IMG/VR virus record: IMGVR_UViG_3300046542_000227
Location: 1-64,000 of that record
Direction: 5' to 3' (one strand)
Length of the DNA: 64,000 bases
Below the pieces are notes generated by a model. That model was not told the DNA's origin, did no database searches, and was given only the letters and a program-made list of their open reading frames with translations. This document shows, piece by piece, positions 1 to 64,000 of this stretch (position 1 is the stretch's first letter; each line of letters starts with the position of its first letter). The translations under genes were made by a program, and so were the position numbers.

Positions 1-2
1 TC

Positions 3-626
3 CCGCCTGATGAGATGATCAAAGAAGGTTCGGTCGAGAAAGCCATTGCGGCAATCAAAGCCCACTTCATGCGTTTGTTCATTCAGGACAACAACATCCT
101 CCCTGCGGTGGGTGTGTTGTACGAGATGGAGAAAGGCAAGCCAGTCTTCAGCCTGCTCGATCACCAAGCCATGGCCTTCGAAAGCCTCGGCACGGTAGTG
201 CAGGAATACGTACACCGTCTCGAAGAAACACGCAAGGAATGGCAGACCAAGTTTGTCAGCACCAGCGATGGTGGGATGGGCGGCGGTACGGATGACTTCG
301 GCGGTGGTACCGACGATACTTTCGGCAATGACGAGCTAGGTGGTGGCACCGATGACTTCGGCATGGGTAACGACACCCTAGGTGGCGGTACTGACGACGA
401 CAGCTTCGGTCCAGGTGGCGATGACGATCTAACGGGTGACGGCGTAGATGGCCAAGACGGTCTGAATGGCGGCGATGATAACCTCAACGCTGAACCAGCA
501 GCCGATGGCTTGAATGCTGAAGAACCTCCGGCAGAAGATGCCAACACCTTCGGAGCTCCAGAACCTGATGCAGAAGAACCTGCTGAAGTGAAGGACGATG
601 AAGAAGACGAAGACAAACTGAAGTAA
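3..626 (+). CDS. C-terminal part of a large gene starting upstream; probable portal protein (phiKZ gp129-like) with acidic Gly/Asp tail
   Basis: Frame is open to the window edge. Helical region is followed by an acidic low-complexity tail with GGGTDDF repeats. Portal call rests on recalled synteny just upstream of the tail-fibre block. Confidence 0.45.
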   Translation, partial: PPDEMIKEGSVEKAIAAIKAHFMRLFIQDNNILPAVGVLYEMEKGKPVFSLLDHQAMAFESLGTVVQEYVHRLEETRKEWQTKFVSTSDGGMGGGTDDFGGGTDDTFGNDELGGGTDDFGMGNDTLGGGTDDDSFGPGGDDDLTGDGVDGQDGLNGGDDNLNAEPAADGLNAEEPPAEDANTFGAPEPDAEEPAEVKDDEEDEDKLK

Positions 627-632
627 GAAACA

Positions 633-672
633 GACATAGGCCCCTCCCCCGAAAGGGAGGGGTTTTATGCCG
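633..672. terminator. Bidirectional intrinsic terminator, CATA...TTTATGCCG family
   Basis: GACATAGG-CCCCTCCC-CCGAAA-GGGAGGGG-TTTTATGCCG between convergent genes. Confidence 0.85.
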
Positions 673-674
673 TG

Positions 675-1574
675 TTAAAGCACAAGTTCCAATACCGGAC
701 GATACAGCCAGCTTGGGTGTGTTTGCGTGAAACCCAATGCACTCAGGACATCGAACTGACCAGTACCACGGGAGATACAGTTTTGGGAGTACGAGTCGGT
801 CGTAAAGAAATAGTTGACGTCATTGAGGTAGTCGAGGTACACCACTGGGTTTTCCGCTAAGAAGGATCTGTTCATGTAGAACGCAGCGAAACATTGGTCG
901 ATCTCACCACCACGTTGATCCACCGAAGTAGAAGAGGTGCTGGTACGATCCGCTCGGCTAATAGGACACCGCACCGTAAAAACATGGTCTCCTTTAGTAA
1001 GTTGGCGTACTTGGTTGAAGCTACCAGGGAAGGCCGTCTTGATTGCTGCCGGGATCAACGATGCATCATTAGAGCCATACATCAGACCGGCTTGATACAC
1101 CTGCTGTGGGGTGATCGACCCGGCCATGCCACCCTGATCCGGAAAGAACAGGATCTTACCGTTGCAGACAAACTTCAACCACTTCGTAGGTTGTACTGCT
1201 GGCCCAGCCCATCCCGTGATACCGAAGTAGGTACGGAAGTCGTTGAAGCCGATAAGTTCATCCATCCCCATCTCACCGAAGAACCCAGCCCGGTAGTCGC
1301 CTTTAAGCAGCGTCTGTGGACCTGGTCCAGTGTATGGCATGAAGCCCAACACTTTATTCAGAGACAGTGATTCGTCAGCCCCAAGGAATGCACCGATCTT
1401 GTAATAGTACACCGTGTTCCGCAGTGCAGTATTGTCGGTGTACTCAAACACGTTGGCAGCCACTGTGGCCAATGGCGCTGGCAATGACGCATCGTTGAGG
1501 GGTGTCAAACTTCGGTAGATGCGAAAACCATCGACTATGGTGTTACGATCCGTCCACTTGATTTTAATGCTCAT
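675..1574 (-). CDS. Virion/tail-associated protein: FN3-like N-domain plus conserved C-domain (paralog 1)
   Basis: N-terminus W..N....F.IYR...P....LA......Y.D......YYY; C-domain GPGPQTL..GD...GFFGE...W.KF...GKILF...RPVLEL shared with neighbours. Confidence 0.75.
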   Translation of the reverse strand: MSIKIKWTDRNTIVDGFRIYRSLTPLNDASLPAPLATVAANVFEYTDNTALRNTVYYYKIGAFLGADESLSLNKVLGFMPYTGPGPQTLLKGDYRAGFFGEMGMDELIGFNDFRTYFGITGWAGPAVQPTKWLKFVCNGKILFFPDQGGMAGSITPQQVYQAGLMYGSNDASLIPAAIKTAFPGSFNQVRQLTKGDHVFTVRCPISRADRTSTSSTSVDQRGGEIDQCFAAFYMNRSFLAENPVVYLDYLNDVNYFFTTDSYSQNCISRGTGQFDVLSALGFTQTHPSWLYRPVLELVL

Positions 1575-1582
1575 ACTGAACC

Positions 1583-2488
1583 TCAGTACTGTAGTTCAAA
1601 GACGGGCAGCCAACCAAAAGAGGCGTTGGGTAGGGTATAACCCGTGATTAGATCATCAATGTTGGAGTTTGCCCCCAGGAGCACTGCGTTGGTCCCTGCA
1701 ATATGCTGTCCGATAAAACGGGTCGTTGGTTTGCCAGCCACATCATCCCACTTACCTTTAAGGTCAGTGCGCGTCGTGGTAAAATACGTGCGGCACATCA
1801 GATCCAGCCACTCACTCTCGGCGTACTGTGGCTCAGCTGTGATATACTGCGACGTCGGTAACGCTGACATCTTAGGTGCTCGCACCATGAAATCGAAACC
1901 CTTCACGGTAACGACGCGTTTTTGATTGACGTTAATGACAACACCACCAGCGATGCCAGCTGGCGCAGAACCAAAACCATCCACGCCATACATCAGTCCG
2001 GCTTGGTATATGAGGTTCCAGCTTACCGCGGTCGATATAGTTGAGTTGGGGATGAAGAGGATCTTGCCGTCCCAGATGTACTTATGCCAGTGGGTAAGTC
2101 CAGACTCAGCCTCGGCAGTGCCGGCACTGAATGCAGTCACGGCACGTGTTTCAGCGACGGTCAGGAACACACCGACCGGAACCCGACCGAAGTACCCGCG
2201 CTTCCAGTCACCACGCAACAGGGTCTGTGGACCAGGTCCCGAGTCAGGGAAATACCCATGGATCTTGTTATCGGTCAAGACAAAGTCATCACCTTTAACC
2301 GCTGCAATGCGGTAGTAGTAAACCACCCCACGAACCACAGTGGCGTCATCATAGGTGGTGGCAGCACCAGCCAGAGTCGCCAGCGGCGCTGGCAGTGTAT
2401 CTGCTGGGATCGGCACTGTGTCACGGTAGATGACGATACTGTCAGCCAGAGCGGCGTTAACATTACGCCATGTTAAACGAATGGACAT
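1583..2488 (-). CDS. Virion/tail-associated protein, paralog 2
   Basis: Same two-domain motifs (SGPGPQTLLRGDWKRGYFG, WHKYIWDGKILFIP, WLPVFEL). Confidence 0.75.
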   Translation of the reverse strand: MSIRLTWRNVNAALADSIVIYRDTVPIPADTLPAPLATLAGAATTYDDATVVRGVVYYYRIAAVKGDDFVLTDNKIHGYFPDSGPGPQTLLRGDWKRGYFGRVPVGVFLTVAETRAVTAFSAGTAEAESGLTHWHKYIWDGKILFIPNSTISTAVSWNLIYQAGLMYGVDGFGSAPAGIAGGVVINVNQKRVVTVKGFDFMVRAPKMSALPTSQYITAEPQYAESEWLDLMCRTYFTTTRTDLKGKWDDVAGKPTTRFIGQHIAGTNAVLLGANSNIDDLITGYTLPNASFGWLPVFELQY

Positions 2489-2498
2489 GACTCACCCC

Positions 2499-3431
2499 TT
2501 ATACGGCCGACTCGATAAGTTCAAGCACTGGCCACCACGACAGGTTGGTGGTACTAAGAATGAGAGCGCGTTGGGAAACAATCTGACGCCCTGCAGTGGC
2601 CGAACCACGGGCGCAGTTGCTGGTCGATGATCCGCGCTCCTGACAGTGGATTGCGTTCGATCCCATACCCATTTGGCCTGAGGTATAGTTGGCGGTGTTC
2701 TGTAGACGTTGTTTGTTCGGTACGAACTGGAACAATGGGTAGATCAAGTCATCCCACTCACAGCTGAACGCATCGCTCGGATCGTTTACGTTCTCTGACG
2801 TTGGTTGGATATCTGTCACCACATCACTGTAACCGGTCATCAACCGTACCAGGTACGTGTCAGGTCCGATCTTCACAGTACGCTTCTGGTTAACCAATGT
2901 ACCCGGCAGGAAGTTACCCTTACCGTTATCATCAGTGCCATAGACCAAACCGGCACTGTAGATCTGCCCCCACTGGATGGTAGTGGCCAACGGTCGGTTA
3001 GGTACGATCAGGATCTTACCCTTACGTACGTATTTGTGCCATGTCGGTTGGGTGGCTGTGGCGTTACCCACGGCCATGTTGAGTGCAGTACGCAACGACA
3101 CAATGTCAATGAAATCAACCGTTGCGATTTCACCGAGATAGCCGTACTCCATGTCACCAGCCACTAACAACTGTGGACCAGGCCCACGACGGTTGGTAGC
3201 AACTACCTTTTGGTTCTGCGATACCGAACGGTCAGTAGCCGAGATAGTTTCGAAGACGTAGTAATAAGTAGCCCCGCGTACAGCAGTCGTGTCAGTCCAC
3301 TCGGACTCACCAGCGGTCAACGTCGCCAGCGCGGTACCGAGGTTAGCACGATCAAGTGGCGCGGCACCACGATAGATCTTTACCGTTACTGCGCCAACGT
3401 TAAGGTTGGTCCATTTTAACTTCAGATTCAT
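2499..3431 (-). CDS. Virion/tail-associated protein, paralog 3
   Basis: Same two-domain motifs (GPGPQLLVAGDMEYGYLGE, WHKYVRKGKILIVP, WWPVLEL). Confidence 0.75.
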   Translation of the reverse strand: MNLKLKWTNLNVGAVTVKIYRGAAPLDRANLGTALATLTAGESEWTDTTAVRGATYYYVFETISATDRSVSQNQKVVATNRRGPGPQLLVAGDMEYGYLGEIATVDFIDIVSLRTALNMAVGNATATQPTWHKYVRKGKILIVPNRPLATTIQWGQIYSAGLVYGTDDNGKGNFLPGTLVNQKRTVKIGPDTYLVRLMTGYSDVVTDIQPTSENVNDPSDAFSCEWDDLIYPLFQFVPNKQRLQNTANYTSGQMGMGSNAIHCQERGSSTSNCARGSATAGRQIVSQRALILSTTNLSWWPVLELIESAV

Positions 3432-3442
3432 GTTCGTATTCC

Positions 3443-4498
3443 TTAAATATTCTCGGTAGTAAAGCCGAAGTCTTCCACTGGGGCAACAGACCAGACGTAT
3501 TGCTGTACCGGGATAGCATCAGCTACTTCAGCTGAGAAGCCGAACTCTTTAAGCGGCGCAACCGAATAGAGTAGATCTTTAGGATCAACCACAAAGTCCG
3601 GGACAGTCGCTACACTGGAGAGGCCGGGACTGTAAGGCACTGCAACGCTATAATCCGTTATCAGAGTATCGCGCAATTGCTCAGGCGCTTGACTGAAGTC
3701 TGCCTGTGTTACGTGAGTAGGTGACTCTAGACCATCGACACTATAAAGCAGATCACGTGGATCCAATGCGATGTCATTAGCATCGATCAGCTCAAACACT
3801 GGACGCCAGTTGCTAGGGTTACCCTTCGGTGTGGTCCCAGCTGTGGAAATGTTAGTGCCGGCACCACGAAGGTTACCGTACGTGGTTACGCTAGCGTAGG
3901 TTTCCTGTACCCATGCACCTAGATCGTTCTGTACACTAAGTTCTGCCGCGGTGTAGGCTGCCCACGTCGGTGCCACACCACCGTTGGAAGGATGTGCGAT
4001 ACGCAGCATCAAACGATCCCATTCGGACCCTGCAGTAAATGCCGCTTGTGCGTTGTTCGGGTCAACGTTAAAACCCTTCAACAAACGAAGCTTCAGCGAC
4101 CACACCTTTGGCCCTTCAGAGATCAGTGCCAGCTTGAACTGATCCACTGGCACAGCCTCAGGGTAAGTACCGTTACCACGCTTACCGTAGATAACGCCAG
4201 CACTATACAACGAGCTCCAGGCAACGTTACGCACAACGTTTCTTTTTGCGATAAAAAGAACTTTGTTGTCGAGGAAGAACTTCAGCCAGACTAGGCCCGA
4301 CTGCATCTCCAGTTGTCCGTTGGCCAGACCAGAGAGCTGGTAGACTTGTTGTGAATCCATTAACTCGGCTGCGGTGACTTCACCGAAGAATCCCGCCGTG
4401 GTATCACCGTACTGTAGGATCTTGGTACCAGGTCCAGAGTCCGGGTAAGCGACCCCACCTGTTTTCTTAGTGCCTATACCCAGTAGTATTTCTAACAT
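3443..4498 (-). CDS. Paralog 4: shared domain at N-terminus, C-terminal beta-strand-like repeats
   Basis: SGPGTKILQYGDTTAGFFGE, WLKFFLDNKVLF, NWRPVFEL, followed by DPRDLLYSV / DPKDLLYSVAP / YVWSVAP repeats. Confidence 0.7.
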   Translation of the reverse strand: MLEILLGIGTKKTGGVAYPDSGPGTKILQYGDTTAGFFGEVTAAELMDSQQVYQLSGLANGQLEMQSGLVWLKFFLDNKVLFIAKRNVVRNVAWSSLYSAGVIYGKRGNGTYPEAVPVDQFKLALISEGPKVWSLKLRLLKGFNVDPNNAQAAFTAGSEWDRLMLRIAHPSNGGVAPTWAAYTAAELSVQNDLGAWVQETYASVTTYGNLRGAGTNISTAGTTPKGNPSNWRPVFELIDANDIALDPRDLLYSVDGLESPTHVTQADFSQAPEQLRDTLITDYSVAVPYSPGLSSVATVPDFVVDPKDLLYSVAPLKEFGFSAEVADAIPVQQYVWSVAPVEDFGFTTENI

Positions 4499-4518
4499 CG
4501 TGACTCCCAGTACTTAAA

Positions 4519-4548
4519 GGCATAGCAGGAGCGCCGGAGCGCTCCTGC
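4519..4548 (-). terminator. Intrinsic terminator (10-bp stem, TATGCC tail)
   Basis: GCAGGAGCGC-CGGA-GCGCTCCTGC just after the stop of 4555..5202. Confidence 0.65.
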
Positions 4549-4554
4549 TTAACC

Positions 4555-5202
4555 TCAAGCGATTAAGGTAGCAGGAATCGTTGGCAGAGCTGCGAGTGTG
4601 CTTGCAGCTTCGATCTGATCCTTCAACACCCAACTAGCGGCGTAGATATTCGAGCCAGCTACCAGAGCAGCATCACACATGGCAAGCAATTCCGCTGGAG
4701 TCAACGGATAGCCCACGTTTTCGGTACTGCGGAACATGGTGGTTTGATCGCTGCTGGCCGCCAACAGGAACTGTGCCAACCCTTTGAGGATGAGCAAGTT
4801 CAAGCGGTCTTCAGGACGGAGTTGAACGCCGAAGATAGTCTCTTCATCTTTCTCATAAATGAAGCCCGAGGCCAGGTCCTTCTCACGCAGCGCCAAGACC
4901 TGATCCGACAGCAGACGTTTACGGTCAGCCAACAGCACCACTTCTTCTGCTGCGGTGTATTCACGCACACTCCAGGTTTGGGTGTACTGACCATCGAGCA
5001 GAGTGGGTGTACCTTCCGTAACCACATCACCGTTAGGGCGGTCAGTAGGGTAAACCACTGCGAAGCCATATTCAGCGAGGCAGTCCTCGGTCGGGTTTTC
5101 AGGGAAGCTGACTTCCGGATTGTCCACGCGCACTTGTTGGAAGTACACCGGGTACGCACCAGTAGCCACTTTAAGCAAAGCAGTACTTGCAGTAATATCC
5201 AT
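4555..5202 (-). CDS. Tail fibre assembly chaperone-like protein (DUF4376-like C-terminus)
   Basis: Directly downstream of the fibre gene. C-terminal pattern F...DN....LT..EL....A.....IY.ASW.LK..I.AA.....L..I is typical of DUF4376/Tfa chaperones. Confidence 0.7.
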   Translation of the reverse strand: MDITASTALLKVATGAYPVYFQQVRVDNPEVSFPENPTEDCLAEYGFAVVYPTDRPNGDVVTEGTPTLLDGQYTQTWSVREYTAAEEVVLLADRKRLLSDQVLALREKDLASGFIYEKDEETIFGVQLRPEDRLNLLILKGLAQFLLAASSDQTTMFRSTENVGYPLTPAELLAMCDAALVAGSNIYAASWVLKDQIEAASTLAALPTIPATLIA

Positions 5203-5220
5203 GATTGTCTCTTTCTGGTG

Positions 5221-5250
5221 AAAGCAAGGGGACCGAAGTCCCCCGCTTTT
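5221..5250 (-). terminator. Intrinsic terminator with UUCG loop
   Basis: Minus strand GGGGAC-TTCG-GTCCCC followed by TTGCTTT, after the fibre stop codon. Confidence 0.6.
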
Positions 5251-5253
5251 AAG

Positions 5254-8406
<3,153 letters not shown>

Positions 8407-8457
8407 TTTTATATCCTCATGGGAAGACCGTCCCGTAGGACGGCCGTACTGCTGAAA

Positions 8458-10179
8458 TTAAACCACTTCTTCCAGCTCAATCTGCATGGTGCCACCGGTG
8501 TTCGACGTGGCGTTTGCGTTGTCGCAGTTGTACCAGGTGTCGTTGGTCAACACGGTGTAGCCGTTTGCCGCTGGTGTCTGGGTGGCCTGGTAGGCGAAGT
8601 TCAAGCTGCCGGTGATGCCTTTCGACAAGTTGGTGCAGCGCAGCTTGCCAGTGTTGGCAACCTTGGTACCGATGGCGGCCTGACGGTTCGGGTAAGCCGG
8701 TACAGTCAGGGTACGGAACACGAAACCACCGATGACGTAATCAGCAGAACCCGTCAGTGCGTTCAACACACGACCCGACAGCGACTTGGCCGACAAGCTG
8801 TTGAAGGTGAACGTGCCTTTAGCGTTGTTGTCGTGGATGGTCAGCGCACGTGTCCAGACCTTCTTGGCGGCGTCGGTAGTCCAAGTACCTTTCCAAGTAC
8901 CTTCCGGAGCGTTCAAGGTTGGCGCTTCGATCAGGGCCTGAGTCGAGGTCAGGGTGATCGTGTGGTCTTGGGCCACGGTACCGTTGTTACCACCCGAACG
9001 CAGACGAGCTGCTGGAGTAGTGACACTGATCTGCGGAGCCACGCTAGCAATCTTGACGATCGCAGTAGCCACTGCTTGTGCACCGTTAGCCGTACGACGA
9101 GCGACCAGCTGAAAGTTAGCCGTCGATTCGTTGTAAGTACCACCGAGCTGGGTAACCTGCTTAGCCGCTTCGAACGTTGCGGTGTTAGCGATGGTCAGTT
9201 GTGCGCCAGGCGAGCTGTAGGTGTAACCGTTGGCGTTGGCCACAGTGTGGTTAACAGTTGCCACGTTGCCGCTATCCAGTGCTTCCTTACCAGCCGGGTA
9301 CGCGATAGTACCGAGGGTGATGATCGGAGCAATGTTGTTCAGCTTGACGTAAGACACGCCATCAGCCTGAGTACCTTGAGCCGAGGTAGAGAACCACGCC
9401 GACCACGTGCCAGAAGCTTTCTTCACACGGATTTGGAAACCCATGTTCTGCGTGGTGTTACCACGGTCTGCTACCACCAGACCCGAGACGTTGTGGATAG
9501 TGCCAGGAGTCAACACACCGGTGGTCGCGATGAACGCGCCAGCGTCTTTGATCTCGTACGCCACGACAGGAGTGTCAGTAACGAAGTTGATCGACAGAAC
9601 GTCGCCAGCTTTAACTTCGGTTTGACCCGAAGGATAACCGCCAGTGAACTTCGCCGAGTCAATACCCGGAGCAGAGTCCATGGTAATGGTGATTTGACCG
9701 GTACCGCCGTCACCGTGGCTAGCCACGACTGCGTACGGAGCCACACCAAGCGTTGCGAGGTCGATGTTTGCCGTACCCCGGAACAAAACGCCATCAGCGC
9801 CCACACGGGCCATAGGGACGGTTACAGTGCCATTGAGCTTCACTACGGGAGTGAAGGCCGATGGACCAGCGATCGCCTCTACAGTAACCTTGACCAACTG
9901 AGTGGAAGTCGAGCAGGTCAGCAGGGTGTGGTTGTCGGTAGTGCGAACGCGGTTGCCCACGTTGTCGATCGGATTAACTGGTTCGACTTCAGTGATGTAA
10001 ATGCAGCCGATAGTACCGGCTTCCGCAGTACCGCCCAGCTTCTCAGCAGCGATACGTTTGTTTTCAAACCCAGTCGGCGAACCAACCTTGGGCACGATAA
10101 TCTCAAGAAACTCACCACCCGCCAGATCGTCATGTACGGGTAGGGCCGAGATTTTACCTTCGTCTTCTGCAGCAGCCAT
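8458..10179 (-). CDS. Ig-like beta-sandwich repeat virion protein (fibre/decoration), likely start MAAAED at 10179
   Basis: Thr/Gly/Val-rich beta-strand pattern; N-terminal KISALP...L.GGEFLEII fibre-anchor-like motif; AAGG RBS 8 nt before ATG 10179. Confidence 0.6.
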   Translation of the reverse strand: MAAAEDEGKISALPVHDDLAGGEFLEIIVPKVGSPTGFENKRIAAEKLGGTAEAGTIGCIYITEVEPVNPIDNVGNRVRTTDNHTLLTCSTSTQLVKVTVEAIAGPSAFTPVVKLNGTVTVPMARVGADGVLFRGTANIDLATLGVAPYAVVASHGDGGTGQITITMDSAPGIDSAKFTGGYPSGQTEVKAGDVLSINFVTDTPVVAYEIKDAGAFIATTGVLTPGTIHNVSGLVVADRGNTTQNMGFQIRVKKASGTWSAWFSTSAQGTQADGVSYVKLNNIAPIITLGTIAYPAGKEALDSGNVATVNHTVANANGYTYSSPGAQLTIANTATFEAAKQVTQLGGTYNESTANFQLVARRTANGAQAVATAIVKIASVAPQISVTTPAARLRSGGNNGTVAQDHTITLTSTQALIEAPTLNAPEGTWKGTWTTDAAKKVWTRALTIHDNNAKGTFTFNSLSAKSLSGRVLNALTGSADYVIGGFVFRTLTVPAYPNRQAAIGTKVANTGKLRCTNLSKGITGSLNFAYQATQTPAANGYTVLTNDTWYNCDNANATSNTGGTMQIELEEVV

Positions 10180-10271
10180 GTCAGTTACCTTTTGGCTTAG
10201 TGGGTTTACGATATTCCAGGGTGACCTTTTATACTGAGCACGGCTCCATAACCCGGAAATGAAAATCGTCA

Positions 10272-10275
10272 CATA
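10272..10275 (-). promoter_or_regulatory. Possible late promoter TATG
   Basis: TATG in an AT-rich intergenic segment downstream of a terminator. phiKZ late promoters use TATG, but a 4-mer alone is weak evidence. Confidence 0.4.
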
Positions 10276-10297
10276 GATAAAAGTATTTTTCTTCGGA

Positions 10298-10330
10298 CGG
10301 CATAAAGCCCGCCGAAGCGGGCCGTATGTT
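10298..10330 (-). terminator. Intrinsic terminator, TTTATGCCG family
   Basis: Minus strand AACATACG-GCCCGC-TTCG-GCGGGC-TTTATGCCG right after the endolysin stop. Confidence 0.85.
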
Positions 10331-11175
10331 TAGACGTAGGACGAGTACAGTTTGAAGGCATCCGACAGTTTCGTGTCGTACTGGTTTTCCTTATAAGCAG
10401 CACCGTTATACAGCCGTGCCACCTCAGCCCAGTTAAGGGCCTTGAGTGCATTCCAGAGTCCTTTCTGGCTCTTGATGAAACGCACGAAGCATTCGAGTTG
10501 ATTCGCCTCGCTCAGCGAGATGAACTTCACGAAGTCAGTGACGGAGTCAAAGCCAAGCAGTTCCCAGTGGAAACCCATGATCTGGTACGCACCCCATGAG
10601 CACGATTCCCAGGCAGCTTCCTTACTGATCTTCATGGCATTCTCAAGACGCAGCCACTCCTTCTCCCCACCCAGGTAACCACCACGAGCGGTGTTTACTA
10701 GGCCGGGCTGCTCCCGCATTGCTTTAGCCGGGTCTACCCCATAGTCCTTCACTTCACGATACATGATGTGGCGTTCATACAGAATCGCCACTTTGCCGCT
10801 TGGCAGGAAGCCAGTACCTTTGGACTCAACCGAGTTCACTGCCATCACAGCAGCGGTAGGTACCCCCAAAGACTTCGCTGCAGCAGCAATGTCATCCTGG
10901 CACAGATACTTGTGGGACTGCTCAGCCGAAGCCAAGAGCCCCATCGTTTTTGGACCGACCACGCCATCGACGACCAACTTAGCAGTCTTCTGGAAAGCGA
11001 TTACGGCATCGTAAGTCTTCTGCCCAAAGCCACCATCGGGAGTCCCGATGTCGTAGCCTGCGTTCATTAAGTGTTTTTGCAGATCGATGACTGCTGGGCC
11101 TTTATCCCCTCGTCGCAATACCGCGTCTTTGAGGAACGTGGCCCGGTGTTCGACGCCTAGCGCTTCTGTCGTCAT
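10330..11175 (-). CDS. Modular endolysin: PG_binding_1 domain plus DUF3380-type N-acetylmuramidase
   Basis: LRRGDKG..V..LQ..L...GY.....DG.FG..T..AV.AFQ....L.VDG.VGP.T; ILYERH catalytic region; SWG.YQIMGFHW..LG. Confidence 0.9.
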   Translation of the reverse strand: MTTEALGVEHRATFLKDAVLRRGDKGPAVIDLQKHLMNAGYDIGTPDGGFGQKTYDAVIAFQKTAKLVVDGVVGPKTMGLLASAEQSHKYLCQDDIAAAAKSLGVPTAAVMAVNSVESKGTGFLPSGKVAILYERHIMYREVKDYGVDPAKAMREQPGLVNTARGGYLGGEKEWLRLENAMKISKEAAWESCSWGAYQIMGFHWELLGFDSVTDFVKFISLSEANQLECFVRFIKSQKGLWNALKALNWAEVARLYNGAAYKENQYDTKLSDAFKLYSSYV

Positions 11176-11196
11176 CTTAAGTTTTCCTTGCTGTGT

Positions 11197-11745
11197 TTAT
11201 TGGTTCTCCAATCGACGCGTTATTCCGTTTTCAAGCAGGCGCACGGTGCCGTCCTCAAGTAGTCGGAGTCCGAGTTCTTCTGGAGTAGTGTTGACGTAGA
11301 TGGGAACCCAGCCGTAATAAGCAAAGCTCGTACCGAGCATGATCAGCGTATAGACGGTGGCATTATGTTTCGTCATGGGTTGATAGGACACCTCCACATC
11401 ATCGTGGTTTAGGTGCATGTTGAACTTACGGTTGATCTCAGCAACGACCTTAGCCGAAGTGATGGTACCATCGAGTTCGATCCGTACGAACGGCTCATCC
11501 TCGGCGGTGTATTCGCGCAATACTTTGGCGATGTCCAGACGACGGAACAGGAACGGGCGTTTCTTACCCGTCCGCAGGTTAGTCATCTCGATATAGGTAC
11601 GACCTGGCTCCTCCTCGCTGGGGGAGAAGTACATGTCTTCAAACAGGACATAATCGTCCAGCAACTCTTCGGAAGGCCGATCGCGTCGGATCAGCTCAAC
11701 CAACGCCTGCCGTGATGGTAGGTCGAAGGGAAAACGCAGGCTCAT
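11197..11745 (-). CDS. phiKZ-family virion structural protein (baseplate-attachment-type domain)
   Basis: F.RLDI...EINRKFNM.L..DD...S..YYG pattern, also at the N-terminus of 38411..40114; C-terminal RLLEDG/RLLENG repeat. Confidence 0.55.
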   Translation of the reverse strand: MSLRFPFDLPSRQALVELIRRDRPSEELLDDYVLFEDMYFSPSEEEPGRTYIEMTNLRTGKKRPFLFRRLDIAKVLREYTAEDEPFVRIELDGTITSAKVVAEINRKFNMHLNHDDVEVSYQPMTKHNATVYTLIMLGTSFAYYGWVPIYVNTTPEELGLRLLEDGTVRLLENGITRRLENQ

Positions 11746-11807
11746 GACGAGTCCTCATGAAAGTGAAATTGGCACATAGCATTATCCCAGACGGCAAAAA
11801 CCCCCGC

Positions 11808-12245
11808 CTATGCGGCAGGGGCTGGGGTTGCTTGTTGTGCGTCGGACCAAAGCTGTGCAACAAACTTCAGTAGATCAAAGAACTGAGTGAGGGTGAACTT
11901 GAAGATATCCCACATCTCAGGACTGATGGTAGTGTCGCCGTAAACCACCGCCATGGCCAAAACGATCACTACCAGTGTAAGCGTAGCTGCACCAAACAAC
12001 ATGACCTGCTTGTACAGATCGGTTCCACGGACCACACCCAGGTTGTGTTCGAGCAACGCCGTACGTTTGGCTTCGTTCACAATCTTGTAAACTTGGCTGA
12101 GTACGATGTAACCCGGGGTGTCCTTATCGATGGTGCTCCCCTTCTTCCCCAGAGATGCCAGCACAATCGCCCGTATTGCGGCCGAGTATGGACTGGAGTT
12201 AAGTGGTCTATCACCGAGAGAGATCAGCGCCTCCTGCAGTGTCAT
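11808..12245 (-). CDS. Membrane protein, holin candidate (likely start MTLQE at 12245)
   Basis: One strong TM (VMLFGAATLTLVVIVLAMAVVY) plus an amphipathic C-terminal helix; GGAG RBS 7 nt upstream; lies between spanins and endolysin. Confidence 0.45.
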   Translation of the reverse strand: MTLQEALISLGDRPLNSSPYSAAIRAIVLASLGKKGSTIDKDTPGYIVLSQVYKIVNEAKRTALLEHNLGVVRGTDLYKQVMLFGAATLTLVVIVLAMAVVYGDTTISPEMWDIFKFTLTQFFDLLKFVAQLWSDAQQATPAPAA

Positions 12246-12630
12246 GGGTATTCTCCAATGTGGTGGTCTGTTTTTCATACCAGCCATTGAGTGCCTGAAT
12301 TTTGTCGTTGCAGAGTCCGACTTGTTCAGTTTGCTTAGACCACTCGTCTTGCATCATCAAGGCGATGGCTTCCCATTGGGACTTTGCCTTCGGAAACTTA
12401 ATGTACGCAGTTAAGATGTCATCAACGCTGGGTGGTTCACTTGGTTGGCAGGCCGTCAGCATTACCTTTGGTGGGACACGTATCACGGTTGTCGTATGCT
12501 CGACAATACGTGCGGCGCATCCCGTTAACGAGAGCAGCAATAGCGTCAGGATCAGGATTAGTATCCACGCCCACCACTTTGGCTGGCGCTGTTTTGGTTG
12601 GTTGGTGTCCGTTAACTGCAACGTCGACAT
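12211..12630 (-). CDS. o-spanin (Rz1-like outer membrane lipoprotein)
   Basis: Hydrophobic signal ending in lipobox LTGC; Pro/Cys-rich mature part; GGAGG RBS 9 nt upstream; overlaps i-spanin C-terminus in another frame. Confidence 0.75.
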   Translation of the reverse strand: MSTLQLTDTNQPKQRQPKWWAWILILILTLLLLSLTGCAARIVEHTTTVIRVPPKVMLTACQPSEPPSVDDILTAYIKFPKAKSQWEAIALMMQDEWSKQTEQVGLCNDKIQALNGWYEKQTTTLENTHDTAGGADLSR

Positions 12631-12979
12631 CTCCCTTAGCCTCCGGCTTGGTGTATGTAGTGGGTGGATCCTTACTATCGCGAGCTGCGAAGTATTCTTC
12701 GAGAGTCTTGGCGCGATACCCTAATGCTTCTTCTACTTTAAGCTCTCGCTCATAGGTGTATTCAAACACCGCTTGGTCCGTGATCACAGCTGCCTTATGC
12801 TCAGTGGCCACTGCCTCAGTGAGGGTTTGGTTCTGAGTAGTCAGGTTCTGTGTGGCTTCCTCCATACGTCCATAGTTCTTTACAAGTGCTATGAACGTCC
12901 CCACCGCGAACACCACGGCAAGAATACCCACCCATTCAAACCAGGGCAGCTTCCTTAAAAGTGTAAACATAAAATTCAC
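12437..12979 (-). CDS. i-spanin (Rz-like)
   Basis: N-terminal TM (WVGILAVVFAVGTFIALV), then coiled-coil and a C-terminal Cys pair; overlapped by a lipoprotein gene. Confidence 0.7.
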   Translation of the reverse strand: MNFMFTLLRKLPWFEWVGILAVVFAVGTFIALVKNYGRMEEATQNLTTQNQTLTEAVATEHKAAVITDQAVFEYTYERELKVEEALGYRAKTLEEYFAARDSKDPPTTYTKPEAKGDVDVAVNGHQPTKTAPAKVVGVDTNPDPDAIAALVNGMRRTYCRAYDNRDTCPTKGNADGLPTK

Positions 12980-12988
12980 GCCTCAGGG

Positions 12989-13600
12989 TTAAATAACCTT
13001 CCCGGTGTGCAGGTCGATCAGAATGGTCGGAGACCAACCCATCTGCAGTAACTGCATCAGGTGATAACCAATGGCCACAGCATCGACGCTGTGCTCATCC
13101 AGGCTGTCGATATCAACACCCCAAACAATGTCAGTTCGTTTCTTCAGAGCGCGGGTTACGTCCATTTTATCTTTGAACTTACCTACTACTCCAGCGGCTT
13201 TCTTGGCAGACATTGGGTCAACCATTAATAGCGGCATGGTAGGATCGTAGCGATACAACACATTCCGAATAACCGCCACGCATTCCACGAGGGTTGCATA
13301 CGCATCTGCGAAACGACCCTTGTAGTTAGATTCGCAAATCACCATGTGGGGACGGAACTCTTCGAGGATATCCCCGAGGCTGTCGTCTAAGTGATAGAGA
13401 CGGGCAATGCGATCAGTGCCCATCTCACGAATCTTGCAATAACGCTTATCACTATCGGGAAACTTCAAGGTGTAAGAATCCACCATGTGAAACGAAGTTG
13501 TCCCGATATCCCAATGCCAATGGGCAATACCCGTGTTGTAGCTGCCCGGGTCTATGGATAAGACCCGCAGTGGCTCGTTACTTTCGGGTAACGTGAACAT
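12989..13600 (-). CDS. ruvC: RuvC-like Holliday junction resolvase
   Basis: VLSIDPGSYNTG (D), VICES (E), EHSVDAVAIG (D) RNase H-fold catalytic motifs. Confidence 0.85.
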   Translation of the reverse strand: MFTLPESNEPLRVLSIDPGSYNTGIAHWHWDIGTTSFHMVDSYTLKFPDSDKRYCKIREMGTDRIARLYHLDDSLGDILEEFRPHMVICESNYKGRFADAYATLVECVAVIRNVLYRYDPTMPLLMVDPMSAKKAAGVVGKFKDKMDVTRALKKRTDIVWGVDIDSLDEHSVDAVAIGYHLMQLLQMGWSPTILIDLHTGKVI

Positions 13601-14490
13601 TAGCTCAACCAGGTAGTGCCGTTGAGACTGTTGGCGCCCAGCAGAGGCTCGGTGTTGCCCACGTCGAAGGCCAAGGTAGCGCCAGTGGAGCTGTAACCGA
13701 TAGCGTGGTGAGTCGAGATGATCACGTTCAGCTGGCAGGCAATGGCCTCGTTGAACATGAAGTTGCCAGCACCGCCCGAAGACGACTGTACGTTGCGGTC
13801 TACCGCCGAGCAGAAGCCCAGTTCGGAGATCACAGGGGAACGGCTGGAACCAGTACGAATACGGTGAGCGTTCACCATCTCAGCGATCACAGCTTCACTC
13901 AGACGCACGCTGATGATAGCCGAAGCCGAGATCGAAGTGTCGCTACCCAGGACTACACCACTGTTGCTGATCTGTGGTGGCTGTGGGTTCAGGTTGTCGG
14001 CAGTCGGGGTATAAGGAGTAACCACGATTTCGCCGTCAACCACTTGGATGGTTTGCAGCGAAGGGGTAACGGTGGAGTAGTCCAGACGCAGGCCGTAGTA
14101 GGCCACGTAGTTGATACCGTTGTGCGGCTCGATACGACGCAGGACATATTTTGCACGCTGGTCAGCGGGCAGGTCGTCATCGGTAGGACGCAGACTGATT
14201 GGGATCAGACCGTACAGGCCAGCATCTTCTGCATCGTGCGGAACCGGGATGATTTCATCGGAACCATCAGCAGCTACCGAAGTAGCGTGACCACGGTTAC
14301 CGAATACCAGGTACTTCATCTTCGGGAATTCAGCAGCCGAAGGGGCTACACCCGCCTGAATACCCAGACGTTCGTTGATGGTTGTGTTCGGGATCAGAGT
14401 GAAGGGTAGACCGAGCTTCAAGCAGGTCTGCAAGAACGCGCCATAAGCGGTTCGGCATACGTGAATAATCTGATTATCTACAGCAGACAT
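13600..14490 (-). CDS. Conserved phiKZ-like virion (baseplate/tail) protein, start MSAVDN at 14490
   Basis: Good ORF with GAGGAG RBS; stop overlaps ruvC start; structural call from context. Confidence 0.55.
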   Translation of the reverse strand: MSAVDNQIIHVCRTAYGAFLQTCLKLGLPFTLIPNTTINERLGIQAGVAPSAAEFPKMKYLVFGNRGHATSVAADGSDEIIPVPHDAEDAGLYGLIPISLRPTDDDLPADQRAKYVLRRIEPHNGINYVAYYGLRLDYSTVTPSLQTIQVVDGEIVVTPYTPTADNLNPQPPQISNSGVVLGSDTSISASAIISVRLSEAVIAEMVNAHRIRTGSSRSPVISELGFCSAVDRNVQSSSGGAGNFMFNEAIACQLNVIISTHHAIGYSSTGATLAFDVGNTEPLLGANSLNGTTWLS

Positions 14491-14547
14491 GTGTTGCTCC
14501 TCTTGAGGGAAAAGGCTAAATGGTTCTGTATGATTGTACAAACAAGT

Positions 14548-14582
14548 TATAAAAGCCTCCCCGATTGGGGAGGCTTATGTCG
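14548..14582 (-). terminator. Intrinsic terminator, CATA...TTTAT family
   Basis: Minus strand CGACATAA-GCCTCCCC-AATC-GGGGAGGC-TTTTATA after the stop of 14583..15083. Confidence 0.8.
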
Positions 14583-15083
14583 TCAAGTGAAATCGGACAA
14601 CTTGCCCTGAACCATCGTGTTCGCCCACAGAGCGTCCAGCTTAGATTTCTTCACTTCATGCAGACACGAGACACGGAATGCAATCCCGTCACCTGCGTTC
14701 AGGATGTGCTTCTCATCATTGATGGTGATGTTCTGCCCGTCCTTAAGTGCGTATGCCACGATGATCGCAGCACGATCACCCGCATCGACCCAGGTGTTCA
14801 TCAAATCCAAGAACCCGTCATTCTTCGGGAACTCCAGGAAATAACCCACCAAGGCTTTGGTCACCGACGGACGATTGGCGAAAGCATCTTTGAAACGCTT
14901 ACGCTGATCAGCTGTCCACTTGAACCAGCGAGTGTCCTTATAGACGCTCAGGTTCTCAGCGACGTTGGCGCCCACACGCCGACGCATCGACGTAGCAAAG
15001 CGCGGATTGAATTCCGTGTACAGAGCACGCAGGGCTTCAACAGCCTCGGGCTCCAACTTCGGAAGGTGAGCAAATTCGGTCAT
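14583..15083 (-). CDS. Degenerate 2OG-Fe(II) oxygenase/cupin-fold protein
   Basis: YFLEFP..DGFLD (no HxD His), IIVAYAL, AGDGIAF, LHEV; same layout as the neighbouring oxygenase. Confidence 0.5.
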   Translation of the reverse strand: MTEFAHLPKLEPEAVEALRALYTEFNPRFATSMRRRVGANVAENLSVYKDTRWFKWTADQRKRFKDAFANRPSVTKALVGYFLEFPKNDGFLDLMNTWVDAGDRAAIIVAYALKDGQNITINDEKHILNAGDGIAFRVSCLHEVKKSKLDALWANTMVQGKLSDFT

Positions 15084-15093
15084 ACGGACTCCG

Positions 15094-15576
15094 TTAATCG
15101 TAAAGGAAGATGGCCACGTAACGCAGCGACTTTACCTGTGGGACTTCATGTGGTGAACTCACGTTGGTAAAGCACACCCCTTCTCCCAACACATCTGGAT
15201 AGAACTCACCATCCACAGTCACCCCGTCACCATCAGCACACAGCGGGATCACCAGATTCTTCCGGTAGCGCTGTACGTCGATATGCTCAGGCATGTAATC
15301 GCCCGGCTTGTATCGGTTGATGATGGCTTCGATAACAGAGAGGCCAGGATACTCGGGTGCCAAGGAGCGCAACAATGCGTTGAACTCCTTAGGTTGCTGG
15401 CGGTCACCGAGGAAGTCATAACTGGCCGCTGTCCCTTGGGTCGTAGGCCTGCTATTGATCTTCACTCGATGGAACCAACGGGCTTCATGCATTTCAGCTA
15501 ACTGTTGTCGCAGGTCGTCACAGACGTCCTTAGAAAACTGTGCCACCTGTAATTTGTTTAGCGCCGTAGGCTTCAT
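15094..15576 (-). CDS. 2OG-Fe(II) dioxygenase (prolyl/lysyl-hydroxylase-like fold)
   Basis: INRYKPGDYMPEHID (HxD), LVIPL, PHEVP (distal His), RY (2OG-binding Arg); start uncertain (15576 or 15492). Confidence 0.8.
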   Translation of the reverse strand: MKPTALNKLQVAQFSKDVCDDLRQQLAEMHEARWFHRVKINSRPTTQGTAASYDFLGDRQQPKEFNALLRSLAPEYPGLSVIEAIINRYKPGDYMPEHIDVQRYRKNLVIPLCADGDGVTVDGEFYPDVLGEGVCFTNVSSPHEVPQVKSLRYVAIFLYD

Positions 15577-16156
15577 GCAAACCACCTTCCAGTTGAGCTT
15601 CTTGTGCGGCTGCTTCATCTGCCAACGAGTAGTAGATGTAGTCGCTAGAACCGGCGTAGTATTCTTTACGCAGGTTGTTGGCCGTTTTGACCTCGGTGAC
15701 GTAGTCGTTCATCTCATCGAGAACCTTCAACGCCGCCGCCAGATCAGCATCAGGTTTGTCGCCCAACAGCCCCTGCACCACACGACCGATCTGTTCGATC
15801 GCATTACCGATGTTGTTGACTTGGTTGATCACCGGGTATTGCTTAGTGATCTTCTGCTGAGCCGCCAGATCGAGTTGGCTTTCATACATCACCAGCTCAG
15901 CTTGTTCACGATTGACTACGGTGTAATCAGGGTAAGTACCCCGCACCTCGTCAGTGTGGAAGTCGAAGTTATCGTGCTCTTCATAAATGAAGAAGTCGTT
16001 GTTCAACGTGGCTGGATCTACCCAGCCGATCACCGCCGTGAAGGCACCGCTGATCTTGTTGAACTGCAACAGAACCTTGGTCCCACCGGTTGGCAACGAT
16101 GCGATAGCCGCAGAAACCGTTGTGGTACCAGATGTTGGGATTTGTTCTTCAGACAT
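15530..16156 (-). CDS. Tail-fibre-associated protein (chaperone-like)
   Basis: Directly downstream of the fibre genes; acidic and helical; function from context only. Confidence 0.5.
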   Translation of the reverse strand: MSEEQIPTSGTTTVSAAIASLPTGGTKVLLQFNKISGAFTAVIGWVDPATLNNDFFIYEEHDNFDFHTDEVRGTYPDYTVVNREQAELVMYESQLDLAAQQKITKQYPVINQVNNIGNAIEQIGRVVQGLLGDKPDADLAAALKVLDEMNDYVTEVKTANNLRKEYYAGSSDYIYYSLADEAAAQEAQLEGGLHEAYGAKQITGGTVF

Positions 16157-16171
16157 TGTGGATCTCCAGAA

Positions 16172-17518
16172 TTAAACCAGCCAAGCAGCCCAGCCGCCAG
16201 CGGTACGAATAAGGAATTTGACTTCAGGCAGTTGCCAGACAGTGTAAGCCGCCGCTTGCCGGTAACCCATAACCACAGCCTTACAACCCACTGGGTAGGC
16301 ATTGAGGTCAGTGAACCAGGTGTTCAGGTAGTTGATGGCCGCTTGCACGTTGTAGCCAGCCACAGCGGTACGTACATACACGATCGGACTACGGTTGACC
16401 TGAGCATTCATCTCGTTGACGAGAGTCATGTAGCTCTTCCACGTCCCGTTACCCATCAACACAGTACCGGTGTTGGCCACACCACTGCCGAGGGCAGCGT
16501 TAGGGAACAGACCCTGAGTCACCAAGTCAGCCGAAAGACCTGCGTTGCAGTAATTCTTCCAAGCCACCTTAGTGTAGCCAAAGATGTTCAGACTATTTTG
16601 TGCTGGCGTGTCTTTCTGCAGTCGACCCACGAGCGACGTGTTGATCTGAACCTTGGTGTAAGCGTTCACATCCTGAGCACGTACACCGTGTGGGTTGTTG
16701 AAGTTCGAGACGTGTGCGTTGAAGGCTGGCGTCAAGATACTACTGATCGCATTCTGGCCCGACTCAGGCGTCGAGTAGTACGTATCAAGGGTCTGGTTGA
16801 GCGATTCAGACAACAACACCATCCGCCAGTTCTGGATGTTGCTCAGACCGAGCTTCACCTTGTCGTCAGCGTGTGGGTTGTTATAGTCACTGAGGTGGTT
16901 AGTCAGCAGGGTCTTCTCTGCAGCGAGCAAATCCTTAGACTGCTGGAGATAACCGTCAGCGAAGTCTTTGAGTCCCTGCACCATCGCATCATCGTTCGAA
17001 CCCAGCAGATCACGAACCCGGTTCAGCACGGTGATGGTGTTATCCGCACCGTACAGCTGCCAGTATTCATCGTAGTGATCCTTAGGGTTAAACGCCGTAG
17101 GCTTGTTACGAATGTCTTCGTACGCCACCGTGAAGTCAGACGGGTCGAGTGCATCGAGCATGTCCGAGAGTTCATCGGTGTTCAATGCAAAGCTACCACC
17201 GACGGCTTGGTAGTTGAGCACGACAGTGTTAGACACTGCTTCGTTGGTGATCACGATGAAGGCGTAGATTGGCTTAGACGCCAACTTGGACATATCGCGA
17301 TATAGGTAGGTGGTGGTGTAATCCGTGCCCGGTACCAGACGACGGACGCCGTCGAAGATACGCAGGCTGGCATCATTAAAGAAGGCACCAAAGCGAGGAA
17401 TCAGAACACGGTTCTTTTGGCCAGTGACCTTAACCAGTGTTCGACTCTCGTTCTGGACCTTGTTCGATGCCTTGGTGCCCTTAAGGTCCAAGGGCAAAAG
17501 CGTGAGCATGGCCATCAT
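16172..17518 (-). CDS. Tail fibre / baseplate fibre, NPH-motif family
   Basis: Family N-domain plus H...NNPH motifs plus variable C-terminal tip. Confidence 0.75.
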   Translation of the reverse strand: MMAMLTLLPLDLKGTKASNKVQNESRTLVKVTGQKNRVLIPRFGAFFNDASLRIFDGVRRLVPGTDYTTTYLYRDMSKLASKPIYAFIVITNEAVSNTVVLNYQAVGGSFALNTDELSDMLDALDPSDFTVAYEDIRNKPTAFNPKDHYDEYWQLYGADNTITVLNRVRDLLGSNDDAMVQGLKDFADGYLQQSKDLLAAEKTLLTNHLSDYNNPHADDKVKLGLSNIQNWRMVLLSESLNQTLDTYYSTPESGQNAISSILTPAFNAHVSNFNNPHGVRAQDVNAYTKVQINTSLVGRLQKDTPAQNSLNIFGYTKVAWKNYCNAGLSADLVTQGLFPNAALGSGVANTGTVLMGNGTWKSYMTLVNEMNAQVNRSPIVYVRTAVAGYNVQAAINYLNTWFTDLNAYPVGCKAVVMGYRQAAAYTVWQLPEVKFLIRTAGGWAAWLV

Positions 17519-17525
17519 GGGCTCC

Positions 17526-18872
17526 TTAAAGAGGTTGCCAGTTTACGGTGTCGACTTTCACCCAGCATTGCAGACGCCAAGCCGAACGACCTTCCGCCGC
17601 GTTACCTGCGTCCCAGTGACCATCGTAGTAGATCATCACCAAGCACAATGCGCCTGGAGGCCAGATCTGCGTACTAGCCATGGTCGCCTGCAAGATCGCT
17701 GCAATGTTGGCACCGTTAGCACCCTGCAGATACGCAAGCTCTGTACCACGACGGGCGTAGGCGTTGATCACTGCAGCCAAGTCTACAACTTGGTTATCAC
17801 CGGTCAGCGCATGCACCGCACTCAACCCACCAGCCAAGGTCAGACGACGGGTGTCGATACGGCCACTGGTCAGGTTGTTGGCATTCAGGTTAGTCTTGGT
17901 GTAGTTCATCAACTGCGACCAATCAGAACTTTCCAGACGGTAAGTACTAACAGCCGTTGCACCCTTGTCCAGACGGTCAGCCAACCCACCTTCAATTTCT
18001 GGGATGGTGTAGGTGTCCGCTTGAGACGCAGTAACCCGGTGTGGGTTATCCGTACGAGCAACGTGTGTATTAAAGTCAGTGAGGAAGTTCACGTCGAGCA
18101 TTTGTTTGAAACGCTGTACGGTGAGGTAACGCTGCTTGGAGTTAAAGCCAAGCGTAGTTGCTTCAGCCGACGTCACGATCGAGTAGTTCTCAACCGTACC
18201 CAGACTGACCTGTGCTGCCGTTAGGCGGTGTGGGTTATCTGCCGCCAAGTGTTGCTGTAGCTGCAACATCAGGTTATCGAACTCAGCGTTCAGGATATCC
18301 ATCTGGTTGTCGTAACCCAACTGGATCTGCTGGTAAGTACGTGCCGAGATCGCCAGCTTAGCCACGGTGATACGGTTGATCGCTTCAACCATACCTTCAA
18401 AGCCGTAGAGCTCCCACATCGCGTGCAGGTGGCCGCCGACCTCGAACTCATCGGGCTTGCCTTCGATGTTGCGCCACGTCGGGGTACGGGTTGGGTTGAG
18501 CAACCCTGCCGACATAGAAGCAATCGCTGGAATCAAGTCGCAGTACTTACCACCGACCATGCTGGCGTTGACAAACACTTCGGCTGAGACCCGTGGATTC
18601 AGGATCACAATTACCGAGCAGGCTTCGTAGCCGGTTTCGGCTGTAGCTTCAGCGGACAAGCCCACCATCTGGAAGTCTTCATCCGGTACCAGGTCATACC
18701 CGGTCGAATCTTCGATCTCCAGTTGGTCAGTATAGAAATGCCCGTTGTCCAGCACCAGCGTACGGTAAGTCAGACCCGCTTGGTTACGCAGATCGTGATA
18801 CTCACGTTGTACCCGGTTGCGCGGCAGTCGACGTGTAGAGTCGAATGGCAACGCGAAAATGACAGGCGTCAT
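17526..18872 (-). CDS. Tail fibre / baseplate fibre, NPH-motif family
   Basis: Same architecture; HLAADNPHRLTAAQV and HVARTDNPHRVTASQ. Confidence 0.75.
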   Translation of the reverse strand: MTPVIFALPFDSTRRLPRNRVQREYHDLRNQAGLTYRTLVLDNGHFYTDQLEIEDSTGYDLVPDEDFQMVGLSAEATAETGYEACSVIVILNPRVSAEVFVNASMVGGKYCDLIPAIASMSAGLLNPTRTPTWRNIEGKPDEFEVGGHLHAMWELYGFEGMVEAINRITVAKLAISARTYQQIQLGYDNQMDILNAEFDNLMLQLQQHLAADNPHRLTAAQVSLGTVENYSIVTSAEATTLGFNSKQRYLTVQRFKQMLDVNFLTDFNTHVARTDNPHRVTASQADTYTIPEIEGGLADRLDKGATAVSTYRLESSDWSQLMNYTKTNLNANNLTSGRIDTRRLTLAGGLSAVHALTGDNQVVDLAAVINAYARRGTELAYLQGANGANIAAILQATMASTQIWPPGALCLVMIYYDGHWDAGNAAEGRSAWRLQCWVKVDTVNWQPL

Positions 18873-18884
18873 GGTTTATGCCCC

Positions 18885-20264
18885 TTAGCCAAGAACGAAC
18901 CAACCCGTTTGCGTACGGATACAAGCTCGGAATGAGTTTTGGTAAACCGGGTCAAAACCACCGTTACCATAAACGTGGGTGTCGGCGTTCTGCACCTCGA
19001 AGATCACGCACGTACCCCATGGGTACCAAGCTTCGTTGGCAAAGGTCGTCCGGATGTTCGCCAGGCCAGTGTTGACATCGCCCTGATAACCCGCCCAGTA
19101 GATCTCGTCACCACCGCCCGCGGTTAAGAAGATGAACAAGTCATGCCAGTTCAACCACGAACCCGATGCAATAAAGACGGTCTCAGCCGATGGCGTACCA
19201 ATCCCCAGCAGGTAAGGGTTGACCTGCCCACTGTTGAAGTTAGCCGCATTCAAGTTAGCCCGCATCTCGTAGTAAGCTGCGAGTTGACCGAAGTTAACGG
19301 TAGCCCCTGGGTTAGACGCCGGCTGTCCCATGATCCCCGCTGCAGCGACCGCTGTGCCGTCTACCGGCAGTTTGGTTTCAATACGGGTATCGAAGGTCGA
19401 CTTGATGTAGGTGTTCAGCTGTGCGGCTGTAGGGCCGTGCGTGGTGTAACGCGCATCCAAGTGTTGCTGCAACGGCGTAGTCGCAAACTGGTTCTGCATG
19501 TCAAACACACCACGAGTCGTCAGGTAGTGTATAGCACTGGTACCAGCTTTGGCGGTTGGAGTATCAGCCACCGGATAGTTCACCACCAAGTTCAAGCCGA
19601 TGTCGGCCTTGTCGAGGTTGTGTGGGTTGGCATGGTCGTTGACGTGTGCACCGATCTGTCCAGTAAAGCGTGCCATGAATGCATGGTAGCGATCACGGAT
19701 GTCTTTACGGGCTACGTCTTCTGCCACACCATCACCCGAGGTAGTAGCTGCAGTGAGGCGCTCTACTGCCGAGTTGAGGTTACCGTAGTGTGGACGTGAC
19801 CACAGTTCTTCCTGTAGCTCACCGGGTTGCCACTGCGACTCATCACCGATAAAGCCTGCCCATGCTGGCGGGGTATTAGCCGGTAGCGTTTGCAGGTAAG
19901 CGATGGTGTCGTCTTCTACGGTCAGAGAGAAGGCATAATCAGCACCCACCAACTGACCACCCAACAGAACATAGTCGGTGATCGTTGGCTTGAGGATAAC
20001 CACAGCCGAACAGATCTCAATGCCGACATAAGCACTGGCGTCCAGATGTTTGTAGGTGGCGATATAGTCGACGCGCTCGGTCAACAGTTTAAAATTCTTG
20101 TCGTACACTTTGAGGCTTGGGGTATAGAAACCCCCTTGCGAGAATGACACAACCCGGTACGGAGTATTGCCCCGTGCCAGTAGGAGGTGCTTCTCACCGG
20201 ACACCAAGTTGGTCGGGCTCCGGCCCGTAAGATCCAACGGGTACTTGGAGATTACCTTGGCCAT
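18885..20264 (-). CDS. Tail fibre / baseplate fibre, NPH-motif family
   Basis: YPLDLTG.SPTNLV.GE.H N-terminus; HVNDHANPHNLDKADIGL. Confidence 0.75.
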   Translation of the reverse strand: MAKVISKYPLDLTGRSPTNLVSGEKHLLLARGNTPYRVVSFSQGGFYTPSLKVYDKNFKLLTERVDYIATYKHLDASAYVGIEICSAVVILKPTITDYVLLGGQLVGADYAFSLTVEDDTIAYLQTLPANTPPAWAGFIGDESQWQPGELQEELWSRPHYGNLNSAVERLTAATTSGDGVAEDVARKDIRDRYHAFMARFTGQIGAHVNDHANPHNLDKADIGLNLVVNYPVADTPTAKAGTSAIHYLTTRGVFDMQNQFATTPLQQHLDARYTTHGPTAAQLNTYIKSTFDTRIETKLPVDGTAVAAAGIMGQPASNPGATVNFGQLAAYYEMRANLNAANFNSGQVNPYLLGIGTPSAETVFIASGSWLNWHDLFIFLTAGGGDEIYWAGYQGDVNTGLANIRTTFANEAWYPWGTCVIFEVQNADTHVYGNGGFDPVYQNSFRACIRTQTGWFVLG

Positions 20265-20274
20265 CTTTCACTCC

Positions 20275-20326
20275 AAAAAGAAATAAGCAGAGTAGACATG
20301 GTGACGAATCGACCATGTCTACTCTG
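20275..20326 (-). terminator. Terminator with a 15-bp perfect stem
   Basis: CAGAGTAGACATGGT-N9-ACCATGTCTACTCTG, followed on the minus strand by CTTATTTCTTTTT. Confidence 0.65.
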
Positions 20327-20333
20327 GCTAAGT

Positions 20334-20654
20334 TTAGCTATCGAGGTCAGCGATTGTGGCATCGAACAGAGCAATCAACGGATCATAAATATTTGCCGTT
20401 GCGTATTCGTCTGCACGTTTCGGTGACAGTACCGTGTTGTTGTTGACACCAGCAGCAGCCTGTTCAGGCGTAGCCGGTGCACGGTTCTGCACCTTGCTCA
20501 AACCCACATCGAACTTATCGACACGGTGTGGGTTAGCCACATCCAAGGTATGATTCTTGATCTGGGTGACCACGAACTCAAGCTTGGTCTTCAGCGCAGC
20601 CGCCCGCGCACTCAACGTCGCTACATACGTTGCGAACGCACTAGACATGCTCAT
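20334..20654 (-). CDS. Small NPH-motif fibre-associated protein
   Basis: HTLDVANPHRVDKFDVGLSKVQN motif. Confidence 0.65.
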   Translation of the reverse strand: MSMSSAFATYVATLSARAAALKTKLEFVVTQIKNHTLDVANPHRVDKFDVGLSKVQNRAPATPEQAAAGVNNNTVLSPKRADEYATANIYDPLIALFDATIADLDS

Positions 20655-22764
20655 ACATCACCTCCTCATTCCAATCCAGAGCATTGCCTGCAACGCTACC
20701 CCAGAACTCTACGTTAGAACGCTCATCGATAAAGACCGTGAAGCCTTTACCACAAGCGAAGTCGCCGATGGTGATATCCACCTCGTTTTCACACGCTGGC
20801 AGAGTACCGTACCAAGCAGCAGTACCGTCATCGTAGAGAATACCGCAGTGACCGTAGCAACCGCTCACACCAACAGGGCCGGTTTTAGCTGCAGCCACGT
20901 TGGTCAGCACCACACCCGAAGTACGGTTGATGGTGTAGACCTTCACGGTTTTAGCGCCAGCTTGAGTACCGAACAGAGCGAGGATGTGCGTGTCACTGAT
21001 CACCATGTCGAGCAGGGTGTCAGCAATACCAGCAGTTACCCAAGCCGCAATCACAGCGTTGAATGCGGTGACCCATGCAGCCAAGCCGTACGAGTACAGC
21101 GTACCAGCCGCGTCTTGGAACACGACCATCTCACCTGCCGCGGCGTTCTCAACGTTGCACCATACGTTCTCGCAGGTAGCATTGAGCTGAGTAGCATTCG
21201 CTGCACCTGTAGAACGGACCAGACGACCATCAGCACACTGAATGTAGATAGCGGTCTTGGTAGCGACGATCTTCTGCGCGGCGTTAGCCACGACGAAGCT
21301 GCCGCCTGTAGCGTACGAAGCGTGCGGGGTCAATGTACCAGCCACGTTGGACTTGGTAATCGAACCGTTAGCTGCGATCGACAACACGTTGTTGTTCTGG
21401 ATGATCTGACCATCCGTACCGGCGTTATGAATCGGTGGGAACGTCAGGGCAGGTAGTGCCTTCAGATGGGTTTCGTTCAGACCACCCGTCACCGCGTAGC
21501 CACCGTCACCGGCGTACAGGCTCTTCGGCTTCAGGATGTTACGCGCTTGGTTGGCTGTGTTCAGGTCAGTCACGTAGGTCGACGCAATAGCGTTGATCAA
21601 TGTGGTGCCGTCAGCGATTGCAACTGCTGCTGCGTTGAACTGGGTTTCCGCTTCGGTTTCTTGTACCACCAAGTCCATGAACTGGGTGAAGTTGTAACCA
21701 TTGAAACGGATGGCATCGCCCGAACCAGAACCTGTGATCAGGTCTTGGATCTGCTGAGTGGTCAGCGTACCGACTTGAGCCGCCGTCACGACGTGCGGGT
21801 TATCCCGACGTGCGATGAAGTTGTTGAGGGCCAATTCCAGGTTGTCCAAACGACCGGTAGGCATGGTAGCCTGGATCATCAGAGCCGTGGTGTATGGCGA
21901 CATCAATACAGTGTTGTTCAGCGGATCAGTTGCCTGAGCTGCGTTCGACAACGCCATGTTTGGAGTCAGTGCCAGACCGACCTGCGCCTTGGACACTTGG
22001 TGCGGGTTAGCCAAGTTCGCGATGTGTGTGTTCAGCGGAGTCAGGGCGAAGCTATTGATCGCCTGATACACCGTACGCGGTGTGGTGTAACCACCGGTAA
22101 AGTTCTGATCCACGGCTTGCGCCAATGTCGCCAACGGCAAGTTGACAACCGAACCCAAGCCAACCTGTGCTGCGGTCACTTGGTGAGGGTTGTTACGTGC
22201 AGCGATGTGCGATGCGCTGGAACCAGAGGCTGCAGCTTCTACAGCAGCAGCGATACCGAGGATCGCGTCCTCGATGTCATCACTACCTACCAGCTTATCC
22301 ACCGATTGGTCGTGAGCGATAGAAGGGAAGCGTGCTGGCAACCCGTCGATCTGTTCCCACGAACGCGTGATCGGGTTCAACTGTTTATTAGACAGCTCAG
22401 CCAGAATAGCGTTAGCGTTAAAGCCCCACTGCCCACCGACCGTGTGATACTTGATACGGACGTTACCAGCAATGGACTTCTTGAGCAGACGGATGGAACC
22501 GGCAATCGGACGCTTCAGCGAGTTCATCGCATCGACGAAGTAGTGACCGATAACGTAGTCGACGCCTTCAGCGTAAGGAACACCGTTGGCGTGGTTCATC
22601 AACACCAACGTTTCGACGTAGTACGGCGCCGCGTGGGGGATAATGAAGTAGTAGTCGTCCAAACCAGGAGTTTGCAGGGTCTGAACTTCGTTGGTGATCA
22701 GGTTGCTCGGATTCGAGCAATAAAGGTCCTCTTGATAAAGACCGGTACTGGAGTACGTAGACAT
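20641..22764 (-). CDS. Long tail fibre with NPH repeats and RCC1/beta-propeller-like C-terminus (start MSTYSS at 22764)
   Basis: Three NPH.V..AQVG motifs; C-terminal beta-rich repeats; AGGAG RBS. Confidence 0.75.
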   Translation of the reverse strand: MSTYSSTGLYQEDLYCSNPSNLITNEVQTLQTPGLDDYYFIIPHAAPYYVETLVLMNHANGVPYAEGVDYVIGHYFVDAMNSLKRPIAGSIRLLKKSIAGNVRIKYHTVGGQWGFNANAILAELSNKQLNPITRSWEQIDGLPARFPSIAHDQSVDKLVGSDDIEDAILGIAAAVEAAASGSSASHIAARNNPHQVTAAQVGLGSVVNLPLATLAQAVDQNFTGGYTTPRTVYQAINSFALTPLNTHIANLANPHQVSKAQVGLALTPNMALSNAAQATDPLNNTVLMSPYTTALMIQATMPTGRLDNLELALNNFIARRDNPHVVTAAQVGTLTTQQIQDLITGSGSGDAIRFNGYNFTQFMDLVVQETEAETQFNAAAVAIADGTTLINAIASTYVTDLNTANQARNILKPKSLYAGDGGYAVTGGLNETHLKALPALTFPPIHNAGTDGQIIQNNNVLSIAANGSITKSNVAGTLTPHASYATGGSFVVANAAQKIVATKTAIYIQCADGRLVRSTGAANATQLNATCENVWCNVENAAAGEMVVFQDAAGTLYSYGLAAWVTAFNAVIAAWVTAGIADTLLDMVISDTHILALFGTQAGAKTVKVYTINRTSGVVLTNVAAAKTGPVGVSGCYGHCGILYDDGTAAWYGTLPACENEVDITIGDFACGKGFTVFIDERSNVEFWGSVAGNALDWNEEVMYEHV

Positions 22765-22876
22765 GTGGGTCTCCTGCAGTGACGACAACCCTTTCGAGAA
22801 AAATATGAGCACATAGAATTGTCGGCTAAAGATGTAACTATAATAATGATGTGGACATTTCAACGAGGAAACACTC

Positions 22877-24127
22877 ATGTACCAATTAGTGCGTGCACGT
22901 TACCGCAAGGATCGGCGTGCTGGCCGCTGGGTTGAAGCCGACTTGGCAAACGCATTGGTGGCTACGCTAGCGACGGTCTATGGTGATGTTTACCTCTACA
23001 TTACCTACCCCGGTTTGCCTACGCCTAAAGCCTTGCGCTTTGATAACACCCTCGCTCAACGTCAGGGGATTTCAGCCTCTTTGACCGTACAGGCGTGGCT
23101 GACCGGTTTGGGTAATGCGACCCTGCCATTTGAAGTAACCCCACCTAACGAAACCATCCGTTTGGTTGAGTACGCTCAAGCGTGGCATGCCGGTTACCAG
23201 ATGGAACCACGTGCTCGTAACGGTAGCACTCTGGACACTGGCAGCACCTTTGCGATGGAAGACCTGATGGTCACCCATCCTAACCCTAAGTTCACCCCTA
23301 AGCGTATCGACGACTACTGCTTGTTCTCGGTCAATGGTTTCTTCCATTTGAGCGACTACGGTACCGACGGCGTTCGGGTAGTGGACGGCAACTCTACAAT
23401 CCGTAAGTCCAACGATAACCAAGTTGGCATCATGAGCTTTGAGAACATCGGCAAGATCAAGAAAGTCCCGATCACCGAAGCAATGCTCAGCAAGCAAAAC
23501 GAGAACACCCTGTACTCGACGACTACCTACGTGACACTGCCGGTTGATGTCGACTTGACCAACAAGACGGTAGCGTTGGTGCTCGGTGGTTACCTGCATG
23601 CCTTCAGCAAGTCTTATGTCCGTACTGGTGAACGTACGTGGCGCATTGACTTGAAGAACATCCTGTTCCTCGAACGCTATATTGAAAGTGTTCGTGGCAT
23701 GGACATGTCGGCGTTGGGTCTGCGTGATGATCCAACCAACCAAACGTTGTTCTCGGTTACCGAGATGTTGTCTGACCCGACAATGGTGGCTTACCTCACC
23801 ATGTCGCAAAGCTTCTTTGTAATCATCGATTGCCCGACGATGTTCCATGAACTCACCCCACTGGAATACGCAGGCTTCCCCGGTCGTTATCTGAACCGTG
23901 ATGGCCGACAACTCCCTTGTGTGGGTGCGTACGGTCGTCAGGTCGAATACCACACCATCGAAGAACACGGCATCTTCGTGTACGTCGGCACCAACAACAT
24001 GCGCTTTGATTACACCGCCAATACCGCTAACTGGTTAAACCAGAAGCTGGTCAATGGTGGGTTAGTGCCTGAGACGCCACGTCGTCACGCTGAGGCGTAC
24101 TTGCGTCTGTTCGGTACCGAAGGTTAG
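22877..24127 (+). CDS. Conserved phiKZ-like virion structural protein
   Basis: 416-aa ORF with GAGG RBS, divergent from the fibre operon; family recalled, function not assignable. Confidence 0.55.
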   Translation: MYQLVRARYRKDRRAGRWVEADLANALVATLATVYGDVYLYITYPGLPTPKALRFDNTLAQRQGISASLTVQAWLTGLGNATLPFEVTPPNETIRLVEYAQAWHAGYQMEPRARNGSTLDTGSTFAMEDLMVTHPNPKFTPKRIDDYCLFSVNGFFHLSDYGTDGVRVVDGNSTIRKSNDNQVGIMSFENIGKIKKVPITEAMLSKQNENTLYSTTTYVTLPVDVDLTNKTVALVLGGYLHAFSKSYVRTGERTWRIDLKNILFLERYIESVRGMDMSALGLRDDPTNQTLFSVTEMLSDPTMVAYLTMSQSFFVIIDCPTMFHELTPLEYAGFPGRYLNRDGRQLPCVGAYGRQVEYHTIEEHGIFVYVGTNNMRFDYTANTANWLNQKLVNGGLVPETPRRHAEAYLRLFGTEG

Positions 24128-24134
24128 TCCAACA

Positions 24135-24173
24135 CGGCATAAAGCCCCTCCCAGCGCGGGAGGGGCCTATGTC
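24135..24173. terminator. Bidirectional terminator, TTTATGCCG family
   Basis: CGGCATAAA-GCCCCTCCC-AGCGC-GGGAGGGGC-CTATGTC between convergent genes. Confidence 0.85.
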
Positions 24174-24176
24174 CGG

Positions 24177-24881
24177 CTATACCGGTCGGAAGATACTGAA
24201 GTGGGAAGCGTCAATAAAGTGGATCAGCATGTAGTCGGTAAACCACAGCTTGAACTTTTGCACTTCGTCTTGCTTATCTTCAATCGTCATCTTCGTGACG
24301 TCATGTTCAAACAGGCGCGGTACGACCAAGTTAAAGCCTTGAGCGCGCCGTGCAATCAACCCCGACAGATGGAGTTTAATCCAACCGTTGAAGTCGTACA
24401 TGAAACCACCGGCGTAGTTATCCAACAGGTAGTCTGGTGTGACCATAGCTGGAGGTCTGGAGATAAACATGATGCGTGGGGTAAAGCCTAGACGATAGTT
24501 GAACAGACGGACAAACATCTCCATCTCTTCATCATCAAAGCTAAACGGCCACACGTTCACGTCTATCGCAATCTCCCGGTTAGGACGACCATCGATAATG
24601 GCGATCTCATTCTCAGCGATCATCTTCATCAATGGTGCGATGATGCCGGTCATCACCGAAGACTGTAGGATGTCTTTAGTGCGTTTGTCGTAAGCTTCCT
24701 TAAAGGCAGCCTCCGTTACACGCCCTACGGTAATCTGACTCCAGCGATCAGATTCACGCAGCCAGTAGTCGTCAGTGCGCAGTAGGTCTTTGGCTACCTG
24801 AGGATAGATCGAAGCCATGACCGACATACGCAGATCGAAAATAGATTCGATGTCGATGTAAAGCTTAGACACATCATCCAT
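24177..24881 (-). CDS. Conserved hypothetical protein, possibly degenerate HAD-like fold
   Basis: N-terminal KLYIDIESIFD resembles a HAD motif I position but lacks the canonical DxD. Confidence 0.4.
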   Translation of the reverse strand: MDDVSKLYIDIESIFDLRMSVMASIYPQVAKDLLRTDDYWLRESDRWSQITVGRVTEAAFKEAYDKRTKDILQSSVMTGIIAPLMKMIAENEIAIIDGRPNREIAIDVNVWPFSFDDEEMEMFVRLFNYRLGFTPRIMFISRPPAMVTPDYLLDNYAGGFMYDFNGWIKLHLSGLIARRAQGFNLVVPRLFEHDVTKMTIEDKQDEVQKFKLWFTDYMLIHFIDASHFSIFRPV

Positions 24882-25351
24882 TAGCGTTCTACCATAGTCC
24901 AGAGGTCACGGAACAACACCACCGACATCAGGCCGATCAGCCCAGGGACTTGCTCGACGTTAAACATCGTGTCAGCCTGTACCGCTTGCGTGGTGTCAGC
25001 GAAGTCTTTGTCGACGATCTTGGCGTTCATTGGCGTGGTCAAGAACATCCGGTTGATCATCTTGACGAAAGCTTCGTCCAGCTCTTCCATCTGCAGTGCG
25101 GCCAGTGCCATACGCTCGAACTTGATCAGGATCACGTGGACCTTAGGGTCTTGACGGATCTCATCCCACAACCCAGTACGGATCACGGTAGCATTGGCGT
25201 TGTACCAGTTGTGCTCCGCCGATACTTTGTCAGCGATGTTCACGACATCGGCCATGATCTGTTTACCAGATTCAGCGGTGAACGCCTTGAGGAAGTTCAT
25301 CACACACATGGCGTACTGCTTACGGCACAGATCAATACGAGACTCAATCAT
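24881..25351 (-). CDS. Hypothetical protein
   Basis: 156-aa ORF translationally coupled to the next gene. Confidence 0.55.
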   Translation of the reverse strand: MIESRIDLCRKQYAMCVMNFLKAFTAESGKQIMADVVNIADKVSAEHNWYNANATVIRTGLWDEIRQDPKVHVILIKFERMALAALQMEELDEAFVKMINRMFLTTPMNAKIVDKDFADTTQAVQADTMFNVEQVPGLIGLMSVVLFRDLWTMVER

Positions 25352-25375
25352 AACGGTTCCTTGGTTGGGGTGTGG

Positions 25376-26071
25376 TTAGCTCGCAGTCGCGCGAGTCTTG
25401 ACCAGCAGGTTGTTCTGGATGTGCATAGCGGTGAGGATTACGCTCAGGCTCTCAGTGGCCTTTACCGCCGACGGGATATTGGCCATGATCGAATCCAGCG
25501 ACACACTGCCGGTTTCAAAGATAGCCTTGTTCATAGCAGCGTAAGACTTGGCATCACCTGCACGGAACTTAACCAGCTCCAGCAGCATCTTGTCCAAACC
25601 TTTCGAGAGGTTTACTTGGATCTCTGGGTAAGACATCCGCGAACCTTTCGATACACCTGTAGCTTGACCGGTGAGTTGGTCGACTACGTCATCGTTACCC
25701 GGTACAGACATCTTCGATTCGAGTGTCTGTGCTTGCCGACGGAACGGTACCAGACCCACTAGGTATTTCGCAGGGGTCTTACGCAGCATCCCAGTGTCTT
25801 GGTCAGTCAGGTAAAGATGTTGGAACAGACTGTGGCCGAGTTCTTCGGCTACTTCGATGTTGTTGGCGAGGCTGAGCTTACCGCCCACCATGTTCGCTTT
25901 GAACAAGGCAAGGATCTCTTCGCCATTAGCCAGACGTTCCATCCACGTATCGAACTCATCATCCGACGTCCGCTGGAGGATCTCTTCGTAAATCTTGACG
26001 TTCTCACCGTCCGGCAATAGACGGTTGATGAAATACAACAACTCTTGTTCGGCCTGCTTACGCATGGACAT
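25376..26071 (-). CDS. rpoB: Virion RNA polymerase beta C-terminal subunit (phiKZ gp149-like)
   Basis: LTGQATGVSKGSRMSYPEIQV aligns with the beta TQQP..G....GGQRFGEME region; split RNAPs are established for this family. Confidence 0.7.
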   Translation of the reverse strand: MSMRKQAEQELLYFINRLLPDGENVKIYEEILQRTSDDEFDTWMERLANGEEILALFKANMVGGKLSLANNIEVAEELGHSLFQHLYLTDQDTGMLRKTPAKYLVGLVPFRRQAQTLESKMSVPGNDDVVDQLTGQATGVSKGSRMSYPEIQVNLSKGLDKMLLELVKFRAGDAKSYAAMNKAIFETGSVSLDSIMANIPSAVKATESLSVILTAMHIQNNLLVKTRATAS

Positions 26072-26133
26072 GATAAGTCCCCGGTTAAAAATGGATCAAC
26101 ATATCATTCCTTTTCCAGTTAAAAGTTGCGAGA

Positions 26134-26164
26134 CGGCATAAAGGAAGGCACCGCAGTACCTTCC
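26134..26164 (-). terminator. Intrinsic terminator with TTTATGCCG tail
   Basis: Minus strand GAAGGTAC-TGCG-GTGCCTTC-CTTTATGCCG. Confidence 0.65.
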
Positions 26165-26200
26165 TCTAAGGGGGAACTACATATGGCCACAGAGAAACCA

Positions 26201-26563
26201 TTAATGCGCTGCTGCCATCGCAAAGCCAGCACGCTGCGCCAACGTGGTCAGGTCGTTGTAATACGAACCGATCCGAGTGTTGGTGTTTTGTGGGAAGCGA
26301 TTGAGCATTAGGAACGGGAGGATGTTGCCCACGAAGCTTTGAGCCCATTCACTGAAGTCGCTGGTATCAACCAGCTGGATACGCATGTTAAACGTATCGA
26401 CGTTTTGGTACTGAGCCAAGGTCTGGTGGAAGAACGCGTTAAGTTCACGAATGGAACGGATCTCACGCGGGCAACGGTGGATGAAGTCTTCTGCCAGTTC
26501 TACGTCACGAGAACGGATCAGGTAGAAGGCCTGGGCGAGAACGCTAGTTTTTGGGCTTGCCAT
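26201..26563 (-). CDS. Hypothetical protein (start MASPK at 26563)
   Basis: GAGG RBS; 120 aa. Confidence 0.55.
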   Translation of the reverse strand: MASPKTSVLAQAFYLIRSRDVELAEDFIHRCPREIRSIRELNAFFHQTLAQYQNVDTFNMRIQLVDTSDFSEWAQSFVGNILPFLMLNRFPQNTNTRIGSYYNDLTTLAQRAGFAMAAAH

Positions 26564-26631
26564 ATGGGTATTCCTCGAATAGTTTTCAAACGGGTGCACA
26601 GTGCCATGCTCAATCCCTGTTGGTGTTATTA

Positions 26632-26985
26632 TTAACCGATTTCGGCTATGTAATTGACAGTCGTTATTCGGCCTAGGTACTCCGCGAGCAAATGTCGGTG
26701 ACAAAACTTACCTCGCGCACAATAGCAGCCTAGTGCCACTTTTTCTAGACGCAGCAGAGAAGCCCAGAAATTTGGGTTAACCCGGCGGCTATAGTCCAGT
26801 ATGTCATGGTACAGGGCAGTATATTTTTCCTCAGACATTGAACCGTCTTTACTGCCTAGAACCATCTCCCATGTTGGAGCGACTTGGGCGTAGCCACTCT
26901 TAACAGTGGTATCCAAAAGCAGGATACCACTGTCGAGTGCTTTAACTACACGCCACTTTGCGATCTGGTACGTGTAGACGTCCAT
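26632..26985 (-). CDS. DUF488-like protein with CxC...CHR motif
   Basis: APTWEMV, VALGCYC...FCHRHLL pattern. Confidence 0.55.
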   Translation of the reverse strand: MDVYTYQIAKWRVVKALDSGILLLDTTVKSGYAQVAPTWEMVLGSKDGSMSEEKYTALYHDILDYSRRVNPNFWASLLRLEKVALGCYCARGKFCHRHLLAEYLGRITTVNYIAEIG

Positions 26986-26992
26986 GACTGCC

Positions 26993-27403
26993 TCAAGTAA
27001 GCATACGTGCGGTGGGCTTCTTCAATCGGCTCAGTAGCGCAAGGATTGCCGCTTTCTGTTCCATCATGAATTCGTAGTGACAGGCCGGTGGGTGATCGTC
27101 CCCACCGGGTTTATGCGCGGCTTGCCATTTAGCATCGTCCGGATGGATAATACCGTCAATGTCACCGAAGATCAAGAAGCGAAACTCATCACCCTTCTTC
27201 ATACAACGGATCCGAGCAGCACCACGAGAATGACCGATATAAAGATCGGCCTTCGGTGGACACGTATAGTCAGCACCAGGGTCACGCACTACAGTACTGA
27301 CCCCGTTCTTTTTGAGGAAGGCCTCAATGTCGTTGTAGTAGTCAATCGCCAGTTGGTTACCGGCGATGTACTTTGGGTTGCCTTCAATAATGACGGCACG
27401 CAT
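26993..27403 (-). CDS. Minimal alpha/beta-hydrolase-like protein
   Basis: YIGHSRG nucleophile elbow (GxSxG); start coupled to the uvsX stop. Confidence 0.55.
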   Translation of the reverse strand: MRAVIIEGNPKYIAGNQLAIDYYNDIEAFLKKNGVSTVVRDPGADYTCPPKADLYIGHSRGAARIRCMKKGDEFRFLIFGDIDGIIHPDDAKWQAAHKPGGDDHPPACHYEFMMEQKAAILALLSRLKKPTARMLT

Positions 27404-27404
27404 G

Positions 27405-28892
27405 TTAAGCAGCCAGCGGCATCGAAACAGGCAGGACCTTCGCACCGGAAGCAGCCTTGGCAGCGTTCAACTGCATCGCAGCAGCCTTGAGCGTTGCTTG
27501 CTGTTCTTTCGGCAACCAGTACGGCACGTACAGACCCTTACGCATGCGCAGCAGGTCCATGGTGGACAGGAACGGGTTCTTGTGCATGTGCTCTTCTTCT
27601 TCGAAGACCCAGAAGCCACGGGTGTTCAGCAGAACGTCCCAGTCATAGCCGATGGCCTTGAGGTCCGCATACAATTCGCCTGGTGTGGTGAACACCTGCT
27701 CTTCGTCGGTACGGTGGAACTGGATCAGCTGGAGCATCTCCGATTGGATCTCGGTCGCCCGGCGCAGTTTCGAGTCAGCGTTAAGCTTGGCACGCACGGT
27801 GGTACGGGACAGGCCGGTGTCTGGTACGAGTTCGAGGAAGTAGTTGAGGTTGTTACCACCGATACCGAAACCGTTTTCACGGCAGTAGTGGAACTCGGTC
27901 AAGCTAGGCAGGTAACCTTCGGTTTGCGACATGATCAACGGCATGACCATACCGGTGATACCACCCTTGCCACGCAGGTTCTGGATTTCCAGCAGCTTGA
28001 GGTCGGCGTCGCCTTCCATTGCTGTCTTGTTGTCCAGTGGGTACTGCGGCATCTTCTCTTTGTTCACGAGCGGTTTGTTGCTCATGATGTCCCACACGTT
28101 GTGCGGCATCGAGTAGAAGCCTGGACCTACACCTTTAATGACGGTGTCGCGCTTCATGTGGCTGAGGTTACGCTTGTCGGTTGGGTACATCTCCATGTTG
28201 ATGATGTCGCCGACATGCGCGGTGAGGATGATGTACGAGCCGGTTTGGCTGACGATAGTAGGCAGCTGGTTGAACAGCTGGGTCTTCGCCTTGCCGCTGG
28301 TCATGGCATCGGTGTTGTTCTTGCTGTCACCGATCTTGTTCTTGTCGTACATGTCCTGCACTTCTTTGATCTGGAACTTCGAGAAGCTGTCGATCAGAAG
28401 CGAGGTAGGCACGTAAGCCTTGCGTTGCTCACCGTCCTTGTCCAAGAACGGAGTGGTGTAGGTGTGCTTCTTCGGATCTTTGGTCTTGTCGTAAACCACG
28501 TCACGGAAGAGCTTCATCAACACGTCGCCGGTGTAACGCGATAGGTCGGTGAAAGTGAAGAGATCGTCTTCTTCCCAGTTGATGCCTTTGAGCTCGTCAT
28601 AGGCCGCAGCGATGGTCTGGAAACGAACGATAGGGGACAGGGTACCCTCGGTGTCGTAAATCAAACCAGCAGCCGTCTGGAACGCACGGCGCATCATCGC
28701 CTGCATGAAGATCGCCAGAGCGGTCTTGAAGTTGTTAGGACGGGACGCGATGCCGGTCAGAGGACCGACGCCACCGTTGAAGATGGACTCGCCATGACGC
28801 CCACGTTCATAATGGCCTGTTGGAATATCCAACATACCGCCCACGTTCAGGGACGGGCGAAACAGAGGTTTATCGATTACTTTGCCGAACAT
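27405..28892 (-). CDS. uvsX: UvsX/RecA-like recombinase (phiKZ gp152-like)
   Basis: GIASRPNNFKT P-loop variant, YDTEGT, LLIDSFS Walker B, YIILTAHV. Confidence 0.7.
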   Translation of the reverse strand: MFGKVIDKPLFRPSLNVGGMLDIPTGHYERGRHGESIFNGGVGPLTGIASRPNNFKTALAIFMQAMMRRAFQTAAGLIYDTEGTLSPIVRFQTIAAAYDELKGINWEEDDLFTFTDLSRYTGDVLMKLFRDVVYDKTKDPKKHTYTTPFLDKDGEQRKAYVPTSLLIDSFSKFQIKEVQDMYDKNKIGDSKNNTDAMTSGKAKTQLFNQLPTIVSQTGSYIILTAHVGDIINMEMYPTDKRNLSHMKRDTVIKGVGPGFYSMPHNVWDIMSNKPLVNKEKMPQYPLDNKTAMEGDADLKLLEIQNLRGKGGITGMVMPLIMSQTEGYLPSLTEFHYCRENGFGIGGNNLNYFLELVPDTGLSRTTVRAKLNADSKLRRATEIQSEMLQLIQFHRTDEEQVFTTPGELYADLKAIGYDWDVLLNTRGFWVFEEEEHMHKNPFLSTMDLLRMRKGLYVPYWLPKEQQATLKAAAMQLNAAKAASGAKVLPVSMPLAA

Positions 28893-28955
28893 GCAGTGGT
28901 CCTTACCTGGGTAGTGGTCAAGCTAACACCTAATAAACACGTGGCGTAGAAAGTT

Positions 28956-28986
28956 CTTGACTGGAATTAATTTGAGAACTATATTG
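28956..28986 (+). promoter_or_regulatory. Early-type promoter (copy 1)
   Basis: CTTGACTGGAATTAATTTGAGAACTATATTG; 22/23 identical core with the copy at 45744. Confidence 0.75.
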
Positions 28987-29043
28987 TCAGTGTGATTAGG
29001 CAAACTAATCACCACTCTAACCTTTCCTCCTAAGGAAAAACAT

Positions 29044-29469
29044 ATGTTTAAGTTTCACGAGTTTGTGCTGCTGGATTCGAACAACGCTGTTGAACTCAGC
29101 GATGTGAACGATCAGCTCTGGGTTAAAGAGTCGAAAGTAATTTCGGCTGCTACCAAGTCCGGCACGCGTACGATGAGTCACTGGCGTAAACGTGATATCG
29201 AAAACGATCTCACTGGCGATGCCCGTCTGACCTACGATGCACTGATTCAGGCTGAGTGTGGTTCTACTGCACCGGATGCTGAATACGAGTTCACCCATGA
29301 AGATGTGGTGCACCGTCTGCAGAAGTATCCAACCCACATGGTCTACCACGTCAAGGTTCCTAAGCTGCAACTGGAACGTGTGGTGATTGCTAAAGATGAA
29401 GACGCTATGGTTAACCATAGCTACGGCATCGGTGGGTTGTACTACCGACTGGTCACTGACCTGTCGTAA
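29044..29469 (+). CDS. Early hypothetical protein in its own transcription unit
   Basis: AAGGA RBS; flanked by an early-type promoter and a UUCG terminator. Confidence 0.65.
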   Translation: MFKFHEFVLLDSNNAVELSDVNDQLWVKESKVISAATKSGTRTMSHWRKRDIENDLTGDARLTYDALIQAECGSTAPDAEYEFTHEDVVHRLQKYPTHMVYHVKVPKLQLERVVIAKDEDAMVNHSYGIGGLYYRLVTDLS

Positions 29470-29476
29470 TTAGATT

Positions 29477-29505
29477 GGGAGCCTTCGGGCTCCCTTTCTT
29501 TTTTC
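29477..29505 (+). terminator. Canonical intrinsic terminator
   Basis: GGGAGCC-TTCG-GGCTCCC-TTTCTTTTTT. Confidence 0.9.
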
Positions 29506-29558
29506 TTTTGCTTTCGTCATCCTATGAACTGAGCCAACACCGTCAAGGGATATACACC

Positions 29559-30449
29559 ATGTCGCTACTCCAAGAATACACCCCACAACCGGAAGTCGAA
29601 GAACCGGTAGCAGTAGAAGCTGAACCTAACGGGCTCGGTGACCTGCTCGAACTCTTCGAAACCGTTTCCGAAGAAGCCTTTACTGTTGGCGATGTCAACT
29701 CTTGGCTCCAACGTAAAGCGGCCAAGATCTCCGCCACCGTACGTGACAACTTCCGTACGCTGACCACCTTCAACTTCAAACGCCCTGAAGTGATCAACGT
29801 GCAACCGCTGGCGCGTAGCCTCGGCACGCGTGATTATACCGATCTGGTTGGTCTTGACGTCTACGTCCCTGTGGGCTTCCAGAACGAGCTGCTCGGTTAC
29901 GCCACTACACTGACCTCGGTTTCCCAACCATTGGCCGCTGGCGCGCTGACAGACGTCCTCCTGCCTGCACAGAAGTGTGTTGGCTACTACATCAACAACA
30001 CCGGTGAAGCAAACGAGACCCGTGAGTTGATTTGCAAGCCAAAAACCACCACTGGCGACATCGCCAAAGTGGTCCAGGCTGAATCGGCGTACTTCATTGC
30101 CGGTAACCACCGTGCGACTGCTCCGCTGGGCGATGTGTTCGAGAACAAGAACGCGATCATTACCACGGCTGACATGCTGAACAAGATCAACCACTCGCTG
30201 TGGCAGCAAGTGCCTCCTGAAAAGATCCAGGCTGAAGTTGAGAAGCTGTCCAAGCTATCCACCACGCTGCTGGGCCTGCTGGAAAACAACAGCGACAATA
30301 CCAGCGCCGTGTTCGTTAAGAGCATCGTCGGTCAACTGGTAGAAGTCGGTCGTTTCATCGAGTGGTATGCTACTCTGATGACTCGCTTGGGTGACTTCAC
30401 TTCAGCGATGAAGCTGAATGAGAAGAACCTGATCGATCTACAGCAATAA
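29559..30449 (+). CDS. Head/internal virion protein with acidic propeptide
   Basis: Glu-rich N-terminus ending TVSEE|AF (S-x-E protease-type site); TATG at 29523 upstream. Confidence 0.55.
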   Translation: MSLLQEYTPQPEVEEPVAVEAEPNGLGDLLELFETVSEEAFTVGDVNSWLQRKAAKISATVRDNFRTLTTFNFKRPEVINVQPLARSLGTRDYTDLVGLDVYVPVGFQNELLGYATTLTSVSQPLAAGALTDVLLPAQKCVGYYINNTGEANETRELICKPKTTTGDIAKVVQAESAYFIAGNHRATAPLGDVFENKNAIITTADMLNKINHSLWQQVPPEKIQAEVEKLSKLSTTLLGLLENNSDNTSAVFVKSIVGQLVEVGRFIEWYATLMTRLGDFTSAMKLNEKNLIDLQQ

Positions 30450-30450
30450 G

Positions 30451-30489
30451 CGACATAGCGCCCTCCCCAGCGGGAGGGCGTTTATGCCG
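30451..30489. terminator. Bidirectional terminator, TTTATGCCG family
   Basis: CGACATAG-CGCCCTCCC-CAGC-GGGAGGGCG-TTTATGCCG between convergent genes. Confidence 0.85.
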
Positions 30490-32985
30490 TCAGGCGATCT
30501 TGACCGTACGGTTGTACACAGTCGGTACCGTAATGTTGGTTGGATCCAGCACTACGACCTCAGCGTTGTTAAACGCACCATGAGTAGAGGAGAAGTGAGA
30601 GATGTAGATGAGCTGTGACACTTGACCCATCTCAATCATCTTCAACAGGAACGGAATCGTGTTCTGGCGATGTTGTTCGTCAAACGTGTTAGCGAACTCA
30701 TCCAGATACAGTGGCCACTCTTCCAAACCTAGGAACTTCATCAGGATCAACTTGAAGCCGAAGTTCACGATGTCACGTTGTGAACTACTGCCCCGAGCGA
30801 TGTCTGGTGCCATTACTGCCCCGTCACGTACTGACAACGGGAAGTAATAGTCAAGCTCATCGTTGTCTACCTTAGAAGGCAGCACTTCCAGCGGATACGT
30901 CCAGATCTCATCGATCACCGCGTTAACCAGCTTCACTACGTTCTGCATGAATCCATTCAGATAACGACCGATCAATCCACCAGTAGGTGACATGGCTTTA
31001 CTGAGCAGACCCAGATCACCGTGCCACTGTTTGGCTTCGTTGTGTTCCCGTTCGATATCCTTAAGGGTGTTCTCACGCATCTCAAAGCGATGCAGGTTAG
31101 TCTGTAGATCCGACAGACGCAAACTGGTGTGCTTGATCTCTTCATCGAAACCTTGCTTAACCAGATCGACGATCTGTGTGTTGACTTGTTGCATGTAGTC
31201 TTGCAGCTCGGACTGGATGGCAGTCAGGTCACGACCATAACGATCAACCTTCTGTACCACATAGCGCAGGCTGTTACCTACCTGCTCAACCCGGATGCGT
31301 TCATCGGCTACATTGTGAATCTTCGTTTCCAAAGCTTCTTGGTGTTTGCGTAGGAAGTCCGCATGTCCTAAGTCAGCCTCAGCATACCGCTTCAAGGTTT
31401 GCTTGATTTGATCTACACGCATCTGCGTGGTCATAAGCTTGATGTAGGTATCTTGCGCCTGTTGCCAACGTATGACGTCAGTTAGATGCTTACGTGGCTC
31501 AGTGAACATCATACGGCGTTGTACGGCCGTTTCCCACACTGGCTTATATTGATCGTACTGCCGAACCAATACACGGAAGCGATTGACGTAGGTCAAGTAG
31601 TCATCGTAATGATCGATGTATTCCTTGAGCTGCTCTTGCTCCGTCTCGATCGCCACGATGGTTTCATGCAGCTCTTTACAACGAGCCTCAGCCAACAACA
31701 CTTCGCTAGGCGATTGCCCCGGTACGAAACTGTGAGTACAATCAGGACACACGACTTCTGCACAACCACGCATCTGCGCCAGTCGTTGGGTGGCTGCGCT
31801 GTGACGATCACCCAGACTTTGCAGACGGGTTTTGTTCTCAGCGAAACGTAGACGCTTCTCCGTACCAGCCTGATGGTTAAAGCGATCGTCTTGGTTGACT
31901 GGGAACTCTTGGATCAAGTTCACCCATGACGACATCATTTCATCCAGCACACCCTTAGAGTGTGGCAAGACTTCGTGATGCACGATTGGCCATTCATTCG
32001 AATAGCCATTCATCCAACCACCCCACAACAGGAGCTGTTCTTCTAACTGGTGTAGTTCCTTTTCCAGATCACGAATCTGTTCTGGTGTACCGAAGTCAGA
32101 CTCTGGGACTTTCTGCCGTTGGATCTCATCGAGTTCCTGCGCCAGCTCTTCCATGACCGACTTGGTCATCTGGGCACGGTGGTCAGCCACTTGGATCTGA
32201 CCTTCTAGATCCGAGCGCGAACGGATGCCGTACAACACAGCTTCATTCGGTTGGGTTTCCAGTTGACGCTTAGCCCGACGACGGATGTCATTGTAGCGAG
32301 CATTGAAGTCAATCACGTTACCACGACCAATCGGTTCGTTACCCCGAGTCCGGTACAGTTGCTGCAGACGTTCGGTCAACGCATGGATCTGTGTGCGATA
32401 ACCATTCATCTCAGCATCGCTAGGCAAGTCGATGTGTTCGTTCGCCATGCGCTTAGCTTTGTGGTTGATTACCCCACGTGCATCCGACAGATGAGACTTC
32501 ACGCTATTGAAACGGCTGAAGGCGTAAGTCAGATCGATCGGCGACATCCGGGTCAGCCACTCACGACGCTTGGCTGTGGTCATCCCGGTAAATGGTGTGA
32601 GACCGATCAGGATCTCGTGGATAGCCCGGTCCATACCGAACTGCTTGAGCACCAGATCTTTCTGGACAGCGAATGTACCACCGGGGTTCATCTCGGTGAC
32701 GCCGTCTTCTATAAAGCTGTGCTTACCTGTGCCGGTGCCACCGTAGGTAGACTTCAGCACGTAGCTGTGGTGGTTGTGTGTGCAGTGGAATTCCTTAACC
32801 CCACCGGCTTCGAATTGATCCTTAGCCGCTGGGCATGGGGTGAGTTCTTCTAACACCGAAGACTTCCCAGAACCGTTACTCCCCAACAACAACAGAATGT
32901 CACGTTCAGGTGTCCATTCAAAATAACGAATGTTCGACAACATTAAACGTTTGTAGTTTACAAGGATCAGTCTCGTGATCTTCAT
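30490..32985 (-). CDS. sbcC: SbcC/Rad50-like SMC ATPase
   Basis: Walker A GSNGSGKSS, central coiled coil with CPDC zinc hook, GSSSQ signature, LYLDE Walker B, FDEQH D-loop. Confidence 0.9.
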   Translation of the reverse strand: MKITRLILVNYKRLMLSNIRYFEWTPERDILLLLGSNGSGKSSVLEELTPCPAAKDQFEAGGVKEFHCTHNHHSYVLKSTYGGTGTGKHSFIEDGVTEMNPGGTFAVQKDLVLKQFGMDRAIHEILIGLTPFTGMTTAKRREWLTRMSPIDLTYAFSRFNSVKSHLSDARGVINHKAKRMANEHIDLPSDAEMNGYRTQIHALTERLQQLYRTRGNEPIGRGNVIDFNARYNDIRRRAKRQLETQPNEAVLYGIRSRSDLEGQIQVADHRAQMTKSVMEELAQELDEIQRQKVPESDFGTPEQIRDLEKELHQLEEQLLLWGGWMNGYSNEWPIVHHEVLPHSKGVLDEMMSSWVNLIQEFPVNQDDRFNHQAGTEKRLRFAENKTRLQSLGDRHSAATQRLAQMRGCAEVVCPDCTHSFVPGQSPSEVLLAEARCKELHETIVAIETEQEQLKEYIDHYDDYLTYVNRFRVLVRQYDQYKPVWETAVQRRMMFTEPRKHLTDVIRWQQAQDTYIKLMTTQMRVDQIKQTLKRYAEADLGHADFLRKHQEALETKIHNVADERIRVEQVGNSLRYVVQKVDRYGRDLTAIQSELQDYMQQVNTQIVDLVKQGFDEEIKHTSLRLSDLQTNLHRFEMRENTLKDIEREHNEAKQWHGDLGLLSKAMSPTGGLIGRYLNGFMQNVVKLVNAVIDEIWTYPLEVLPSKVDNDELDYYFPLSVRDGAVMAPDIARGSSSQRDIVNFGFKLILMKFLGLEEWPLYLDEFANTFDEQHRQNTIPFLLKMIEMGQVSQLIYISHFSSTHGAFNNAEVVVLDPTNITVPTVYNRTVKIA

Positions 32986-33054
32986 GGTCTGGGCGATCCA
33001 GCTTTACTAATGGTTATATACAAGATAACAGCCGCGTATTTTTAAGAGGTTACC

Positions 33055-33864
33055 ATGGAGAGTGTTTTCAAGCTCTACAGCATCGGTTACGTTGCAGAGA
33101 ACAAACCCCGTACTGATCGTTTCGTAAACGTCTTGTCGGTAGAAGACGCTGGCGCCACCGATGGCGAGGTAACCTTCAATCCAGAGAAGACTGTCCTTAA
33201 AGGTCAGGACAAAGATGGTAAGCAGTTCGATGTGAGTGCAACTACTGACACCACGCTGAACTGTGAATGGTTGCCATCTGGGTCTAATCGCTTTACACCA
33301 CCGGACGTAGTCCGAGGTGAACTGGTTGAGATCTTCCGTCTAGGGGATACCGATCAATACTTCTGGCGCTGCATGGGTCTGCGCGATAACCTGCGTACTC
33401 TGGAGACCGTGATCTTCGCCTTCTCTGGTTCTCCTGAAGCCGGTACAGGACCACTGAACCTAGAGCGTTGCTACTTCATCGAGATCTCGACACATGAAGG
33501 TCTGGTAACGTTCTCGACTGCTCAGGCGAATGGTGAGCCCTTTGTCTTCACCACGCAGTACAACACCAAAGAAGGCACCTTCCTTCTAACCGACGACATC
33601 GACAACAGCTTCTTCCTCGACTGTAAAGAACGTTGGTGGAAGATGATCAACGCTGACGGTTCGATGTTCGAGCTGAATAAGAAGAAGATCCTGATCTCTG
33701 CCGATGAAGAGATCCAACTTAAGTGTGGTGGCTCTACGTACATCATGAAACCTCAGGACATCTCCATGAAGTCTACTCGGGTATTCGTCGATGGTGGTGG
33801 CACGACATGGGAACAAGTCGGTGCTGGTCTGAACGTCAGCGGTCCTAAGTACACCTTCGCTTAA
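33055..33864 (+). CDS. Baseplate central spike (phiKZ gp164-like)
   Basis: N-terminal OB-fold-like region, C-terminal short beta-helix repeats; directly followed by PAAR. Confidence 0.75.
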   Translation: MESVFKLYSIGYVAENKPRTDRFVNVLSVEDAGATDGEVTFNPEKTVLKGQDKDGKQFDVSATTDTTLNCEWLPSGSNRFTPPDVVRGELVEIFRLGDTDQYFWRCMGLRDNLRTLETVIFAFSGSPEAGTGPLNLERCYFIEISTHEGLVTFSTAQANGEPFVFTTQYNTKEGTFLLTDDIDNSFFLDCKERWWKMINADGSMFELNKKKILISADEEIQLKCGGSTYIMKPQDISMKSTRVFVDGGGTTWEQVGAGLNVSGPKYTFA

Positions 33865-33876
33865 GGGGTTTTACAG

Positions 33877-34143
33877 ATGCCTAACGTATCGCTCGTAGGA
33901 GAGTCTCAAGCTGGTGGCGTTATCTCTGGACCGGGTTCTGCTAAAATGACCGTGGGTGGTAAGCCAGTGTCTCTGGTGGGGGATGACGTAGCACCTCACG
34001 GCAGTGGTGTGCATCAAGGACCCAAGATGATCGCAGGTTCTGGTAAACTTACCGTCGGTGGTATCCCGGTGGTGATTCAAGGCAGTGCGGCGAGCTGTGG
34101 TCATACGGCCAATGGTAACCCGAAGATGTCTGTAGGTGGTTAA
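33877..34143 (+). CDS. PAAR-domain spike tip protein
   Basis: Repeated GGKPVSLVGD / GGIPVVIQGS, with PHG..VH and CGH metal-binding residues. Confidence 0.85.
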   Translation: MPNVSLVGESQAGGVISGPGSAKMTVGGKPVSLVGDDVAPHGSGVHQGPKMIAGSGKLTVGGIPVVIQGSAASCGHTANGNPKMSVGG

Positions 34144-34182
34144 CGACATAAAGCCCCTCCCCGCTACGGGAGGGGCTTATGC
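34144..34182. terminator. Bidirectional terminator, CATA...TATG family
   Basis: CGACATAAA-GCCCCTCCC-CGCTAC-GGGAGGGGC-TTATGC between convergent genes. Confidence 0.85.
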
Positions 34183-34186
34183 TGCA

Positions 34187-34600
34187 TCAGTGGGTTGGTA
34201 ATGGACATTGCTCGTTAATGCAATAGCGCATGAGATGGTTGATGTCCTCGCGGAGAACTTCATCCTCGCCATACTTCAGCCAGCATGGAGTATTCTTGAG
34301 CACGCGTGCGATGTAAACATCTAAGCGCTCCCCGTCAATCCGATGGATGGGAAGAATATGGCTCCAGACGTAAGGTGCAACGAACACAGAGAACTGCATG
34401 CATCGCACATCACGTGTTAGGTTGAATGCTTCATTAACCTGACTGAGTCGCTCCTTGTCGTCTTCGTGGCACTCTGCGAAACGAGCGTAAAGTGACGACA
34501 GCAGACTCATTCTTCTGAAGTCACTTGGCGTTTTGTTCCACAAAGCGATCCAGCCGCGTTCCAACAGACCGGGGCGCTTCTTCGGGGTTGGTAATAGCAT
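34187..34600 (-). CDS. Hypothetical protein
   Basis: 137-aa ORF downstream of RNase H. Confidence 0.55.
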   Translation of the reverse strand: MLLPTPKKRPGLLERGWIALWNKTPSDFRRMSLLSSLYARFAECHEDDKERLSQVNEAFNLTRDVRCMQFSVFVAPYVWSHILPIHRIDGERLDVYIARVLKNTPCWLKYGEDEVLREDINHLMRYCINEQCPLPTH

Positions 34601-34615
34601 GTTGGTTGCCTATCG

Positions 34616-36094
34616 TCATTTCTTGAGAATGAACTGAGTATAAGGGCAAGTGTAAATCAACACACCCTCACTCGAATCCACCACGGTGGTGAAGGAATAG
34701 CACAGCGGGCCATTGGCAACGACCAGGACCGAGACCTTTGGCTCAGACTCAGCAATACGTGCCAGGGTATTACGAACTGGAATGTCCAGCCCTAGTACCA
34801 ATTTTAGCTTTACGTCAACGCCATTGATTACCGCAGGGACCTCAATGAAAGGCGTGTTATTGGTTATGGCCGCGTGCAGTTTATTTACAGGCTTTTTCTT
34901 GCCTTCCTGATGGACGTAAAAGAGATCAGCAGTGATGTCAATCACCGTAACCCCTTTACCAACGTTGCCGTTGCAGTAGTCGTCCAATTGCTGCTTCAGG
35001 ACGCCAAAGAGTTTCACTGCTTCGTACGCCTGCTTAGGCGGACTTAGTGTCTTACTGATCAGCGTGTCATCTGGCGCTACAGTCGCCTGGATGTTCTTCA
35101 GTTTGGCGAAACCGGCGCTCCCCATTTCCAGGTAACGCTTGCGCATGTTCGGCGTAAGGACATTATCCAGACGTACGATAGCGGGTTGCGAATACTGCGA
35201 AGGGTGTTCCCGCCGGTGGTTATCCATTAACTCTTCCAGGTACGGATCACGCTCCGGGGTCTTGAGGATACAGAACACGGCTTCGGCCAAACGTCTACCC
35301 AAGATCAGATCGGTTTTAGCGATCTTATCCAAGGTGCTGTCGGTTTGCTTATGGCCGTACGAATGAGCACGACCCAGCGAATACATGCAGTAGTAATTGC
35401 CTGCGTCCAGCGGCATGGACCCAGATACGTCGAACAACAGGCGGGTCCGTTGCAATAACGGATTAGCTGCTTCGATCTTGTTCGCTTGGTGGATCTCGGC
35501 GTACGTAACCGACACCTTCTCTGTTCGATATGCTGAACCCAAGAGCGCATTGCCATCGGCGCATTCGTTGCCCCGGTGACCATTATGCCCCTTGATCCAT
35601 TCAATCTCCAGGTTACGTCCTGCAGCCAACCATTCGTCTTTGACGGTGATCAACTGCTCCCAGTATTCCCGGTTTGCAACTGGAGAGCCATCGGCTTTGA
35701 TCCAGTCGTTCTTAATCCATTTAGGTACTGTCTTGAACAGGTTTGCCTGTACGTATTGACTGTCGGTGTAAACCAGCAGTTTCTGGACGTCGGCTTCCTT
35801 GGCGATTTCGAAGGTTTCAATAACAGCTTGCAGCTCAGCGACGTTGTTCGTCACTTTCCGGGCAGGGACAGTTGCGTAAGCATCCACGTAGGCAACAACA
35901 GCGCAGCTCTCGGCGAGCGGCACCTCTTTGTAACCTGTAGGGGTGGGTAGTTGTTTTTCCCCTCGTGCGTGCTCCAATGCGCCTGCGGTGTACACATAGG
36001 CGTGTACACCCCAACCGGCCAGTCCACGACGGAAGCTCCCGTCTGCGTAGGCCACCATGCCTACATTAGTGGGCGTAGTCGATTCAGTGCTCAT
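34616..36094 (-). CDS. rnhA: RNase H (N-terminal) with long C-terminal extension (phiKZ gp155-like)
   Basis: YADGS, TNNVAEL, YTDSQYV, WIKGHNGHRGNECAD. Confidence 0.9.
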   Translation of the reverse strand: MSTESTTPTNVGMVAYADGSFRRGLAGWGVHAYVYTAGALEHARGEKQLPTPTGYKEVPLAESCAVVAYVDAYATVPARKVTNNVAELQAVIETFEIAKEADVQKLLVYTDSQYVQANLFKTVPKWIKNDWIKADGSPVANREYWEQLITVKDEWLAAGRNLEIEWIKGHNGHRGNECADGNALLGSAYRTEKVSVTYAEIHQANKIEAANPLLQRTRLLFDVSGSMPLDAGNYYCMYSLGRAHSYGHKQTDSTLDKIAKTDLILGRRLAEAVFCILKTPERDPYLEELMDNHRREHPSQYSQPAIVRLDNVLTPNMRKRYLEMGSAGFAKLKNIQATVAPDDTLISKTLSPPKQAYEAVKLFGVLKQQLDDYCNGNVGKGVTVIDITADLFYVHQEGKKKPVNKLHAAITNNTPFIEVPAVINGVDVKLKLVLGLDIPVRNTLARIAESEPKVSVLVVANGPLCYSFTTVVDSSEGVLIYTCPYTQFILKK

Positions 36095-36147
36095 CTCACG
36101 GCATCCTTAAATTCAAAATATCTACACAATTTTGGGGATGCGTAGAT

Positions 36148-36552
36148 CTATCCCTTACATCCGGAAAGATGAGTCCGGTGAGCCTTATCCAAAACAGAGC
36201 GCTCATTCTTTAGCACGGCGCGTAGTTTTTTGATATAGCTGGCGATGGCCTCTTCCAACTTGGTTTCACCCAAGGCGGAGAAATCAGGCTGCACAGGTAC
36301 GGCTTCGCGTGTGGGGATCACAAATGGAGAGCATCCAGTTTGAACAGGAACCTGTTCTTTTTTTACTTCGGTGTGATGATGACGAAGAATCCGAAGTGGC
36401 TGCGGTGTGTCCTTTTCCACAGTTGTAGACGTAGTCTGGGTAGACTGAGTTTCTGTGGTGTATTGGTAGACAGTGAATTGTCTAGCATCAACCACCACAC
36501 ACCCCGGTAAGGCACCGAGGCAGAGGCCAATGGCCAACTTGGCAAGGCGCAT
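36148..36552 (-). CDS. Lipoprotein, o-spanin-like
   Basis: MRLAKLAIGLCLGALPGC signal with lipobox-like LPGC; Thr/Pro linker; Cys and a helical C-terminus. Confidence 0.55.
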   Translation of the reverse strand: MRLAKLAIGLCLGALPGCVVVDARQFTVYQYTTETQSTQTTSTTVEKDTPQPLRILRHHHTEVKKEQVPVQTGCSPFVIPTREAVPVQPDFSALGETKLEEAIASYIKKLRAVLKNERSVLDKAHRTHLSGCKG

Positions 36553-36555
36553 TTG

Positions 36556-36849
36556 TTATTCCTTCAGGAGATCATTTAAGCGACTGGTTTCGAATGGCGA
36601 TGTACAGGTAACAGCCACGTTCGCCGGATCGACCTTTCTTGCTGCTTGCTCTTTTAGTTCCGACACCCGCATCGTTGAGATAGCCAGCGCCCACACCAGT
36701 AACAGGATGAGACCCAGCATACCCGTGAAGTGTTTATTCTCACGGATCACTTCAATGACAGTACGGTCCTTGAAAATTGCAGACCTGAGATAAGGCCACA
36801 AGAGGCGAAGTGCTTTGAAGAGTAATCGACCTAGATTTAAGTACGACAT
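36556..36849 (-). CDS. Small inner-membrane protein (i-spanin- or holin-like), start MSYLN at 36849
   Basis: TM FTGMLGLILLLVWALAIST plus short periplasmic coil with Cys; GAGG RBS. Confidence 0.5.
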   Translation of the reverse strand: MSYLNLGRLLFKALRLLWPYLRSAIFKDRTVIEVIRENKHFTGMLGLILLLVWALAISTMRVSELKEQAARKVDPANVAVTCTSPFETSRLNDLLKE

Positions 36850-37056
36850 TATTGCCTCTTTGTTGTTAAGCCTGAGACAATACCTACCGTCGACCTCACA
36901 CAAAAGCCTTCACGATTAGGGTAGATATCCCATTGTTGTGTTTAGTTCATTGGCGTTCTTTTCAATTATAATAGTGCTCCATGCATGTTGTCAAATAAAA
37001 TGTGGTTGATTTTATAGATGGAACCACTCTACACCACAGTTGAGGTATCACCTTAC

Positions 37057-38361
37057 ATGTACATCTTAAAGGGTTTTTTCACCCACGACAGTTTGAAGCT
37101 GAATCAGCTGAACAAAGTGGCGCTGTTTGGTGAACTCTCCGAAAACAGCAAGAGCTACGCCAAAGACAAACTGGAGTACAGCAACGGTACGCAAACTTCG
37201 TTGGTTGTCTTCCATACCTTTAAGGACTCCGTGCGTATCGAAGTCCCGGTAACAGTCGGTAACAACGCACTGGCTATCGGTAGCTGGATCCTCGCCCGTG
37301 CTCTGGCAGGCCAGATCGGTGCTGACGCTTTCACTCTGCGTCAACAGCTGAACGCTGAATTCGCCACCAAGTCGACCGGCTTCCAGACGGGTGCTGTGTT
37401 GTTGGACGTGGGCGGCATGCGTATGCCGGAGTGGATCTCCTACACCGACATCACCACCGCTGAGCCTACCACTGTTACAGTGTGGCTCTCCGACGAATCC
37501 TTCGCCAACCAATACGACGAGTTCAGCATTGAAGTTGTGGCACCGATTCTGCCATTGAACGACTTCTTCAAAGACCCGCTGGTGGTTAAGCAGAAACTCG
37601 CCGCTTATGACCTCGTCACCAAAACCGACGAAGTCCAGGCCAAGCGTGGTGAATATCCTTTCACCATGATCAAGACCTTCCGCTACGACTACAACAATCC
37701 AGCGAACCTGTCCGACAAAACACCGTCGTACTGGACCGTGATCATCTACGGCCAAGCGGGTAACAACCCTGACTTGATCCGTGAAGCGATCGTTAAGGAA
37801 GTGTTGGCGAACTCGACACACACGCAAACCGAGTGGGCAGTGATCTTGCCTGATCTGTTTCGTACCACCGAGTTCATCTTCACTCCGTTCTGGACTTCTT
37901 ACTCGATCCCCAACCATGAGTTCCAAGCGGGTATCTACAGCCCTACCGTAGACCCTCGTGAACGTAACGCACTGATCAAGCGTACTGCGCGTGGCTCTGG
38001 CTACACCGCCGTATACGTCGACAACCGTTACGAACTCACCGCCAACATCTATAAGTCGTTGGCCATGGCTGTGCTGGGTAACCCGGACAACCGTGATGGT
38101 GTGACACAGTTCTCGGACAAATGGCCGCAGTACATGATCGCCACCAACAACACCCCTGACTTCAACCGCATGGATCCAGACACCGCTGAATTCAGCAACT
38201 TGCTGAGCCGTCTGATCGTTGCTGCTGAAACCATGACCATGTTCACTTCGGTGCCTGTGGGTCTGTCGCGTATTCTGCGCGATGGCATCGTGTATGCCTC
38301 GGGTTACTACAAGAACATCAACTACCTCGTGGTTGCGAAACCTACGGTAGAATCCCTGTAA
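37057..38361 (+). CDS. Conserved phiKZ-like virion structural protein (start MYILK)
   Basis: GAGG RBS before 37057; strong codon bias; family recalled. Confidence 0.6.
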   Translation: MYILKGFFTHDSLKLNQLNKVALFGELSENSKSYAKDKLEYSNGTQTSLVVFHTFKDSVRIEVPVTVGNNALAIGSWILARALAGQIGADAFTLRQQLNAEFATKSTGFQTGAVLLDVGGMRMPEWISYTDITTAEPTTVTVWLSDESFANQYDEFSIEVVAPILPLNDFFKDPLVVKQKLAAYDLVTKTDEVQAKRGEYPFTMIKTFRYDYNNPANLSDKTPSYWTVIIYGQAGNNPDLIREAIVKEVLANSTHTQTEWAVILPDLFRTTEFIFTPFWTSYSIPNHEFQAGIYSPTVDPRERNALIKRTARGSGYTAVYVDNRYELTANIYKSLAMAVLGNPDNRDGVTQFSDKWPQYMIATNNTPDFNRMDPDTAEFSNLLSRLIVAAETMTMFTSVPVGLSRILRDGIVYASGYYKNINYLVVAKPTVESL

Positions 38362-38396
38362 CGGCATAACTGGGGAGGGCGACCTCCCCTTTTATG
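38362..38396 (+). terminator. Intrinsic terminator, CATA...TATG family
   Basis: CGGCATAAC-TGGGAGG-GCGA-CCTCCC-CTTTTATGTT. Confidence 0.75.
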
Positions 38397-38410
38397 TTTG
38401 CGAGGCGCTT

Positions 38411-40114
38411 ATGTTAGACATTGATATTCCGCTGGCGTCCAACACCAAGACGGCCAACACGTACACGCTTCTGTTTAATCGGATCGCTACACTGCATCCG
38501 ACGCTTGGGGTAACCCAAGCCACGCACTTCGTTAAGACCATCAAACAAATGCCAACGCGTTATCGGCCATGGCAATCGATTGCTATTATAGGCAAGCGCG
38601 ACGATCCGAATTGGGAACAACAATTTCGTTATGACCGCTATCCAATCTCCCGCTACATCAGTAACCCTGTGTTTACCGACGCTGAGTTGCCCGTGGTGGC
38701 GGAACTGGATGAGCTTGGTATGTTGGCGTACCTGACCAACAAGTTCAACATGGGTATCAACCAACGTGACTTCGCTGTGCGTCCGGCTGGGATTCAATAC
38801 ACCGGTGGACGTGTGCGTCCTAACTGGCGTCTGTTCAGTTTGCCCGAATCCCCATTCTGGTATAACGACCAAGTGCTGTGGCTGCACAAACCCGGTGAGC
38901 CTGAAGACCCGACTGTTCCAGAGATCCCTACTGGACTGACGGTCTTTACTGAATGGTTGCCTCCATTCACCAACCCACATGCTAACCTGATTGCGGACGA
39001 AACCAAGACCTATACCGAGTTCTACTTTAAGGCTAACGGTTTATTCGCTAGTCCGAAGACCGTGCTCGATGCCTTTATCTCCGGCGGCTTTCTGGTGAAC
39101 CGTGCTGGGTCTGCTGCTATCGCCCCACATGTGCCGGTGAGTACCGGTACAGGTATTGCCTCCAACGTCCCGGTTGATTACACCAACGATGCTGTGTTGT
39201 CCCAGTATGACTTGGTGAACCAAGGGGATATCAATGGTACCGTTGCCATTACCACTGACGTGTTCAAGCTCCGTGAAGGCTTCTATGTAGCATGGAGTAC
39301 TTGGAACGATGCCACGCCAATCGCAGGTCCTGCTGACTTCGAAAGTGCTGTGCCACGCACTGCAGACTTCTTCGGTTCATTGCCGGTTATTGTGAGCCGG
39401 TTGCCTTACGCCATGGAGGCGGGCTTCCGTCCTGCTGCTGATGTACCGGGTGGGAGCAAGTGGGTAGACAACATGGGCTTGCCTGGTGCAATCACCTGTA
39501 AGTTTACCACTGAACAACCTAACCTCGTTTTCACTGGCCCGATAGCTGGCTTTACCGGGATCGTTAAACGCGGTAACTATGGTAAGCGGGTTTCGGATCT
39601 GAAGCTTGAAGATATCCGTTGTGGCGTGATCTACCGTAACGGTAAAGGTCAGGTGGTGATCAATGGTAATGTCGTCCTAGAACGCACAGCAGCTTTCGGC
39701 AGTGACCTGTATCTGGAAGCAGCGTTTGAGTTCACCACTCGGGGTAGTGATGGGGCCTCCTATATCGGCGTGTCTGGTATGCAGGCGGCTTTGGCTGCTG
39801 GTAAGATCAGTGCTCCCTTTAAAGGCATCCGGGCTAAGTGTACGACGGCTGATATCCACATGGGTGGGGCTAGCACGTACAAGGCTATTAAGGCGGGTGC
39901 TTTCGTTACCAGAACTCGTACCAGTAGTAGTGCGGCTACTGATGTAGCTGATGCTACCCAAAACCTCACTTACGACTTCTCGTTAGGCGACAGTGTGTTC
40001 TACTCCGTCAGTGATTGCACTTGTACGTCGACCCAATACGGCGTGCGGTCATCGATCGAGTCGTATGAGAAGTACGATAATGAACTCTTGGTCACTCGTG
40101 TAATTACACCGTGA
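38411..40114 (+). CDS. Virion protein: family N-terminal anchor domain plus variable beta-rich C-terminus
   Basis: N-terminal FRYDRYPI...YLTNKFNMGINQRDF...SPFWY resembles 11197..11745; Pro linker KPGEPEDPTVPEIP. Confidence 0.5.
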   Translation: MLDIDIPLASNTKTANTYTLLFNRIATLHPTLGVTQATHFVKTIKQMPTRYRPWQSIAIIGKRDDPNWEQQFRYDRYPISRYISNPVFTDAELPVVAELDELGMLAYLTNKFNMGINQRDFAVRPAGIQYTGGRVRPNWRLFSLPESPFWYNDQVLWLHKPGEPEDPTVPEIPTGLTVFTEWLPPFTNPHANLIADETKTYTEFYFKANGLFASPKTVLDAFISGGFLVNRAGSAAIAPHVPVSTGTGIASNVPVDYTNDAVLSQYDLVNQGDINGTVAITTDVFKLREGFYVAWSTWNDATPIAGPADFESAVPRTADFFGSLPVIVSRLPYAMEAGFRPAADVPGGSKWVDNMGLPGAITCKFTTEQPNLVFTGPIAGFTGIVKRGNYGKRVSDLKLEDIRCGVIYRNGKGQVVINGNVVLERTAAFGSDLYLEAAFEFTTRGSDGASYIGVSGMQAALAAGKISAPFKGIRAKCTTADIHMGGASTYKAIKAGAFVTRTRTSSSAATDVADATQNLTYDFSLGDSVFYSVSDCTCTSTQYGVRSSIESYEKYDNELLVTRVITP

Positions 40115-40154
40115 TTCGTTATTCTTTGATAATACACCCCGAAGGACTTCCCAT

Positions 40155-40769
40155 ATGTCACTGAACGTGCCACCGATGGGTACTCGTGGGCTGTATAGTC
40201 TGAAAGCACCGTTCTCTACGGTTGCTAACCAACTGTACACCTGCACGGCTATCCGTTTCTTCAAGGACATCCAGAACCAAGGCACGGATGTCTTTGCCAA
40301 GTACTACGAACCGAAAGGTCTGAGCCAAGCGGACTACACTCGCGATCTGGCGGCTAACGTCGCCATCGTGTCGTTGACCAGTGAGACCCAGGCTCCGATC
40401 TATATCCCCAGCTCCTACATCTTAAGCTTCCCGGGACTGACCAGCTTTAACTACCAGCAAGTCGTGCTTAGCGCGACACTGGGGGCGCTGCCAGATACCT
40501 TGGACTTGACCTTCCTGAAAACCCAGGTGGCTACGACCATCGCTGCGGTACTCGGGTTCGTCCCAACGATCTATGAGAACGTTGCAGCTTCGACTGGGGT
40601 GATCACACCAGAGCAACACGATGCGCTCGAAGCAGCGCGTCAGGCAGGGGTGACTAACCAAACCACCGACTATGCCCGGTACATTGAGGAACGTGATAAG
40701 CGCATTGTCCTCGAACAAAAACTGGCGGCCTTGGAACAACTGATGATCAGTAAGGGCGTCTTGAACTAA
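40155..40769 (+). CDS. Conserved phiKZ-like virion protein
   Basis: PP.GT.G.YSL..PF N-terminus; C-terminal coiled coil; precedes the internal head genes. Confidence 0.55.
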   Translation: MSLNVPPMGTRGLYSLKAPFSTVANQLYTCTAIRFFKDIQNQGTDVFAKYYEPKGLSQADYTRDLAANVAIVSLTSETQAPIYIPSSYILSFPGLTSFNYQQVVLSATLGALPDTLDLTFLKTQVATTIAAVLGFVPTIYENVAASTGVITPEQHDALEAARQAGVTNQTTDYARYIEERDKRIVLEQKLAALEQLMISKGVLN

Positions 40770-40808
40770 CCAACCATATGTAGTTACCTTCTGCAACTGG
40801 AGTATCCC

Positions 40809-43313
40809 ATGAGTAAAAATCTGGAATGGCTGGAGCGCGTCTCGAAAGAATCTGCTGAGACGGCCAGCATCAAACCTGAAGGCGTGGATCTGAGCGCTGA
40901 CAGTGAAGCTGCCAACATTGTTGGTGGTGACGAAAAGCTGACCAACGAAGGCAAGAGCTCCGCCAACCACAGTGTTGATCTGAAAGACGCTACCGTGCCT
41001 GACGACAACGCTGACGCAGCTGATGCCGATAAGCAAATTGGCGTCAAGGTTTCTGCCGAAGACAATGGCCCGGACTTCAATATCGATCTGAAAACCGGCA
41101 AGCCGTCTGTTGAAGACGAGCAAACTGACGAAGAGAAAGAAGCTGCTGAAGCCGAAGCTGCCGCGGCAGCCGCTGCTGGTGATACCGGTGAAGCTGGCGC
41201 TGAAGGCGTACCGGGTGAGCCAGGTGAAGGTGGCGAAGCTACCGACCCAATCGTTGAAGTGCCGGTTGAAGGCGCTCCGGGCGAAGATGCTCCAGGTGAT
41301 GGCGGCGACGCCGTTGCTCCGACCGAACCAGTAGAAGGCGTTGAACCTGCTGCCGGTGAACCACCTGTTGATGGCGAGCCTCCAGTAGAAGGCACCGAGC
41401 CTGGTGCTGACGACCTCCCTGTTGTTGAAGGCACTGACGCTGTACCGGTTGAAGCCGGTGAGCCTGTGCTGCCAGAAGGTACTGATGGCGTTGCTGGCAC
41501 TGATGCTGTGGCTGAGCTCGAAGGTGGTGATGCTGCCGCTGTCGACCCAACTGCTGATTCGGGCAAGGTCATGATCGCTGTTGATCCGGTCACCGAGATC
41601 AAAGAAGGTCCTGAAGCTGCTGCTGAAGCAGCTGTGGCCGAAGGCGCTACCGAAACCCCACTGACCAACGAAGAACTGCCAGAAGGCACCGAAGCTGTTT
41701 CGCAAGAGGGCTTCTCGGGTGGTCTGGTCGGTTTCCTCGTCGGCGGTATGGGTTGGGCTCCATTCGTGGGTGCCGGCGTAAACGGTGCCGTTAAGGCCAA
41801 GCGTCTGAAGATGCAGCAGGACATCGAAGCGATCTCCAAGCGTATCGCCAAGATCCGTGCCGGTGATATCGAAGACGCCAAGAAGAATGGCATGACCATT
41901 CCGAAAAGCGCTCAAGGTGTGGACTGGATGGAAATCGCCAAGTCCGCGGTCCTGGGTCAGTTCCTCGGCCCGATCTACGGCGCTCGTCAGGGTAACCAGC
42001 TGCAGAACCTGAACAACGAACTCACTGCCAAGCTGAAAGAGTTGGAAAAGGAGATCGAAGCTGCTGGTATCTCCAACGAAGACTTCGAGCTGGCTGATGA
42101 AGCCGAACCTGAAGTTGCCATCGACGACATGGCTGACGACGACATCACCAGCGAGTTCGACGCTGTTGGCGAAGACGTTTCCAGCCTGGGTGAAATGGGC
42201 GCTGCTCTGGAAGAGTACAACTCTATCCTGCGTGCTGAAACCAATGCTGGTCGTCCGTTCAGCCCTGCGCTGGTGCGTGCTATCAAGATCGGTCTGGAAC
42301 ACTACAACGAACCTTTCCTGCTGGAAGGTGCTCCGTCGGTAGAAGACTTCTCCGATAACATCGGCAAGTTCACCGTCAGCAACGAGTTCGCTGAAGGTCT
42401 GGGCGCTAAAGCCAAGGCTGTGGGCGGCGCTATCATCGAGGCCATCAAGAAGCTGATCGCCAAGCTGGCTGACATCGCTGCTGATATGATGCACAACGTC
42501 GGCAAGCTGCAAGAAGCCAACGATGCGCTGGGCAAACAAGTCGCTGCACTGAAGTCTGACGTTAAAGGTCAGATCGATGTTTCCTCGGCTACCCGTTTGC
42601 TCGTGGGTGGTGAGTTCGCTGGTGACAACGCGCAGAACTACGCGCGTGTTCGTCAGTTCTGCGACAAGTTCATGGTTGACTATCCGAAGTTCAACCGTGG
42701 TCTGGCCATGGGCATCATGAAAGTCATCGAAGAGATGCACGCCCAAGGTATGCAGAAGCTTCCGCCTGAAGAGATCGCTAGCGTCTTCGAAAGTCAGTTC
42801 CACCCAGGTATGTTCGGCGTACTGGCGATCGGTAAAGACGATGTTAAAGAGATGGCTGGCTTTGACTCGCTGTTTGCCTCGCCGGTGCTGTTGGGCAACC
42901 GTCGTATGGTGGTGGGCAAGTCTGAGATGGCCAGCAAGAACGGCATCGCAGCACTGTCCAGCTGCTGGAAGGTTTCGCTGGTTGCAGGCGCTGTCGGTGC
43001 AAACCCAGCTCTGTCGGTAGCGCTGCCTGATCCACAGCAACTGCGCAACATCGTCAAAGAACTGGATGCGCTGGTTAAGGCTATCCCGAACTACGCCGGT
43101 GCGGCCAAGAAAATGGCCAGCGATCAGAACCTGTTGAAGGTCTACACCCATCCGTGGGTTTCCGGTGAACTGCAACACGCAGCCTCCGGTCTGGTAGCTT
43201 CGATGACTACACCTACTGGCCACCTGGTCGGTTACGTGGCTAACCTCGTTAAAGTCGGTCAAGCATTCGTAGCGAGCTGCGTAGCTCAACACAGCGCTGG
43301 CGCCAAGGCGTAA
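40809..43313 (+). CDS. Internal head protein (phiKZ gp162/gp93 family) with long acidic propeptide and an internal hydrophobic module
   Basis: Many S/A/G-x-E sites (SKE, SAE, SVE, SQE, SNE); helical C-domain; TATG at 40777 upstream. Confidence 0.65.
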   Translation: MSKNLEWLERVSKESAETASIKPEGVDLSADSEAANIVGGDEKLTNEGKSSANHSVDLKDATVPDDNADAADADKQIGVKVSAEDNGPDFNIDLKTGKPSVEDEQTDEEKEAAEAEAAAAAAAGDTGEAGAEGVPGEPGEGGEATDPIVEVPVEGAPGEDAPGDGGDAVAPTEPVEGVEPAAGEPPVDGEPPVEGTEPGADDLPVVEGTDAVPVEAGEPVLPEGTDGVAGTDAVAELEGGDAAAVDPTADSGKVMIAVDPVTEIKEGPEAAAEAAVAEGATETPLTNEELPEGTEAVSQEGFSGGLVGFLVGGMGWAPFVGAGVNGAVKAKRLKMQQDIEAISKRIAKIRAGDIEDAKKNGMTIPKSAQGVDWMEIAKSAVLGQFLGPIYGARQGNQLQNLNNELTAKLKELEKEIEAAGISNEDFELADEAEPEVAIDDMADDDITSEFDAVGEDVSSLGEMGAALEEYNSILRAETNAGRPFSPALVRAIKIGLEHYNEPFLLEGAPSVEDFSDNIGKFTVSNEFAEGLGAKAKAVGGAIIEAIKKLIAKLADIAADMMHNVGKLQEANDALGKQVAALKSDVKGQIDVSSATRLLVGGEFAGDNAQNYARVRQFCDKFMVDYPKFNRGLAMGIMKVIEEMHAQGMQKLPPEEIASVFESQFHPGMFGVLAIGKDDVKEMAGFDSLFASPVLLGNRRMVVGKSEMASKNGIAALSSCWKVSLVAGAVGANPALSVALPDPQQLRNIVKELDALVKAIPNYAGAAKKMASDQNLLKVYTHPWVSGELQHAASGLVASMTTPTGHLVGYVANLVKVGQAFVASCVAQHSAGAKA

Positions 43314-43319
43314 CTTGTT

Positions 43320-43352
43320 GAGGGTGGGCAACCACCCTCTTCTATTTCTTTT
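43320..43352 (+). terminator. Intrinsic terminator
   Basis: GAGGGTGG-GCAA-CCACCCTC-TTCTATTTCTTTT. Confidence 0.75.
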
Positions 43353-43361
43353 GAGGTTGAC

Positions 43362-44555
43362 ATGAGCGTAGCTGAATTTAATCAGGTTCGCCGTGACGTC
43401 GATCACATGCACAAACTCTCCTGTGCACTGGAAGCCTATCAGGAACTGCTCGGTGGCAAAGATATCGCCGCCGGTAGTGCTGAAGGACGTGCCATCAGTC
43501 TTGGGTTGGAATCTATCGACCCGAGTATTGACTTGAAGGAAGGTTCTTTCATCACGATGCGCGTAATCAAGGAAGGCATCATCAAGGTGGCTAAGGCTAC
43601 CCGTGAAGTCGTCCGGTTGCTGTTCGAGGTGTTGGGTAACCTGTACGTCAAGTTCACAGGCAGTTTGGGTCGGGTTCGTGGTCACCAGAAAAACGTTGCC
43701 AAGCGACTAGGTCGTCTGGGTAGCCGTGTGTCCTACAAACAAATGGAAATCTCTGGCATCAACCGGCTGTCGGTAAACGGTACCTTCGTAGGTGACGATC
43801 CGAACACGCTGGTCGGTATCCGTGCGGTTTCCGAATTCCTGCTCAATCAACACCCGGCGATGGTTGTGAAGGTTGCACGTCTGTGCAGTCGTCGCTTCTT
43901 GGATCTGGTCGACAACGGAAGCGGCTCCGATGCACAAGCTACGGCTCGTGCTGGGATGACTGTGTTCCTGCAGGTAATGCAGACGGCGATGAAACCTATC
44001 GTCGGTGAGCAGCCTGTTAAGAACGGCGAGCTACCACAGTCGTTTGAGGCAGGGCGTTACAACCGCAGTGCAGTGATGCCGGGTAACTGGGCATTGGTCT
44101 ACACTGCAGTGGCTGATCAACTACGTGAAGCCAGCAGCATCAACATCAACACGTACGGTAATGTGATCAAGCAAGCTTTCAAGATTGACTTCTTGGAGCT
44201 GACCATGAACACCGCTGACCGTGCGGCACGTACTGTCGACGTACCCTCGATTCAAACCTTGGGTCAGTTGGTAGACGGGATCTCTAAGGTCCTTGACGTT
44301 GCTGAGAAGGCCGAGACTGGTCGTCGTGACTTTGCTACAGTGAAGGTCGTGGTGGATGATGCTATCCGTCAAGTGATGGACCTGCCGACGAATGACGGTA
44401 AGTTGAACGGTACTGTGATCCAGATGTTGGGTGCACTGTCGGAAACGATGGCGGCTCCAATGGGTAACTTCACTCACTGGGTTGCGGTAACACTGAACAT
44501 CTACCTGAACTACATCGATCATTGCATCAAGCATTACGAAGTAGAAGGCGTCTGA
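43362..44555 (+). CDS. Internal head protein paralog (phiKZ gp163-like)
   Basis: ALEAYQELL...AISLGLE|SID and I.ISGINRLSVNG.F.G motifs parallel the neighbouring paralog. Confidence 0.65.
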   Translation: MSVAEFNQVRRDVDHMHKLSCALEAYQELLGGKDIAAGSAEGRAISLGLESIDPSIDLKEGSFITMRVIKEGIIKVAKATREVVRLLFEVLGNLYVKFTGSLGRVRGHQKNVAKRLGRLGSRVSYKQMEISGINRLSVNGTFVGDDPNTLVGIRAVSEFLLNQHPAMVVKVARLCSRRFLDLVDNGSGSDAQATARAGMTVFLQVMQTAMKPIVGEQPVKNGELPQSFEAGRYNRSAVMPGNWALVYTAVADQLREASSININTYGNVIKQAFKIDFLELTMNTADRAARTVDVPSIQTLGQLVDGISKVLDVAEKAETGRRDFATVKVVVDDAIRQVMDLPTNDGKLNGTVIQMLGALSETMAAPMGNFTHWVAVTLNIYLNYIDHCIKHYEVEGV

Positions 44556-44591
44556 CATACGGCCCTCCCCTAGCGGGAGGGCTTTATGCCG
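44554..44591 (+). terminator. Intrinsic terminator, TTTATGCCG family
   Basis: GACATACG-GCCCTCCC-CTAGC-GGGAGGGC-TTTATGCCG. Confidence 0.85.
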
Positions 44592-44683
44592 AGAAATACC
44601 GAAGTATGTAATCTAGTGCTGGGCATTCCAGCCTGTCTCGCATTGAGACGTCAACCAATATACCCACAAAGGGACTTACCACA

Positions 44684-45691
44684 ATGGTAAACGTATTGCT
44701 CGCACAAAAGCTACACCACCACTTGATCAGCTGCGCCATGAACCGTGAACTGACGTGGTTCAATCAAGTGCATGACGTGATCCATGGTACGGAGCACGAA
44801 GATACCTCAGAAGAAGAGGTACAGGAAACCAACGACATTATCAACGCCTTGGCTACTTGGCTGCGCAGCAAGAACATGCCACGCCTTACCGTGCTGATTA
44901 ACAGCGGTAAAGGGGCTGTGGGTGTAGGCAATGGTTTCTGGAAGAACTGTGGGTTGACTGTAAACCCTGCACACTACGAACCAGTGTACAAGATGCTGGT
45001 ACAAGAGTGCTACTCGTACTACGCGGGTTTCTGTGGCTTCGGTCCAGAGATACAGGACATCGTTGAGAAACGCATCCGCGATGCCCGCAACGATGAGTCG
45101 GTCAACAGCGCTGAGATCCTCATGGTGGTCTCGGAACAGATCGAGTACTATGGTCGAGCATCCACCAGTTATGACCAGATTCATTTGGATGCGGTCGGCG
45201 ATAAGCTGATTCCCAAAAACCCACACAAAGAGTTCTTCATTAACATGGCCAAGTGGTTTGAACGGGCCTGCCATGAGAATGACTGCGGTCGCCCAGTGTG
45301 GGACATGGAGTTCTTGCGTGGGGCTATTAAGAAGCTACGTCGTGAGTTCACCCTGACTATCCCTATGGGTGCAACGCATAACCTGTTTAATCTAACCCTC
45401 GGTCGTGAGCTGAAGGAGGGTGAAGCGTATATGGCCACGGTGGATCAGATCCAGATGCTTACCGTGTGTAAGATCGAGGCGTCGGGTCAGAGCCCTATCG
45501 AGCACATCAGTGTTCGCGACGGTCGTTTGCTGGACAGTCCTGAGGCTGGGCGGAACATATACGGTGCAGGGAAGGCTGGTACTATTGAAGTGACTGCTAC
45601 CGGTGACCGTGAACGTTGCTGGTTCAGTGCCCACTGTGGTGGTGAGATCTTTAGCCACGTCACTATCCATGTAACCTTCCGCATGAACTAA
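44684..45691 (+). CDS. Hypothetical protein, 335 aa, His/Cys-rich
   Basis: Single gene between two terminators; no recognisable motif. Confidence 0.6.
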   Translation: MVNVLLAQKLHHHLISCAMNRELTWFNQVHDVIHGTEHEDTSEEEVQETNDIINALATWLRSKNMPRLTVLINSGKGAVGVGNGFWKNCGLTVNPAHYEPVYKMLVQECYSYYAGFCGFGPEIQDIVEKRIRDARNDESVNSAEILMVVSEQIEYYGRASTSYDQIHLDAVGDKLIPKNPHKEFFINMAKWFERACHENDCGRPVWDMEFLRGAIKKLRREFTLTIPMGATHNLFNLTLGRELKEGEAYMATVDQIQMLTVCKIEASGQSPIEHISVRDGRLLDSPEAGRNIYGAGKAGTIEVTATGDRERCWFSAHCGGEIFSHVTIHVTFRMN

Positions 45692-45728
45692 ACATAGGCC
45701 TCTACCTACGGGTAGAGGCTTTATGCCG
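45692..45728 (+). terminator. Intrinsic terminator, TTTATGCCG family
   Basis: ACATAG-GCCTCTACC-TACG-GGTAGAGGC-TTTATGCCG. Confidence 0.85.
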
Positions 45729-45735
45729 TGTAAAA

Positions 45736-45766
45736 CTTGATTCGAATTAATCTGAGAACTATATTG
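45736..45766 (+). promoter_or_regulatory. Early-type promoter (copy 2)
   Basis: CTTGATTCGAATTAATCTGAGAACTATATTG. Confidence 0.75.
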
Positions 45767-45824
45767 CGTAAGTGAATTAGGAGCAATGAGTTCCTAATCA
45801 CATCCCCTTTTCAGGAGAAACAAA

Positions 45825-46193
45825 ATGTTGAACACTATCGCTCGATACATGCTGATCCGCGCTCTGTCGATCATCACCGCTCTGACCCTGCTGGCTGTCT
45901 GGGGTGCTGTGGCTAACAACATGGCTGAACGCAAAGACAAGAAAGCACGTGACGCGAAAGCGAACACTGCTGTTAACCAAGTCAAAACCATGCTGGAAGC
46001 ACTGGCCTCGGAAGTCGAAGCTATGCTGCCACGCTACAACGAATCGAACCTGGTCGAGCGTGCCAATCTGAAAGCTGACCTGCGTGAAGTTTACAACCTC
46101 AAAGGTCGTCAGATCGAAAACGGTAGCGTTCGTGATATCTATCTGACTTCGGTCGATCAGATCATCACCAAGGCTTTTACCGTAGAAGCTTGA
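45825..46193 (+). CDS. Early protein with N-terminal membrane anchor and coiled coil
   Basis: CAGGAG RBS; MLIRALSIITALTLLAVWGAVA TM. Confidence 0.7.
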   Translation: MLNTIARYMLIRALSIITALTLLAVWGAVANNMAERKDKKARDAKANTAVNQVKTMLEALASEVEAMLPRYNESNLVERANLKADLREVYNLKGRQIENGSVRDIYLTSVDQIITKAFTVEA

Positions 46194-46219
46194 TTGAAAA
46201 AGATTTGAAGTATATATAG
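46189..46219 (+). promoter_or_regulatory. Early-type promoter (copy 3)
   Basis: CTTGATTGAAAAAGATTTGAAGTATATATAG; same spacing and internal ATTTGA as copies 1 and 2. Confidence 0.6.
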
Positions 46220-46278
46220 CCTCAGTGAATTGGGAGTCGTAATGGCTCCCTAACCTTCTTATATTCGGAGTATTTAAA

Positions 46279-46656
46279 ATGAACGTACAAGCAATCGCAA
46301 CTAAAGCAGCAATCGGTGCAGTAATCGGCGGTGTAGGTTTCGGTCTGTACAAGCTGGGTTCCAGCCTGTGCCGTCAAGGTCGTGAAGTGATCCAACTGGG
46401 TCAAGCTTCGATCGATATGCACAAGCACATGGACGAAGTCATTGCCGGTAACAAAGATACTGGTGACGGTTGGGAAACCAATGCCCGTGCACAGCTGACT
46501 CTGCTGTGGGAACAAACCGCAACTCCTGCTGCTCGTAAATGCAAGTACTACGATGACGTCACCAAAAGCGTATTCATGCGCTTCGACAAACTCATCGCTG
46601 AAACCATCGCTACCAAACCAACGTCGATCGACGATACCCCGGAGCCAAAAGAATGA
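46279..46656 (+). CDS. Early protein with N-terminal glycine-zipper hydrophobic segment
   Basis: GGAG RBS; AAIGAVIGGVGFGLY. Confidence 0.7.
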   Translation: MNVQAIATKAAIGAVIGGVGFGLYKLGSSLCRQGREVIQLGQASIDMHKHMDEVIAGNKDTGDGWETNARAQLTLLWEQTATPAARKCKYYDDVTKSVFMRFDKLIAETIATKPTSIDDTPEPKE

Positions 46657-46799
46657 GCCTCAAAGACAAAGCCGTACAAGCCAAACGCGACATCGCTGAT
46701 ATCGCTAAGGTTACCTTCAAAGGTGTTGAAGACGGCGTCAAGGTTGGCGCTGCCTTCCTGCCAATGATCATCGCCATGGCTATCATCAGCCGCATCTAA
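46653..46799 (+). CDS. 48-aa membrane peptide (not in ORF track)
   Basis: ATGA overlap with the previous stop; MSLKDKAVQAKRDIADIAKVTFKGVEDGVKVGAAFLPMIIAMAIISRI. Confidence 0.65.
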   Translation: MSLKDKAVQAKRDIADIAKVTFKGVEDGVKVGAAFLPMIIAMAIISRI

Positions 46800-46815
46800 C
46801 TCAAGGACTACGAAC

Positions 46816-46932
46816 ATGAAAAAAGACACTAAAGACATGGCCAAATGCGTTGGTGGTCTGCTGGGCTTCGTAGTTGGTCTGTCCCTGGTAGCACTCGTGG
46901 TTAACAAGACCGCGAGTATTATCCTTGACTGA
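46816..46932 (+). CDS. 38-aa membrane peptide (not in ORF track)
   Basis: AAGGA RBS; MKKDTKDMAKCVGGLLGFVVGLSLVALVVNKTASIILD. Confidence 0.65.
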   Translation: MKKDTKDMAKCVGGLLGFVVGLSLVALVVNKTASIILD

Positions 46933-47011
46933 TTACCAGCCGGCCAGCTACAACCCAAACAACCGTCGTCAACTTACTACCCCTACCCCATCTATTCAAA
47001 AGGATAACACC

Positions 47012-47320
47012 ATGCAAACTCCAGCCAACAAACCTACCTCGATCAACGCTCAGATCAATGCTGCTGCTGAGTCCTGCGGTAAGATCGCTGAAGAAACTCT
47101 GGCGATCATCAACAAGCCTACCCTGCTCGAACGCACCAAGCGTGTTGGTCGTGGTTTCGGTAAAGCTGCTCTCTACACTGCCGGCGCTGCCGTCGTTGGC
47201 GGTGGCTGCTTTCTCGCTTACCGCGCACTCAAGGCCGGTGGTGCTGACGCAGTCGCCGAGGCAGTCGGTGATGTCGCCGCTGCAGCAGCCGATGCAGTCG
47301 CAGCCGCCTTCCGCGGTTGA
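47012..47320 (+). CDS. 102-aa Ala/Gly-rich membrane protein (start MQTPA at 47012)
   Basis: AAGGA RBS; ALYTAGAAVVGGGCFLAY TM preceded by a basic patch. Confidence 0.7.
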   Translation: MQTPANKPTSINAQINAAAESCGKIAEETLAIINKPTLLERTKRVGRGFGKAALYTAGAAVVGGGCFLAYRALKAGGADAVAEAVGDVAAAAADAVAAAFRG

Positions 47321-47381
47321 TGCTGTAACCCCGGGGGAGGACAGCCTCCCCCAACAACTATTATCTACAGGAAATACGAAC

Positions 47382-47495
47382 ATGCCTACCAAGAAATTTA
47401 CGGATGATCAAGAACGCGGTATCGATGCTAACCTGGCTTACGTGGAGTTCCTCCTCGCTAAGCGCAAGAAGAAAGAACTCGCAGGCAACCGCTAA
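47382..47495 (+). CDS. 37-aa basic peptide (not separately in ORF track)
   Basis: CAGGA RBS; MPTKKFTDDQERGIDANLAYVEFLLAKRKKKELAGNR. Confidence 0.55.
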   Translation: MPTKKFTDDQERGIDANLAYVEFLLAKRKKKELAGNR

Positions 47496-47508
47496 TGCTG
47501 CACTTAGA

Positions 47509-47556
47509 AACATAGTACCCGGCCGCAAGGTCGGGCCTATGTTTCTTTTTTCTTTT
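47509..47556 (+). terminator. Terminator ending the small-gene operon
   Basis: AACATAG..CCCGGCC-GCAA-GGTCGGG-CCTATGTTTCTTTTTTCTTTT. Confidence 0.8.
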
Positions 47557-47558
47557 GA

Positions 47559-47588
47559 CGGCATAAGGCCCACCCGAAGGTGAGCCCT
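47559..47588 (-). terminator. Terminator for 47593..48093, TTATGCCG tail
   Basis: Minus strand GGGCTCACC-TTCG-GGTGGGCC-TTATGCCG. Confidence 0.75.
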
Positions 47589-47592
47589 AGGT

Positions 47593-48093
47593 TTAGTCGT
47601 CTTTGCCTTTACCGCTTGGATTGATACCCATACGGCTGAAGAAGCTTTCACTGGTTTCCTGTACGTTACCAATGTGACCTTCACCGTCAACCAGTTCATG
47701 GTCGCCCAGTTTGGTTTCATCGATGTTCGGCAGGATCGCCCGTGGAGTATGGTCGGTAGGAGCCGAACCATCTGGTGCTCGCGAGAACGGGTTCTCGTTC
47801 TTCATCATCTTGATCAGTTCGACCATGTTGTTAGCCACGTCAGCGCTGGACTGACTGGTGCCTTCATCAATGGTGTTCTTACGGTCGTTGATGGCCGTAG
47901 TGTCGTGATCTTTCAGAGCAGACAACACCAGCTTGACCTCATCGAGATCGCTGGGTACGCCACCCTTGAGTTTCTCCCGGACGATGGTACGACGCACACG
48001 CTGTGAAAACGCCAGTGCTTGTTCGTACGTCATCTCATCCGGAACTTCGATCGGAGCAGCGACGGGATGCTCATTAGTATGCTGTTCAGACAT
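47593..48093 (-). CDS. Hypothetical protein
   Basis: AAGGAG RBS; 166 aa. Confidence 0.6.
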   Translation of the reverse strand: MSEQHTNEHPVAAPIEVPDEMTYEQALAFSQRVRRTIVREKLKGGVPSDLDEVKLVLSALKDHDTTAINDRKNTIDEGTSQSSADVANNMVELIKMMKNENPFSRAPDGSAPTDHTPRAILPNIDETKLGDHELVDGEGHIGNVQETSESFFSRMGINPSGKGKDD

Positions 48094-48203
48094 GGTCGTC
48101 TCCTTGCAAAAGTATACAGGCCTACGAGACTGTATATAACGGAATATTTTAAGTACCTATATCATCGTCATGCATACACGCATGATACTCCGGAGTTACC
48201 CTA

Positions 48204-48737
48204 ATGTTGTTAGGTTCAATGTTCAAACGCGTAGCGTTGTGGAGCCGTTCCAGAAAGACTCAGACGATGCAACAGCGCATTGTCGAGCTGCGGGATATGG
48301 AAGTTTCTAATCCAGAGCTGCCACTAGCGGTCGCTGCGTTCTGGCGTGATGCTAGTGCCTCGGTCTTTACTTCAGTCCCGATGGATCAGCTGATCTGCTT
48401 TCCGTTAGAAAGAAACCATGACAATCTAGAAGGCATAGCTAACCTTCTGGATAAATCACTCAGGTTAATCGTGGAGGACGATTATGAACACCTGACTAGC
48501 TACCTTTCGCGTAAGTTAGCAGACAAGCACAGTAACCCTGTGGCTGCCTACCTAACCGACAAAGAAGGGTTCCCCCTTGATACGGATGTAGTTTACCTCC
48601 GGATCAGTACCTTGCTCTACAGTCTGGCTGCTGTCCTGGACGGGATGGAGTCGTACGAGTATCATCGTGTCATAAACCCGGTCTTCAGGGAATTGATCAA
48701 CGTGATTGCACGGCTGTTGGAAATCAAGCAAAGGTAA
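48204..48737 (+). CDS. Hypothetical protein
   Basis: 177-aa helical ORF divergent from 47593..48093. Confidence 0.55.
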   Translation: MLLGSMFKRVALWSRSRKTQTMQQRIVELRDMEVSNPELPLAVAAFWRDASASVFTSVPMDQLICFPLERNHDNLEGIANLLDKSLRLIVEDDYEHLTSYLSRKLADKHSNPVAAYLTDKEGFPLDTDVVYLRISTLLYSLAAVLDGMESYEYHRVINPVFRELINVIARLLEIKQR

Positions 48738-48783
48738 ACCAAGGAAGGCGTCGCTTTCCCACATCAATCACCGTAGGTGTAGA

Positions 48784-49554
48784 ATGGACAATATCAAACA
48801 GTTGCTGACGAGCTCAGATAAGGGGCGCAGTCGGGCACAGGGCATCTTGTGCTACATGTTTCGCAACACCCTGCTCTGGAACAACGTGACGTATCATCGT
48901 TGGGTGCGAGCAACTAACTTCTACTTTGAGAAGCCACACAACAGGAAGAACCCTGACCGGGGCAATCTCAACAAAGCTTTGATTCAGGACGACTTGAGCT
49001 GGGCGTCGTTCAAGAAGGGTTTAGATCTACTGAACCCACACAAAGCGATGATGACAATCATACTGACTTGGAAGAGTGGGAAGTCGTCGACTTACACAGT
49101 CAACATCGACCTCGTGGAAGATGAAGACGATGTGATCCTTGTATCCCTTCCAGAAGCTGAAGACACTGACCTCATCACCAGCATGAGTGAACGGCACAAG
49201 AATAAGCCGAAGAACACTCTGGCTCGGTTGTACGGCCAGATCATCCGTAGTGAAGGTATTGACCTCACTCGATGGCACGCGCTGCTTGATGAGTACGCCA
49301 AGAACCCGCTGAATGGTTTTACCGGGACCAAGAAGGAAACGGCCACCACCATCAGCTCCATTCAACGCCAGTTGTTTGAACCACGGTTGTCATGGAATAA
49401 CTTCCGTAAAGGGTTAACGATTCTGGGGCCTATTCAGGAGGACTACATCCTTCGCTTGGAGTGGGTACCAGAAGTGAAACGGTTCGAGGATTACACCGAG
49501 ACCCATGTAACCATTCGTGACCCTTTTAGCACTGGACGCAACTATGTCAAATAA
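48784..49554 (+). CDS. Conserved hypothetical protein with an internally duplicated domain (start MDNIK at 48784)
   Basis: Two copies of W.....Y...P.N...L....LSW..F.KGL..L.P.....L.W. Confidence 0.65.
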   Translation: MDNIKQLLTSSDKGRSRAQGILCYMFRNTLLWNNVTYHRWVRATNFYFEKPHNRKNPDRGNLNKALIQDDLSWASFKKGLDLLNPHKAMMTIILTWKSGKSSTYTVNIDLVEDEDDVILVSLPEAEDTDLITSMSERHKNKPKNTLARLYGQIIRSEGIDLTRWHALLDEYAKNPLNGFTGTKKETATTISSIQRQLFEPRLSWNNFRKGLTILGPIQEDYILRLEWVPEVKRFEDYTETHVTIRDPFSTGRNYVK

Positions 49555-49954
49555 ACGTGACGCTATCGACATCGGTGAAAGCGCCTCCCTCGATATCCAG
49601 AATGTTCTGGGCTATTATGCCCCGTCGAATCGTACCACCGAAAGTGGTTTGATTTTCAAGACGTACTTTGGTCTGCGCCAGTACTACATCAGCGGTGGCT
49701 TTGATAACCGCCTGTTGACGTTGGAAGACCCGAAGATCATTCTGGAAACAAGCCGTGAGCGGAAGTGGACACACGTTGGTGATTTACGCATGCGCCTGAT
49801 GGCCGCACTGCTACACAACGTCCGGTTGAACCACTCGGTAGTGTCGCACATCAAACCTGAAGACCACTTGGAATGGCTACGGCGTTCGCCTAAGCTGACC
49901 AAGCAGGAACAGGCTTGGCTTGAGATAGTACGTTCAGTGATCGGTTGTCAATAA
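49544..49954 (+). CDS. Hypothetical protein (start MSNKR)
   Basis: Overlaps the previous stop; 136 aa. Confidence 0.5.
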   Translation: MSNKRDAIDIGESASLDIQNVLGYYAPSNRTTESGLIFKTYFGLRQYYISGGFDNRLLTLEDPKIILETSRERKWTHVGDLRMRLMAALLHNVRLNHSVVSHIKPEDHLEWLRRSPKLTKQEQAWLEIVRSVIGCQ

Positions 49955-49957
49955 CTA

Positions 49958-49990
49958 ACAGCCCTCTCCTTCGGGGGAGGGCTTTATGAC
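49958..49990 (+). terminator. Intrinsic terminator, TTTATG family
   Basis: GCCCTCTCC-TTCG-GGGGAGGGC-TTTATGACG. Confidence 0.8.
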
Positions 49991-49999
49991 GGAGTCAGT

Positions 50000-50251
50000 A
50001 TGAAGATACGTCCACATCGTCGGCTGTTGGATGAAGCAATGGCTGAAGTAAAAGAGATCGAAGCTACCATGGAAGCGGTGCGACGTTGGGCAGATGAATC
50101 GTTTGGTGTGATGCAACCACCCGATCTCTCAGGGATAGAAGTAAAGCACTACACCTACGATGCGCGCATCAAGTGGGATACGTACATTGTCACACTGCCT
50201 GGTTGGGGTGTGCTTGGCTTTACTGATGGTCCTGTAGAACCCTCCCCGTAA
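50000..50251 (+). CDS. Small hypothetical protein of a widespread phage family
   Basis: RPHR..L.EAM...YD.RI.WDTYIVT..G.GV.GFTDGP pattern; GGAG RBS. Confidence 0.6.
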   Translation: MKIRPHRRLLDEAMAEVKEIEATMEAVRRWADESFGVMQPPDLSGIEVKHYTYDARIKWDTYIVTLPGWGVLGFTDGPVEPSP

Positions 50252-50253
50252 TG

Positions 50254-50290
50254 GGGAGGTTCGCCATCCTATGAACTCCCTTTTTCTTTT
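50254..50290 (+). terminator. Intrinsic terminator, with TATG in its loop region
   Basis: GGGAGGTTC...GAACTCCC-TTTTTCTTTT. Confidence 0.6.
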
Positions 50291-50308
50291 GTCTAAAACG
50301 AGGCCTCT

Positions 50309-51367
50309 ATGGTTAGTATTGCCCGTCCGGTGTTCGAAACCGGACCCAAGGATAATGTGGCGATGGTGGATGCGTATAATGCAGCCACGCCTGAAGTCCG
50401 TAACGACCTGACCAGTAAACTGTCTTCTTTCGGTAACAGCTTGACTGAGACCTTCGGGGCGGCTGGTCGTGCTTTCGGCAAGATCGGTAGTGGTATTACC
50501 AACGGCGACATTAATGTCGATGACGCTGCCAGACGCATTAAGAGCGCGCTGGGAGGCTCTCGGGGTGATATTGCTAACCTTGCCACTTCTGTACAGAACG
50601 GCATCTTCAGCGAGCTCACAGGCACTGTACCGGGCACTAACTACGTCAAGGGGGCGACTGACCTCTACGATAGCGTGCAAGTTATCAGCGGTAATGCCAA
50701 TTACATCATCAACTCAGACCAGAAGTCAGCACAATCGATCCTCGGGTTTGTATCGAGTATCACCGGCAACAGCATCTTCAAGACACTCGATCTCGGTGCT
50801 GAGGCCGCATTGATTGGTGGCTTGGTTGGCACGGTGTCCAGTTGGGGTGTGCCGGCACTGGTAGATGAGATGATGGCTGGTCGTGATGATCAGTTCAAAT
50901 ACTCCGTCTACAGTCGTAATTCTGACAGTATCCTGACGTCCAACCCAACTCCTGCCATGATGGACTATTACGTCACTCAAGGCATTGCTGCTGCCCTGAC
51001 GGCACAACGTCCTGACTTCGGGGCGAACTACCTGCAACAGTACACCTTCCCGCTCAACACCACACCGGACCAGTATGCAACCCTGCATGCACAGTTGGTG
51101 AAGATCATGGATGCGCTGGTACCGAACTGGTTACAGACCCCTCGTGGTAGCACTACGTCGGTGGTGGGCGACACTACAGTCGTTACTCCACGTATGGTCA
51201 CCAACCTGTCGGTAATCGAACGGGCGAGTGCTGACGCTAAGGTGCTGCTGCTGTCTCAGCCTTCTACTCAAGCTGCGGCTCTGTGTGCACCAAACTTCCC
51301 CAAGGTTGATCTGATTCAACTGTCGAAGAAGCTCTACCCTTTAATCGGTATCGTTACCAACCAGTGA
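50309..51367 (+). CDS. Virion structural protein (phiKZ gp174-like position)
   Basis: GAGG RBS; precedes the protease in family synteny. Confidence 0.5.
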   Translation: MVSIARPVFETGPKDNVAMVDAYNAATPEVRNDLTSKLSSFGNSLTETFGAAGRAFGKIGSGITNGDINVDDAARRIKSALGGSRGDIANLATSVQNGIFSELTGTVPGTNYVKGATDLYDSVQVISGNANYIINSDQKSAQSILGFVSSITGNSIFKTLDLGAEAALIGGLVGTVSSWGVPALVDEMMAGRDDQFKYSVYSRNSDSILTSNPTPAMMDYYVTQGIAAALTAQRPDFGANYLQQYTFPLNTTPDQYATLHAQLVKIMDALVPNWLQTPRGSTTSVVGDTTVVTPRMVTNLSVIERASADAKVLLLSQPSTQAAALCAPNFPKVDLIQLSKKLYPLIGIVTNQ

Positions 51368-51408
51368 CGGCATAAAACCCCTCCCCATCGAGGGAGGGGC
51401 TTATGTCG
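51368..51408. terminator. Bidirectional terminator, TTTATGCCG family
   Basis: CGGCATAAAA-CCCCTCCC-CATCGA-GGGAGGGG-CTTATGTCG between convergent genes. Confidence 0.85.
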
Positions 51409-51409
51409 C

Positions 51410-52186
51410 TTACCAGCCCATGTAACCGGGACGGCGTGCTTTGGTTTCACGTTTGACGCGGGACCAACCAAGTTCTTTGATCAGCCCTTCATAGTCAACA
51501 GAGTTGTCTTCGAGGCCGAGGCCACGATTACGAGCCTGCTCACGAGCCAAGCCATGGAGAATCTCTGGGGTCACTTCAAGAGTGTTCTCGAAGTCTTCCA
51601 GCGATGGTGCTTGGTATTTGTTGGCAACGTAGATACCACCTTCACCTACGAAGTCGTGGGTAACGACCTCACGGGTGTACTTGATCTGCGACATCATGTC
51701 ATCGACAGTGATGGAACGGACCGAGAAGTAAGTGGCCATGGCCGGGTTCTTCAGGGACTCTTCGACGAACTTGCCGTAAGGGCCGAATGGACGCACCCAT
51801 GCAATGACCAACGTGATCGGACGACCATGTTCATCTTTGCTCGGAACCAGTTCGTAGTCACGGATGTGGTGACTCCAGCGATCAGGGTTAACCTGACGGA
51901 TGCGGGCCATGTACGCTTGGTCCGACATACCTTGGGAACGCTCTGGGTGTTTCCACTCACCATAGAGCACGCCTTTCTTAACCTGACGCATGAGCTGAGA
52001 GCCTGGCGCAAACATCGCGATGCCAGACTTCTCGTCGTACAGATAGCCGCCGCTGTTGTAAGCGTTGTAAGCACCCACCGGGCACGGGTAGTAACCTTGT
52101 GCGTCGGGTTGCAGGATACCCTGCTTGTTGGTACCGGCGAGCATGGTAGAACCGATGCGCACCGACTGGCGAAGTGGTTGTTGCAT
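51410..52186 (-). CDS. Prohead (head maturation) serine protease, phiKZ gp175-like
   Basis: GEWKHP, SHHI, YFSVRS (catalytic Ser), HDFVGEGGI; C-terminal SLE|DF self-cleavage-type site. Confidence 0.85.
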   Translation of the reverse strand: MQQPLRQSVRIGSTMLAGTNKQGILQPDAQGYYPCPVGAYNAYNSGGYLYDEKSGIAMFAPGSQLMRQVKKGVLYGEWKHPERSQGMSDQAYMARIRQVNPDRWSHHIRDYELVPSKDEHGRPITLVIAWVRPFGPYGKFVEESLKNPAMATYFSVRSITVDDMMSQIKYTREVVTHDFVGEGGIYVANKYQAPSLEDFENTLEVTPEILHGLAREQARNRGLGLEDNSVDYEGLIKELGWSRVKRETKARRPGYMGW

Positions 52187-52193
52187 AGAGACC

Positions 52194-52904
52194 TCAGGTT
52201 CTCAAGAGCTCCTCGATCCCCTCGACGCGATCACTTGGGTTCACCAAGGCCGAGACAATACTGTCAGCGGTGTAAGCACCAATCAGTTTCGATGTGGTGT
52301 CCGAGGTGTTCCAGATCACGTTCCGGAAAGGAATGCTCACAGGCGGGTTGGTCTCGACATCGCTATGCTTGTTGTAGATGTGACGATAGAGGCGAGTCAT
52401 GTCCTTCGGGTCACGACAAGTCGTGGAAGTAATCAGACTCAAGATCGCGCGGTTCCCCAGGAAGATCCCCGCAAACTCTTCCGCCGTTTCGAACATGTTA
52501 GCTTTGTCGAAATAATTGAAGTACCAGGGGATGTTACCCTTGTCCACGTGTTCGCTGTACACGTAGTAAGACAGGGTGTCGTTCTTCACCGGCTCGGTAT
52601 TCGCGATAACGGTGTCACCAGGTTCGAAGTGGAAGTCAAAATACGTTACGCCATTGATTACCACCTTCTCAGTCGAAGATGGCACAATGCGGAACATCGC
52701 AATGGTGCGAACAACACCATAGCGATTGCCCATGAGAATTCCGTAGAAACCGAGAATGAAGATCTCGGTCCCTATACTGGCCAAGTGAACCGAAGCATAA
52801 CGCTCAGGCACGAGGATACGACAAGCAGTATCGGTGAGGATACTGCCGTCGTTTTGCTCATGGAGGTGTTTCTTGATGAAGTCAGGGTCACGGACCATCT
52901 GCAT
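52194..52904 (-). CDS. Conserved core protein, probable virion RNAP beta' C-terminal fragment (phiKZ gp176-like)
   Basis: Position between protease and gp177/gp178-like genes; C-terminal TTSKLIGAY...ERIEELLR-type end; assignment recalled from SPN3US work. Confidence 0.5.
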   Translation of the reverse strand: MQMVRDPDFIKKHLHEQNDGSILTDTACRILVPERYASVHLASIGTEIFILGFYGILMGNRYGVVRTIAMFRIVPSSTEKVVINGVTYFDFHFEPGDTVIANTEPVKNDTLSYYVYSEHVDKGNIPWYFNYFDKANMFETAEEFAGIFLGNRAILSLITSTTCRDPKDMTRLYRHIYNKHSDVETNPPVSIPFRNVIWNTSDTTSKLIGAYTADSIVSALVNPSDRVEGIEELLRT

Positions 52905-52932
52905 CAGAAAGAACCTCTGGTTGGGTTATGAG

Positions 52933-54714
52933 TTACGGCTGAGCTTCGTTCGGCAACTCTTCTTCTTCCGGTGCGGCGCCAGGCAGTGGCAACTCACCTT
53001 CAGGCTGAGTAGGTTCGAAGCCGGCGTCTTGGCCATCATCTGGCAGTTCGCTTGCATCATCACCTTGTTCACCAGCAGCTGGCTCGAAGTCAGTACCGGT
53101 TACGCCGTCGCCTTCAGTGCCTTCAGCTTGCGCGTCAGCCACTTCGTTAACCACAGGCTCTGCTGCTACGTCGCCGAGGTCGGCAGCGATTTCAGCATTG
53201 GCGGTATCGATCTTGACGTTGGCTTCACCTTCGTCTTCCAGTGCCACAGCGTTCGGGTCCACTTCAGGAGTGTAAGGAACGGTGATCAACTGGTCGGCCA
53301 GGTAAGTAGCTACCAGCTCGATGGTCGCTTCGATAGCGAGTTCACGACCCGAAGCCCCTGGGTGTACTTTGGCGTAGCGATCCATGGAACGCATGAAGCC
53401 GAAGTACAGGCGCTGTTGTGGGTAGTAGATACGGCAAACCAGACCAGCGAACAGCAGATAAGGCTTTTCGTATTCCTCGTCATCGATCGCACGCAGCTCT
53501 TGGTCGAGCAGTTCGTTGACGACGCCGGTATCAACCTGAGGCAGGCCTTCTACCGCTGGGGTGGCATTGTTCAGGAACACCGCTACCACGTCACGACGAC
53601 GATTGCGCAGGCCATTGTCCAGGCAGGATTGACGCAGTACTGGGTAGTACTTGGTCCACTGGTCAACCAGCTCAGCAGCTACCGCATTGATCTGCGGTAC
53701 GGTCTTGAGGTTTGGTTGGTTAACAGCTACCGAGAGCAGGGCTTGTACGTCACCGCCAGCTTGCAGCCAGCCGTTGTACACGTCGCCGTTCACCAGAACC
53801 GCTACAGTGCCGGTACGCATGGCTTCTTGACCATCGCAGGCCAATACCAAGCGCTGGCTCTTCGCGTCTTGAGCACGGAACTGATAGGCTTGCAGCAGCT
53901 TGCTACCGATGAGCTCGTGCAGGTTACCCAGCACCAGTTCCCAAGTAGGCAGGTCTACCGACTCAGCCGACACTTCCTGTGGCGCTTCACGCAGAGCACC
54001 GGTCAAGCAGTAAGCGAGCAACAGCTCGTCGATCTGCAGCGGCCAGCTACCCGAAGACATCCAGCTGGCGCCGGAGTAGTCGAACACACGGGAAGTACCG
54101 TAGAGCTTAGCCCATACGGCGAGGATGCGGTCAGCACCCATCTCCAGCAGCCACTCGACTACTTGAGACGATTCCAGGTGTGGGTTGTTCTCAGCGACCA
54201 GCGTTACGATGGCCTCAGCGGACAAACCGTTCAGAATGAAGGAGCGGTATTCGTTTTGCGCAACGACCTGGCTGTACTTGCTGGCCACGTGGTTAACCAG
54301 AGCTGGCTCACTGTGGACGGCGTGGTACTTGAAGGCGTTAACCGATACGTTCGGTTGGAACGAGGTGTTCTGCTTAGCAACGTATTGCTGCACCAGACCG
54401 TCGATGGTAGGTACAATCACGTTACGGGCGGTGAAGACCATGGTCTGCACAGCCTTGCTCAGGGTTTCGACTTGATCGTCGATCGCTTGGGCATCGGCAC
54501 CGACGATGGTTTCGTTAGCATCAGCGAACTGACCTTCCGATTCCATGGCGACACGGACGCTGAACGCGAGCAGGTTAGGACGCACTGGGTTATGCAGGGA
54601 CTGAGCGACTTCAGTAGCTGGGGCAAACGCAGACTTGAAGGCGAGCATGCGCCCGCCCTCAGTCAACGAACGCGCTACCGGAGAGATGCTACGAACGGAA
54701 GCAGCGATGGACAT
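52933..54714 (-). CDS. Head protein with acidic C-terminal tail (phiKZ gp177-like)
   Basis: 593 aa; AME and ALE protease-type sites; synteny. Confidence 0.55.
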   Translation of the reverse strand: MSIAASVRSISPVARSLTEGGRMLAFKSAFAPATEVAQSLHNPVRPNLLAFSVRVAMESEGQFADANETIVGADAQAIDDQVETLSKAVQTMVFTARNVIVPTIDGLVQQYVAKQNTSFQPNVSVNAFKYHAVHSEPALVNHVASKYSQVVAQNEYRSFILNGLSAEAIVTLVAENNPHLESSQVVEWLLEMGADRILAVWAKLYGTSRVFDYSGASWMSSGSWPLQIDELLLAYCLTGALREAPQEVSAESVDLPTWELVLGNLHELIGSKLLQAYQFRAQDAKSQRLVLACDGQEAMRTGTVAVLVNGDVYNGWLQAGGDVQALLSVAVNQPNLKTVPQINAVAAELVDQWTKYYPVLRQSCLDNGLRNRRRDVVAVFLNNATPAVEGLPQVDTGVVNELLDQELRAIDDEEYEKPYLLFAGLVCRIYYPQQRLYFGFMRSMDRYAKVHPGASGRELAIEATIELVATYLADQLITVPYTPEVDPNAVALEDEGEANVKIDTANAEIAADLGDVAAEPVVNEVADAQAEGTEGDGVTGTDFEPAAGEQGDDASELPDDGQDAGFEPTQPEGELPLPGAAPEEEELPNEAQP

Positions 54715-54725
54715 TTAGGAACTCC

Positions 54726-54929
54726 TTAAACGCCGAGTTTTTTGGCCAGACGGGCGGTGAGTGCTTCGCGGATGTCACCATCCCCAAAGACCTGACCATT
54801 CAGGGTTGCAGAAACTTCCTCGGTACCCAGGCAGTTCCGGATTACTTCAGTGCCCAACTGTACCGCAGCGGCGAGCGCTTGGGTGTTCACCGCATGGGCG
54901 ACGTTAGGGCTTACGTTTTGCTCTTGCAT
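54726..54929 (-). CDS. 67-aa hypothetical protein overlapping the RNAP beta stop
   Basis: GAGG RBS 8 nt before MQEQN at 54929. Confidence 0.5.
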   Translation of the reverse strand: MQEQNVSPNVAHAVNTQALAAAVQLGTEVIRNCLGTEEVSATLNGQVFGDGDIREALTARLAKKLGV

Positions 54930-57900
54930 CAGCAGTTCCTCTGTAAACGGCAGCAACGTGTTTGGACAACCACGTCAGACACATGTTAGTCGTGGCAATC
55001 AGTTTAGGCGAAAGCACCATCCGTTCTTCTACGGAGGTGTTGGAGAACTTAAGATCCAGTGGCTCACCCGACTCCAGATAGTTCTCACCACCGAACACGC
55101 CGGAGATGATGGTCTTCATCTGGTTAGCAACTACACCTTTGTCACCCAACCCCGCAGCCACATCGTGATCGATGTAAACACGGATAGCGACGTTATCAGG
55201 ATCGATTGGCTCCCCTTTAATGCGGAAGCTGAAATCTACCTCACCTGTGAAGGCAGGTTCACCCATGGCAGCGGCGTAATCTTTACGCTCTTTATCACCC
55301 TGCTTCGCTAGGCGTTGCAGAGAGTCCGACATGTCCTCGAAGTCTCCGTGATAGAAGATCTCGATTTTCGATACCGTACCAACCACACGAGCACGTGGAG
55401 ACTTAGCCTCCACACGACGCAGGGTATCCAGCGCGGCATTGTCGAAGAGCGGGTTATTCGCCAACTCAGGGTCTTCGATCGTACATAGAATTGTCTCCAA
55501 GTCTACGTGATCACCTACTTTGACCAGGTCGTTGATGTTTTGGCCGAACTCCGCAATGATGTTACGGATCTCGGTGGACTGAGTATTGAACTTGGTAGTG
55601 ATAGCTTCAGAAACTTCACAACCGTCTTCCAGCGTGGTGATCTTCTCCATGAAAGCTACGGTGCAAAGCACGCCCGCTTTCCAAGATACCTGATCCGTGT
55701 TGTAGCGATCGGGCTTGAAGAACTTGCTGTTGTAAGACAAGGTGGCGCCTTCCTTGAAGGATTGGCCAACCTTAAGGTCAGTAGTCAGGGTGTGCGGGTA
55801 AGTGTGACCAGCAGCGATGCCGTGACGCAAACCGAGTGGGAAGATTTCAATCGTCCCGTCTGCATACTTCACTTGGATCGAGTGCTTGGTGATGGCTTCT
55901 ACCACACCGTCTTGGTCAGCCGACGATGCGAAGATCGACGTGGTGCATTGTCCGAGGACTTGCTCTTGACCAGTACGCAGTGGTGTAACGTCGTAGCCGT
56001 CAGCGAAGATACCTTGCTGATGCTGCACACTCACAAAGCCGATACGCTTCATGTCATCGTGTTCAACACACGGCGAGAGCAGTGCAGTGGAGGACAGTCG
56101 TTTAGCCGGACCGTCTTCTGGTGCCAATACCTTGGTGGTACCACGCAGATCCACGATGTTGGCGTCAGCTGTGAGGTAAGCCATTACGCCTACTTCGCCG
56201 GAGTCCACTGTAGCCTCGGACACCGTACCTTCATCGTCAGGATGGAACACACGGGTACGTTCAACCATCGATACGCTAGAGCGACCACCGTCACCACGAT
56301 AGGTGAAGCCTTCTTGCTCACGGGTGTTAGCCAGAGGGTTGGACTCTTCAACGATACCGTTGGATGGATCTTGTACCAGCTTCTGCCATACCGCGTACGG
56401 GTTCATCTCCACACCGATCTCGCCCGCAGACGCTCGGTTGTTGAAAGACTTCACCGCCTTGGACAGCTCACCGTAGATCACACCAGCGAAACGTTCATAG
56501 CCACGGTAGCGCATGAACTTAGGATCGGTCTCTTTCGGACAGAAGTCCGTCATCAACAGTTCCACCGCTCGTACCAGCAGTTTGCTGAATTCAATCGGCT
56601 CACCCATCTGAAGCAACAGGCCTTCAGTAATAGGATCAACCCACGCTGTCTTCAGCGCATCCAGTTCACGCAAGTAACGCACACCCAAGCCAGCTTCTTC
56701 GAGCAGGCGATAGTAGACGTCCTTCTTGTCGAAGTCCCACACCGAGAATTTCTTCAGGGTACGGTGATAACGGTTGAGACCATTCAGGATCAGTGTGGCA
56801 CGGTTGTCCTGTTTGGAAACCACGATCACTTCGTCTTGGAACACCAGACGGTAAGTGTCAGGGTCGTGCGTCAGGGTTTCACCACGAGGGTGACGGCTGT
56901 GTTCTACGCCCAGCTCTTTGAGCAAGGCAGACAAACCAAAGTAGTAGGCTAGTGTCAACCCTACCGGCAGGATCTTGTTCTGCACGGTCATCTCGGCTAC
57001 TTCATCAGGAGCCTTAGCCATGTCCAGACCAATCAGATCAGGCAGGTTGCCGATGGCTTCTTGGCCTTCGGGCAGGTTGAGGTAGAAGACGTTGTTGGTA
57101 TCGACGCAGACAGCATGTCCACCGTGAACGCCCGCAATCACTTGACCGCCAACTTCTTCCTTGGCGACATCGATGCTCAGCGCTTTGAAGTGCTCAACGC
57201 GTTTCTCGTAGTCGAAGAAGAAGCTGTACTCACCGGATGTGAACTCGGTGATCTCTTTAGATAGCAGGGAGTAGATACGTGGCAAGTGCGCTTCAGGAGC
57301 AAACACATTACCCAAACGCATTTCGGTAACGATAGTCGAAGCGGCGTCCAGCGATGCAGCTTTCAACTGCGCCAGCAACCAGCGCTCGAAATCGTCAGTC
57401 CGACGTTTGGAACGATCCACGAAGATCTTGTTGAAGTAGGAAGTCAGTGCTACCCGGAAGTCATTGACCTTACGGATTGGCAAGTCAGCACGCTGCCACT
57501 TAGTACGGTAGATAACCCCGTTGGACATGAAGCGCCCGTCTTTGTCCACCACCGGGATACGGAAGCGGATGGTCGTTTGACGACCACGGATTGGCTTGAT
57601 AGTCACCGAGTGGATTTCATAGTGGTTCATGGCGTCACGCACCACTTCCACTTTGTAGTCCTTAACGGCCACGCCCTGCTTCTGAATCGCGATCACTGCC
57701 TGCAAGATGTCTTTACGCATCAACTTAGTGACGTAGGCTTTCGTCGTACGTTTAAGCTTAGCATTCAACATCGACTTGTCGAGGATGGTCGACTTGTCAG
57801 GGAAGGTTTTGTTCGGCGGGAGCTGGGTGTCTTCCGGCTCGATCTTCATTGCGTCTTCGATCGTCTTACCCGAGTTAAACGGGTCTGGCAGATCTTTAAA

Positions 57901-59253
57901 GCTCAACGCATCTTCAATCGCACGGTTCATCGAACGTGGGGTGATCACACCCGTACTCGACATCTCGTAAGCCTTCAGCGCAATCGGTGCTACGTTCGGG
58001 TCAGCCAACAGCTGATCGGCAAACGAACCCGGTGCATCATCGCTACCATCGTCAGTGATGTCAGCCATGGTCGAACCCATAGGCTCGTCCAAGTCATCAT
58101 CGTCACCAGCCAACGCATCGAGAATTGCACTACTAGCCAAGGGCGAAGCCACAGGACTGGAAGGCGCATCGAAGGTATCGACATCGAGATCCGAGAACAG
58201 ATCCAAGCCATCGCGTTCTTCAGCGGGTGCAGCACCAGCGAGTTCACTGGCTTCTTCGTCGTCATCCGCTTGGGTATCAGCAGGACCTGTCGAATCAGTC
58301 ACCACCTTTTCTTTAATACTGGTCTTGGCCACCGCAGGGGCTTTGATTTCTTCCAGCATCAAGAATTGACCGTCAGCATCCTCGTTCAGCTCGGTACCTT
58401 CGAGCATGAACTTGTGAACACCCTGTAGGAGCTTCACAAAGCGCACCTGCAGGTCGGTAGGGGTCAGACCCTTGCTACCCTTCACATCGAGGTCTTTACG
58501 CCAGCTATCGAGCACACCGAGGTTCAGCGTGAAGAAGTGCGTACGCAGACGGAACAACAGGTTGATGTAAGGCAGCGATTCGTGCGACAGCTTACTCAGG
58601 TTCGACTTGGCCCGATCATCACCCAACCACAAGAAGATGTCGTGTGCATTTAAGTGCGACACAGTCGGGAAGGTTTCGAGCGTGGTCTGGCTGATGCCGT
58701 TGGTCAGTGCGTCCCACTTGGTCTTGTTCGGTACCGTGTTAGGGATCTCGAACTCGATGTACTGGTTCCACTTAAAGCGCTCATGGCACTTCTCAACATG
58801 GTTCCAGAACGTGGTGGCATTGTTGCTCCAACGATAGAAGGTCGCCTTGTACGATGCAACATACTTCCACAGTGGGTTGAGCATGTTGTAGTTGACCACC
58901 AACATGTTCTTGTTGGCGATCGTCAGGGCTTCATCTTTACGCAGTGGACGGAACACCCGGTTGACCCGACGGAAGTCAGCTTCCAGCGTGTTAGCGTTAA
59001 CCACCGTGCGACGTGGATTACCCAGAGCCGCATCCAGCGTTTTGATGTGTTCGATGAACAGGCGAGCGCCTTCGGTGTTGAACACACGATCCTGCGGGCT
59101 TGGGCCTACGACAGCGCCGTTATCCCGCATGTAGTGATAGATCGTGTCGAGAGGCAAGACCAGCTTGCCCATCGGCGCCATACGGGGCGTCAGCAGCTGT
59201 GTTTGCTGCCGTAGTCCGTAGAGCTGATAGAACTTTGACTGTTTAAAGCGCAT
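54904..59253 (-). CDS. rpoB: Virion RNA polymerase beta subunit (phiKZ gp178-like)
   Basis: RVFHPDDEGTVSEATVDSGEVG (beta R..H.S..G..C..ETPEG..IG region), EDG, GDKGVVANQMKT. Confidence 0.9.
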   Translation of the reverse strand: MRFKQSKFYQLYGLRQQTQLLTPRMAPMGKLVLPLDTIYHYMRDNGAVVGPSPQDRVFNTEGARLFIEHIKTLDAALGNPRRTVVNANTLEADFRRVNRVFRPLRKDEALTIANKNMLVVNYNMLNPLWKYVASYKATFYRWSNNATTFWNHVEKCHERFKWNQYIEFEIPNTVPNKTKWDALTNGISQTTLETFPTVSHLNAHDIFLWLGDDRAKSNLSKLSHESLPYINLLFRLRTHFFTLNLGVLDSWRKDLDVKGSKGLTPTDLQVRFVKLLQGVHKFMLEGTELNEDADGQFLMLEEIKAPAVAKTSIKEKVVTDSTGPADTQADDDEEASELAGAAPAEERDGLDLFSDLDVDTFDAPSSPVASPLASSAILDALAGDDDDLDEPMGSTMADITDDGSDDAPGSFADQLLADPNVAPIALKAYEMSSTGVITPRSMNRAIEDALSFKDLPDPFNSGKTIEDAMKIEPEDTQLPPNKTFPDKSTILDKSMLNAKLKRTTKAYVTKLMRKDILQAVIAIQKQGVAVKDYKVEVVRDAMNHYEIHSVTIKPIRGRQTTIRFRIPVVDKDGRFMSNGVIYRTKWQRADLPIRKVNDFRVALTSYFNKIFVDRSKRRTDDFERWLLAQLKAASLDAASTIVTEMRLGNVFAPEAHLPRIYSLLSKEITEFTSGEYSFFFDYEKRVEHFKALSIDVAKEEVGGQVIAGVHGGHAVCVDTNNVFYLNLPEGQEAIGNLPDLIGLDMAKAPDEVAEMTVQNKILPVGLTLAYYFGLSALLKELGVEHSRHPRGETLTHDPDTYRLVFQDEVIVVSKQDNRATLILNGLNRYHRTLKKFSVWDFDKKDVYYRLLEEAGLGVRYLRELDALKTAWVDPITEGLLLQMGEPIEFSKLLVRAVELLMTDFCPKETDPKFMRYRGYERFAGVIYGELSKAVKSFNNRASAGEIGVEMNPYAVWQKLVQDPSNGIVEESNPLANTREQEGFTYRGDGGRSSVSMVERTRVFHPDDEGTVSEATVDSGEVGVMAYLTADANIVDLRGTTKVLAPEDGPAKRLSSTALLSPCVEHDDMKRIGFVSVQHQQGIFADGYDVTPLRTGQEQVLGQCTTSIFASSADQDGVVEAITKHSIQVKYADGTIEIFPLGLRHGIAAGHTYPHTLTTDLKVGQSFKEGATLSYNSKFFKPDRYNTDQVSWKAGVLCTVAFMEKITTLEDGCEVSEAITTKFNTQSTEIRNIIAEFGQNINDLVKVGDHVDLETILCTIEDPELANNPLFDNAALDTLRRVEAKSPRARVVGTVSKIEIFYHGDFEDMSDSLQRLAKQGDKERKDYAAAMGEPAFTGEVDFSFRIKGEPIDPDNVAIRVYIDHDVAAGLGDKGVVANQMKTIISGVFGGENYLESGEPLDLKFSNTSVEERMVLSPKLIATTNMCLTWLSKHVAAVYRGTADARAKRKP

Positions 59254-60913
59254 GGGTCACCCGAGGTCTAGGTTTGCCGGTGATATACAGGAGCGTCATG
59301 TTGACGGTGTGAATGTCAATACCGAAGGACATGCCACCACCCGCTTGGATATAAGCACGACGCTTGGTGAAGTAGCGCTTCGCTTCAGCAATCGCTTCGT
59401 CCGAGTAGGTTGCGTTGTAGCTCATGGTGTCACCGTCGAAGTCAGCGCCTTTCGCTGTCAGTCGAGCCGGTGGGATACTGGTCGAGTCGTGGTACTGAGG
59501 AACACCATTACCATTGAGTTTCGGGAACTCTTTAGCGATGATCGATTCGTCACGTTGCCAGTTGTGATCAAGACCATAACGCAGCTCACCAGGAACGGTG
59601 GTCTTCACGTATTGCATCACTGGCGAGGAACTGTTGAAGTTCTCTACCGGATAACGCGTTACGAATGCTGCGGTGTTTTCCCACATATCCAAACAGGCGA
59701 GGTAGATCATCTCGACGTAGGACAGTGGGTGCACCAGCTTGCGATCGAAGTCTTCTGGCAAATCACTCAAGTCTCTGAAGATCTTGAAGTTACCTGCAGT
59801 GTCGACGTAGATCAAGGCAATGTAGTGGCCTTCAACTTCCACCGGACGATGGCGCTTAGCAATAACTGCCAGTTCGTTGACCACGCCTTCCAAGCCTTCT
59901 TCCGTAGACCAGCGGTCCATGGTTTCGTTGGTGCAGTCGACCCATTCCAGCTTGAGGGTTTCTTTGTTGATCAGCTGAACACTGTTGGATGCCGTGTTGA
60001 AGATCGACTCCAGCAGATTCACCCGCAGGTTGTAGATGGTCTTTGGTAGCGATGCCGCTGCTGCCTGATACAGACCCACCACCGCGTCGTTGAACTTCGG
60101 ACGGTTAGGTGCGTCCAAGTCTACTGCGGTTACGTCCAGCGAGGAGATCACGTTACGCGTGCCGTTGAACACTTTACGCGATGCCCACTTGGCTTGGATC
60201 ATGCCACCCTTGCCCTTGATCAGGGTTTCAAGGTGTTCGTAGATCTGTACCACAGTCATCTGTGTGGCATAGCGCGTGCGGTCATAAATCGACAGGTCGT
60301 CGCTTGGGTTGATCCGCTCAGGGAAGTTACGCCCTTGGATGATGCAACGCTGGTACATGTCGTTGATTTCACCGACAGTCACCCGACCGGCTGCGTCGAC
60401 TTCTACGTCACGCAAACCTGCAGGCAATACCAACAGCTTGCTGTACATCGCATTGTTGCGGTAGCGCTCGATCAGCTCGATCTGGACGTTACGAGTTGAG
60501 CTATCACCCTTCTCGAAACGCATGTCATGCCAATGGCTCATGAAAAAGGTGAAGCCCGTCTTGCCATCTACTTCACTGGCACGTTCGAACGTACCTTTGG
60601 CTTGACTGAAGATGGCGTATTCTTTACCCGCCATGATGTCGATATAAAAGCTACGCATCTTCGTCAGTACACGGAAGATGATTGGGTGTAGCACTGGTAG
60701 CCGCAGATCGATGTGACCAAAGGTCATGTCACGGCGAGGGTCACCGACACGTCCAAAGATCGAAGTCGAGAACAGACCTTCCTCATCGAAACTACCACCG
60801 GGACCGTCCATGATACCCAGACTCTTGACCTGCGGAACCAGCTTAAGCTGATCTGCCGTAGGAATCAAAAGGCTGATGTTCAAGGGTAGCATTTTCTTCT
60901 TCACACAGAACAC
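59243..60913 (-). CDS. rpoC: Virion RNA polymerase beta' N-terminal subunit (phiKZ gp180-like)
   Basis: Catalytic ADFDGD; GLFS..IFG, FGHI.L..P.LHP, VLPAGLR. Confidence 0.92.
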   Translation of the reverse strand: MFCVKKKMLPLNISLLIPTADQLKLVPQVKSLGIMDGPGGSFDEEGLFSTSIFGRVGDPRRDMTFGHIDLRLPVLHPIIFRVLTKMRSFYIDIMAGKEYAIFSQAKGTFERASEVDGKTGFTFFMSHWHDMRFEKGDSSTRNVQIELIERYRNNAMYSKLLVLPAGLRDVEVDAAGRVTVGEINDMYQRCIIQGRNFPERINPSDDLSIYDRTRYATQMTVVQIYEHLETLIKGKGGMIQAKWASRKVFNGTRNVISSLDVTAVDLDAPNRPKFNDAVVGLYQAAAASLPKTIYNLRVNLLESIFNTASNSVQLINKETLKLEWVDCTNETMDRWSTEEGLEGVVNELAVIAKRHRPVEVEGHYIALIYVDTAGNFKIFRDLSDLPEDFDRKLVHPLSYVEMIYLACLDMWENTAAFVTRYPVENFNSSSPVMQYVKTTVPGELRYGLDHNWQRDESIIAKEFPKLNGNGVPQYHDSTSIPPARLTAKGADFDGDTMSYNATYSDEAIAEAKRYFTKRRAYIQAGGGMSFGIDIHTVNMTLLYITGKPRPRVTHAL

Positions 60914-60932
60914 CCCTCGGGCAAGACAACAA

Positions 60933-60936
60933 TATG
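60933..60936 (+). promoter_or_regulatory. Possible late promoter TATG for the tape-measure gene
   Basis: TATG 29 nt upstream of ATG 60965 in the divergent intergenic gap. Confidence 0.45.
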
Positions 60937-60964
60937 ATTGATTTCACTGTACCGGAGACCTTAA

Positions 60965-63900
60965 ATGGCCGGCAAAAAGAAACTAGGTGGTAATGGCCAA
61001 GGCCCGATGTTGTTGGGCGGGCTCGACCTTGACGACGTCGATAGCCTGTTGGATGACGGTGGCGGTAGCCAAGCGTCCGCTAAGCGTAGTCCGAAAGAAT
61101 CTATTCGTAAGTTCGCCGGAGCCACGACCAGATCGGTACGCGACAAAGTTAATGCCAAATCCGTACTCTCTTCCTTTATACGCACTGCTCTACCGGATGG
61201 CTACACTCGACTGCTCGGTCTGTACGACGAAACAGCAGCGGGTATCCAGTCGGTGGTGGATGGCGTAGAGGAAACTGAATTTGCTGCGCTGGAGAAACTG
61301 GCAGCTAAATTCGAAGACCAACTGCCGAAGCTGAAAGGCAAACTCCCTGATGCGGTCTATGAACGGATCAAGGGTAAGCTTGAAGACAAGAAGGAAGATT
61401 ATTCCCTCCGTCGTCAGATCGGTGACGCACAAGCCGCCCGTAAGAAAGGCGACTATGACGAGAAAGGTGAGAGCCTTGCCGTCGATCAGATGTTTGACCA
61501 GCTCCAGATGGCCGAAGCCCAACTGGATATGGATAAAGCTTCCAGTGATGTCGAACACAATAAATTAGATTACGATGTTAAGCGTGACGGCATTCGTGCC
61601 CGTCTGGACAAAACTCGTTTCGATGTGCTCAACCGTCACCTCGGCATGATCGCCGATTCGACTCAACGCAACGTCGCCTATAACGACAGCGTCACGTATC
61701 AGTACCAGAAGAAATCTCTGGAACTGCAAATGCGTTCTTACCTCGCTACCCGTAGCTTGGTGAAGCTGACCAACGAATCATTGACCCTGCACAAACAAGC
61801 CTACACTGCTCTGGTGCATAACACCGGCTTGCCTGAGTTCCTCAAAGCTTCTGAGGCTGAGCGGACCAAGTTCTACATCAAAGAGCAGATGCGCAATCCG
61901 TTCTTGAACAAGATTGCCCAGACAGCGAGTGAAGCTTCGGCTAACTTCCTGCCTGCCCTGTTCAACAACATCGGCTCGAAAGCGGCCGGTGGCGTACGGG
62001 CTGCGGGTAACGCTGGACAAGGTGGCTTGGGGATGCTCCTCAAGACACTCATGCAGAACCCTGAAGACGCCGCTGGTGGTTTGGCCGGTGATCAGATCGC
62101 CAGCTTCCTGCATTCTTCTGTTATTCCCTCGATCGCACGTCGTGCACGTCCGGGCATGAAGAAGGTCTCTGACAAACTGACTGGCGGTGGCGATAGCCGC
62201 ATTGCCTACCTGCTCGACAACATGGCGTCGATGTCGCAAGACTTCGCTAACGATGCCAAGAACTCGACCGGTATGAAAGGTCAGTTGCAGAAAATGGTGA
62301 AGATGTTTGCCCCACAATTCCGGGTCAATGACCTGGCCAAAACGGGTACTTATCAAACCATTAACCAACCTGCGCAGTTTAACCAAATGACGCAGCGTTC
62401 TATCGTCGAAGTGATCCCGGGTTATCTGGCCCGAATCCTTCAAGAAACCCGCATGATTCGTACGGGTGATGACTCGATTGGGCGTGAGGTCTTTGACATC
62501 ACTCGGGGCAACTTTGTCCAAGAGAAGAAGTCGCAAGACAATCTGGCCAAACGTGTCGTGGGCGGTAACGCACGTCGTTCGGTGAAGTACTCGCTGAACT
62601 CTGCGGTCGACGGTTTTACTGAAGACGGTAGCGTGCTGTCGCCTGAAGCTCGCCATGCGCTGGAAGAACGTTTGCTGCGTGATGCGATGGAAGGTAAGCA
62701 CTTCGATCCAGTGACCTACGTCAAGCCTGAAGGTTATGCCCCGGGTACCAGTGCTGCGGTACTGGCTGAACTGACTGAGTTCTTTAAGAAGCAGTTCAAG
62801 TTCAGTGAAGACGGTCAGCTGGCGAAGTCGACTGCGAACTTTACCAAGCGTCAGGAGTTCTCCACCAAGTTCAACGACCTGCGTGACACAGTACGTAACC
62901 CAATGGCTGAGATCGAACGGATCATGGCTTCGGGTAACACGACCCAACTGCGTGACTTGGGTATTGTGCACATTGTTGAAGGTGAAGACCGTATCAACTT
63001 TGCTGTGCTGCGTGAACTCTACCGTGACCTCGGTGATCCGAGTGCTAGTGGTGAGCCACCACCGATGCCATCGCCTACTGGTCCGTTGCTCAGCAAGCTG
63101 CGTAAGCGGTTGCGTGAAGGCAACGAAGAGATCAAGAAACGTAGCGGGCGGGTGCGTGCTCGCGTTCGTGGTTTGGGTGATCGTGCTAAGGGCGCACTGA
63201 GTGACATGGAAGGTCCAGATGTTACGGCCGTCACTGAAGCTTTCAATGCCTCTAAAGCGCAAGCGCTAGTCCATGCTGACGATGTAGCCAAGCGCGCTAC
63301 CGATCTGATGATCGCAGGTAAAGAAGGTGTCGTTATTAAGGCATCGGAAATTCTGAGCGGTGAACTGATCGATGTTACTACCCAGAAAGTCATCGGTCGG
63401 GTTGAGGACATTAAAGGTGAAGTCATTGACATCACTGGACGTGTGCGTCTGACTCGGGCTGACGTGGCTCAAGGGTTGGTCAACGGTGAAGGGCGCGTGC
63501 TGGATCTGCTCAAACATCTGCCGAAGGGTATTCCCCCAAGTGTGATGTCGATGTTGCATGGTCAGCGCCAGCAGATCGGGAACCTGATCACTGCTGAGAA
63601 CGGGGCGATGTCTCGGGTTAAGGACCTTTACCTCGAAGGTGCTAACGATCCGGTCATTAAAGCTTCGGGTCTGCGTGCTGGTGAATACATCGACGTGGCC
63701 ACCAAGAAGGTTTTGGAGACCATCGATGACATCAGTGGCGCGGTAGTCCGTAAGGACCGTCCCGATGAAGTCCTGTTCACCACTGAAGAAGCTGCCGAGA
63801 AGTTGGTTGACAATTCCGGTAAGCGCTTTAAGTCGAGCAAGATTCTCAAGTATCTGGCATGGGCTACAGGCAAGAGCTTCAGCATCACCGCAGGTATGGC

Positions 63901-64000
63901 TTCGATCGGTTTGGCGGTTGCTCGCAAGATCGGGATGTTCGTTGCCAAGAAACTGACTGGTCTGGATGCTTACCTGCCTCCGGGTCGTGAGCCAATCCTC
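60965..64000 (+). CDS. Tape measure / tail-associated lysin (phiKZ gp181-like), runs off the window end
   Basis: Open from ATG 60965 (GGAG RBS) to the end; YQKKSLELQ motif; repeats L..G...VIKAS..L.GE.ID..T.KV....DI.G; synteny after the RNAP genes. Confidence 0.85.
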   Translation, partial: MAGKKKLGGNGQGPMLLGGLDLDDVDSLLDDGGGSQASAKRSPKESIRKFAGATTRSVRDKVNAKSVLSSFIRTALPDGYTRLLGLYDETAAGIQSVVDGVEETEFAALEKLAAKFEDQLPKLKGKLPDAVYERIKGKLEDKKEDYSLRRQIGDAQAARKKGDYDEKGESLAVDQMFDQLQMAEAQLDMDKASSDVEHNKLDYDVKRDGIRARLDKTRFDVLNRHLGMIADSTQRNVAYNDSVTYQYQKKSLELQMRSYLATRSLVKLTNESLTLHKQAYTALVHNTGLPEFLKASEAERTKFYIKEQMRNPFLNKIAQTASEASANFLPALFNNIGSKAAGGVRAAGNAGQGGLGMLLKTLMQNPEDAAGGLAGDQIASFLHSSVIPSIARRARPGMKKVSDKLTGGGDSRIAYLLDNMASMSQDFANDAKNSTGMKGQLQKMVKMFAPQFRVNDLAKTGTYQTINQPAQFNQMTQRSIVEVIPGYLARILQETRMIRTGDDSIGREVFDITRGNFVQEKKSQDNLAKRVVGGNARRSVKYSLNSAVDGFTEDGSVLSPEARHALEERLLRDAMEGKHFDPVTYVKPEGYAPGTSAAVLAELTEFFKKQFKFSEDGQLAKSTANFTKRQEFSTKFNDLRDTVRNPMAEIERIMASGNTTQLRDLGIVHIVEGEDRINFAVLRELYRDLGDPSASGEPPPMPSPTGPLLSKLRKRLREGNEEIKKRSGRVRARVRGLGDRAKGALSDMEGPDVTAVTEAFNASKAQALVHADDVAKRATDLMIAGKEGVVIKASEILSGELIDVTTQKVIGRVEDIKGEVIDITGRVRLTRADVAQGLVNGEGRVLDLLKHLPKGIPPSVMSMLHGQRQQIGNLITAENGAMSRVKDLYLEGANDPVIKASGLRAGEYIDVATKKVLETIDDISGAVVRKDRPDEVLFTTEEAAEKLVDNSGKRFKSSKILKYLAWATGKSFSITAGMASIGLAVARKIGMFVAKKLTGLDAYLPPGREPIL

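What the first reader, a model, noticed from the sequence alone, without database searches (positions are those of the whole stretch)
14583..16156. Active plus pseudo-active 2OG-Fe(II) oxygenase pair co-transcribed with tail fibres: candidate virion-protein hydroxylation system
15094..15576 has a full HxD...H...R set (PEHID, PHEV, RY). The next gene has the same layout (YFLEFP..DGFLD, GDGIAF, LHEV) but lacks the first His, so it may be a catalytically dead partner. Both end the tail-fibre operon, behind a chaperone-like gene. Prolyl/lysyl hydroxylases belong to this superfamily, and giant eukaryotic viruses hydroxylate their own collagen (mimivirus L230 on Lys). Possible substrates here are the GDK-rich collagen fibre or the H..D..NPH motifs of the fibres (inference). 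A phage-encoded enzyme/pseudo-enzyme pair modifying fibres would be a new system.
Basis: partly seen in the sequence, partly recalled or inferred. Interest (0 to 1): 0.7.

Follow-up and report, generated by a model that had tools for sequence, protein, structure and literature searches.

The report
Tail-fibre-linked oxygenase, dead paralog, adaptor cassette
The two genes are a real intact 2-oxoglutarate/iron oxygenase and a catalytically dead copy of it; with the gene upstream they form a three-gene, non-virion cassette (phiKZ gp136-138) that follows one type of tail-fibre tip domain across many phages, but fibre hydroxylation itself remains unproven.

Summary
The 15576-15094(-) gene encodes a 160-aa double-stranded beta-helix (DSBH) protein. 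N87, Y89, H98, D100, H143 and R152 are invariant in close relatives and at least 90% conserved across the wider family. The 15083-14583(-) gene encodes a true paralog (hhalign 97.9%) in which H98 is W, R152 is A and the NxY motif is lost.

The window is a complete phiKZ-like jumbo phage. The genes are homologues of phiKZ gp137 and gp138, and the upstream 208-aa gene is gp136.

New here:
- All three form a conserved cassette, also present in small non-jumbo phage contigs.
- The cassette tracks the C-terminal (distal) domain of gp133-135-type fibre proteins, not their N-terminal anchor. That domain is absent from eight cassette-less relatives.
- The homologues are absent from the 201phi2-1 virion proteome, and gp136/gp137 are not named in the phiKZ cryo-EM atlas text.
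- Published phiKZ Tn-seq shows insertions tolerated in orf137 but none in orf136 or orf138.

The likeliest role is a fibre-tip maturation module with an accessory hydroxylase. The RefSeq name "DNA endonuclease" is unsupported. No hydroxylation has been shown.

The parts
18885..20264 (-). Fibre paralog A (459 aa), of the phiKZ gp133-135 type. The C-terminal domain that travels with the cassette is about 18888-19364.
   Evidence: phrog_2163, E 5e-99. It is paralogous to the next two genes. Homologues are virion proteins in 201phi2-1 and form the fibre base in the phiKZ cryo-EM atlas. C-terminal domain profile.
17526..18872 (-). Fibre paralog B (448 aa). C-terminal domain about 17529-17975.
16172..17518 (-). 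Fibre paralog C (448 aa). C-terminal domain about 16175-16621.
15530..16156 (-). gp136-like protein (208 aa), an orphan family and the first gene of the cassette. Its 3' end overlaps the oxygenase start by 47 nt.
   Evidence: phrog_13209. No Pfam or PDB relative. It lies directly upstream of every triad-intact oxygenase homologue whose upstream gene is in range. The overlap with the oxygenase gene is seen in phiKZ, 201phi2-1 and contigs L006-L008. It is not a virion protein in 201phi2-1.
15094..15576 (-). gp137-like protein, a small (160 aa) Fe(II)/2OG oxygenase with the motif NRY...HxD...H...R.
   Evidence: The start at 15576 (MKPT...) matches the family's N-termini and follows a GAAGGTGG ribosome-binding site.
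14583..15083 (-). gp138-like protein (166 aa), a catalytically dead DSBH paralog of the oxygenase.
14551..14576 (-). Terminator-like hairpin plus U-tract that closes the fibre/cassette transcription unit.
   Evidence: Positional equivalents exist in phiKZ and Noxifer. The phiKZ Tn-seq paper reports a transcription start site upstream of orf139.

Best explanation
The two genes and the gene upstream form a three-gene accessory cassette that is not part of the virion:
- a gp136-like orphan protein;
- a gp137-like active Fe(II)/2-oxoglutarate oxygenase, closest to the Pfam family PF13640 (2OG-FeII_Oxy_3);
- a gp138-like catalytically dead paralog.

The cassette is dedicated to the C-terminal (distal) domain of gp133-135-type tail-fibre proteins.

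Proposed mechanism. The three proteins are made late from the same transcript as the fibres. gp136 and gp137 are translationally coupled through their overlapping genes. The proteins act in the cytoplasm on the newly made fibre tip. The dead paralog and/or gp136 supply binding or chaperoning. The 160-aa oxygenase has almost no substrate-binding elaboration of its own, and it oxidises (most likely hydroxylates) a side chain of the fibre tip or of an assembly partner.

Shown:
- folds, conserved catalytic residues and paralogy;
- conservation of the cassette;
- co-occurrence with the fibre C-terminal domain;
- non-virion status of the homologues;
- the operon end.

Inferred:
- physical interaction among the three proteins;
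- the substrate;
- the chemistry.

Published phiKZ genetics suggest that the non-catalytic members matter more for plaque formation than the enzyme, so hydroxylation would be an accessory, fitness-level modification.
For: 1. The oxygenase is intact. It has a DSBH fold, and its triad, Arg and NxY motif are conserved across a family whose mean column identity is 26%. The H143-to-R152 spacing is +9. From my own knowledge that is the spacing seen in PHD2.
2. The nearest named fold clusters are PF13640. Of 25 members, 21 hit PF13640 below its threshold.
3. gp138-like is a paralog that lacks the Fe and 2OG ligands in every lineage examined.
4. The order gp136-like, gp137-like, gp138-like holds in every locus where the oxygenase triad is intact and the neighbours are in range. 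That covers 16 phiKZ-like IMG/VR loci plus L006-L008 and L026-L031. In cultured phages the three proteins hit 71, 72 and 72 records.
5. All informative non-jumbo contexts are tail-fibre modules.
6. An iterative profile of the fibre C-terminal domain finds it in the gene next to the cassette in the phiKZ-like phages, L007, L026 and L008. It is absent from three cassette-less small-phage relatives (L003-L005) and from five cassette-less jumbo phages that keep the fibre N-terminal domain. L008 and L026 carry the C-terminal domain without that N-terminal domain. Counted by lineage the table is 4/1/0/7 (my Fisher exact calculation gives p about 0.01).
7. The homologues are not virion proteins in 201phi2-1, although the flanking fibre and gp139 homologues are. 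gp136 and gp137 are not named in the main text of the phiKZ 40-protein structural atlas.
8. In phiKZ Tn-seq, orf131-136 and orf138-140 have 0 insertions. orf137 has 577 reads at 2 sites.
Against: - No modified residue has ever been reported, and nothing here shows catalysis on a fibre.
- gp137 is dispensable for phiKZ plaque formation by Tn-seq, and three antisense oligomers gave no phenotype. Any hydroxylation is therefore not required for assembly.
- The complex prediction for the pair gave no verdict.
- One cassette-bearing lineage (L029/L030) shows no detectable C-terminal domain. The L008 match is weak and appears with only two of three queries.
- Adjacent genes are co-inherited in mosaic phages, so co-occurrence could partly reflect linkage.
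- Zero insertions in 500-600-bp genes, together with polar effects, leave the essentiality of orf136 and orf138 uncertain.
Confidence: 0.45

Rival explanations
1. Chaperone-only module. The DSBH proteins and gp136 are tail-fibre assembly factors that work by binding. The oxygenase chemistry has nothing to do with the fibre: it is vestigial, regulatory (an O2, Fe or 2OG sensor), or acts on another target.
For: - Three family members have lost the triad and stand alone, directly after GP38-like adhesin or fibre genes and before the endolysin.
- gp138-like has been catalytically dead throughout its history yet is retained.
- phiKZ orf137 tolerates insertions, whereas orf136 and orf138 show none.
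Against: The Fe and 2OG ligands are at least 90% conserved across a family with only 26% mean column identity. That argues for selection on catalysis. There is no similarity to any known chaperone family.
Confidence: 0.2
2. Host-directed or metabolic oxygenase. gp137-like hydroxylates a host protein (as Pseudomonas PPHD does with EF-Tu) or a small molecule, and its position beside the fibres is only genomic linkage.
For: - Structural matches to the Pseudomonas putida P4H/EF-Tu complex (Z 13.9-14.4) and to PiuC-type hydroxylases (Z 14.5-15.2) are as good as any others.
- All cultured carriers infect Pseudomonas.
- The gene is dispensable in the laboratory.
Against: - Synteny with the fibre tip domain is kept across very distant phages with different N-terminal anchors.
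- It shares a late structural operon with the fibres, closed by a terminator.
- It is always accompanied by the dead paralog and gp136.
Confidence: 0.12
3. AlkB-like nucleic-acid demethylase, or the 'DNA endonuclease' of the RefSeq/PHROG annotation.
For: - The best sequence matches in the PDB are ALKBH8 (E 0.003) and ALKBH5, over the NxY...HxD segment.
- PF13532 is hit below threshold by 19 of 25 members.
- phrog_2297 is labelled 'DNA endonuclease'.
Against: - There is no second Arg of the AlkB RxxxxxR motif; R152 is followed by YVAIFLYD.
- The nearest named fold clusters are PF13640 and none is AlkB.
- The protein aligns over only about 145 residues to 200-residue AlkB chains, which leaves little room for the nucleotide-recognition lid that I know from AlkB structures.
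- No nuclease family or fold was found.
- The conserved tail-fibre context is unexplained by this reading.
Confidence: 0.07
4. One reading: a lysyl or prolyl hydroxylase for the GDK-rich collagen-like fibre (5254-8406, minus strand), or a hydroxylase of the H..D..NPH motifs.
For: - Collagen-like GDK runs exist in the 1050-aa ORF, and D-K-G fits the X-Lys-Gly pattern that, from my own knowledge, lysyl hydroxylases use.
- Fold similarity to LH3 and to the chlorella-virus collagen prolyl hydroxylase vCPH is Z about 13.
Against: - The repeat composition is not conserved where the enzyme is. phiKZ has GPE/GPQ/GKD, 201phi2-1 has GTN/GTD, and the small cassette-bearing contigs have no collagen runs nearby.
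- Cassette-less phages match the fibre over the part where the NPH motifs lie in this window's fibres, by coverage only.
- The cassette tracks the fibre C-terminal domain instead.
Confidence: 0.05

Closest known systems
phiKZ gp136, gp137, gp138 (PHIKZ136-138) and their homologues in 201phi2-1 (gp221-223), PhiPA3 and Noxifer (NOXIFER_147-149)
   Same: Direct homologues in the same order after the gp131-135 fibre paralogs and before gp139 (DUF7208, a baseplate protein) and the RuvC-like gp140. Identity to the window proteins is 48% for gp137, 37% for gp138 and 32% for gp136.
   Different: None of them is functionally characterised. RefSeq calls gp137 a 'DNA endonuclease', which nothing here supports. 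The paper searches found no description of them as an oxygenase, dead paralog and adaptor cassette.
PF13640-type 2OG oxygenases (prolyl 4-hydroxylases, PHD2, Pseudomonas PPHD, PiuC/PKHD-type hydroxylases)
   Same: DSBH fold, Y-x-PG...HxD...H...(+9)R layout, VIA Z 14-15, and the nearest named Atlas clusters.
   Different: Scores are below the Pfam gathering thresholds. At 160 aa it has no obvious substrate-binding insert. It always comes with a dead paralog and an orphan partner, and it sits in a tail-fibre operon.
AlkB / ALKBH nucleic-acid dioxygenases
   Same: The NRY...HxD core motif, with the best PDB sequence hits. Fold Z is about 13.5.
   Different: It lacks the second Arg of the C-terminal motif, is about 40-50 residues shorter, and is closer in fold space to PF13640 clusters.
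Viral collagen hydroxylases (chlorella virus PBCV-1 vCPH; mimivirus L230, from my own knowledge)
   Same: A virus-encoded 2OG oxygenase proposed to modify the virus's own structural protein. vCPH is among the fold matches.
   Different: The collagen-like repeats of these phages are not conserved in their target residues. No glycosyltransferase domain was detected. The genetic association is with a globular fibre tip domain, not with collagen.
Tail-fibre assembly proteins (lambda/P2/Mu Tfa, T4 gp38 and gp57A)
   Same: Genes placed immediately after the fibre gene, absent from virions, and travelling with the distal fibre domain rather than the anchor domain.
   Different: No sequence or fold relationship. 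There are three genes, one of which is an apparently active redox enzyme.
Heteromeric 2OG oxygenases such as the fungal TlxI-TlxJ heterodimer (PDB 7vbq)
   Same: It shows that two DSBH subunits can work as a heterodimer. 7vbq appears among the fold matches of gp138-like.
   Different: It belongs to fungal small-molecule biosynthesis. Heteromer formation was not shown here (no verdict).

Membership tests
Fe(II)/2OG-dependent oxygenase superfamily (gp137-like, 15576-15094) | Double-stranded beta-helix (DSBH) core fold | tested here: met
   AlphaFold model with pLDDT 90. Foldseek E 1e-6 to 1e-4 against many 2OG oxygenases. VIA Z 13-15 over 140-152 residues.
Fe(II)/2OG-dependent oxygenase superfamily (gp137-like, 15576-15094) | HxD/E...H facial triad for Fe(II) | tested here: met
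   H98, D100 and H143 are invariant in 25 homologues. They are kept in all but 3 of about 105 retrieved family members.
Fe(II)/2OG-dependent oxygenase superfamily (gp137-like, 15576-15094) | Basic residue about 10 positions after the distal His that binds the 2OG C5 carboxylate | tested here: met
   R152 (+9) is the only invariant column in the 58-sequence family alignment.
Fe(II)/2OG-dependent oxygenase superfamily (gp137-like, 15576-15094) | Score above the curated Pfam cut-off of a 2OG family | tested here: not met
   PF13532 scores 19.6 bits against a cut-off of 31.2. PF13640 scores 15.5 against 27. The best family member reaches E 2.4e-6 for PF13640. It is a divergent member with no subfamily assignment.
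Fe(II)/2OG-dependent oxygenase superfamily (gp137-like, 15576-15094) | Fe(II)- and 2OG-dependent turnover | not testable with these tools
   This needs a biochemical assay.
AlkB family | NxY 2OG-binding motif 9 residues before HxD | tested here: met
   N87-R-Y89 precedes H98, and the motif is conserved. A Y-x-PG...HxD layout is also present in PHD2-type enzymes (my own knowledge), so the feature is not discriminating.
AlkB family | C-terminal RxxxxxR pair (R204/R210 in E. coli AlkB, from my own knowledge) | tested here: not met
   R152 is followed by YVAIFLYD. L158 and Y159 are invariant and there is no second Arg.
AlkB family | Nucleotide-recognition lid | tested here: inconclusive
   Only 160 aa, aligning over 143-146 residues to AlkB chains of about 200 residues. 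Model coordinates could not be inspected.
Collagen prolyl/lysyl hydroxylases | A conserved collagen-like substrate with the target residue (X-Pro-Gly or X-Lys-Gly) | tested here: not met
   GDK repeats in the window and Noxifer, GPE/GPQ in phiKZ, GTN/GTD in 201phi2-1, and none near the cassette in the small contigs.
2OG-oxygenase pseudoenzyme (gp138-like, 15083-14583) | Same fold as, and homologous to, an active family | tested here: met
   Model pLDDT 84.5, DSBH matches at E 2.5e-7. hhalign probability 97.9% against the gp137 family. One member, L028:538-1041, hits both profiles.
2OG-oxygenase pseudoenzyme (gp138-like, 15083-14583) | Loss of the catalytic residues | tested here: met
   H98 becomes an invariant Trp, D100 becomes variable, R152 becomes Ala or variable, and N87 and Y89 are lost. 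Only the distal His is mostly kept.
Tail-fibre assembly chaperones | Encoded directly downstream of the fibre gene and co-varying with its distal domain | tested here: met
Tail-fibre assembly chaperones | Absent from the mature virion | tested here: met
   201phi2-1 gp221-223 were not detected by mass spectrometry, while the flanking genes were. gp136 and gp137 are not named in the main text of the phiKZ atlas. This was checked on homologues, not on this phage.
Tail-fibre assembly chaperones | Sequence or fold similarity to a known Tfa, gp38 or gp57A family | tested here: not met
   No such hit in Pfam, PHROGs or the PDB.
Tail-fibre assembly chaperones | Required for fibre assembly | not testable with these tools
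   Only indirect evidence exists: zero Tn insertions in phiKZ orf136 and orf138, with the caveats of polar effects and small gene size.

The most novel reading that the evidence does not exclude
A heteromeric, phage-encoded protein hydroxylase made of an active minimal DSBH subunit, a dead DSBH paralog and an orphan adaptor. It would post-translationally oxidise the receptor-binding tip domain of tail fibres, tuning stability, adsorption or host range. It moves between jumbo and small myoviruses as one module together with that tip domain.
Probability: 0.3. Interest if true: 0.8.

Novelty: new variant of a known kind. Interest (0 to 1): 0.6.

Why it matters
Enzymatic post-translational modification of phage receptor-binding proteins is almost unexplored. 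2OG oxygenases are among the commonest phage genes with no known substrate.

This work turns three 'hypothetical' genes of the model phage phiKZ (one of them mis-named a DNA endonuclease) into a defined cassette with a specific candidate partner, the C-terminal domain of gp133-135. It also points to existing reagents (orf137::Tn mutants) that make the hydroxylation hypothesis directly testable.

If true, it would be a new layer of host-range or stability control. It would also be a rare enzyme/pseudoenzyme pair in the 2OG superfamily. If false, the cassette is still a new type of fibre-tip accessory module.

Tried and rejected
- **Complex prediction** for gp137-like plus gp138-like returned no verdict (score 0.00). 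It is not evidence either way.
- **Subfamily or substrate from structure.** Fold search cannot separate PiuC, PHD2, ALKBH6, P4H and AlkB; all score Z 13-15.
- **Wider locus searches.** The search for related loci with the broad family alignments failed for lack of a conserved stretch. With A1 it returned only phiKZ-like loci.
- **Fibre C-terminal domain alone.** tblastn found only Noxifer, so an iterative profile search on the fetched loci was used instead.
- **The gp136-like family and the fibre C-terminal domain** gave no Pfam, PDB or Atlas lead. One Atlas hint to Phage_tail_APC at 0.86 is too weak to use.
- **RNA evidence for co-transcription.** Only DNA metagenome runs were listed as holding this sequence (kind 'any'; a dedicated RNA search was not run).
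- **Literature.** Searches for gp137, gp138 and 2-oxoglutarate in phiKZ papers found no functional description. The ONT-cappable-seq paper has no held supplement.
- **The 'DNA endonuclease' reading** is rejected: there is no nuclease domain or fold.
- **The collagen and NPH substrates** are rejected as conserved targets.
Full report
**What the window is.** The window is the first 64 kb of a complete 267,320-bp virus record with direct terminal repeats, assembled from a rhizosphere metagenome. Its closest cultured relative is Pseudomonas phage Noxifer (78% nucleotide identity over part of the region), a phiKZ-like jumbo phage. On the minus strand the gene order is:
- three paralogous 448-459-aa fibre proteins (20264-16172; phrog_2163);
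- a 208-aa ORF (16156-15530);
- a 160-aa ORF (15576-15094);
- a 166-aa ORF (15083-14583);
- a DUF7208 protein;
- a RuvC-like resolvase.

The same order occurs in phiKZ (gp133-135, gp136, gp137, gp138, gp139, gp140), in Noxifer and in 201phi2-1.

**Checking the observation.** The 160-aa protein has 30 close homologues. In an alignment of 25 of them, N87, Y89, H98, D100, H143 and R152 are invariant.

A profile search of 1.84 billion representative proteins found only 82 hits, almost all 150-190 aa. This is a compact family that does not reach AlkB or P4H by sequence. The catalytic set is kept in all but three members. R152 is the only invariant column in a 58-sequence alignment whose mean column identity is 26%.

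AlphaFold models of both proteins are confident (pLDDT 90 and 84.5). Both match 2OG oxygenases.

The pairwise similarity of the two window proteins is weak (30% over 57 residues). With broad profiles, however, the two families align over 150 columns at 97.9% probability, and one member hits both profiles. In that alignment:
- H98 corresponds to an invariant Trp;
- D100 corresponds to a variable position;
- N87 corresponds to a gap and Y89 to Phe;
- R152 corresponds to Ala;
- only the distal His is mostly kept.

No gp138-like sequence from any lineage has HxD. 'Active plus pseudo-active pair' is therefore correct.

A 10-bp GC hairpin with a U-tract follows the last stop codon. Hairpins sit at the same place in phiKZ and Noxifer. 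This supports the reading that the pair ends the fibre transcription unit.

**What kind of oxygenase.** The fold search does not discriminate. PiuC-type hydroxylases, PHD2, ALKBH6, Pseudomonas P4H and AlkB all score Z 13-15. By sequence the best PDB hits are ALKBH8 and ALKBH5, but only over the NxY...HxD segment. Several points favour the PF13640 (2OG-FeII_Oxy_3) side:
- Family members hit PF13640 more often and with better E-values than PF13532.
- The nearest named Atlas fold clusters are all PF13640-type.
- The His-to-Arg spacing is +9, as in PHD2 (my own knowledge).
- The second Arg of the AlkB motif is absent.

The RefSeq/PHROG label 'DNA endonuclease' has no support.

**The cassette.** Neighbourhoods of distant family members were fetched, together with 16 IMG/VR loci. 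In every locus where the oxygenase has an intact triad and the neighbours are in range, a gp136-like gene lies directly upstream, usually overlapping, and a gp138-like gene lies directly downstream. This includes small contigs (12-34 kb) that sit in ordinary myovirus tail modules with collar-type fibres, a sheath gene or a P1 gp16-like gene.

The three family members that have lost the triad stand alone. They lie after a GP38-like adhesin or fibre genes, and before a GH108 endolysin.

In the cultured-phage collection, gp136-, gp137- and gp138-like proteins hit 71, 72 and 72 records, all from Pseudomonas phages.

**What the cassette travels with.** The fibre family's N-terminal part is far more widespread: 184 records from many host genera. 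The cassette is therefore not needed for that part. By coverage only, those matches extend over the stretch where the NPH motifs lie in this window's fibres.

An iterative profile of the fibre C-terminal domain (residues 301 to the end) gave a different picture.
- It found the domain in all phiKZ-like fibres, in the L007 fibre (E 1e-26), in the ORF just upstream of the cassette in L026/L027 (E 1e-10), and more weakly in L008.
- It did not find the domain in the cassette-less relatives L003-L005, nor in five cassette-less jumbo phages (Erwinia PhiEaH1, Ralstonia RP31, Serratia Moabite, Xanthomonas LucasX, Vibrio pVp-JHP1101). All of these carry the N-terminal domain.
- L008 and L026 have the C-terminal domain without that N-terminal domain.
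- L029/L030 is the one exception, a cassette with no detectable domain.

L007 (cassette) and L003-L005 (single dead copy) belong to one phage group with near-identical endolysins and fibre N-termini. They act as a natural swap experiment. By lineage the 2x2 table is 4/1/0/7.

**Independent experimental context from homologues.**
- In 201phi2-1, the fibre paralogs and the gp139 homologue were found in virions by mass spectrometry, but gp221-223 were not.
- The 2026 phiKZ cryo-EM atlas places gp131x3+gp133+gp134+gp135 at the fibre base and gp139 in the outer baseplate. It does not name gp136 or gp137 in its main text.
- In the phiKZ transposon screen, after trimming, orf131-136 and orf138-140 have no insertions, while orf137 has 577 reads at two sites. 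That is comparable to non-essential genes of its size. The authors warn about polar effects and note a transcription start upstream of orf139.
- Three antisense oligomers against PHIKZ137 gave no phenotype.

The catalytic member therefore looks dispensable in the laboratory. The dead paralog and gp136 may not be.

The 1050-aa ORF at 5254-8406 does carry GDK collagen-like runs. Its homologues, however, carry GPE/GPQ runs in phiKZ and GTN/GTD runs in 201phi2-1, while the enzyme is conserved. The small cassette-bearing contigs show no collagen runs. By coverage, cassette-less phages match the fibre over the part where the NPH motifs lie. Neither is a good conserved target. The fibre C-terminal domain is the better candidate. 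In a 21-sequence alignment it shows a mostly conserved GNG motif and a near-C-terminal Trp. No site can be named.

**Conclusion.** The best-supported reading is a non-virion, three-protein fibre-tip maturation module in which the oxygenase supplies an accessory oxidative modification. The link to fibres is well supported. The chemistry, the substrate and the physical complex are inferred; the complex prediction gave no verdict. The rivals are a binding-only chaperone role, a host or small-molecule target, and AlkB-like nucleic-acid repair. The first two remain open and the third is unlikely.

Noticed in passing
15094-15576 (-); phiKZ gp137 in L002:8962-9444: phrog_2297 and the RefSeq records of phiKZ, PhiPA3, Noxifer and others name this protein 'DNA endonuclease'. 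Every test here gives a 2OG-oxygenase fold and motifs, and no nuclease signal. The annotation looks wrong and is being propagated.
   Followed up: yes
L003:2438-2917, L004:6001-6477, L005:6001-6477: Three family members (P0085, P0106, P0124) have lost the Fe/2OG residues independently of gp138. They occur singly, directly after a PF05268 GP38-like adhesin gene or fibre genes and before a GH108 endolysin, in phages closely related to cassette-bearing L007.
   Followed up: partly
5254-8406 (-): The 1050-aa phiKZ gp146-like protein has several interrupted collagen-like runs rich in G-D-K. The repeat chemistry changes completely between relatives: GPE/GPQ in phiKZ and GTN/GTD in 201phi2-1.
   Followed up: partly
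15530-15576 (-): The gp136-like gene's 3' end overlaps the oxygenase start by 47 nt. Overlaps of 32-50 nt recur in phiKZ, 201phi2-1, L006 and L007 (4 nt in L008). This suggests translational coupling and perhaps a stoichiometric gp136-gp137 complex.
   Followed up: partly
14491-14541 (-): The DUF7208 (phiKZ gp139-like baseplate) ORF is listed from a TTG at 14541. An ATG at 14491, preceded by AGAGGAG, looks the likelier start. That leaves a roughly 90-nt intergenic region holding the hairpin.
   Followed up: no
16175-16621, 17529-17975, 18888-19364 (-): The fibre C-terminal domain has no relative in Pfam, the PDB or the Atlas. In a 21-sequence alignment a GNG motif is mostly conserved (at least 70% per position), and a Trp near the C-terminus is present in at least 90% of the sequences.
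   Followed up: partly
L028:538-1041: This gp138-like protein, next to a tail sheath gene, matches both the gp137 profile (E 3e-4) and the gp138 profile (E 2e-38). It is an intermediate that links the two families.
   Followed up: partly
10330-13600 (-): Downstream of the cassette lie a RuvC-like resolvase (12989-13600), small ORFs at positions that correspond to the phiKZ spanin and lysis genes (by synteny only, not analysed), and a 281-aa ORF (10330-11175) syntenic with the protein annotated as peptidoglycan-binding in Noxifer. The order matches phiKZ gp140-144.
   Followed up: no

What the first reader, a model, noticed from the sequence alone, without database searches (positions are those of the whole stretch)
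41709..42080. Internal head protein looks like a polyprotein releasing a 124-aa glycine-zipper membrane module
Within the 834-aa protein, an acidic propeptide ends at VSQE|GF. A 124-aa segment follows and ends at ISNE|DF, then another acidic spacer (PSVE|DF, VSNE|FA) precedes the family domain. These match the S/A/G-x-E specificity established for phiKZ gp175-type proteases, one of which is encoded at 51410. The excised piece is basic and has two hydrophobic Gly-rich helices (GGLVGFLVGGMGWAPFVGAGVNGA; SAVLGQFLGPIYGA), each followed by a coiled coil. It could be a packaged, ejected membrane-active protein, for example for genome entry or the early infection vesicle.
Basis: partly seen in the sequence, partly recalled or inferred. 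Interest (0 to 1): 0.6.

Follow-up and report, generated by a model that had tools for sequence, protein, structure and literature searches.

The report
Protease-flanked glycine-zipper module in head protein
A giant nucleus-forming phage encodes, inside an internal head protein, a conserved 124-residue hydrophobic and basic module that is bounded by head-protease sites and belongs to an undescribed, mobile domain family; it is probably cut free in the capsid and acts on the host membrane at infection, but neither step has been shown.

Summary
Window 41709-42080 encodes residues 301-424 of an 834-aa phiKZ-type internal head protein (PF12699). It lies exactly between VSQE|GF and ISNE|DF, in a 267-kb chimallin-encoding phage that has an S80 prohead protease at 51410-52186.

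A profile search of 1.84 billion proteins shows the segment is a discrete, unannotated domain family of 75 cluster representatives. It occurs inside internal head proteins, at their N- or C-ends, and as stand-alone 141-173-aa genes with a short leader. In 60 of 66 representatives an [S/A/G]-x-E protease motif sits directly before an almost invariant Gly1. A second site follows the module whenever more protein lies downstream.

The module is basic (pI 9.3) between two acidic stretches (pI 4.05), holds the most hydrophobic segment of the protein, and is depleted in internal cleavage motifs.

The polyprotein principle is already known (phiKZ gp162N, gp93), and a protease-exposed hydrophobic N-terminus has been proposed for SPN3US gp47. 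The new part is the domain family and its cleavage-generated N-terminus, which resembles a viral fusion peptide.

Cleavage, retention in the virion, ejection and membrane activity are inferred. The ortholog in phage Noxifer lacks the module, so it is dispensable there.

The parts
40809..43313 (+). Gene for the 834-aa internal head protein precursor (P0001); GGAG 8 nt upstream of the ATG
   Evidence: PF12699 E 4e-38 and phrog_8282 'internal head protein' E 2e-69
40809..40850 (+). N-terminal leader, aa 1-14 (MSKNLEWLERVSKE), ending in an SxE motif. It is conserved in the Noxifer-like orthologs and is a likely capsid-targeting or first cleavage site
   Evidence: Alignment (71-78% identity in the Noxifer-like orthologs). 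Analogy to phiKZ gp93 SLE-13 and the N-termini of SPN3US gp53/54 (PMC5694885). Inferred.
40851..41708 (+). Acidic propeptide, aa 15-300: pI 4.05, 75 D+E, 16 [SAG]xE matches within aa 15-300, the last of them the border site SQE298-300
   Evidence: 4.5 motif matches per 100 aa across orthologs
41697..41708 (+). N-border site V-S-Q-E (aa 297-300), with predicted cleavage after E300
   Evidence: Conserved as [VI]S[QEN]E in all 8 close homologs. [SAG]xE sits directly upstream of Gly1 in 60 of 66 family representatives, with V preferred at P4. V at P4 is also preferred by SPN3US gp245 (PMC10052503).
41709..42080 (+). The 124-aa module (aa 301-424; 13.1 kDa, pI 9.26). It is a member of an unannotated domain family
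41709..41792 (+). Gly-zipper 1, an uncharged run at aa 301-328 (from GFSGGLVGF to NGAV). Invariant in the 8 close homologs: G1 F2 G4 G8 F9 G12 W16 P18 F19 V20 G21 A22
   Evidence: Hydropathy maximum of the whole protein: KD19 1.61, Wimley-White octanol -3.8 and interface -5.6 kcal/mol. G1 is present in 64 of 66 and G4 in 66 of 66 family representatives.
41784..41885 (+). Predicted helix 1 (module residues 26-59). It is basic and amphipathic, with family-conserved hydrophobic positions at 35, 39, 42, 46 and 49 (heptad spacing)
   Evidence: AF2 model, pLDDT 85-89 in this stretch; column statistics
41943..41984 (+). Gly-zipper 2, an uncharged run at aa 379-392 (SAVLGQFLGPIYGA; family consensus GAxLGxxFGPFYGA)
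41982..42062 (+). Predicted helix 2 (module residues 92-118), with conserved hydrophobic positions at 98, 101, 105, 109, 112 and 116
42069..42080 (+). C-border site I-S-N-E (aa 421-424), with predicted cleavage after E424
   Evidence: Conserved as an SxE at or within a few residues of the module end in all 8 close homologs. A site lies within -8..+25 of the module end in 36 of 37 family members that continue downstream.
42081..42344 (+). Acidic stretch, aa 425-512 (pI 4.05). It is part of the PF12699 model from aa 435, is shared with Noxifer gp175, and is the probable family propeptide. It ends in PSVE512
42375..42386 (+). VSNE (aa 523-526), the alternative or second maturation site before the mature domain. 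It is conserved as TVS[NQ]E in most of the Noxifer-like orthologs (LSQE in P0009) and is not alignable in P0007 and P0011
42387..43310 (+). Mature internal-head-protein domain, aa 527-834 (pI 8.97, about 32 kDa)
43362..44555 (+). Second, shorter PF12699 internal head protein paralog (397 aa) with no module
40155..40769 (+). DUF7194 gene immediately upstream. It is the syntenic marker of the internal-head-protein locus in Noxifer-like phages
51410..52186 (-). Prohead (head maturation) protease, MEROPS S80 family, 258 aa. It is the presumed enzyme for all the sites above
   Evidence: PF20034 E 5e-84 (score 281 against a cut-off of 23.4); phrog_3014 E 1e-82; 76% identity to the Noxifer protease and 51% to proteases of PA7-like Pseudomonas phages

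Best explanation
The 834-aa protein is a phiKZ-type internal head protein precursor built as acid-base-acid-base.

**Proposed sequence of events.**
1. The precursor is incorporated into the prohead.
2. The S80 prohead protease cuts after Glu at V-S-x-E-type sites.
3. The two acidic stretches are fragmented and lost. They have 4-4.5 motif matches per 100 aa.
4. Two basic products remain with the DNA: the roughly 32-kDa internal-head-protein domain and the 13-kDa module G301-E424.
5. Cleavage creates a free N-terminal Gly-Phe at the head of a 28-residue uncharged glycine-zipper peptide. Before cleavage, the acidic propeptide probably keeps this peptide soluble and inactive.
6. The module is then ejected with the DNA and the other internal proteins. 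Its N-terminal peptide and the second Gly-zipper insert into the host inner membrane. The two amphipathic helices form a hairpin or bundle.
7. This helps to breach or remodel the membrane at the entry site. In a chimallivirus that could include the membrane of the early infection vesicle.

**Shown.** Domain autonomy; conservation of the sites; charge and hydrophobicity pattern; presence of the protease gene; depletion of internal sites.

**Inferred.** Actual cleavage, retention, ejection and membrane activity.
For: **1. It is an autonomous domain.** A profile of 8 modules found 75 cluster representatives among 1.84 billion proteins (49 at E<=1e-10). They occur in four architectures: internal, N-proximal, C-terminal and stand-alone with an 18-35-aa leader. 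Most sit in phiKZ gp91/PF12699 loci.

**2. The borders are cleavage sites.**
- [SAG]xE lies directly before Gly1 in 60 of 66 representatives, against about 3% per position by chance. P1 is E in 62 of 66 and P4 is V in 30 of 66.
- P1' is G in 64 of 66, although known S80 sites show no Gly requirement at P1' (S, R, D and N in phiKZ; S preferred in SPN3US). The Gly is therefore a need of the module, not of the enzyme (PMC11297242; PMC10052503).
- A downstream site is present in 36 of 37 members that continue, and in only 8 of 29 that end with the module.

**3. There is selection to stay intact.**
- Internal motif matches number 104 against 142.8 +/- 10 expected.
- In the orthologs there are 0.83 per 100 aa in the module, against 4.5 and 4.0 in the acidic parts.

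**4. It is strongly constrained.** Module identity is 61-70% to homologs whose internal-head-protein domains are only 16-45% identical.

**5. It has membrane-type properties.**
- It contains the top hydrophobic and interfacial segment of the protein.
- GxxxG zippers are conserved family-wide.
- There are weak matches to Gly-zipper membrane families (DUF1269 in 7 of 8 members, LapA).
- The best PDB sequence match aligns module residue 1 with residue 1 of influenza B HA2, its fusion peptide (E 0.05, sub-threshold).

**6. There is precedent.**
- phiKZ gp162N (18-137) and the gp93 N-terminal region are protease products retained in the capsid.
- phiKZ PF12699 proteins are injected and co-localise with membrane-stained puncta (bioRxiv 10.1101/2024.03.24.586471).
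- The mature fragment of SPN3US gp47 begins with a predicted TM helix after ALE-111 and was inferred to be an ejection protein acting on the host membrane (PMC5694885).

**7. The setting fits.** The genome encodes chimallin.
Against: - There are no proteomic or functional data for any family member. The model phages with virion mass spectrometry (phiKZ, SPN3US) lack the module.
- Noxifer, the closest isolated relative, has the orthologous gene with the module cleanly deleted and no copy elsewhere. The module is therefore not essential in that phage and host.
- Hydrophobicity is borderline for a true TM helix (KD19 1.61). The second element is only 14 uncharged residues.
- About a third of family members carry a motif match inside the module, around position 97, so some could be cut internally.
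- The HA2 and filovirus GP2 similarities are below significance.
- Fold searches gave only generic helical hairpins.
- The trimer prediction gave no verdict.
- The family members are phylogenetically related, so the shuffle statistics overstate independence.
Confidence: 0.5

Rival explanations
1. **Assembly-only module.** The hydrophobic and coiled-coil segment acts in the precursor. It might nucleate or organise the prohead core, or tether the assembling prohead to the inner membrane. After cleavage it is expelled or degraded with the acidic propeptides. The conserved sites would then serve to remove it.
For: - Chimallivirus capsids assemble on the host membrane (review PMC13282480).
- Prohead release and core clearance depend on the protease (PMC10052503; PMC5694885).
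- Scaffold-like helical character, with one member giving a weak Phage_scaffold hit.
- 25 of 72 members have an internal motif match near position 97.
- Noxifer does without it.
Against: - The near-invariant Gly at P1' and the exact placement of the site at the first residue of the hydrophobic peptide are not needed for mere removal.
- Internal sites are depleted rather than enriched, unlike the propeptides that are cleared.
- The module is basic, like the retained internal-head-protein domain, and unlike the acidic parts.
- Stand-alone versions consist of nothing but leader plus module, so the module would be the only mature product of those genes.
- Upstream there are 286 acidic residues, which argues against membrane insertion of the precursor (inference from the positive-inside rule).
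Confidence: 0.22
2. **Structural capsid or inner-body piece with no membrane role.** After cleavage the module stays in the head as a lining or DNA-organising protein, like phiKZ gp162N and the gp93 N-region. The Gly-rich segments would pack against capsid proteins or against each other.
For: - phiKZ gp162N is a protease product of about 120 aa with two similar halves, bound under the capsid shell (PMC11297242). The module is likewise about 124 aa with two repeats of Gly-rich element plus helix.
- Its basic charge would suit DNA contact.
Against: - There is no sequence similarity to any PDB chain at E<=0.01, phiKZ capsid chains included, if they are in the copy searched.
- A capsid-lattice component would be expected to be universal in a lineage with the same capsid. 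Yet Noxifer, phiKZ and SPN3US lack it.
- It moves between N-terminal, internal, C-terminal and stand-alone contexts.
- A 28-residue uncharged, Gly/Phe/Trp-rich free N-terminus is more typical of membrane-interacting peptides.
Confidence: 0.18
3. **No excision.** The SxE motifs at the borders are not used, or only the N-terminal one is. The segment then remains a covalently attached N-terminal domain of the mature internal head protein.
For: - Motif matches alone are poor predictors: there are 25 in this protein.
- Many SPN3US head proteins with motifs are not cut (PMC10052503).
- No data exist for this phage.
Against: - A site follows the module in 36 of 37 members with downstream sequence.
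- The module occurs on either side of the internal-head-protein domain and alone.
- The spacer after it is acidic, rich in motif matches and poorly conserved, like the propeptide.
Confidence: 0.1

Closest known systems
phiKZ gp162 and gp93 (PF12699 inner-body/IP-family proteins processed by gp175)
   Same: - Same protein family (PF12699) and same protease family (S80).
- Several cleavages after Glu release an N-terminal fragment of about 120 aa (gp162N, residues 18-137) that has its own role in the mature capsid, while the helix-rich C-domain goes to the inner body (PMC11297242).
- The N-terminal leader site is comparable: gp93 SLE-13 against VSKE-14 here.
   Different: - The released piece here is unrelated in sequence. 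It gave no PDB match, and phiKZ has no profile hit.
- It is hydrophobic, Gly-zipper-bearing and basic.
- It lies after a 286-aa acidic region rather than at the N-terminus.
- It is a mobile domain that is also found alone.
SPN3US gp47 (essential ejection protein with a protease-exposed N-terminal TM helix)
   Same: - It is a head protein of a phiKZ-related giant phage.
- Its mature form, after prohead-protease cleavage at ALE-111, starts with a hydrophobic helix.
- Its authors proposed that it is ejected and interacts with the host membrane (PMC5694885). This is the same logic as proposed here.
   Different: - It is not a family member: the module profile gives no hit in SPN3US.
- gp47 has a classical Leu/Ile/Val TM helix that begins a few residues after the site, not a Gly-zipper starting at P1'.
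- The rest of gp47 (about 460 aa) stays attached.
Class I viral fusion proteins (influenza HA2 fusion peptide plus heptad repeat; filovirus GP2)
   Same: - A protease cut creates a free N-terminal Gly that heads a Gly-rich hydrophobic peptide, followed by a heptad-repeat helix.
- The pattern G-F-x-G-x-x-x-G-F-L-x-G-G is shared with influenza B HA2 residues 1-13. The profile alignment runs from residue 1 to residue 1.
- There is a sub-threshold Pfam match to the Ebola GP2 HR1-HR2 family (E 0.0016, 18.7 bits against a cut-off of 27).
   Different: - The similarity is statistically insignificant (E 0.05-0.1) and there is no evidence of common descent.
- The module is a 124-aa internal capsid protein of a non-enveloped phage, without an ectodomain or a C-terminal TM anchor.
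- Trimer formation is not supported or tested.
- Treat this as functional analogy or convergence only.
Maturation-cleaved membrane-penetration peptides of non-enveloped viruses (adenovirus protein VI, nodavirus gamma peptide, reovirus mu1N, picornavirus VP4); from general knowledge
   Same: - Capsid-internal polypeptides are primed by a maturation cleavage, stored inside the particle and released at entry to disrupt a membrane.
- One family member gave a weak hit to the adenovirus pVI family (E 0.023).
   Different: - There is no homology.
- Those act on endosomal membranes of eukaryotic cells.
- Here delivery would be through a contractile tail into a Gram-negative envelope.
Glycine-zipper membrane motifs (GxxxGxxxG; Pfam Gly-zipper families, DUF1269)
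   Same: - Two conserved GxxxGxxxG-type runs.
- Weak DUF1269 matches in 7 of 8 members (best E 0.014).
   Different: - All matches are below the gathering thresholds.
- Those families are chromosomal membrane or outer-membrane proteins, not protease-released phage head components.

Membership tests
phiKZ-like internal head protein (Pfam PF12699) | Significant match to the family profile over most of its length | tested here: met
   Residues 435-816 match profile positions 14-380 of 387, E 4e-38, 131.9 bits against a cut-off of 27. phrog_8282 'internal head protein' E 2e-69.
phiKZ-like internal head protein (Pfam PF12699) | Location in the internal-head-protein gene array of a phiKZ-related jumbo phage, next to paralogs | tested here: met
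   A second PF12699 gene lies at 43362-44555. The order is syntenic with Noxifer gp174-gp176. The genome is 267 kb and has chimallin.
phiKZ-like internal head protein (Pfam PF12699) | Presence in the virion, proteolytic processing and injection | not testable with these tools
   This is a metagenomic phage and no proteome exists. The Noxifer ortholog is annotated as 'virion structural protein'.
Substrate of an S80 (phiKZ gp175-type) prohead protease | An S80 protease is encoded in the same genome | tested here: met
   PF20034 E 5e-84 at 51410-52186.
Substrate of an S80 (phiKZ gp175-type) prohead protease | Cleavage C-terminal to Glu in an S/A/G-x-E motif, with V favoured at P4 | tested here: inconclusive
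   Motifs are present and conserved at both borders. They agree with published logos (PMC5694885; PMC10052503). Actual cleavage was not observed.
The module family itself (unnamed; defined here by profile A3/A4) | Conserved order of elements: G-hydrophobic-x-G-x3-G-hydrophobic N-terminus, helix (KLxxEIxxIAKxI), conserved G61 loop, GAxLGxxFGPFYGA, helix (LxxELxxKxKEL) | tested here: met
   The window sequence scores 219 bits against the 8-sequence profile and E 1e-48 against the 72-sequence profile. Alignment.
Class I viral fusion protein | Significant sequence or fold similarity to HA2, GP2 or gp41-type proteins | tested here: not met
   Best E 0.05 (PDB profile) and 0.0016 (Pfam, below cut-off). 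No fusion-protein fold stands out: SARS HR core Z 6.5, among hundreds of generic helical matches.
Class I viral fusion protein | Trimeric coiled coil or six-helix bundle | tested here: inconclusive
   Heptad-spaced Ile positions are conserved at 39, 42, 46 and 49. The 3-copy prediction gave no verdict, score 0.05.
Integral membrane / glycine-zipper protein | Hydrophobic segment long and hydrophobic enough to span or partition into a bilayer | tested here: inconclusive
   The run is 28 uncharged residues, with KD19 1.61 (borderline), Wimley-White octanol -3.8 and interface -5.6 kcal/mol. No dedicated TM predictor was available.
SPN3US gp47-like ejection protein | Sequence relationship to gp47 | tested here: not met
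   The module profile gives no hit in the SPN3US genome or the gp47 region. The sequence after ALE-111 is a different kind of TM helix.

The most novel reading that the evidence does not exclude
The module defines a previously unrecognised family of capsid-stored, maturation-protease-primed membrane-insertion or fusion proteins of jumbo phages. It would be a phage counterpart of the fusion peptides and lytic peptides of animal viruses. The free N-terminal Gly-zipper, exposed only after prohead cleavage, would drive inner-membrane remodelling at genome entry. In chimalliviruses it would contribute to building or sealing the early infection vesicle.
Probability: 0.25. Interest if true: 0.85.

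Novelty: new variant of a known kind. Interest (0 to 1): 0.62.

Why it matters
How phiKZ-like phages get DNA and dozens of proteins across the inner membrane is an open question. So is the origin of the lipid early infection vesicle and the phage factors that shape it (review PMC13282480).

A conserved, portable head-protein module looks membrane-active and looks switched on by the head protease. That makes it a concrete, testable candidate factor.

It also gives annotators a new domain with a sharply defined, cleavage-generated N-terminus. It shows that internal-head-protein genes are polyproteins whose cargo modules are shuffled between positions and genes.

Natural presence and absence (the window phage against Noxifer) and an isolated carrier (Ralstonia phages FLC1-1B and FLC4-3B) make the question experimentally tractable.

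Tried and rejected
**Searches that found nothing or little**
- megablast of the gene and tblastn of the module against 50,697 phage records gave no match.
- tblastn with divergent members found only Ralstonia phages FLC1-1B and FLC4-3B.
- A word-index search for stand-alone relatives of 68-217 aa found none. This was a false negative, later overturned by the exhaustive profile search.
- The ESM Atlas look-alike search gave scores <=0.85, with nothing usable.
- The listing of cluster members showed all ten looked-up family representatives to be unnamed metagenomic proteins.
With the 8-sequence alignment it gave only two IMG/VR loci.

**Candidate members that are not members**
- SPN3US gp47 was tested as a possible member and is not one.
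- phiKZ and Noxifer genomes have no copy.

**Structure**
- AF2 with 8 sequences gave a poor model, pLDDT 61.6. With 57 sequences it gave pLDDT 76.4.
- Foldseek against PDB found nothing at E<=0.001.
- VIA-align wide gave a best Z of 7.1, with generic helical hairpins and channel pore domains only. No conclusion was drawn.
- The homo-trimer prediction gave 'no answer' (score 0.05). It is not evidence either way.

**Statistics**
- Site avoidance within the 8 close homologs, taken singly, was inconclusive (P 0.03-0.67). Only the pooled, segment-wise test shows depletion.

**Ideas considered and dropped**
- Homology to HA2 or GP2 was considered and rejected as unsupported. It is kept only as analogy.
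- The long antisense ORFs over the gene were considered and dismissed as composition artefacts.

**Not used**


Full report
**What is in the window.** The window is the first 64 kb of a 267,320-bp viral record with direct terminal repeats. Its nearest named relative is Pseudomonas phage Noxifer: the prohead protease is 76% identical, and the gene order around the finding is syntenic. The genome encodes a homolog of the phiKZ nuclear shell protein, with 40% identity and E 6e-115 at 185185-186957 of the record. It is therefore a nucleus-forming chimallivirus.

ORF 40809-43313 (+), preceded by GGAG, gives an 834-aa protein. Pfam PF12699 (phiKZ-like internal head protein) matches residues 435-816 at E 4e-38, and PHROG 8282 agrees. 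A second, shorter paralog follows at 43362-44555. The ORF at 51410-52186 (-) is a clear S80 prohead protease (PF20034, E 5e-84).

**The observation.** Window 41709-42080 is in frame and encodes residues 301-424, from GFSGGLVGF to AAGISNE. VSQE precedes it and DFEL follows it. PSVE512 and VSNE526 lie further on.

The protein has an alternating charge design.

| Residues | Region | pI |
|---|---|---|
| 15-300 | acidic propeptide (75 acidic residues) | 4.05 |
| 301-424 | module, 13.1 kDa | 9.26 |
| 425-512 | acidic stretch | 4.05 |
| 527-834 | mature domain | 8.97 |

Residues 301-328 form the longest uncharged run. They also contain the hydropathy maximum of the whole protein: Kyte-Doolittle 19-residue mean 1.61, Wimley-White octanol -3.8 kcal/mol and interface -5.6 kcal/mol. 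Residues 379-392 form a second, shorter uncharged Gly-zipper.

One correction is needed. The stretch 425-512 is not an extra spacer. It is part of the family model and is shared with Noxifer, so it is probably the family's own propeptide.

**Is it more than chance?** A single S/A/G-x-E means little, because this Glu-rich protein has 25 such matches. The comparative evidence is what counts.

- **Noxifer.** Noxifer gp175 is the syntenic ortholog, about 45-56% identical in the alignable parts. It has a clean gap that removes the module and its immediate flanks.
- **Close homologs.** A word search restricted to residues 290-440 found seven metagenomic PF12699 proteins with the module. In their alignment the acidic flanks are essentially unalignable. 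Conservation starts abruptly at [VI]S[QEN]E|GF and ends at an SxE (ISNE, ISTE, ISVE, VSNE or ASTE).
- **Two lineages.** One is Noxifer-like (DUF7194, then the module-bearing head protein, then a second head protein). The other is more distant, with a phiKZ-like array (gp91-like gene, then the module-bearing head protein, then three more head proteins).
- **Constraint.** Module identity stays at 61-70% even where the internal-head-protein domain has fallen to 16-18%.

**A domain family.** The claim turns on whether relatives exist in other contexts, so I used the exhaustive profile search. It returned 75 cluster representatives at E<=1e-3, of which 49 were at E<=1e-10. Classified by position, they fall into four groups:
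- 18 internal;
- 19 close to the N-terminus of 560-800-aa proteins;
- 13 at the extreme C-terminus of proteins of about 600 aa;
- 16 under 200 aa, of which 13 listed representatives are 141-173 aa and consist of an 18-35-residue acidic leader plus the module.

Where neighbours could be read, the genes mostly sit in gp91/PF12699 loci. One stand-alone gene lies in a different phage context.

None of the ten representatives looked up carries a name, and no Pfam, PHROG or PDB entry describes the module. Among isolated phages I found it only in Ralstonia phages FLC1-1B and FLC4-3B. There it occupies about residues 34-150 of gp259, which is annotated as hypothetical. The profile finds nothing in phiKZ, SPN3US or Noxifer.

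**The borders are part of the domain.**
- In 60 of 66 representatives whose match starts at profile position 1-2, [SAG]xE lies immediately upstream. The background density of the motif in these proteins is 3% per position.
- P1 is Glu in 62. P3 is Ser in 38 and Ala in 19. P4 is Val in 30 and Tyr in 13.
- P1' is Gly in 64 and P4' is Gly in 66.
- Several of the six exceptions have a site a few residues away, so they look like alignment offsets.

Published S80 sites show cleavage after Glu in A/S-x-E, with Val favoured at P4. They show no Gly preference at P1': Ser is preferred in SPN3US, and Ser, Arg, Asp and Asn occur in phiKZ (PMC10052503; PMC5694885; PMC11297242). The invariant Gly1 is therefore a property of the module, not of the enzyme. 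This suggests that a free Gly N-terminus matters for what the module does.

On the C-side, a motif lies within -8..+25 of the module end in 36 of 37 members that continue downstream. It does so in only 8 of 29 members that end with the module. The window of 33 residues is generous, with a chance expectation of roughly 60%, so this is supportive rather than decisive.

Internal motif matches are depleted. There are 104 observed against 142.8 +/- 10 in segment-wise shuffles of 72 modules. In the nine orthologs there are 0.83 per 100 residues in the module, against 4.5 and 4.0 in the acidic parts and 1.5 in the internal-head-protein domain. Relatedness among members inflates the nominal significance. 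Also, 25 of 72 members do have a match near position 97.

**Structure.** AlphaFold2 with the 57-sequence alignment gives pLDDT 76.4 and pTM 0.70. The predicted elements are:
- a short helix at residues 2-14;
- a low-confidence Gly-rich turn;
- a long helix at 26-59;
- a short helix at 73-81;
- a helix at 92-118.

Family-conserved hydrophobic positions fall at 35, 39, 42, 46 and 49, and at 98, 101, 105, 109, 112 and 116. This is heptad-like spacing with a narrow apolar stripe.

Foldseek and an exhaustive VIA-align search gave only generic helical-hairpin matches, with best Z 7.1, well inside the noise for helical models. A three-copy complex prediction returned no verdict. Oligomerisation is therefore untested.

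**The fusion-peptide resemblance.** The best sequence matches in the PDB, for both the single sequence and the profile, are class I fusion subunits. Influenza B HA2 aligns residue 1 to residue 1 over about 60 positions and shares G-F-x-G-x-x-x-G-F-L-x-G-G. Filovirus GP2 aligns around its fusion loop. Pfam gives a sub-threshold match to the Ebola GP2 HR1-HR2 family.

All of these are statistically insignificant (E 0.05-0.1 for the PDB matches, and 18.7 bits against a cut-off of 27 for Pfam). I do not claim homology. The parallel is functional: a protease creates a free N-terminal Gly at the head of a Gly-rich hydrophobic peptide, and a heptad-repeat helix follows.

**What it most likely does.** The precursor enters the prohead. 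Its N-terminal 14 residues end in an SxE, as in phiKZ gp93 (SLE-13) and SPN3US gp53/54. The S80 protease then dices the acidic parts and releases two basic products, the module and the internal-head-protein domain. The acidic propeptide plausibly masks the basic, hydrophobic module until then.

phiKZ PF12699 proteins are proteolysed, packaged and injected. They co-localise with membrane-dye puncta at the entry site (bioRxiv 10.1101/2024.03.24.586471). The early infection vesicle appears to derive from the inner membrane (PMC13282480). I therefore rank a capsid-stored, ejected, membrane-inserting role first, at a confidence of about 0.5.

Of this chain, the following are shown: the domain's autonomy, its borders, its physicochemical character, its depletion in sites, and the presence of the enzyme. 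Cleavage, retention, ejection and membrane action are inferred.

**Rivals.**
- **An assembly-phase role followed by clearance (0.22).** This fits membrane-associated capsid assembly and the module's dispensability in Noxifer. It does not explain the invariant Gly1, the site depletion, or stand-alone genes whose only mature product would be the module.
- **A purely structural role like phiKZ gp162N (0.18).** This fits the size and the two-repeat layout. It does not fit the patchy distribution, the positional mobility, or the lack of similarity to known capsid chains.
- **No excision (0.10).** This is contradicted by the conserved downstream site and by the architectures.

**Relation to what is known.** The polyprotein principle is established. 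phiKZ gp162 is cut at E17 and E137, and the fragment of about 120 aa is a capsid-bound protein. The N-terminal region of gp93 behaves similarly. A protease-exposed hydrophobic N-terminus in an ejection protein was proposed for SPN3US gp47, which I show is not a relative.

Three things are new:
- the domain family itself;
- its sharply conserved, cleavage-defined Gly N-terminus;
- its shuffling between positions and genes.

I file it as a new variant of a known kind.

**Caveats.** No family member has experimental data. The model phages with virion proteomes lack the module. Noxifer shows that it is not universally required. Hydrophobicity is borderline for a transmembrane helix. The family statistics rest on related sequences.

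Noticed in passing
window 38411-40114 (+): This 567-aa ORF matches the 161-aa family phrog_22247 end to end with only its first 160 residues. The Noxifer and L005 genes at this position are 162 aa. The window phage therefore carries a C-terminal extension of about 400 aa with no family match except a faint 'minor tail protein' hit (E 0.008).
   Followed up: partly
window 40422-43685 (-) and 40784-41899 (-): Very long antisense open frames (1087 and 371 aa) overlap the internal head protein gene. Their translations are low-complexity, rich in Ser, Pro, Ala and Gly. They look like by-products of the Glu/Ala/Gly/Pro codon bias of the sense strand, not genes.
   Followed up: no
G000 185185-186957 (outside the window; locus L012): A homolog of phiKZ gp54 (chimallin, the nuclear shell protein) with 40% identity and E 6e-115. 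The phage is a nucleus-forming chimallivirus.
   Followed up: yes
L007:5746-8007 (Ralstonia phage FLC1-1B gp259; also FLC4-3B): An annotated 'hypothetical protein' of an isolated jumbo phage carries the module at about aa 34-150, directly after PANE|G. A basic linker, a second PANE|S and an acidic region follow. It is the only cultured carrier found, and it has a different domain order (module before the acidic region).
   Followed up: partly
P0001 against P0005 and against P0007/P0011 (alignment A2): Between close relatives the module is less conserved (76%) than its flanks (90-91% upstream, 82% in the internal-head-protein domain). Between distant ones it is far more conserved (61-68% against 16-18%). 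Either about 60% of positions are under hard constraint, or the module has moved laterally between internal-head-protein genes. This is not resolved.
   Followed up: partly
window 40809-40850 and homologs (alignment A2, columns 1-20): The N-terminal leader MSxNLxWLxRVSQE is conserved among the Noxifer-like orthologs, even though the following 280 residues are low-complexity. This parallels the conserved, cleaved N-termini of phiKZ gp93 (SLE-13) and SPN3US gp53/54. It is a probable capsid-targeting signal.
   Followed up: partly
contig of P0025 (ENA ERZ27275305, 35.6 kb; no DNA held): A stand-alone module gene (153 aa) lies among genes with T4_Y16D, SLT lysozyme, SNase and papain-like peptidase domains, not in a phiKZ-type internal-head-protein array. 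The family may therefore extend beyond phiKZ-like head loci.
   Followed up: no
window 44684-45691 (+): This 335-aa ORF lies directly after the two internal head protein genes. It has no Pfam or PHROG match. The corresponding position in Noxifer holds a 320-aa hypothetical protein.
   Followed up: no

What the first reader, a model, noticed from the sequence alone, without database searches (positions are those of the whole stretch)
45736..47556. Early operon of six small genes, five encoding single-membrane-segment proteins
Two tandem early-type promoters drive ORFs of 122, 125, 48, 38, 102 and 37 aa, each with an RBS or coupled start and codon usage like highly expressed genes, ending at a strong terminator. 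Three are missing from the ORF track. Five carry one hydrophobic or Gly-zipper helix, in different positions, flanked by basic residues. A dedicated immediate-early membrane-peptide cluster could build or remodel the early phage infection vesicle, block superinfection, or disarm membrane-bound defences (inference). I know of no described system matching it.
Basis: partly seen in the sequence, partly recalled or inferred. Interest (0 to 1): 0.7.

Follow-up and report, generated by a model that had tools for sequence, protein, structure and literature searches.

The report
Early membrane-protein operon of a jumbo phage
A nucleus-forming jumbo phage related to Pseudomonas phage Noxifer carries a real, conserved and strongly expressed six-gene operon behind early-type promoters; five of its small products have one membrane-spanning helix, and it is not the lysis cassette, so it is a good but untested candidate for how these phages act on host membranes early in infection.

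Summary
The window is the first 64 kb of a 267-kb metagenomic chimallivirus (phiKZ-like) genome; its nearest cultured relative is Pseudomonas phage Noxifer.

- **Genes are real.** All six ORFs keep the same order in Noxifer (gp179-gp184) and in at least six other metagenomic relatives. dN/dS is 0.2-0.4. Codon usage sits in the top ~5% of the genome.
- **One correction.** ORF5 most likely starts at TTG 46925, giving 131 aa rather than 102.
- **Promoters.** The two promoters belong to a nine-copy class (TTGAYT-N17-TATATW plus a 5' leader hairpin). Its core and leader resemble phiKZ early promoters. They are kept in four genomes.
- **Membrane segments.** Four products have a clear hydrophobic helix. 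ORF5 has a Gly/Ala-rich one. ORF4 has a GxxxGxxxG motif, exact in six of seven relatives.
- **Not the lysis cassette.** The canonical cassette lies elsewhere in the window (10330-12979, minus strand).
- **No known family.** Pfam, PHROGs, NCBIfam and fold searches gave no match.
- **Same slot in other phages.** phiKZ, PhiPA3, Psa21, 201phi2-1 and Phabio also hold small single-pass membrane genes at this position. In phiKZ they sit behind two early-promoter motifs and tolerate transposon insertions.

Best reading: an accessory, immediate-early inner-membrane module. Its function is inferred, not shown.

The parts
45698..45730 (+). Terminator of the upstream late (virion) operon: a hairpin followed by CTTTATGCCGT, the phiKZ-type terminator motif. 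It insulates the cluster on its 5' side.
   Evidence: motif as described for phiKZ in PMC10914365
45737..45765 (+). Promoter P1: TTGATT-N17-TATATT, preceded by TGAGAAC. Member of the nine-copy promoter class.
   Evidence: conserved in L002, Noxifer and L004; resembles phiKZ early promoters
45772..45801 (+). 5' leader hairpin of the P1 transcript (GTGAATTAGGAGC...GTTCCTAATCAC).
   Evidence: 59-nt leader -16.9 kcal/mol, z = -3.9; stems differ between genomes with compensating changes
45825..46193 (+). ORF1, 122 aa: N-terminal transmembrane helix (about residues 9-30), a conserved basic cluster, then a three-helix bundle with the invariant motif RDIYL.
   Evidence: AF2 pLDDT 86, pTM 0.81; ortholog of Noxifer gp179
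46190..46218 (+). Promoter P2: TTGATT-N17-TATATA. Its -35 element overlaps the ORF1 stop codon.
46232..46250 (+). 5' leader hairpin of the P2 transcript (GGGAGTC-GTAAT-GGCTCCC).
   Evidence: compensating stem changes in Noxifer (AGGAGCAG/CTGCTCCT) and L004 (GGGAGTC/GACTCCC)
46279..46656 (+). ORF2, 125 aa: Gly-rich transmembrane helix near the N-terminus (G13, G17 and G22 invariant), then a helical soluble part.
   Evidence: ortholog of Noxifer gp180
46653..46799 (+). ORF3, 48 aa: charged N-terminal 30 residues and a C-terminal (tail-anchor type) transmembrane helix, with an F/L-x-P motif in every relative. Its start overlaps the ORF2 stop (ATGA).
   Evidence: ortholog of Noxifer gp181
46816..46932 (+). 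ORF4, 38 aa: central transmembrane helix with a GxxxGxxxG glycine zipper, exact in six of the seven relatives examined and AxxxGxxxG in L004.
   Evidence: ortholog of Noxifer gp182
46925..47320 (+). ORF5, 131 aa from TTG (start overlaps the ORF4 stop); there is also a conserved internal ATG at 47012 (102 aa). Disordered N-terminus with a Y-x-P-x-S-Y motif, helical region, basic cluster, Gly/Ala-rich transmembrane helix, then an acidic Ala-rich C-terminal tail ending in AAAFRG.
   Evidence: ortholog of Noxifer gp183; a 71-aa paralog lies at genome 243624-243839 behind the same promoter class
47333..47352 (+). Conserved intercistronic stem-loop between ORF5 and ORF6 (GGGGGAGG-ACAG-CCTCCCCC), with no U-run after it.
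   Evidence: stems differ in L002, Noxifer and L004 with compensating changes
47382..47495 (+). ORF6, 37 aa, no transmembrane helix: invariant AYVE-x-LLA followed by a polybasic stretch.
   Evidence: ortholog of Noxifer gp184
47506..47557 (+). Operon terminator: a 17-bp interrupted stem with a GCAA loop, followed by TTTTTTCTTTT.
   Evidence: conserved in four genomes

Best explanation
This is an accessory, immediate-early operon of a Noxifer-like chimallivirus.

Shown:
- Six real protein-coding genes sit under two tandem promoters of the phage's strongest promoter class.
- The transcripts have stabilising-type 5' hairpins, good ribosome-binding sites or coupled starts, top-5% codon bias and a strong terminator, so the products are predicted to be abundant.
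- Five products carry a single transmembrane helix.

Inferred:
- The virion RNA polymerase transcribes the operon within minutes of injection.
- The products insert into the host cytoplasmic membrane, with most of their mass (ORF1 ~90 aa, ORF2 ~100 aa, ORF3 30 aa, ORF5 ~80 aa) facing the cytoplasm. This follows the positive-inside rule: basic clusters flank the cytoplasmic end of each helix. Only stubs, plus the acidic Ala-rich tail of ORF5, would face the periplasm.
- The small-residue/glycine-zipper helices (ORF2, ORF4, ORF5) and the tight or overlapping gene junctions (ORF2/3, ORF4/5) suggest stoichiometric hetero-oligomers. ORF6 would be a soluble partner.
- The most likely job is to bind or re-model host inner-membrane machinery early in infection, for the phage's competitive benefit. 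That could mean exclusion of superinfecting or competing phages, or envelope and host takeover. It is less likely to be a step every chimallivirus needs.
For: Genes are real and selected:
- Same-order orthologs occur in Noxifer gp179-184, in L002 and L004, in L024, L025 and L026, and in the more distant L008 and L009.
- dN/dS is 0.22-0.44. Coding and codon-bias scores are high.

Early class:
- The promoter core and leader (TTGAGAnnTATATT ... GTGnAATTAGGA) are shared with phiKZ TATATTAC promoters.
- chmA carries the CTATAT core, while flanking virion genes carry TATG instead.
- P1 and P2 are kept in four genomes.

Membrane character:
- Hydropathy supports the helices.
- The AF2 model of ORF1 is a transmembrane helix plus a three-helix bundle.
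- The glycine-zipper and basic-flank residues are conserved.

Accessory rather than core:
- The ORF1 family has only 8 representatives among 1.84 billion proteins.
- Identity to Noxifer is 33-61%, against 57-84% for neighbouring genes and chmA.
- phiKZ genes in the same slot are also early-promoter-driven single-pass membrane proteins. They tolerate transposon insertions (supplementary tables of bioRxiv 10.1101/2025.11.23.690004).

Not lysis: the complete lysis cassette is at 10330-12979 on the minus strand.
Against: - No expression data exist. Only metagenomic DNA runs hold this sequence.
- Topology rests on hydropathy and charge rules alone. ORF1 orthologs also carry an A-x-A motif after the helix, so a cleaved or periplasmic form is not excluded.
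- No interaction could be supported (see Tried and rejected).
- No homology or fold match ties any of the six to a protein of known function.
- The phiKZ slot genes are positional analogs, not demonstrable homologs (hhalign probability 6%). Their dispensability is therefore only indirect evidence.
- The promoters also look like near-consensus sigma-70 promoters, so which polymerase reads them is not settled.
Confidence: 0.4

Rival explanations
1. EPI-vesicle role. The proteins insert into the membrane of the early phage infection vesicle from its cytoplasmic face. There they coat, dock or rupture it, so that the genome passes into the nascent chimallin shell.
For: - Early-type promoters and signals of very high expression.
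- Bulk of the proteins predicted on the cytoplasmic face, and tail-anchored or short proteins could insert without a translocon.
- A small membrane-gene cluster sits at the same genomic slot in six chimallivirus lineages.
- Reviews name no phage-encoded vesicle membrane protein.
Against: - The vesicle is general to Chimalliviridae, yet this family is limited to a narrow clade and is not homologous to the phiKZ slot genes.
- The phiKZ slot genes tolerate insertions.
- Evolution is fast.
Confidence: 0.12
2. Anti-defence module. The proteins neutralise membrane-bound abortive-infection or pore-forming defence effectors of the host.
For: Early, abundant, fast-evolving, clade-restricted, and non-essential by analogy. 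The same phiKZ transposon study found that most phiKZ genes are dispensable in the laboratory and that few of them have a known anti-defence role.
Against: - No similarity to any known anti-defence protein.
- Six genes kept in the same order across deep divergence looks more like one machine than a set of independent counter-defence singletons.
Confidence: 0.15
3. Lysis-timing control. The products act as an antiholin, a lysis-inhibition sensor or a second holin-like pore system.
For: - Small single-pass proteins with glycine zippers, as in pinholins.
- ORF5 has the N-in, one-helix, short C-out layout that the phiKZ lysis-cassette study calls a class IIIb holin (gp142), and it has two conserved starts.
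- phiKZ shows lysis-inhibition-like behaviour at high multiplicity (PMC12894885).
Against: - A complete canonical cassette lies 33 kb away at 10330-12979 (-): endolysin, gp143-like regulator, holin candidate, LysC-type o-spanin and i-spanin.
- The cluster's promoters are of the early type, not the TATG late type.
- Massive early expression of a holin would be lethal.
- No lipobox and no adjacent endolysin.
Confidence: 0.1
4. Host takeover at the membrane of another kind, for example a block of cell division or of envelope synthesis. Known examples are SPO1 gp56 and lambda Kil.
For: Early small membrane-anchored proteins with cytoplasmic domains. From general knowledge, cells infected by chimalliviruses stop dividing.
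Against: No homology to known division inhibitors. Nothing in the sequence points to a specific target.
Confidence: 0.1
5. The small ORFs are chance open frames, or untranslated parts of a structured RNA.
For: Three are under 50 codons. The region holds several conserved hairpins.
Against: - All six are kept with their length, order and residue motifs in eight or more genomes at 30-60% identity.
- dN/dS is below 0.5.
- Every alternative frame scores lower, nearly all negative.
- No Rfam family matches.
Confidence: 0.02

Closest known systems
Pseudomonas phage Noxifer gp179-gp184 (NC_041994; all annotated 'hypothetical protein')
   Same: One-to-one orthologs in the same order, between the internal-head genes and the convergent gp169 homolog. 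Both promoters, the leader hairpins, the intercistronic hairpin and the terminator are also shared.
   Different: Only 33-61% amino-acid identity. Nothing is known about their function, so the match names the family but does not explain it.
phiKZ orf166.1, 167, 168 and the same slot in PhiPA3, Psa21, 201phi2-1 and Phabio
   Same: Same genomic position, just upstream of and convergent with the gp169 homolog. All are small single-pass membrane proteins. In phiKZ two TATATTAC early-promoter motifs stand in tandem before orf166 and orf166.1.
   Different: No demonstrable sequence homology (hhalign probability 6%). The number and architecture of the genes differ, and a gp167-like family (soluble N-domain plus C-terminal helix) is absent from the window.
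T4 Imm and Sp (early small membrane proteins for superinfection exclusion)
   Same: Early expression, small size, membrane anchoring, and dispensable in single infection. This comparison rests on general knowledge.
   Different: No sequence or family match. Here there are six co-transcribed genes, mostly cytoplasm-facing by prediction. No exclusion phenotype has been tested.
Bacillus phage SPO1 host-takeover module (for example the membrane protein gp56)
   Same: A block of small early genes with several strong promoters and strong ribosome-binding sites, including a single-pass membrane protein that acts on a host membrane machine. This comparison rests on general knowledge.
   Different: Unrelated phage and unrelated sequences. 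The SPO1 module is mostly soluble proteins.
phiKZ lysis cassette gp141/141.1/142/143/144 (PMC12894885)
   Same: Small single-pass membrane proteins. ORF5 resembles the class IIIb holin layout (long cytoplasmic N-part, one helix).
   Different: The true homologs of that cassette lie at window 10330-12979 (-). The cluster has no endolysin and no lipoprotein, and its promoter type is different.

Membership tests
Noxifer gp179-gp184 gene cluster (uncharacterised family) | Pairwise sequence homology of each of the six products | tested here: met
   BLASTP E-values of 2e-24, 4e-13, 2e-13, 4e-10 and 8e-26 for ORF1-5. ORF6 aligns with 43-62% identity and an invariant AYVE-x-LLA motif.
Noxifer gp179-gp184 gene cluster (uncharacterised family) | Same gene order and same flanking genes | tested here: met
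Chimallivirus early (virion RNA polymerase) transcription unit | Phage-specific AT-rich conserved motif centred near -10, repeated upstream of early operons (PMC7598289, PMC8244752) | tested here: met
   Nine-copy TTGAYT-N17-TATATW class. Its core and leader resemble phiKZ TATATTAC promoters. The CTATAT core is also found upstream of chmA.
Chimallivirus early (virion RNA polymerase) transcription unit | Transcripts present in the first minutes of infection, with mapped start sites | not testable with these tools
   Only metagenomic DNA runs hold the sequence.
Canonical multigene lysis cassette (holin, endolysin, spanins) | Clustered with the endolysin and homologous to phiKZ gp141-144 | tested here: not met
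   tblastn places the gp141.1, gp143 and gp144 homologs at 10822-12483 (-). LysC Pfam hit at 12211-12630.
Canonical multigene lysis cassette (holin, endolysin, spanins) | An o-spanin lipobox, or a late-type promoter | tested here: not met
   No lipobox in any of the six sequences (read directly). The promoters are not of the TATG type seen before virion genes.
T4 Imm/Sp-type superinfection exclusion proteins | Sequence family membership | tested here: not met
   No Pfam, PHROG or NCBIfam hit at permissive thresholds.
T4 Imm/Sp-type superinfection exclusion proteins | Blocks secondary infection when expressed | not testable with these tools
   Needs an experiment in Noxifer / P. fluorescens SBW25.
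phiKZ orf166.1-like small membrane proteins (same slot) | Homology of the transmembrane helix plus acidic tail | tested here: not met
   Profile-profile comparison of A7 against A8: probability 6.3%.
Glycine-zipper transmembrane helices (GxxxGxxxG) | Conserved small-xxx-small repeats within the hydrophobic helix | tested here: met
   ORF4: G-x3-G-x3-G in six of seven relatives, A-x3-G-x3-G in L004. ORF2: G13, G17 and G22 invariant. ORF5: A86, A88, G92 and G93 invariant.

The most novel reading that the evidence does not exclude
These are the first phage-encoded membrane proteins of the chimallivirus early infection vesicle. Made from the first transcripts, they would insert into the vesicle membrane from the cytoplasmic side, and their glycine-zipper helices would open or dock it to hand the genome over to the growing chimallin shell. 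The non-homologous small membrane genes in the same slot of phiKZ, PhiPA3, Psa21, 201phi2-1 and Phabio would be functional equivalents.
Probability: 0.1. Interest if true: 0.85.

Novelty: new variant of a known kind. Interest (0 to 1): 0.5.

Why it matters
Nucleus-forming jumbo phages begin infection inside a lipid vesicle. Reviews name no phage-encoded membrane protein that acts in that early phase.

This operon is a compact and strongly expressed set of early membrane proteins. It is conserved across a clade that includes a cultured phage, Noxifer, on the harmless host P. fluorescens SBW25, so it can be tested directly.

Several chimallivirus genera keep small single-pass membrane genes at the same slot, and phiKZ has tandem early promoters there. 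That points to a recurring functional niche and gives candidates in the model phages.

If the role turns out to be superinfection exclusion or host takeover, it adds a new family to a known kind. If it concerns the vesicle, it addresses an open question in the field.

Tried and rejected
- **Family searches.** Megablast and tblastn against cultured phages found only Noxifer for the cluster genes. The word-based protein search found only the window's own ORF1. PHROGs, Pfam and NCBIfam gave no credible hit for any of the six, even at permissive thresholds. ESM Atlas gave nothing usable for ORF5 or ORF2. A full HMMER profile search with ORF1 returned 8 representatives, all from the same clade.
- **Structure.** The ORF1 model is confident, but PDB, BFVD and AlphaFold DB searches returned only generic helical bundles and the Noxifer ortholog. 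The ORF5 model is poor (pLDDT 48), so it was not searched.
- **Complex prediction.** The soluble parts of ORF1, ORF2 and ORF5 were folded with ORF6 as partner. Result: no verdict, which is not evidence either way.
- **Homology to the phiKZ slot.** Homology between the ORF5 helix/tail family and phiKZ gp166.1-like proteins was considered because both share an AY-x-R/K helix end and an acidic tail. It was rejected at hhalign probability 6%.
- **ORF6 as a membrane-binding helix.** An amphipathic-helix reading was considered, but hydrophobic moments in the conserved part are unremarkable.
- **Lysis cassette.** Considered and rejected.
- **Other.** Rfam gave no family. RNA-seq runs: none found. Temporal class of phiKZ orf166-168: the primary paper and the supplements were not held. 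An IMG/VR search with the upstream 335-aa gene found nothing.
Full report
**What the window is.** The window is the first 64 kb of a single 267,320-bp contig. The only sequencing run that holds it completely is a rhizosphere metagenome.
- Its genes place it in the nucleus-forming jumbo phages (Chimalliviridae). It has phiKZ-type internal head proteins and a chimallin gene with 84% identity to Noxifer and 39% to phiKZ gp54.
- It also has phiKZ-like lysis genes.
- The nearest cultured relative is Pseudomonas phage Noxifer, whose host is P. fluorescens SBW25.

**The observation.** Six ORFs lie head to tail on the + strand between 45825 and 47495.
- Each has a GGAG or AGGA box 6-12 nt upstream, or overlaps the previous stop. 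ORF3 overlaps by ATGA, and the TTG start of ORF5 lies inside the last codons of ORF4.
- In a codon model trained on this genome, all six score 0.53-0.72 bits per codon. The genome median is 0.39 and the 95th percentile 0.61. Every alternative frame scores lower, nearly all negative.
- On the first axis of synonymous codon usage (27% of the variance), the major capsid, sheath, chimallin and internal-head genes sit at the top. The pooled cluster is at the 96th percentile.

**Conservation.** Noxifer annotates gp179-gp184 in exactly this order.
- The same six genes occur in the same order in two IMG/VR genomes of 284 and 269 kb (L002, L004), a 141-kb ENA contig and two Logan contigs (L024-L026).
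- Two more distant Logan contigs (L008, L009) share only about 25% identity in ORF1. They run off before the end of the cluster, so only ORF1-ORF4 and the start of ORF5 are seen there.
- Lengths barely vary: 115-128, 113-132, 45-49, 37-40 and 36-39 aa for ORF1-4 and ORF6. ORF5 varies more (131-161 aa).
- Pairwise dN/dS over the cluster is 0.22-0.44. These are protein-coding genes under purifying selection.
- They diverge faster (33-61% identity to Noxifer) than their neighbours (57-63%) or chimallin (84%).
- A profile of ORF1 finds only 8 representatives among 1.84 billion proteins, so the family is confined to this clade.

**ORF5 is longer than reported.** In all four full genomes the ORF5 frame is open back to a TTG that overlaps the ORF4 stop.
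- The peptide M-T-D/N-x-Y-x-P-x-S-Y-T/N-P is conserved while the codons differ. The serine is AGC in the window and TCC, TCT or TCA elsewhere.
- In L008 and L009 an in-frame ATG heads a matching Y-x-P N-terminus. The gene calls there are mixed: one starts at this ATG, another further downstream.
- Noxifer's annotators chose the long form.
- The product is therefore most likely 131 aa. The internal ATG 47012 and its AAGGA box are also conserved, so two isoforms cannot be excluded.

**Promoters and RNA elements.** A generic sigma-70 scan is not above chance, but the two sites are members of a distinctive repeated element.
- *The element.* It reads CTTGAYT, 17 nt ending in TGAGAAC, TATATW, about 6 nt, then GTGAATTRGGAG, which opens a 7-8-bp hairpin.
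- *Copy number.* A matrix built from it finds nine sites in the genome. All are on the + strand and upstream of ORFs.
- *Conservation.* P1 and P2 are present at the same places in Noxifer, L002 and L004. The leader stems change by compensating substitutions, for example AGGAGCAG/CTGCTCCT against GGGAGTC/GACTCCC.
- *Link to phiKZ.* The phiKZ early motif as I recall it (TATATTAC) occurs in an extended context, AAAAnnTTGAGAnnTATATTAC, upstream of orf166, 166.1, 185 and 204. The orf185 copy is followed by GTGTAATTAGGA, nearly the same leader as here. Published work describes phiKZ early promoters as an AT-rich conserved motif around -10 with a T-rich upstream part (PMC7598289 and PMC8244752).
- *Temporal contrast.* The chimallin gene, an early gene in phiKZ, has CCTATATCAC 73 nt upstream. 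The virion genes around the cluster have TATG motifs like phiKZ late promoters, and no CTATAT.
- *Conclusion and caveat.* The early assignment is well supported by analogy but not measured. The element is also a near-consensus sigma-70 promoter, so the identity of the polymerase remains open.
- *Insulation.* The operon is bounded by a phiKZ-type terminator upstream (hairpin plus CTTTATGCCGT, 45698-45730; motif from PMC10914365). Downstream is a different, classical terminator (17-bp stem plus U-run, 47506-47557), kept in four genomes.
- *Intercistronic hairpin.* An 8-bp GC hairpin between ORF5 and ORF6 (47333-47352) is also kept with compensating changes.

**The proteins.**
- *ORF1* has an N-terminal hydrophobic helix followed by a conserved basic cluster and a confidently modelled three-helix bundle (pLDDT 86, pTM 0.81). 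The bundle ends in an invariant RDIYL motif.
- *ORF2* has a Gly-rich helix near the N-terminus (G13, G17 and G22 invariant) and a helical remainder.
- *ORF3* is tail-anchored, with an F/L-x-P motif in the helix.
- *ORF4*, at 38 aa, is little more than a GxxxGxxxG helix with a basic N-terminus.
- *ORF5* has a disordered N-terminus, two helices, a K/R cluster, a Gly/Ala-rich helix, and an acidic Ala-rich tail ending in AAAFRG. A 71-aa paralog consists of just the helix and tail. It lies at 243624 behind another promoter of the same class, and all three relatives searched have it too.
- *ORF6* has no hydrophobic helix, but it has an invariant AYVE-x-LLA followed by KRKKK.
- *Topology.* By the positive-inside rule the soluble parts of ORF1, 2, 3 and 5 would face the cytoplasm. 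This is inference from hydropathy and charge only. ORF1 orthologs also have an A-x-A after the helix, so signal cleavage is not excluded.

**What it is not.** The canonical lysis cassette described for phiKZ (PMC12894885) has its homologs at window 10330-12979 on the minus strand:
- endolysin, 10330-11175;
- gp143-like regulator, 11197-11745;
- a one-helix holin candidate, 11808-12287;
- a LysC-type o-spanin, 12211-12630;
- an i-spanin, 12437-12979.

The cluster has no lipobox and no adjacent endolysin. No protein family, fold library or RNA family matches it.

**Wider synteny.** The cluster sits just upstream of, and convergent with, the homolog of phiKZ gp169. That gene is found in 68 records of Pseudomonas chimalliviruses. 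The same slot holds small single-pass membrane genes in five other phages:

| Phage | Genes in the slot | Size and helix position |
|---|---|---|
| phiKZ | orf166.1, 167, 168 | 68 aa N-terminal helix; 142 aa C-terminal helix; 218 aa internal helix |
| PhiPA3 | genes 191, 192, 196 | 70 and 97 aa N-terminal helices; 142 aa C-terminal helix |
| Psa21 | gp228-230 | 74, 57 and 55 aa |
| 201phi2-1 | gp252-254 | 108, 150 and 86 aa |
| Phabio | gp239, 242, 243 | 44, 44 and 156 aa |

- In phiKZ two TATATTAC motifs stand in tandem before orf166 and orf166.1, mirroring P1 and P2.
- The sequences are not demonstrably homologous.
- In the phiKZ transposon screen, orf166, 166.1, 167 and 168 carry insertions. 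orf165 and orf170 carry none in one data set, and orf169 almost none (supplementary tables of bioRxiv 10.1101/2025.11.23.690004).
- So a recurring early membrane-protein slot exists in this phage family, and in the one phage tested it is dispensable in the laboratory.

**Mechanism.** The features are these:
- strong early signals;
- stoichiometric gene coupling;
- small-residue helices suited to helix-helix packing;
- cytoplasm-facing domains;
- fast divergence;
- clade restriction;
- dispensability of the analogs.

Taken together they point to an accessory inner-membrane module made immediately after injection. It would bind or re-model host membrane machinery, with exclusion of secondary or competing phages or envelope takeover as the most probable benefit (confidence about 0.4).

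The rivals are a role at the infection vesicle (0.12), counter-defence against membrane effectors (0.15), lysis-timing control (0.10), another takeover function such as a division block (0.10), and non-coding or chance ORFs (0.02).

**Novelty.** The genes are already annotated as hypothetical proteins in Noxifer, so they are not new as sequences. New here, as far as the searched literature shows, are three points:
- their recognition as one conserved early operon of membrane proteins;
- the promoter and leader class;
- the positional equivalence across chimallivirus genera.

I rate it a new variant of a known kind (early accessory small membrane proteins of lytic phages), of moderate interest.

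Noticed in passing
window 10330-12979 (-): Complete phiKZ-type lysis cassette: endolysin (10330-11175), gp143-like lysis regulator (11197-11745), one-helix holin candidate (11808-12287), LysC-type o-spanin (12211-12630) overlapping the i-spanin (12437-12979).
   Followed up: partly
genome G000 sites 28957, 45737, 46190, 79302, 140439, 150889, 243072, 243535, 246131 (all + strand): A nine-copy promoter class, TTGAYT-N17-TATATW, followed by a GTGAATTRGGAG leader hairpin. It looks like a near-consensus sigma-70 promoter, yet its core and leader match phiKZ early promoters. A second, looser class (CCTATATCAY without the -35 box or the hairpin) precedes chmA and about eight other genes.
   Followed up: partly
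window 47333-47352: Conserved 8-bp GC stem-loop between ORF5 and ORF6 with compensating stem changes in four genomes and no U-run. It may be a processing, stability or attenuation element.
   Followed up: partly
genome G000 243624-243839 (L013:225-437): A 71-aa paralog of the ORF5 transmembrane helix and acidic Ala-rich tail (ends AAAFRG), behind its own promoter of the same class. It is conserved at 68-70% identity in L002, Noxifer and L004.
   Followed up: partly
genome G000 79899, 102196, 243107, 246540, 246780, 247606: Other operons behind the same promoter class also carry small single-helix ORFs (61-134 aa). Small membrane proteins therefore seem to be a general feature of this phage's putative early genes.
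   Followed up: no
window 44684-45691; Noxifer L001 15571-16622: The 335-aa gene upstream of the cluster is split into gp177 and gp178 in the Noxifer record, but it is intact in the window, L002, L004 and the close Noxifer relative L024. This suggests a frameshift or a sequencing error in Noxifer. In L008 a different 144-aa membrane gene sits in its place.
   Followed up: partly
window 45698-45730 (+), about 44560-44600 (+), about 47560-47592 (-): Terminators of the phiKZ type (GC hairpin followed by CTTTATGCCGT) end the flanking late genes. The cluster's own terminator is of a different type, with a long stem and a U-run.
   Followed up: partly
window 37018, 40809, 44684; genome 162858, 236142, 251712: Virion genes have TATG motifs shortly upstream, like phiKZ late promoters.
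   Followed up: no
L008 1154-1633 and 2043-2465: In this distant relative the promoter leader is repeated before an extra ORF2-like membrane gene (144 aa) that stands ahead of ORF1. This indicates duplication within the module.
   Followed up: no
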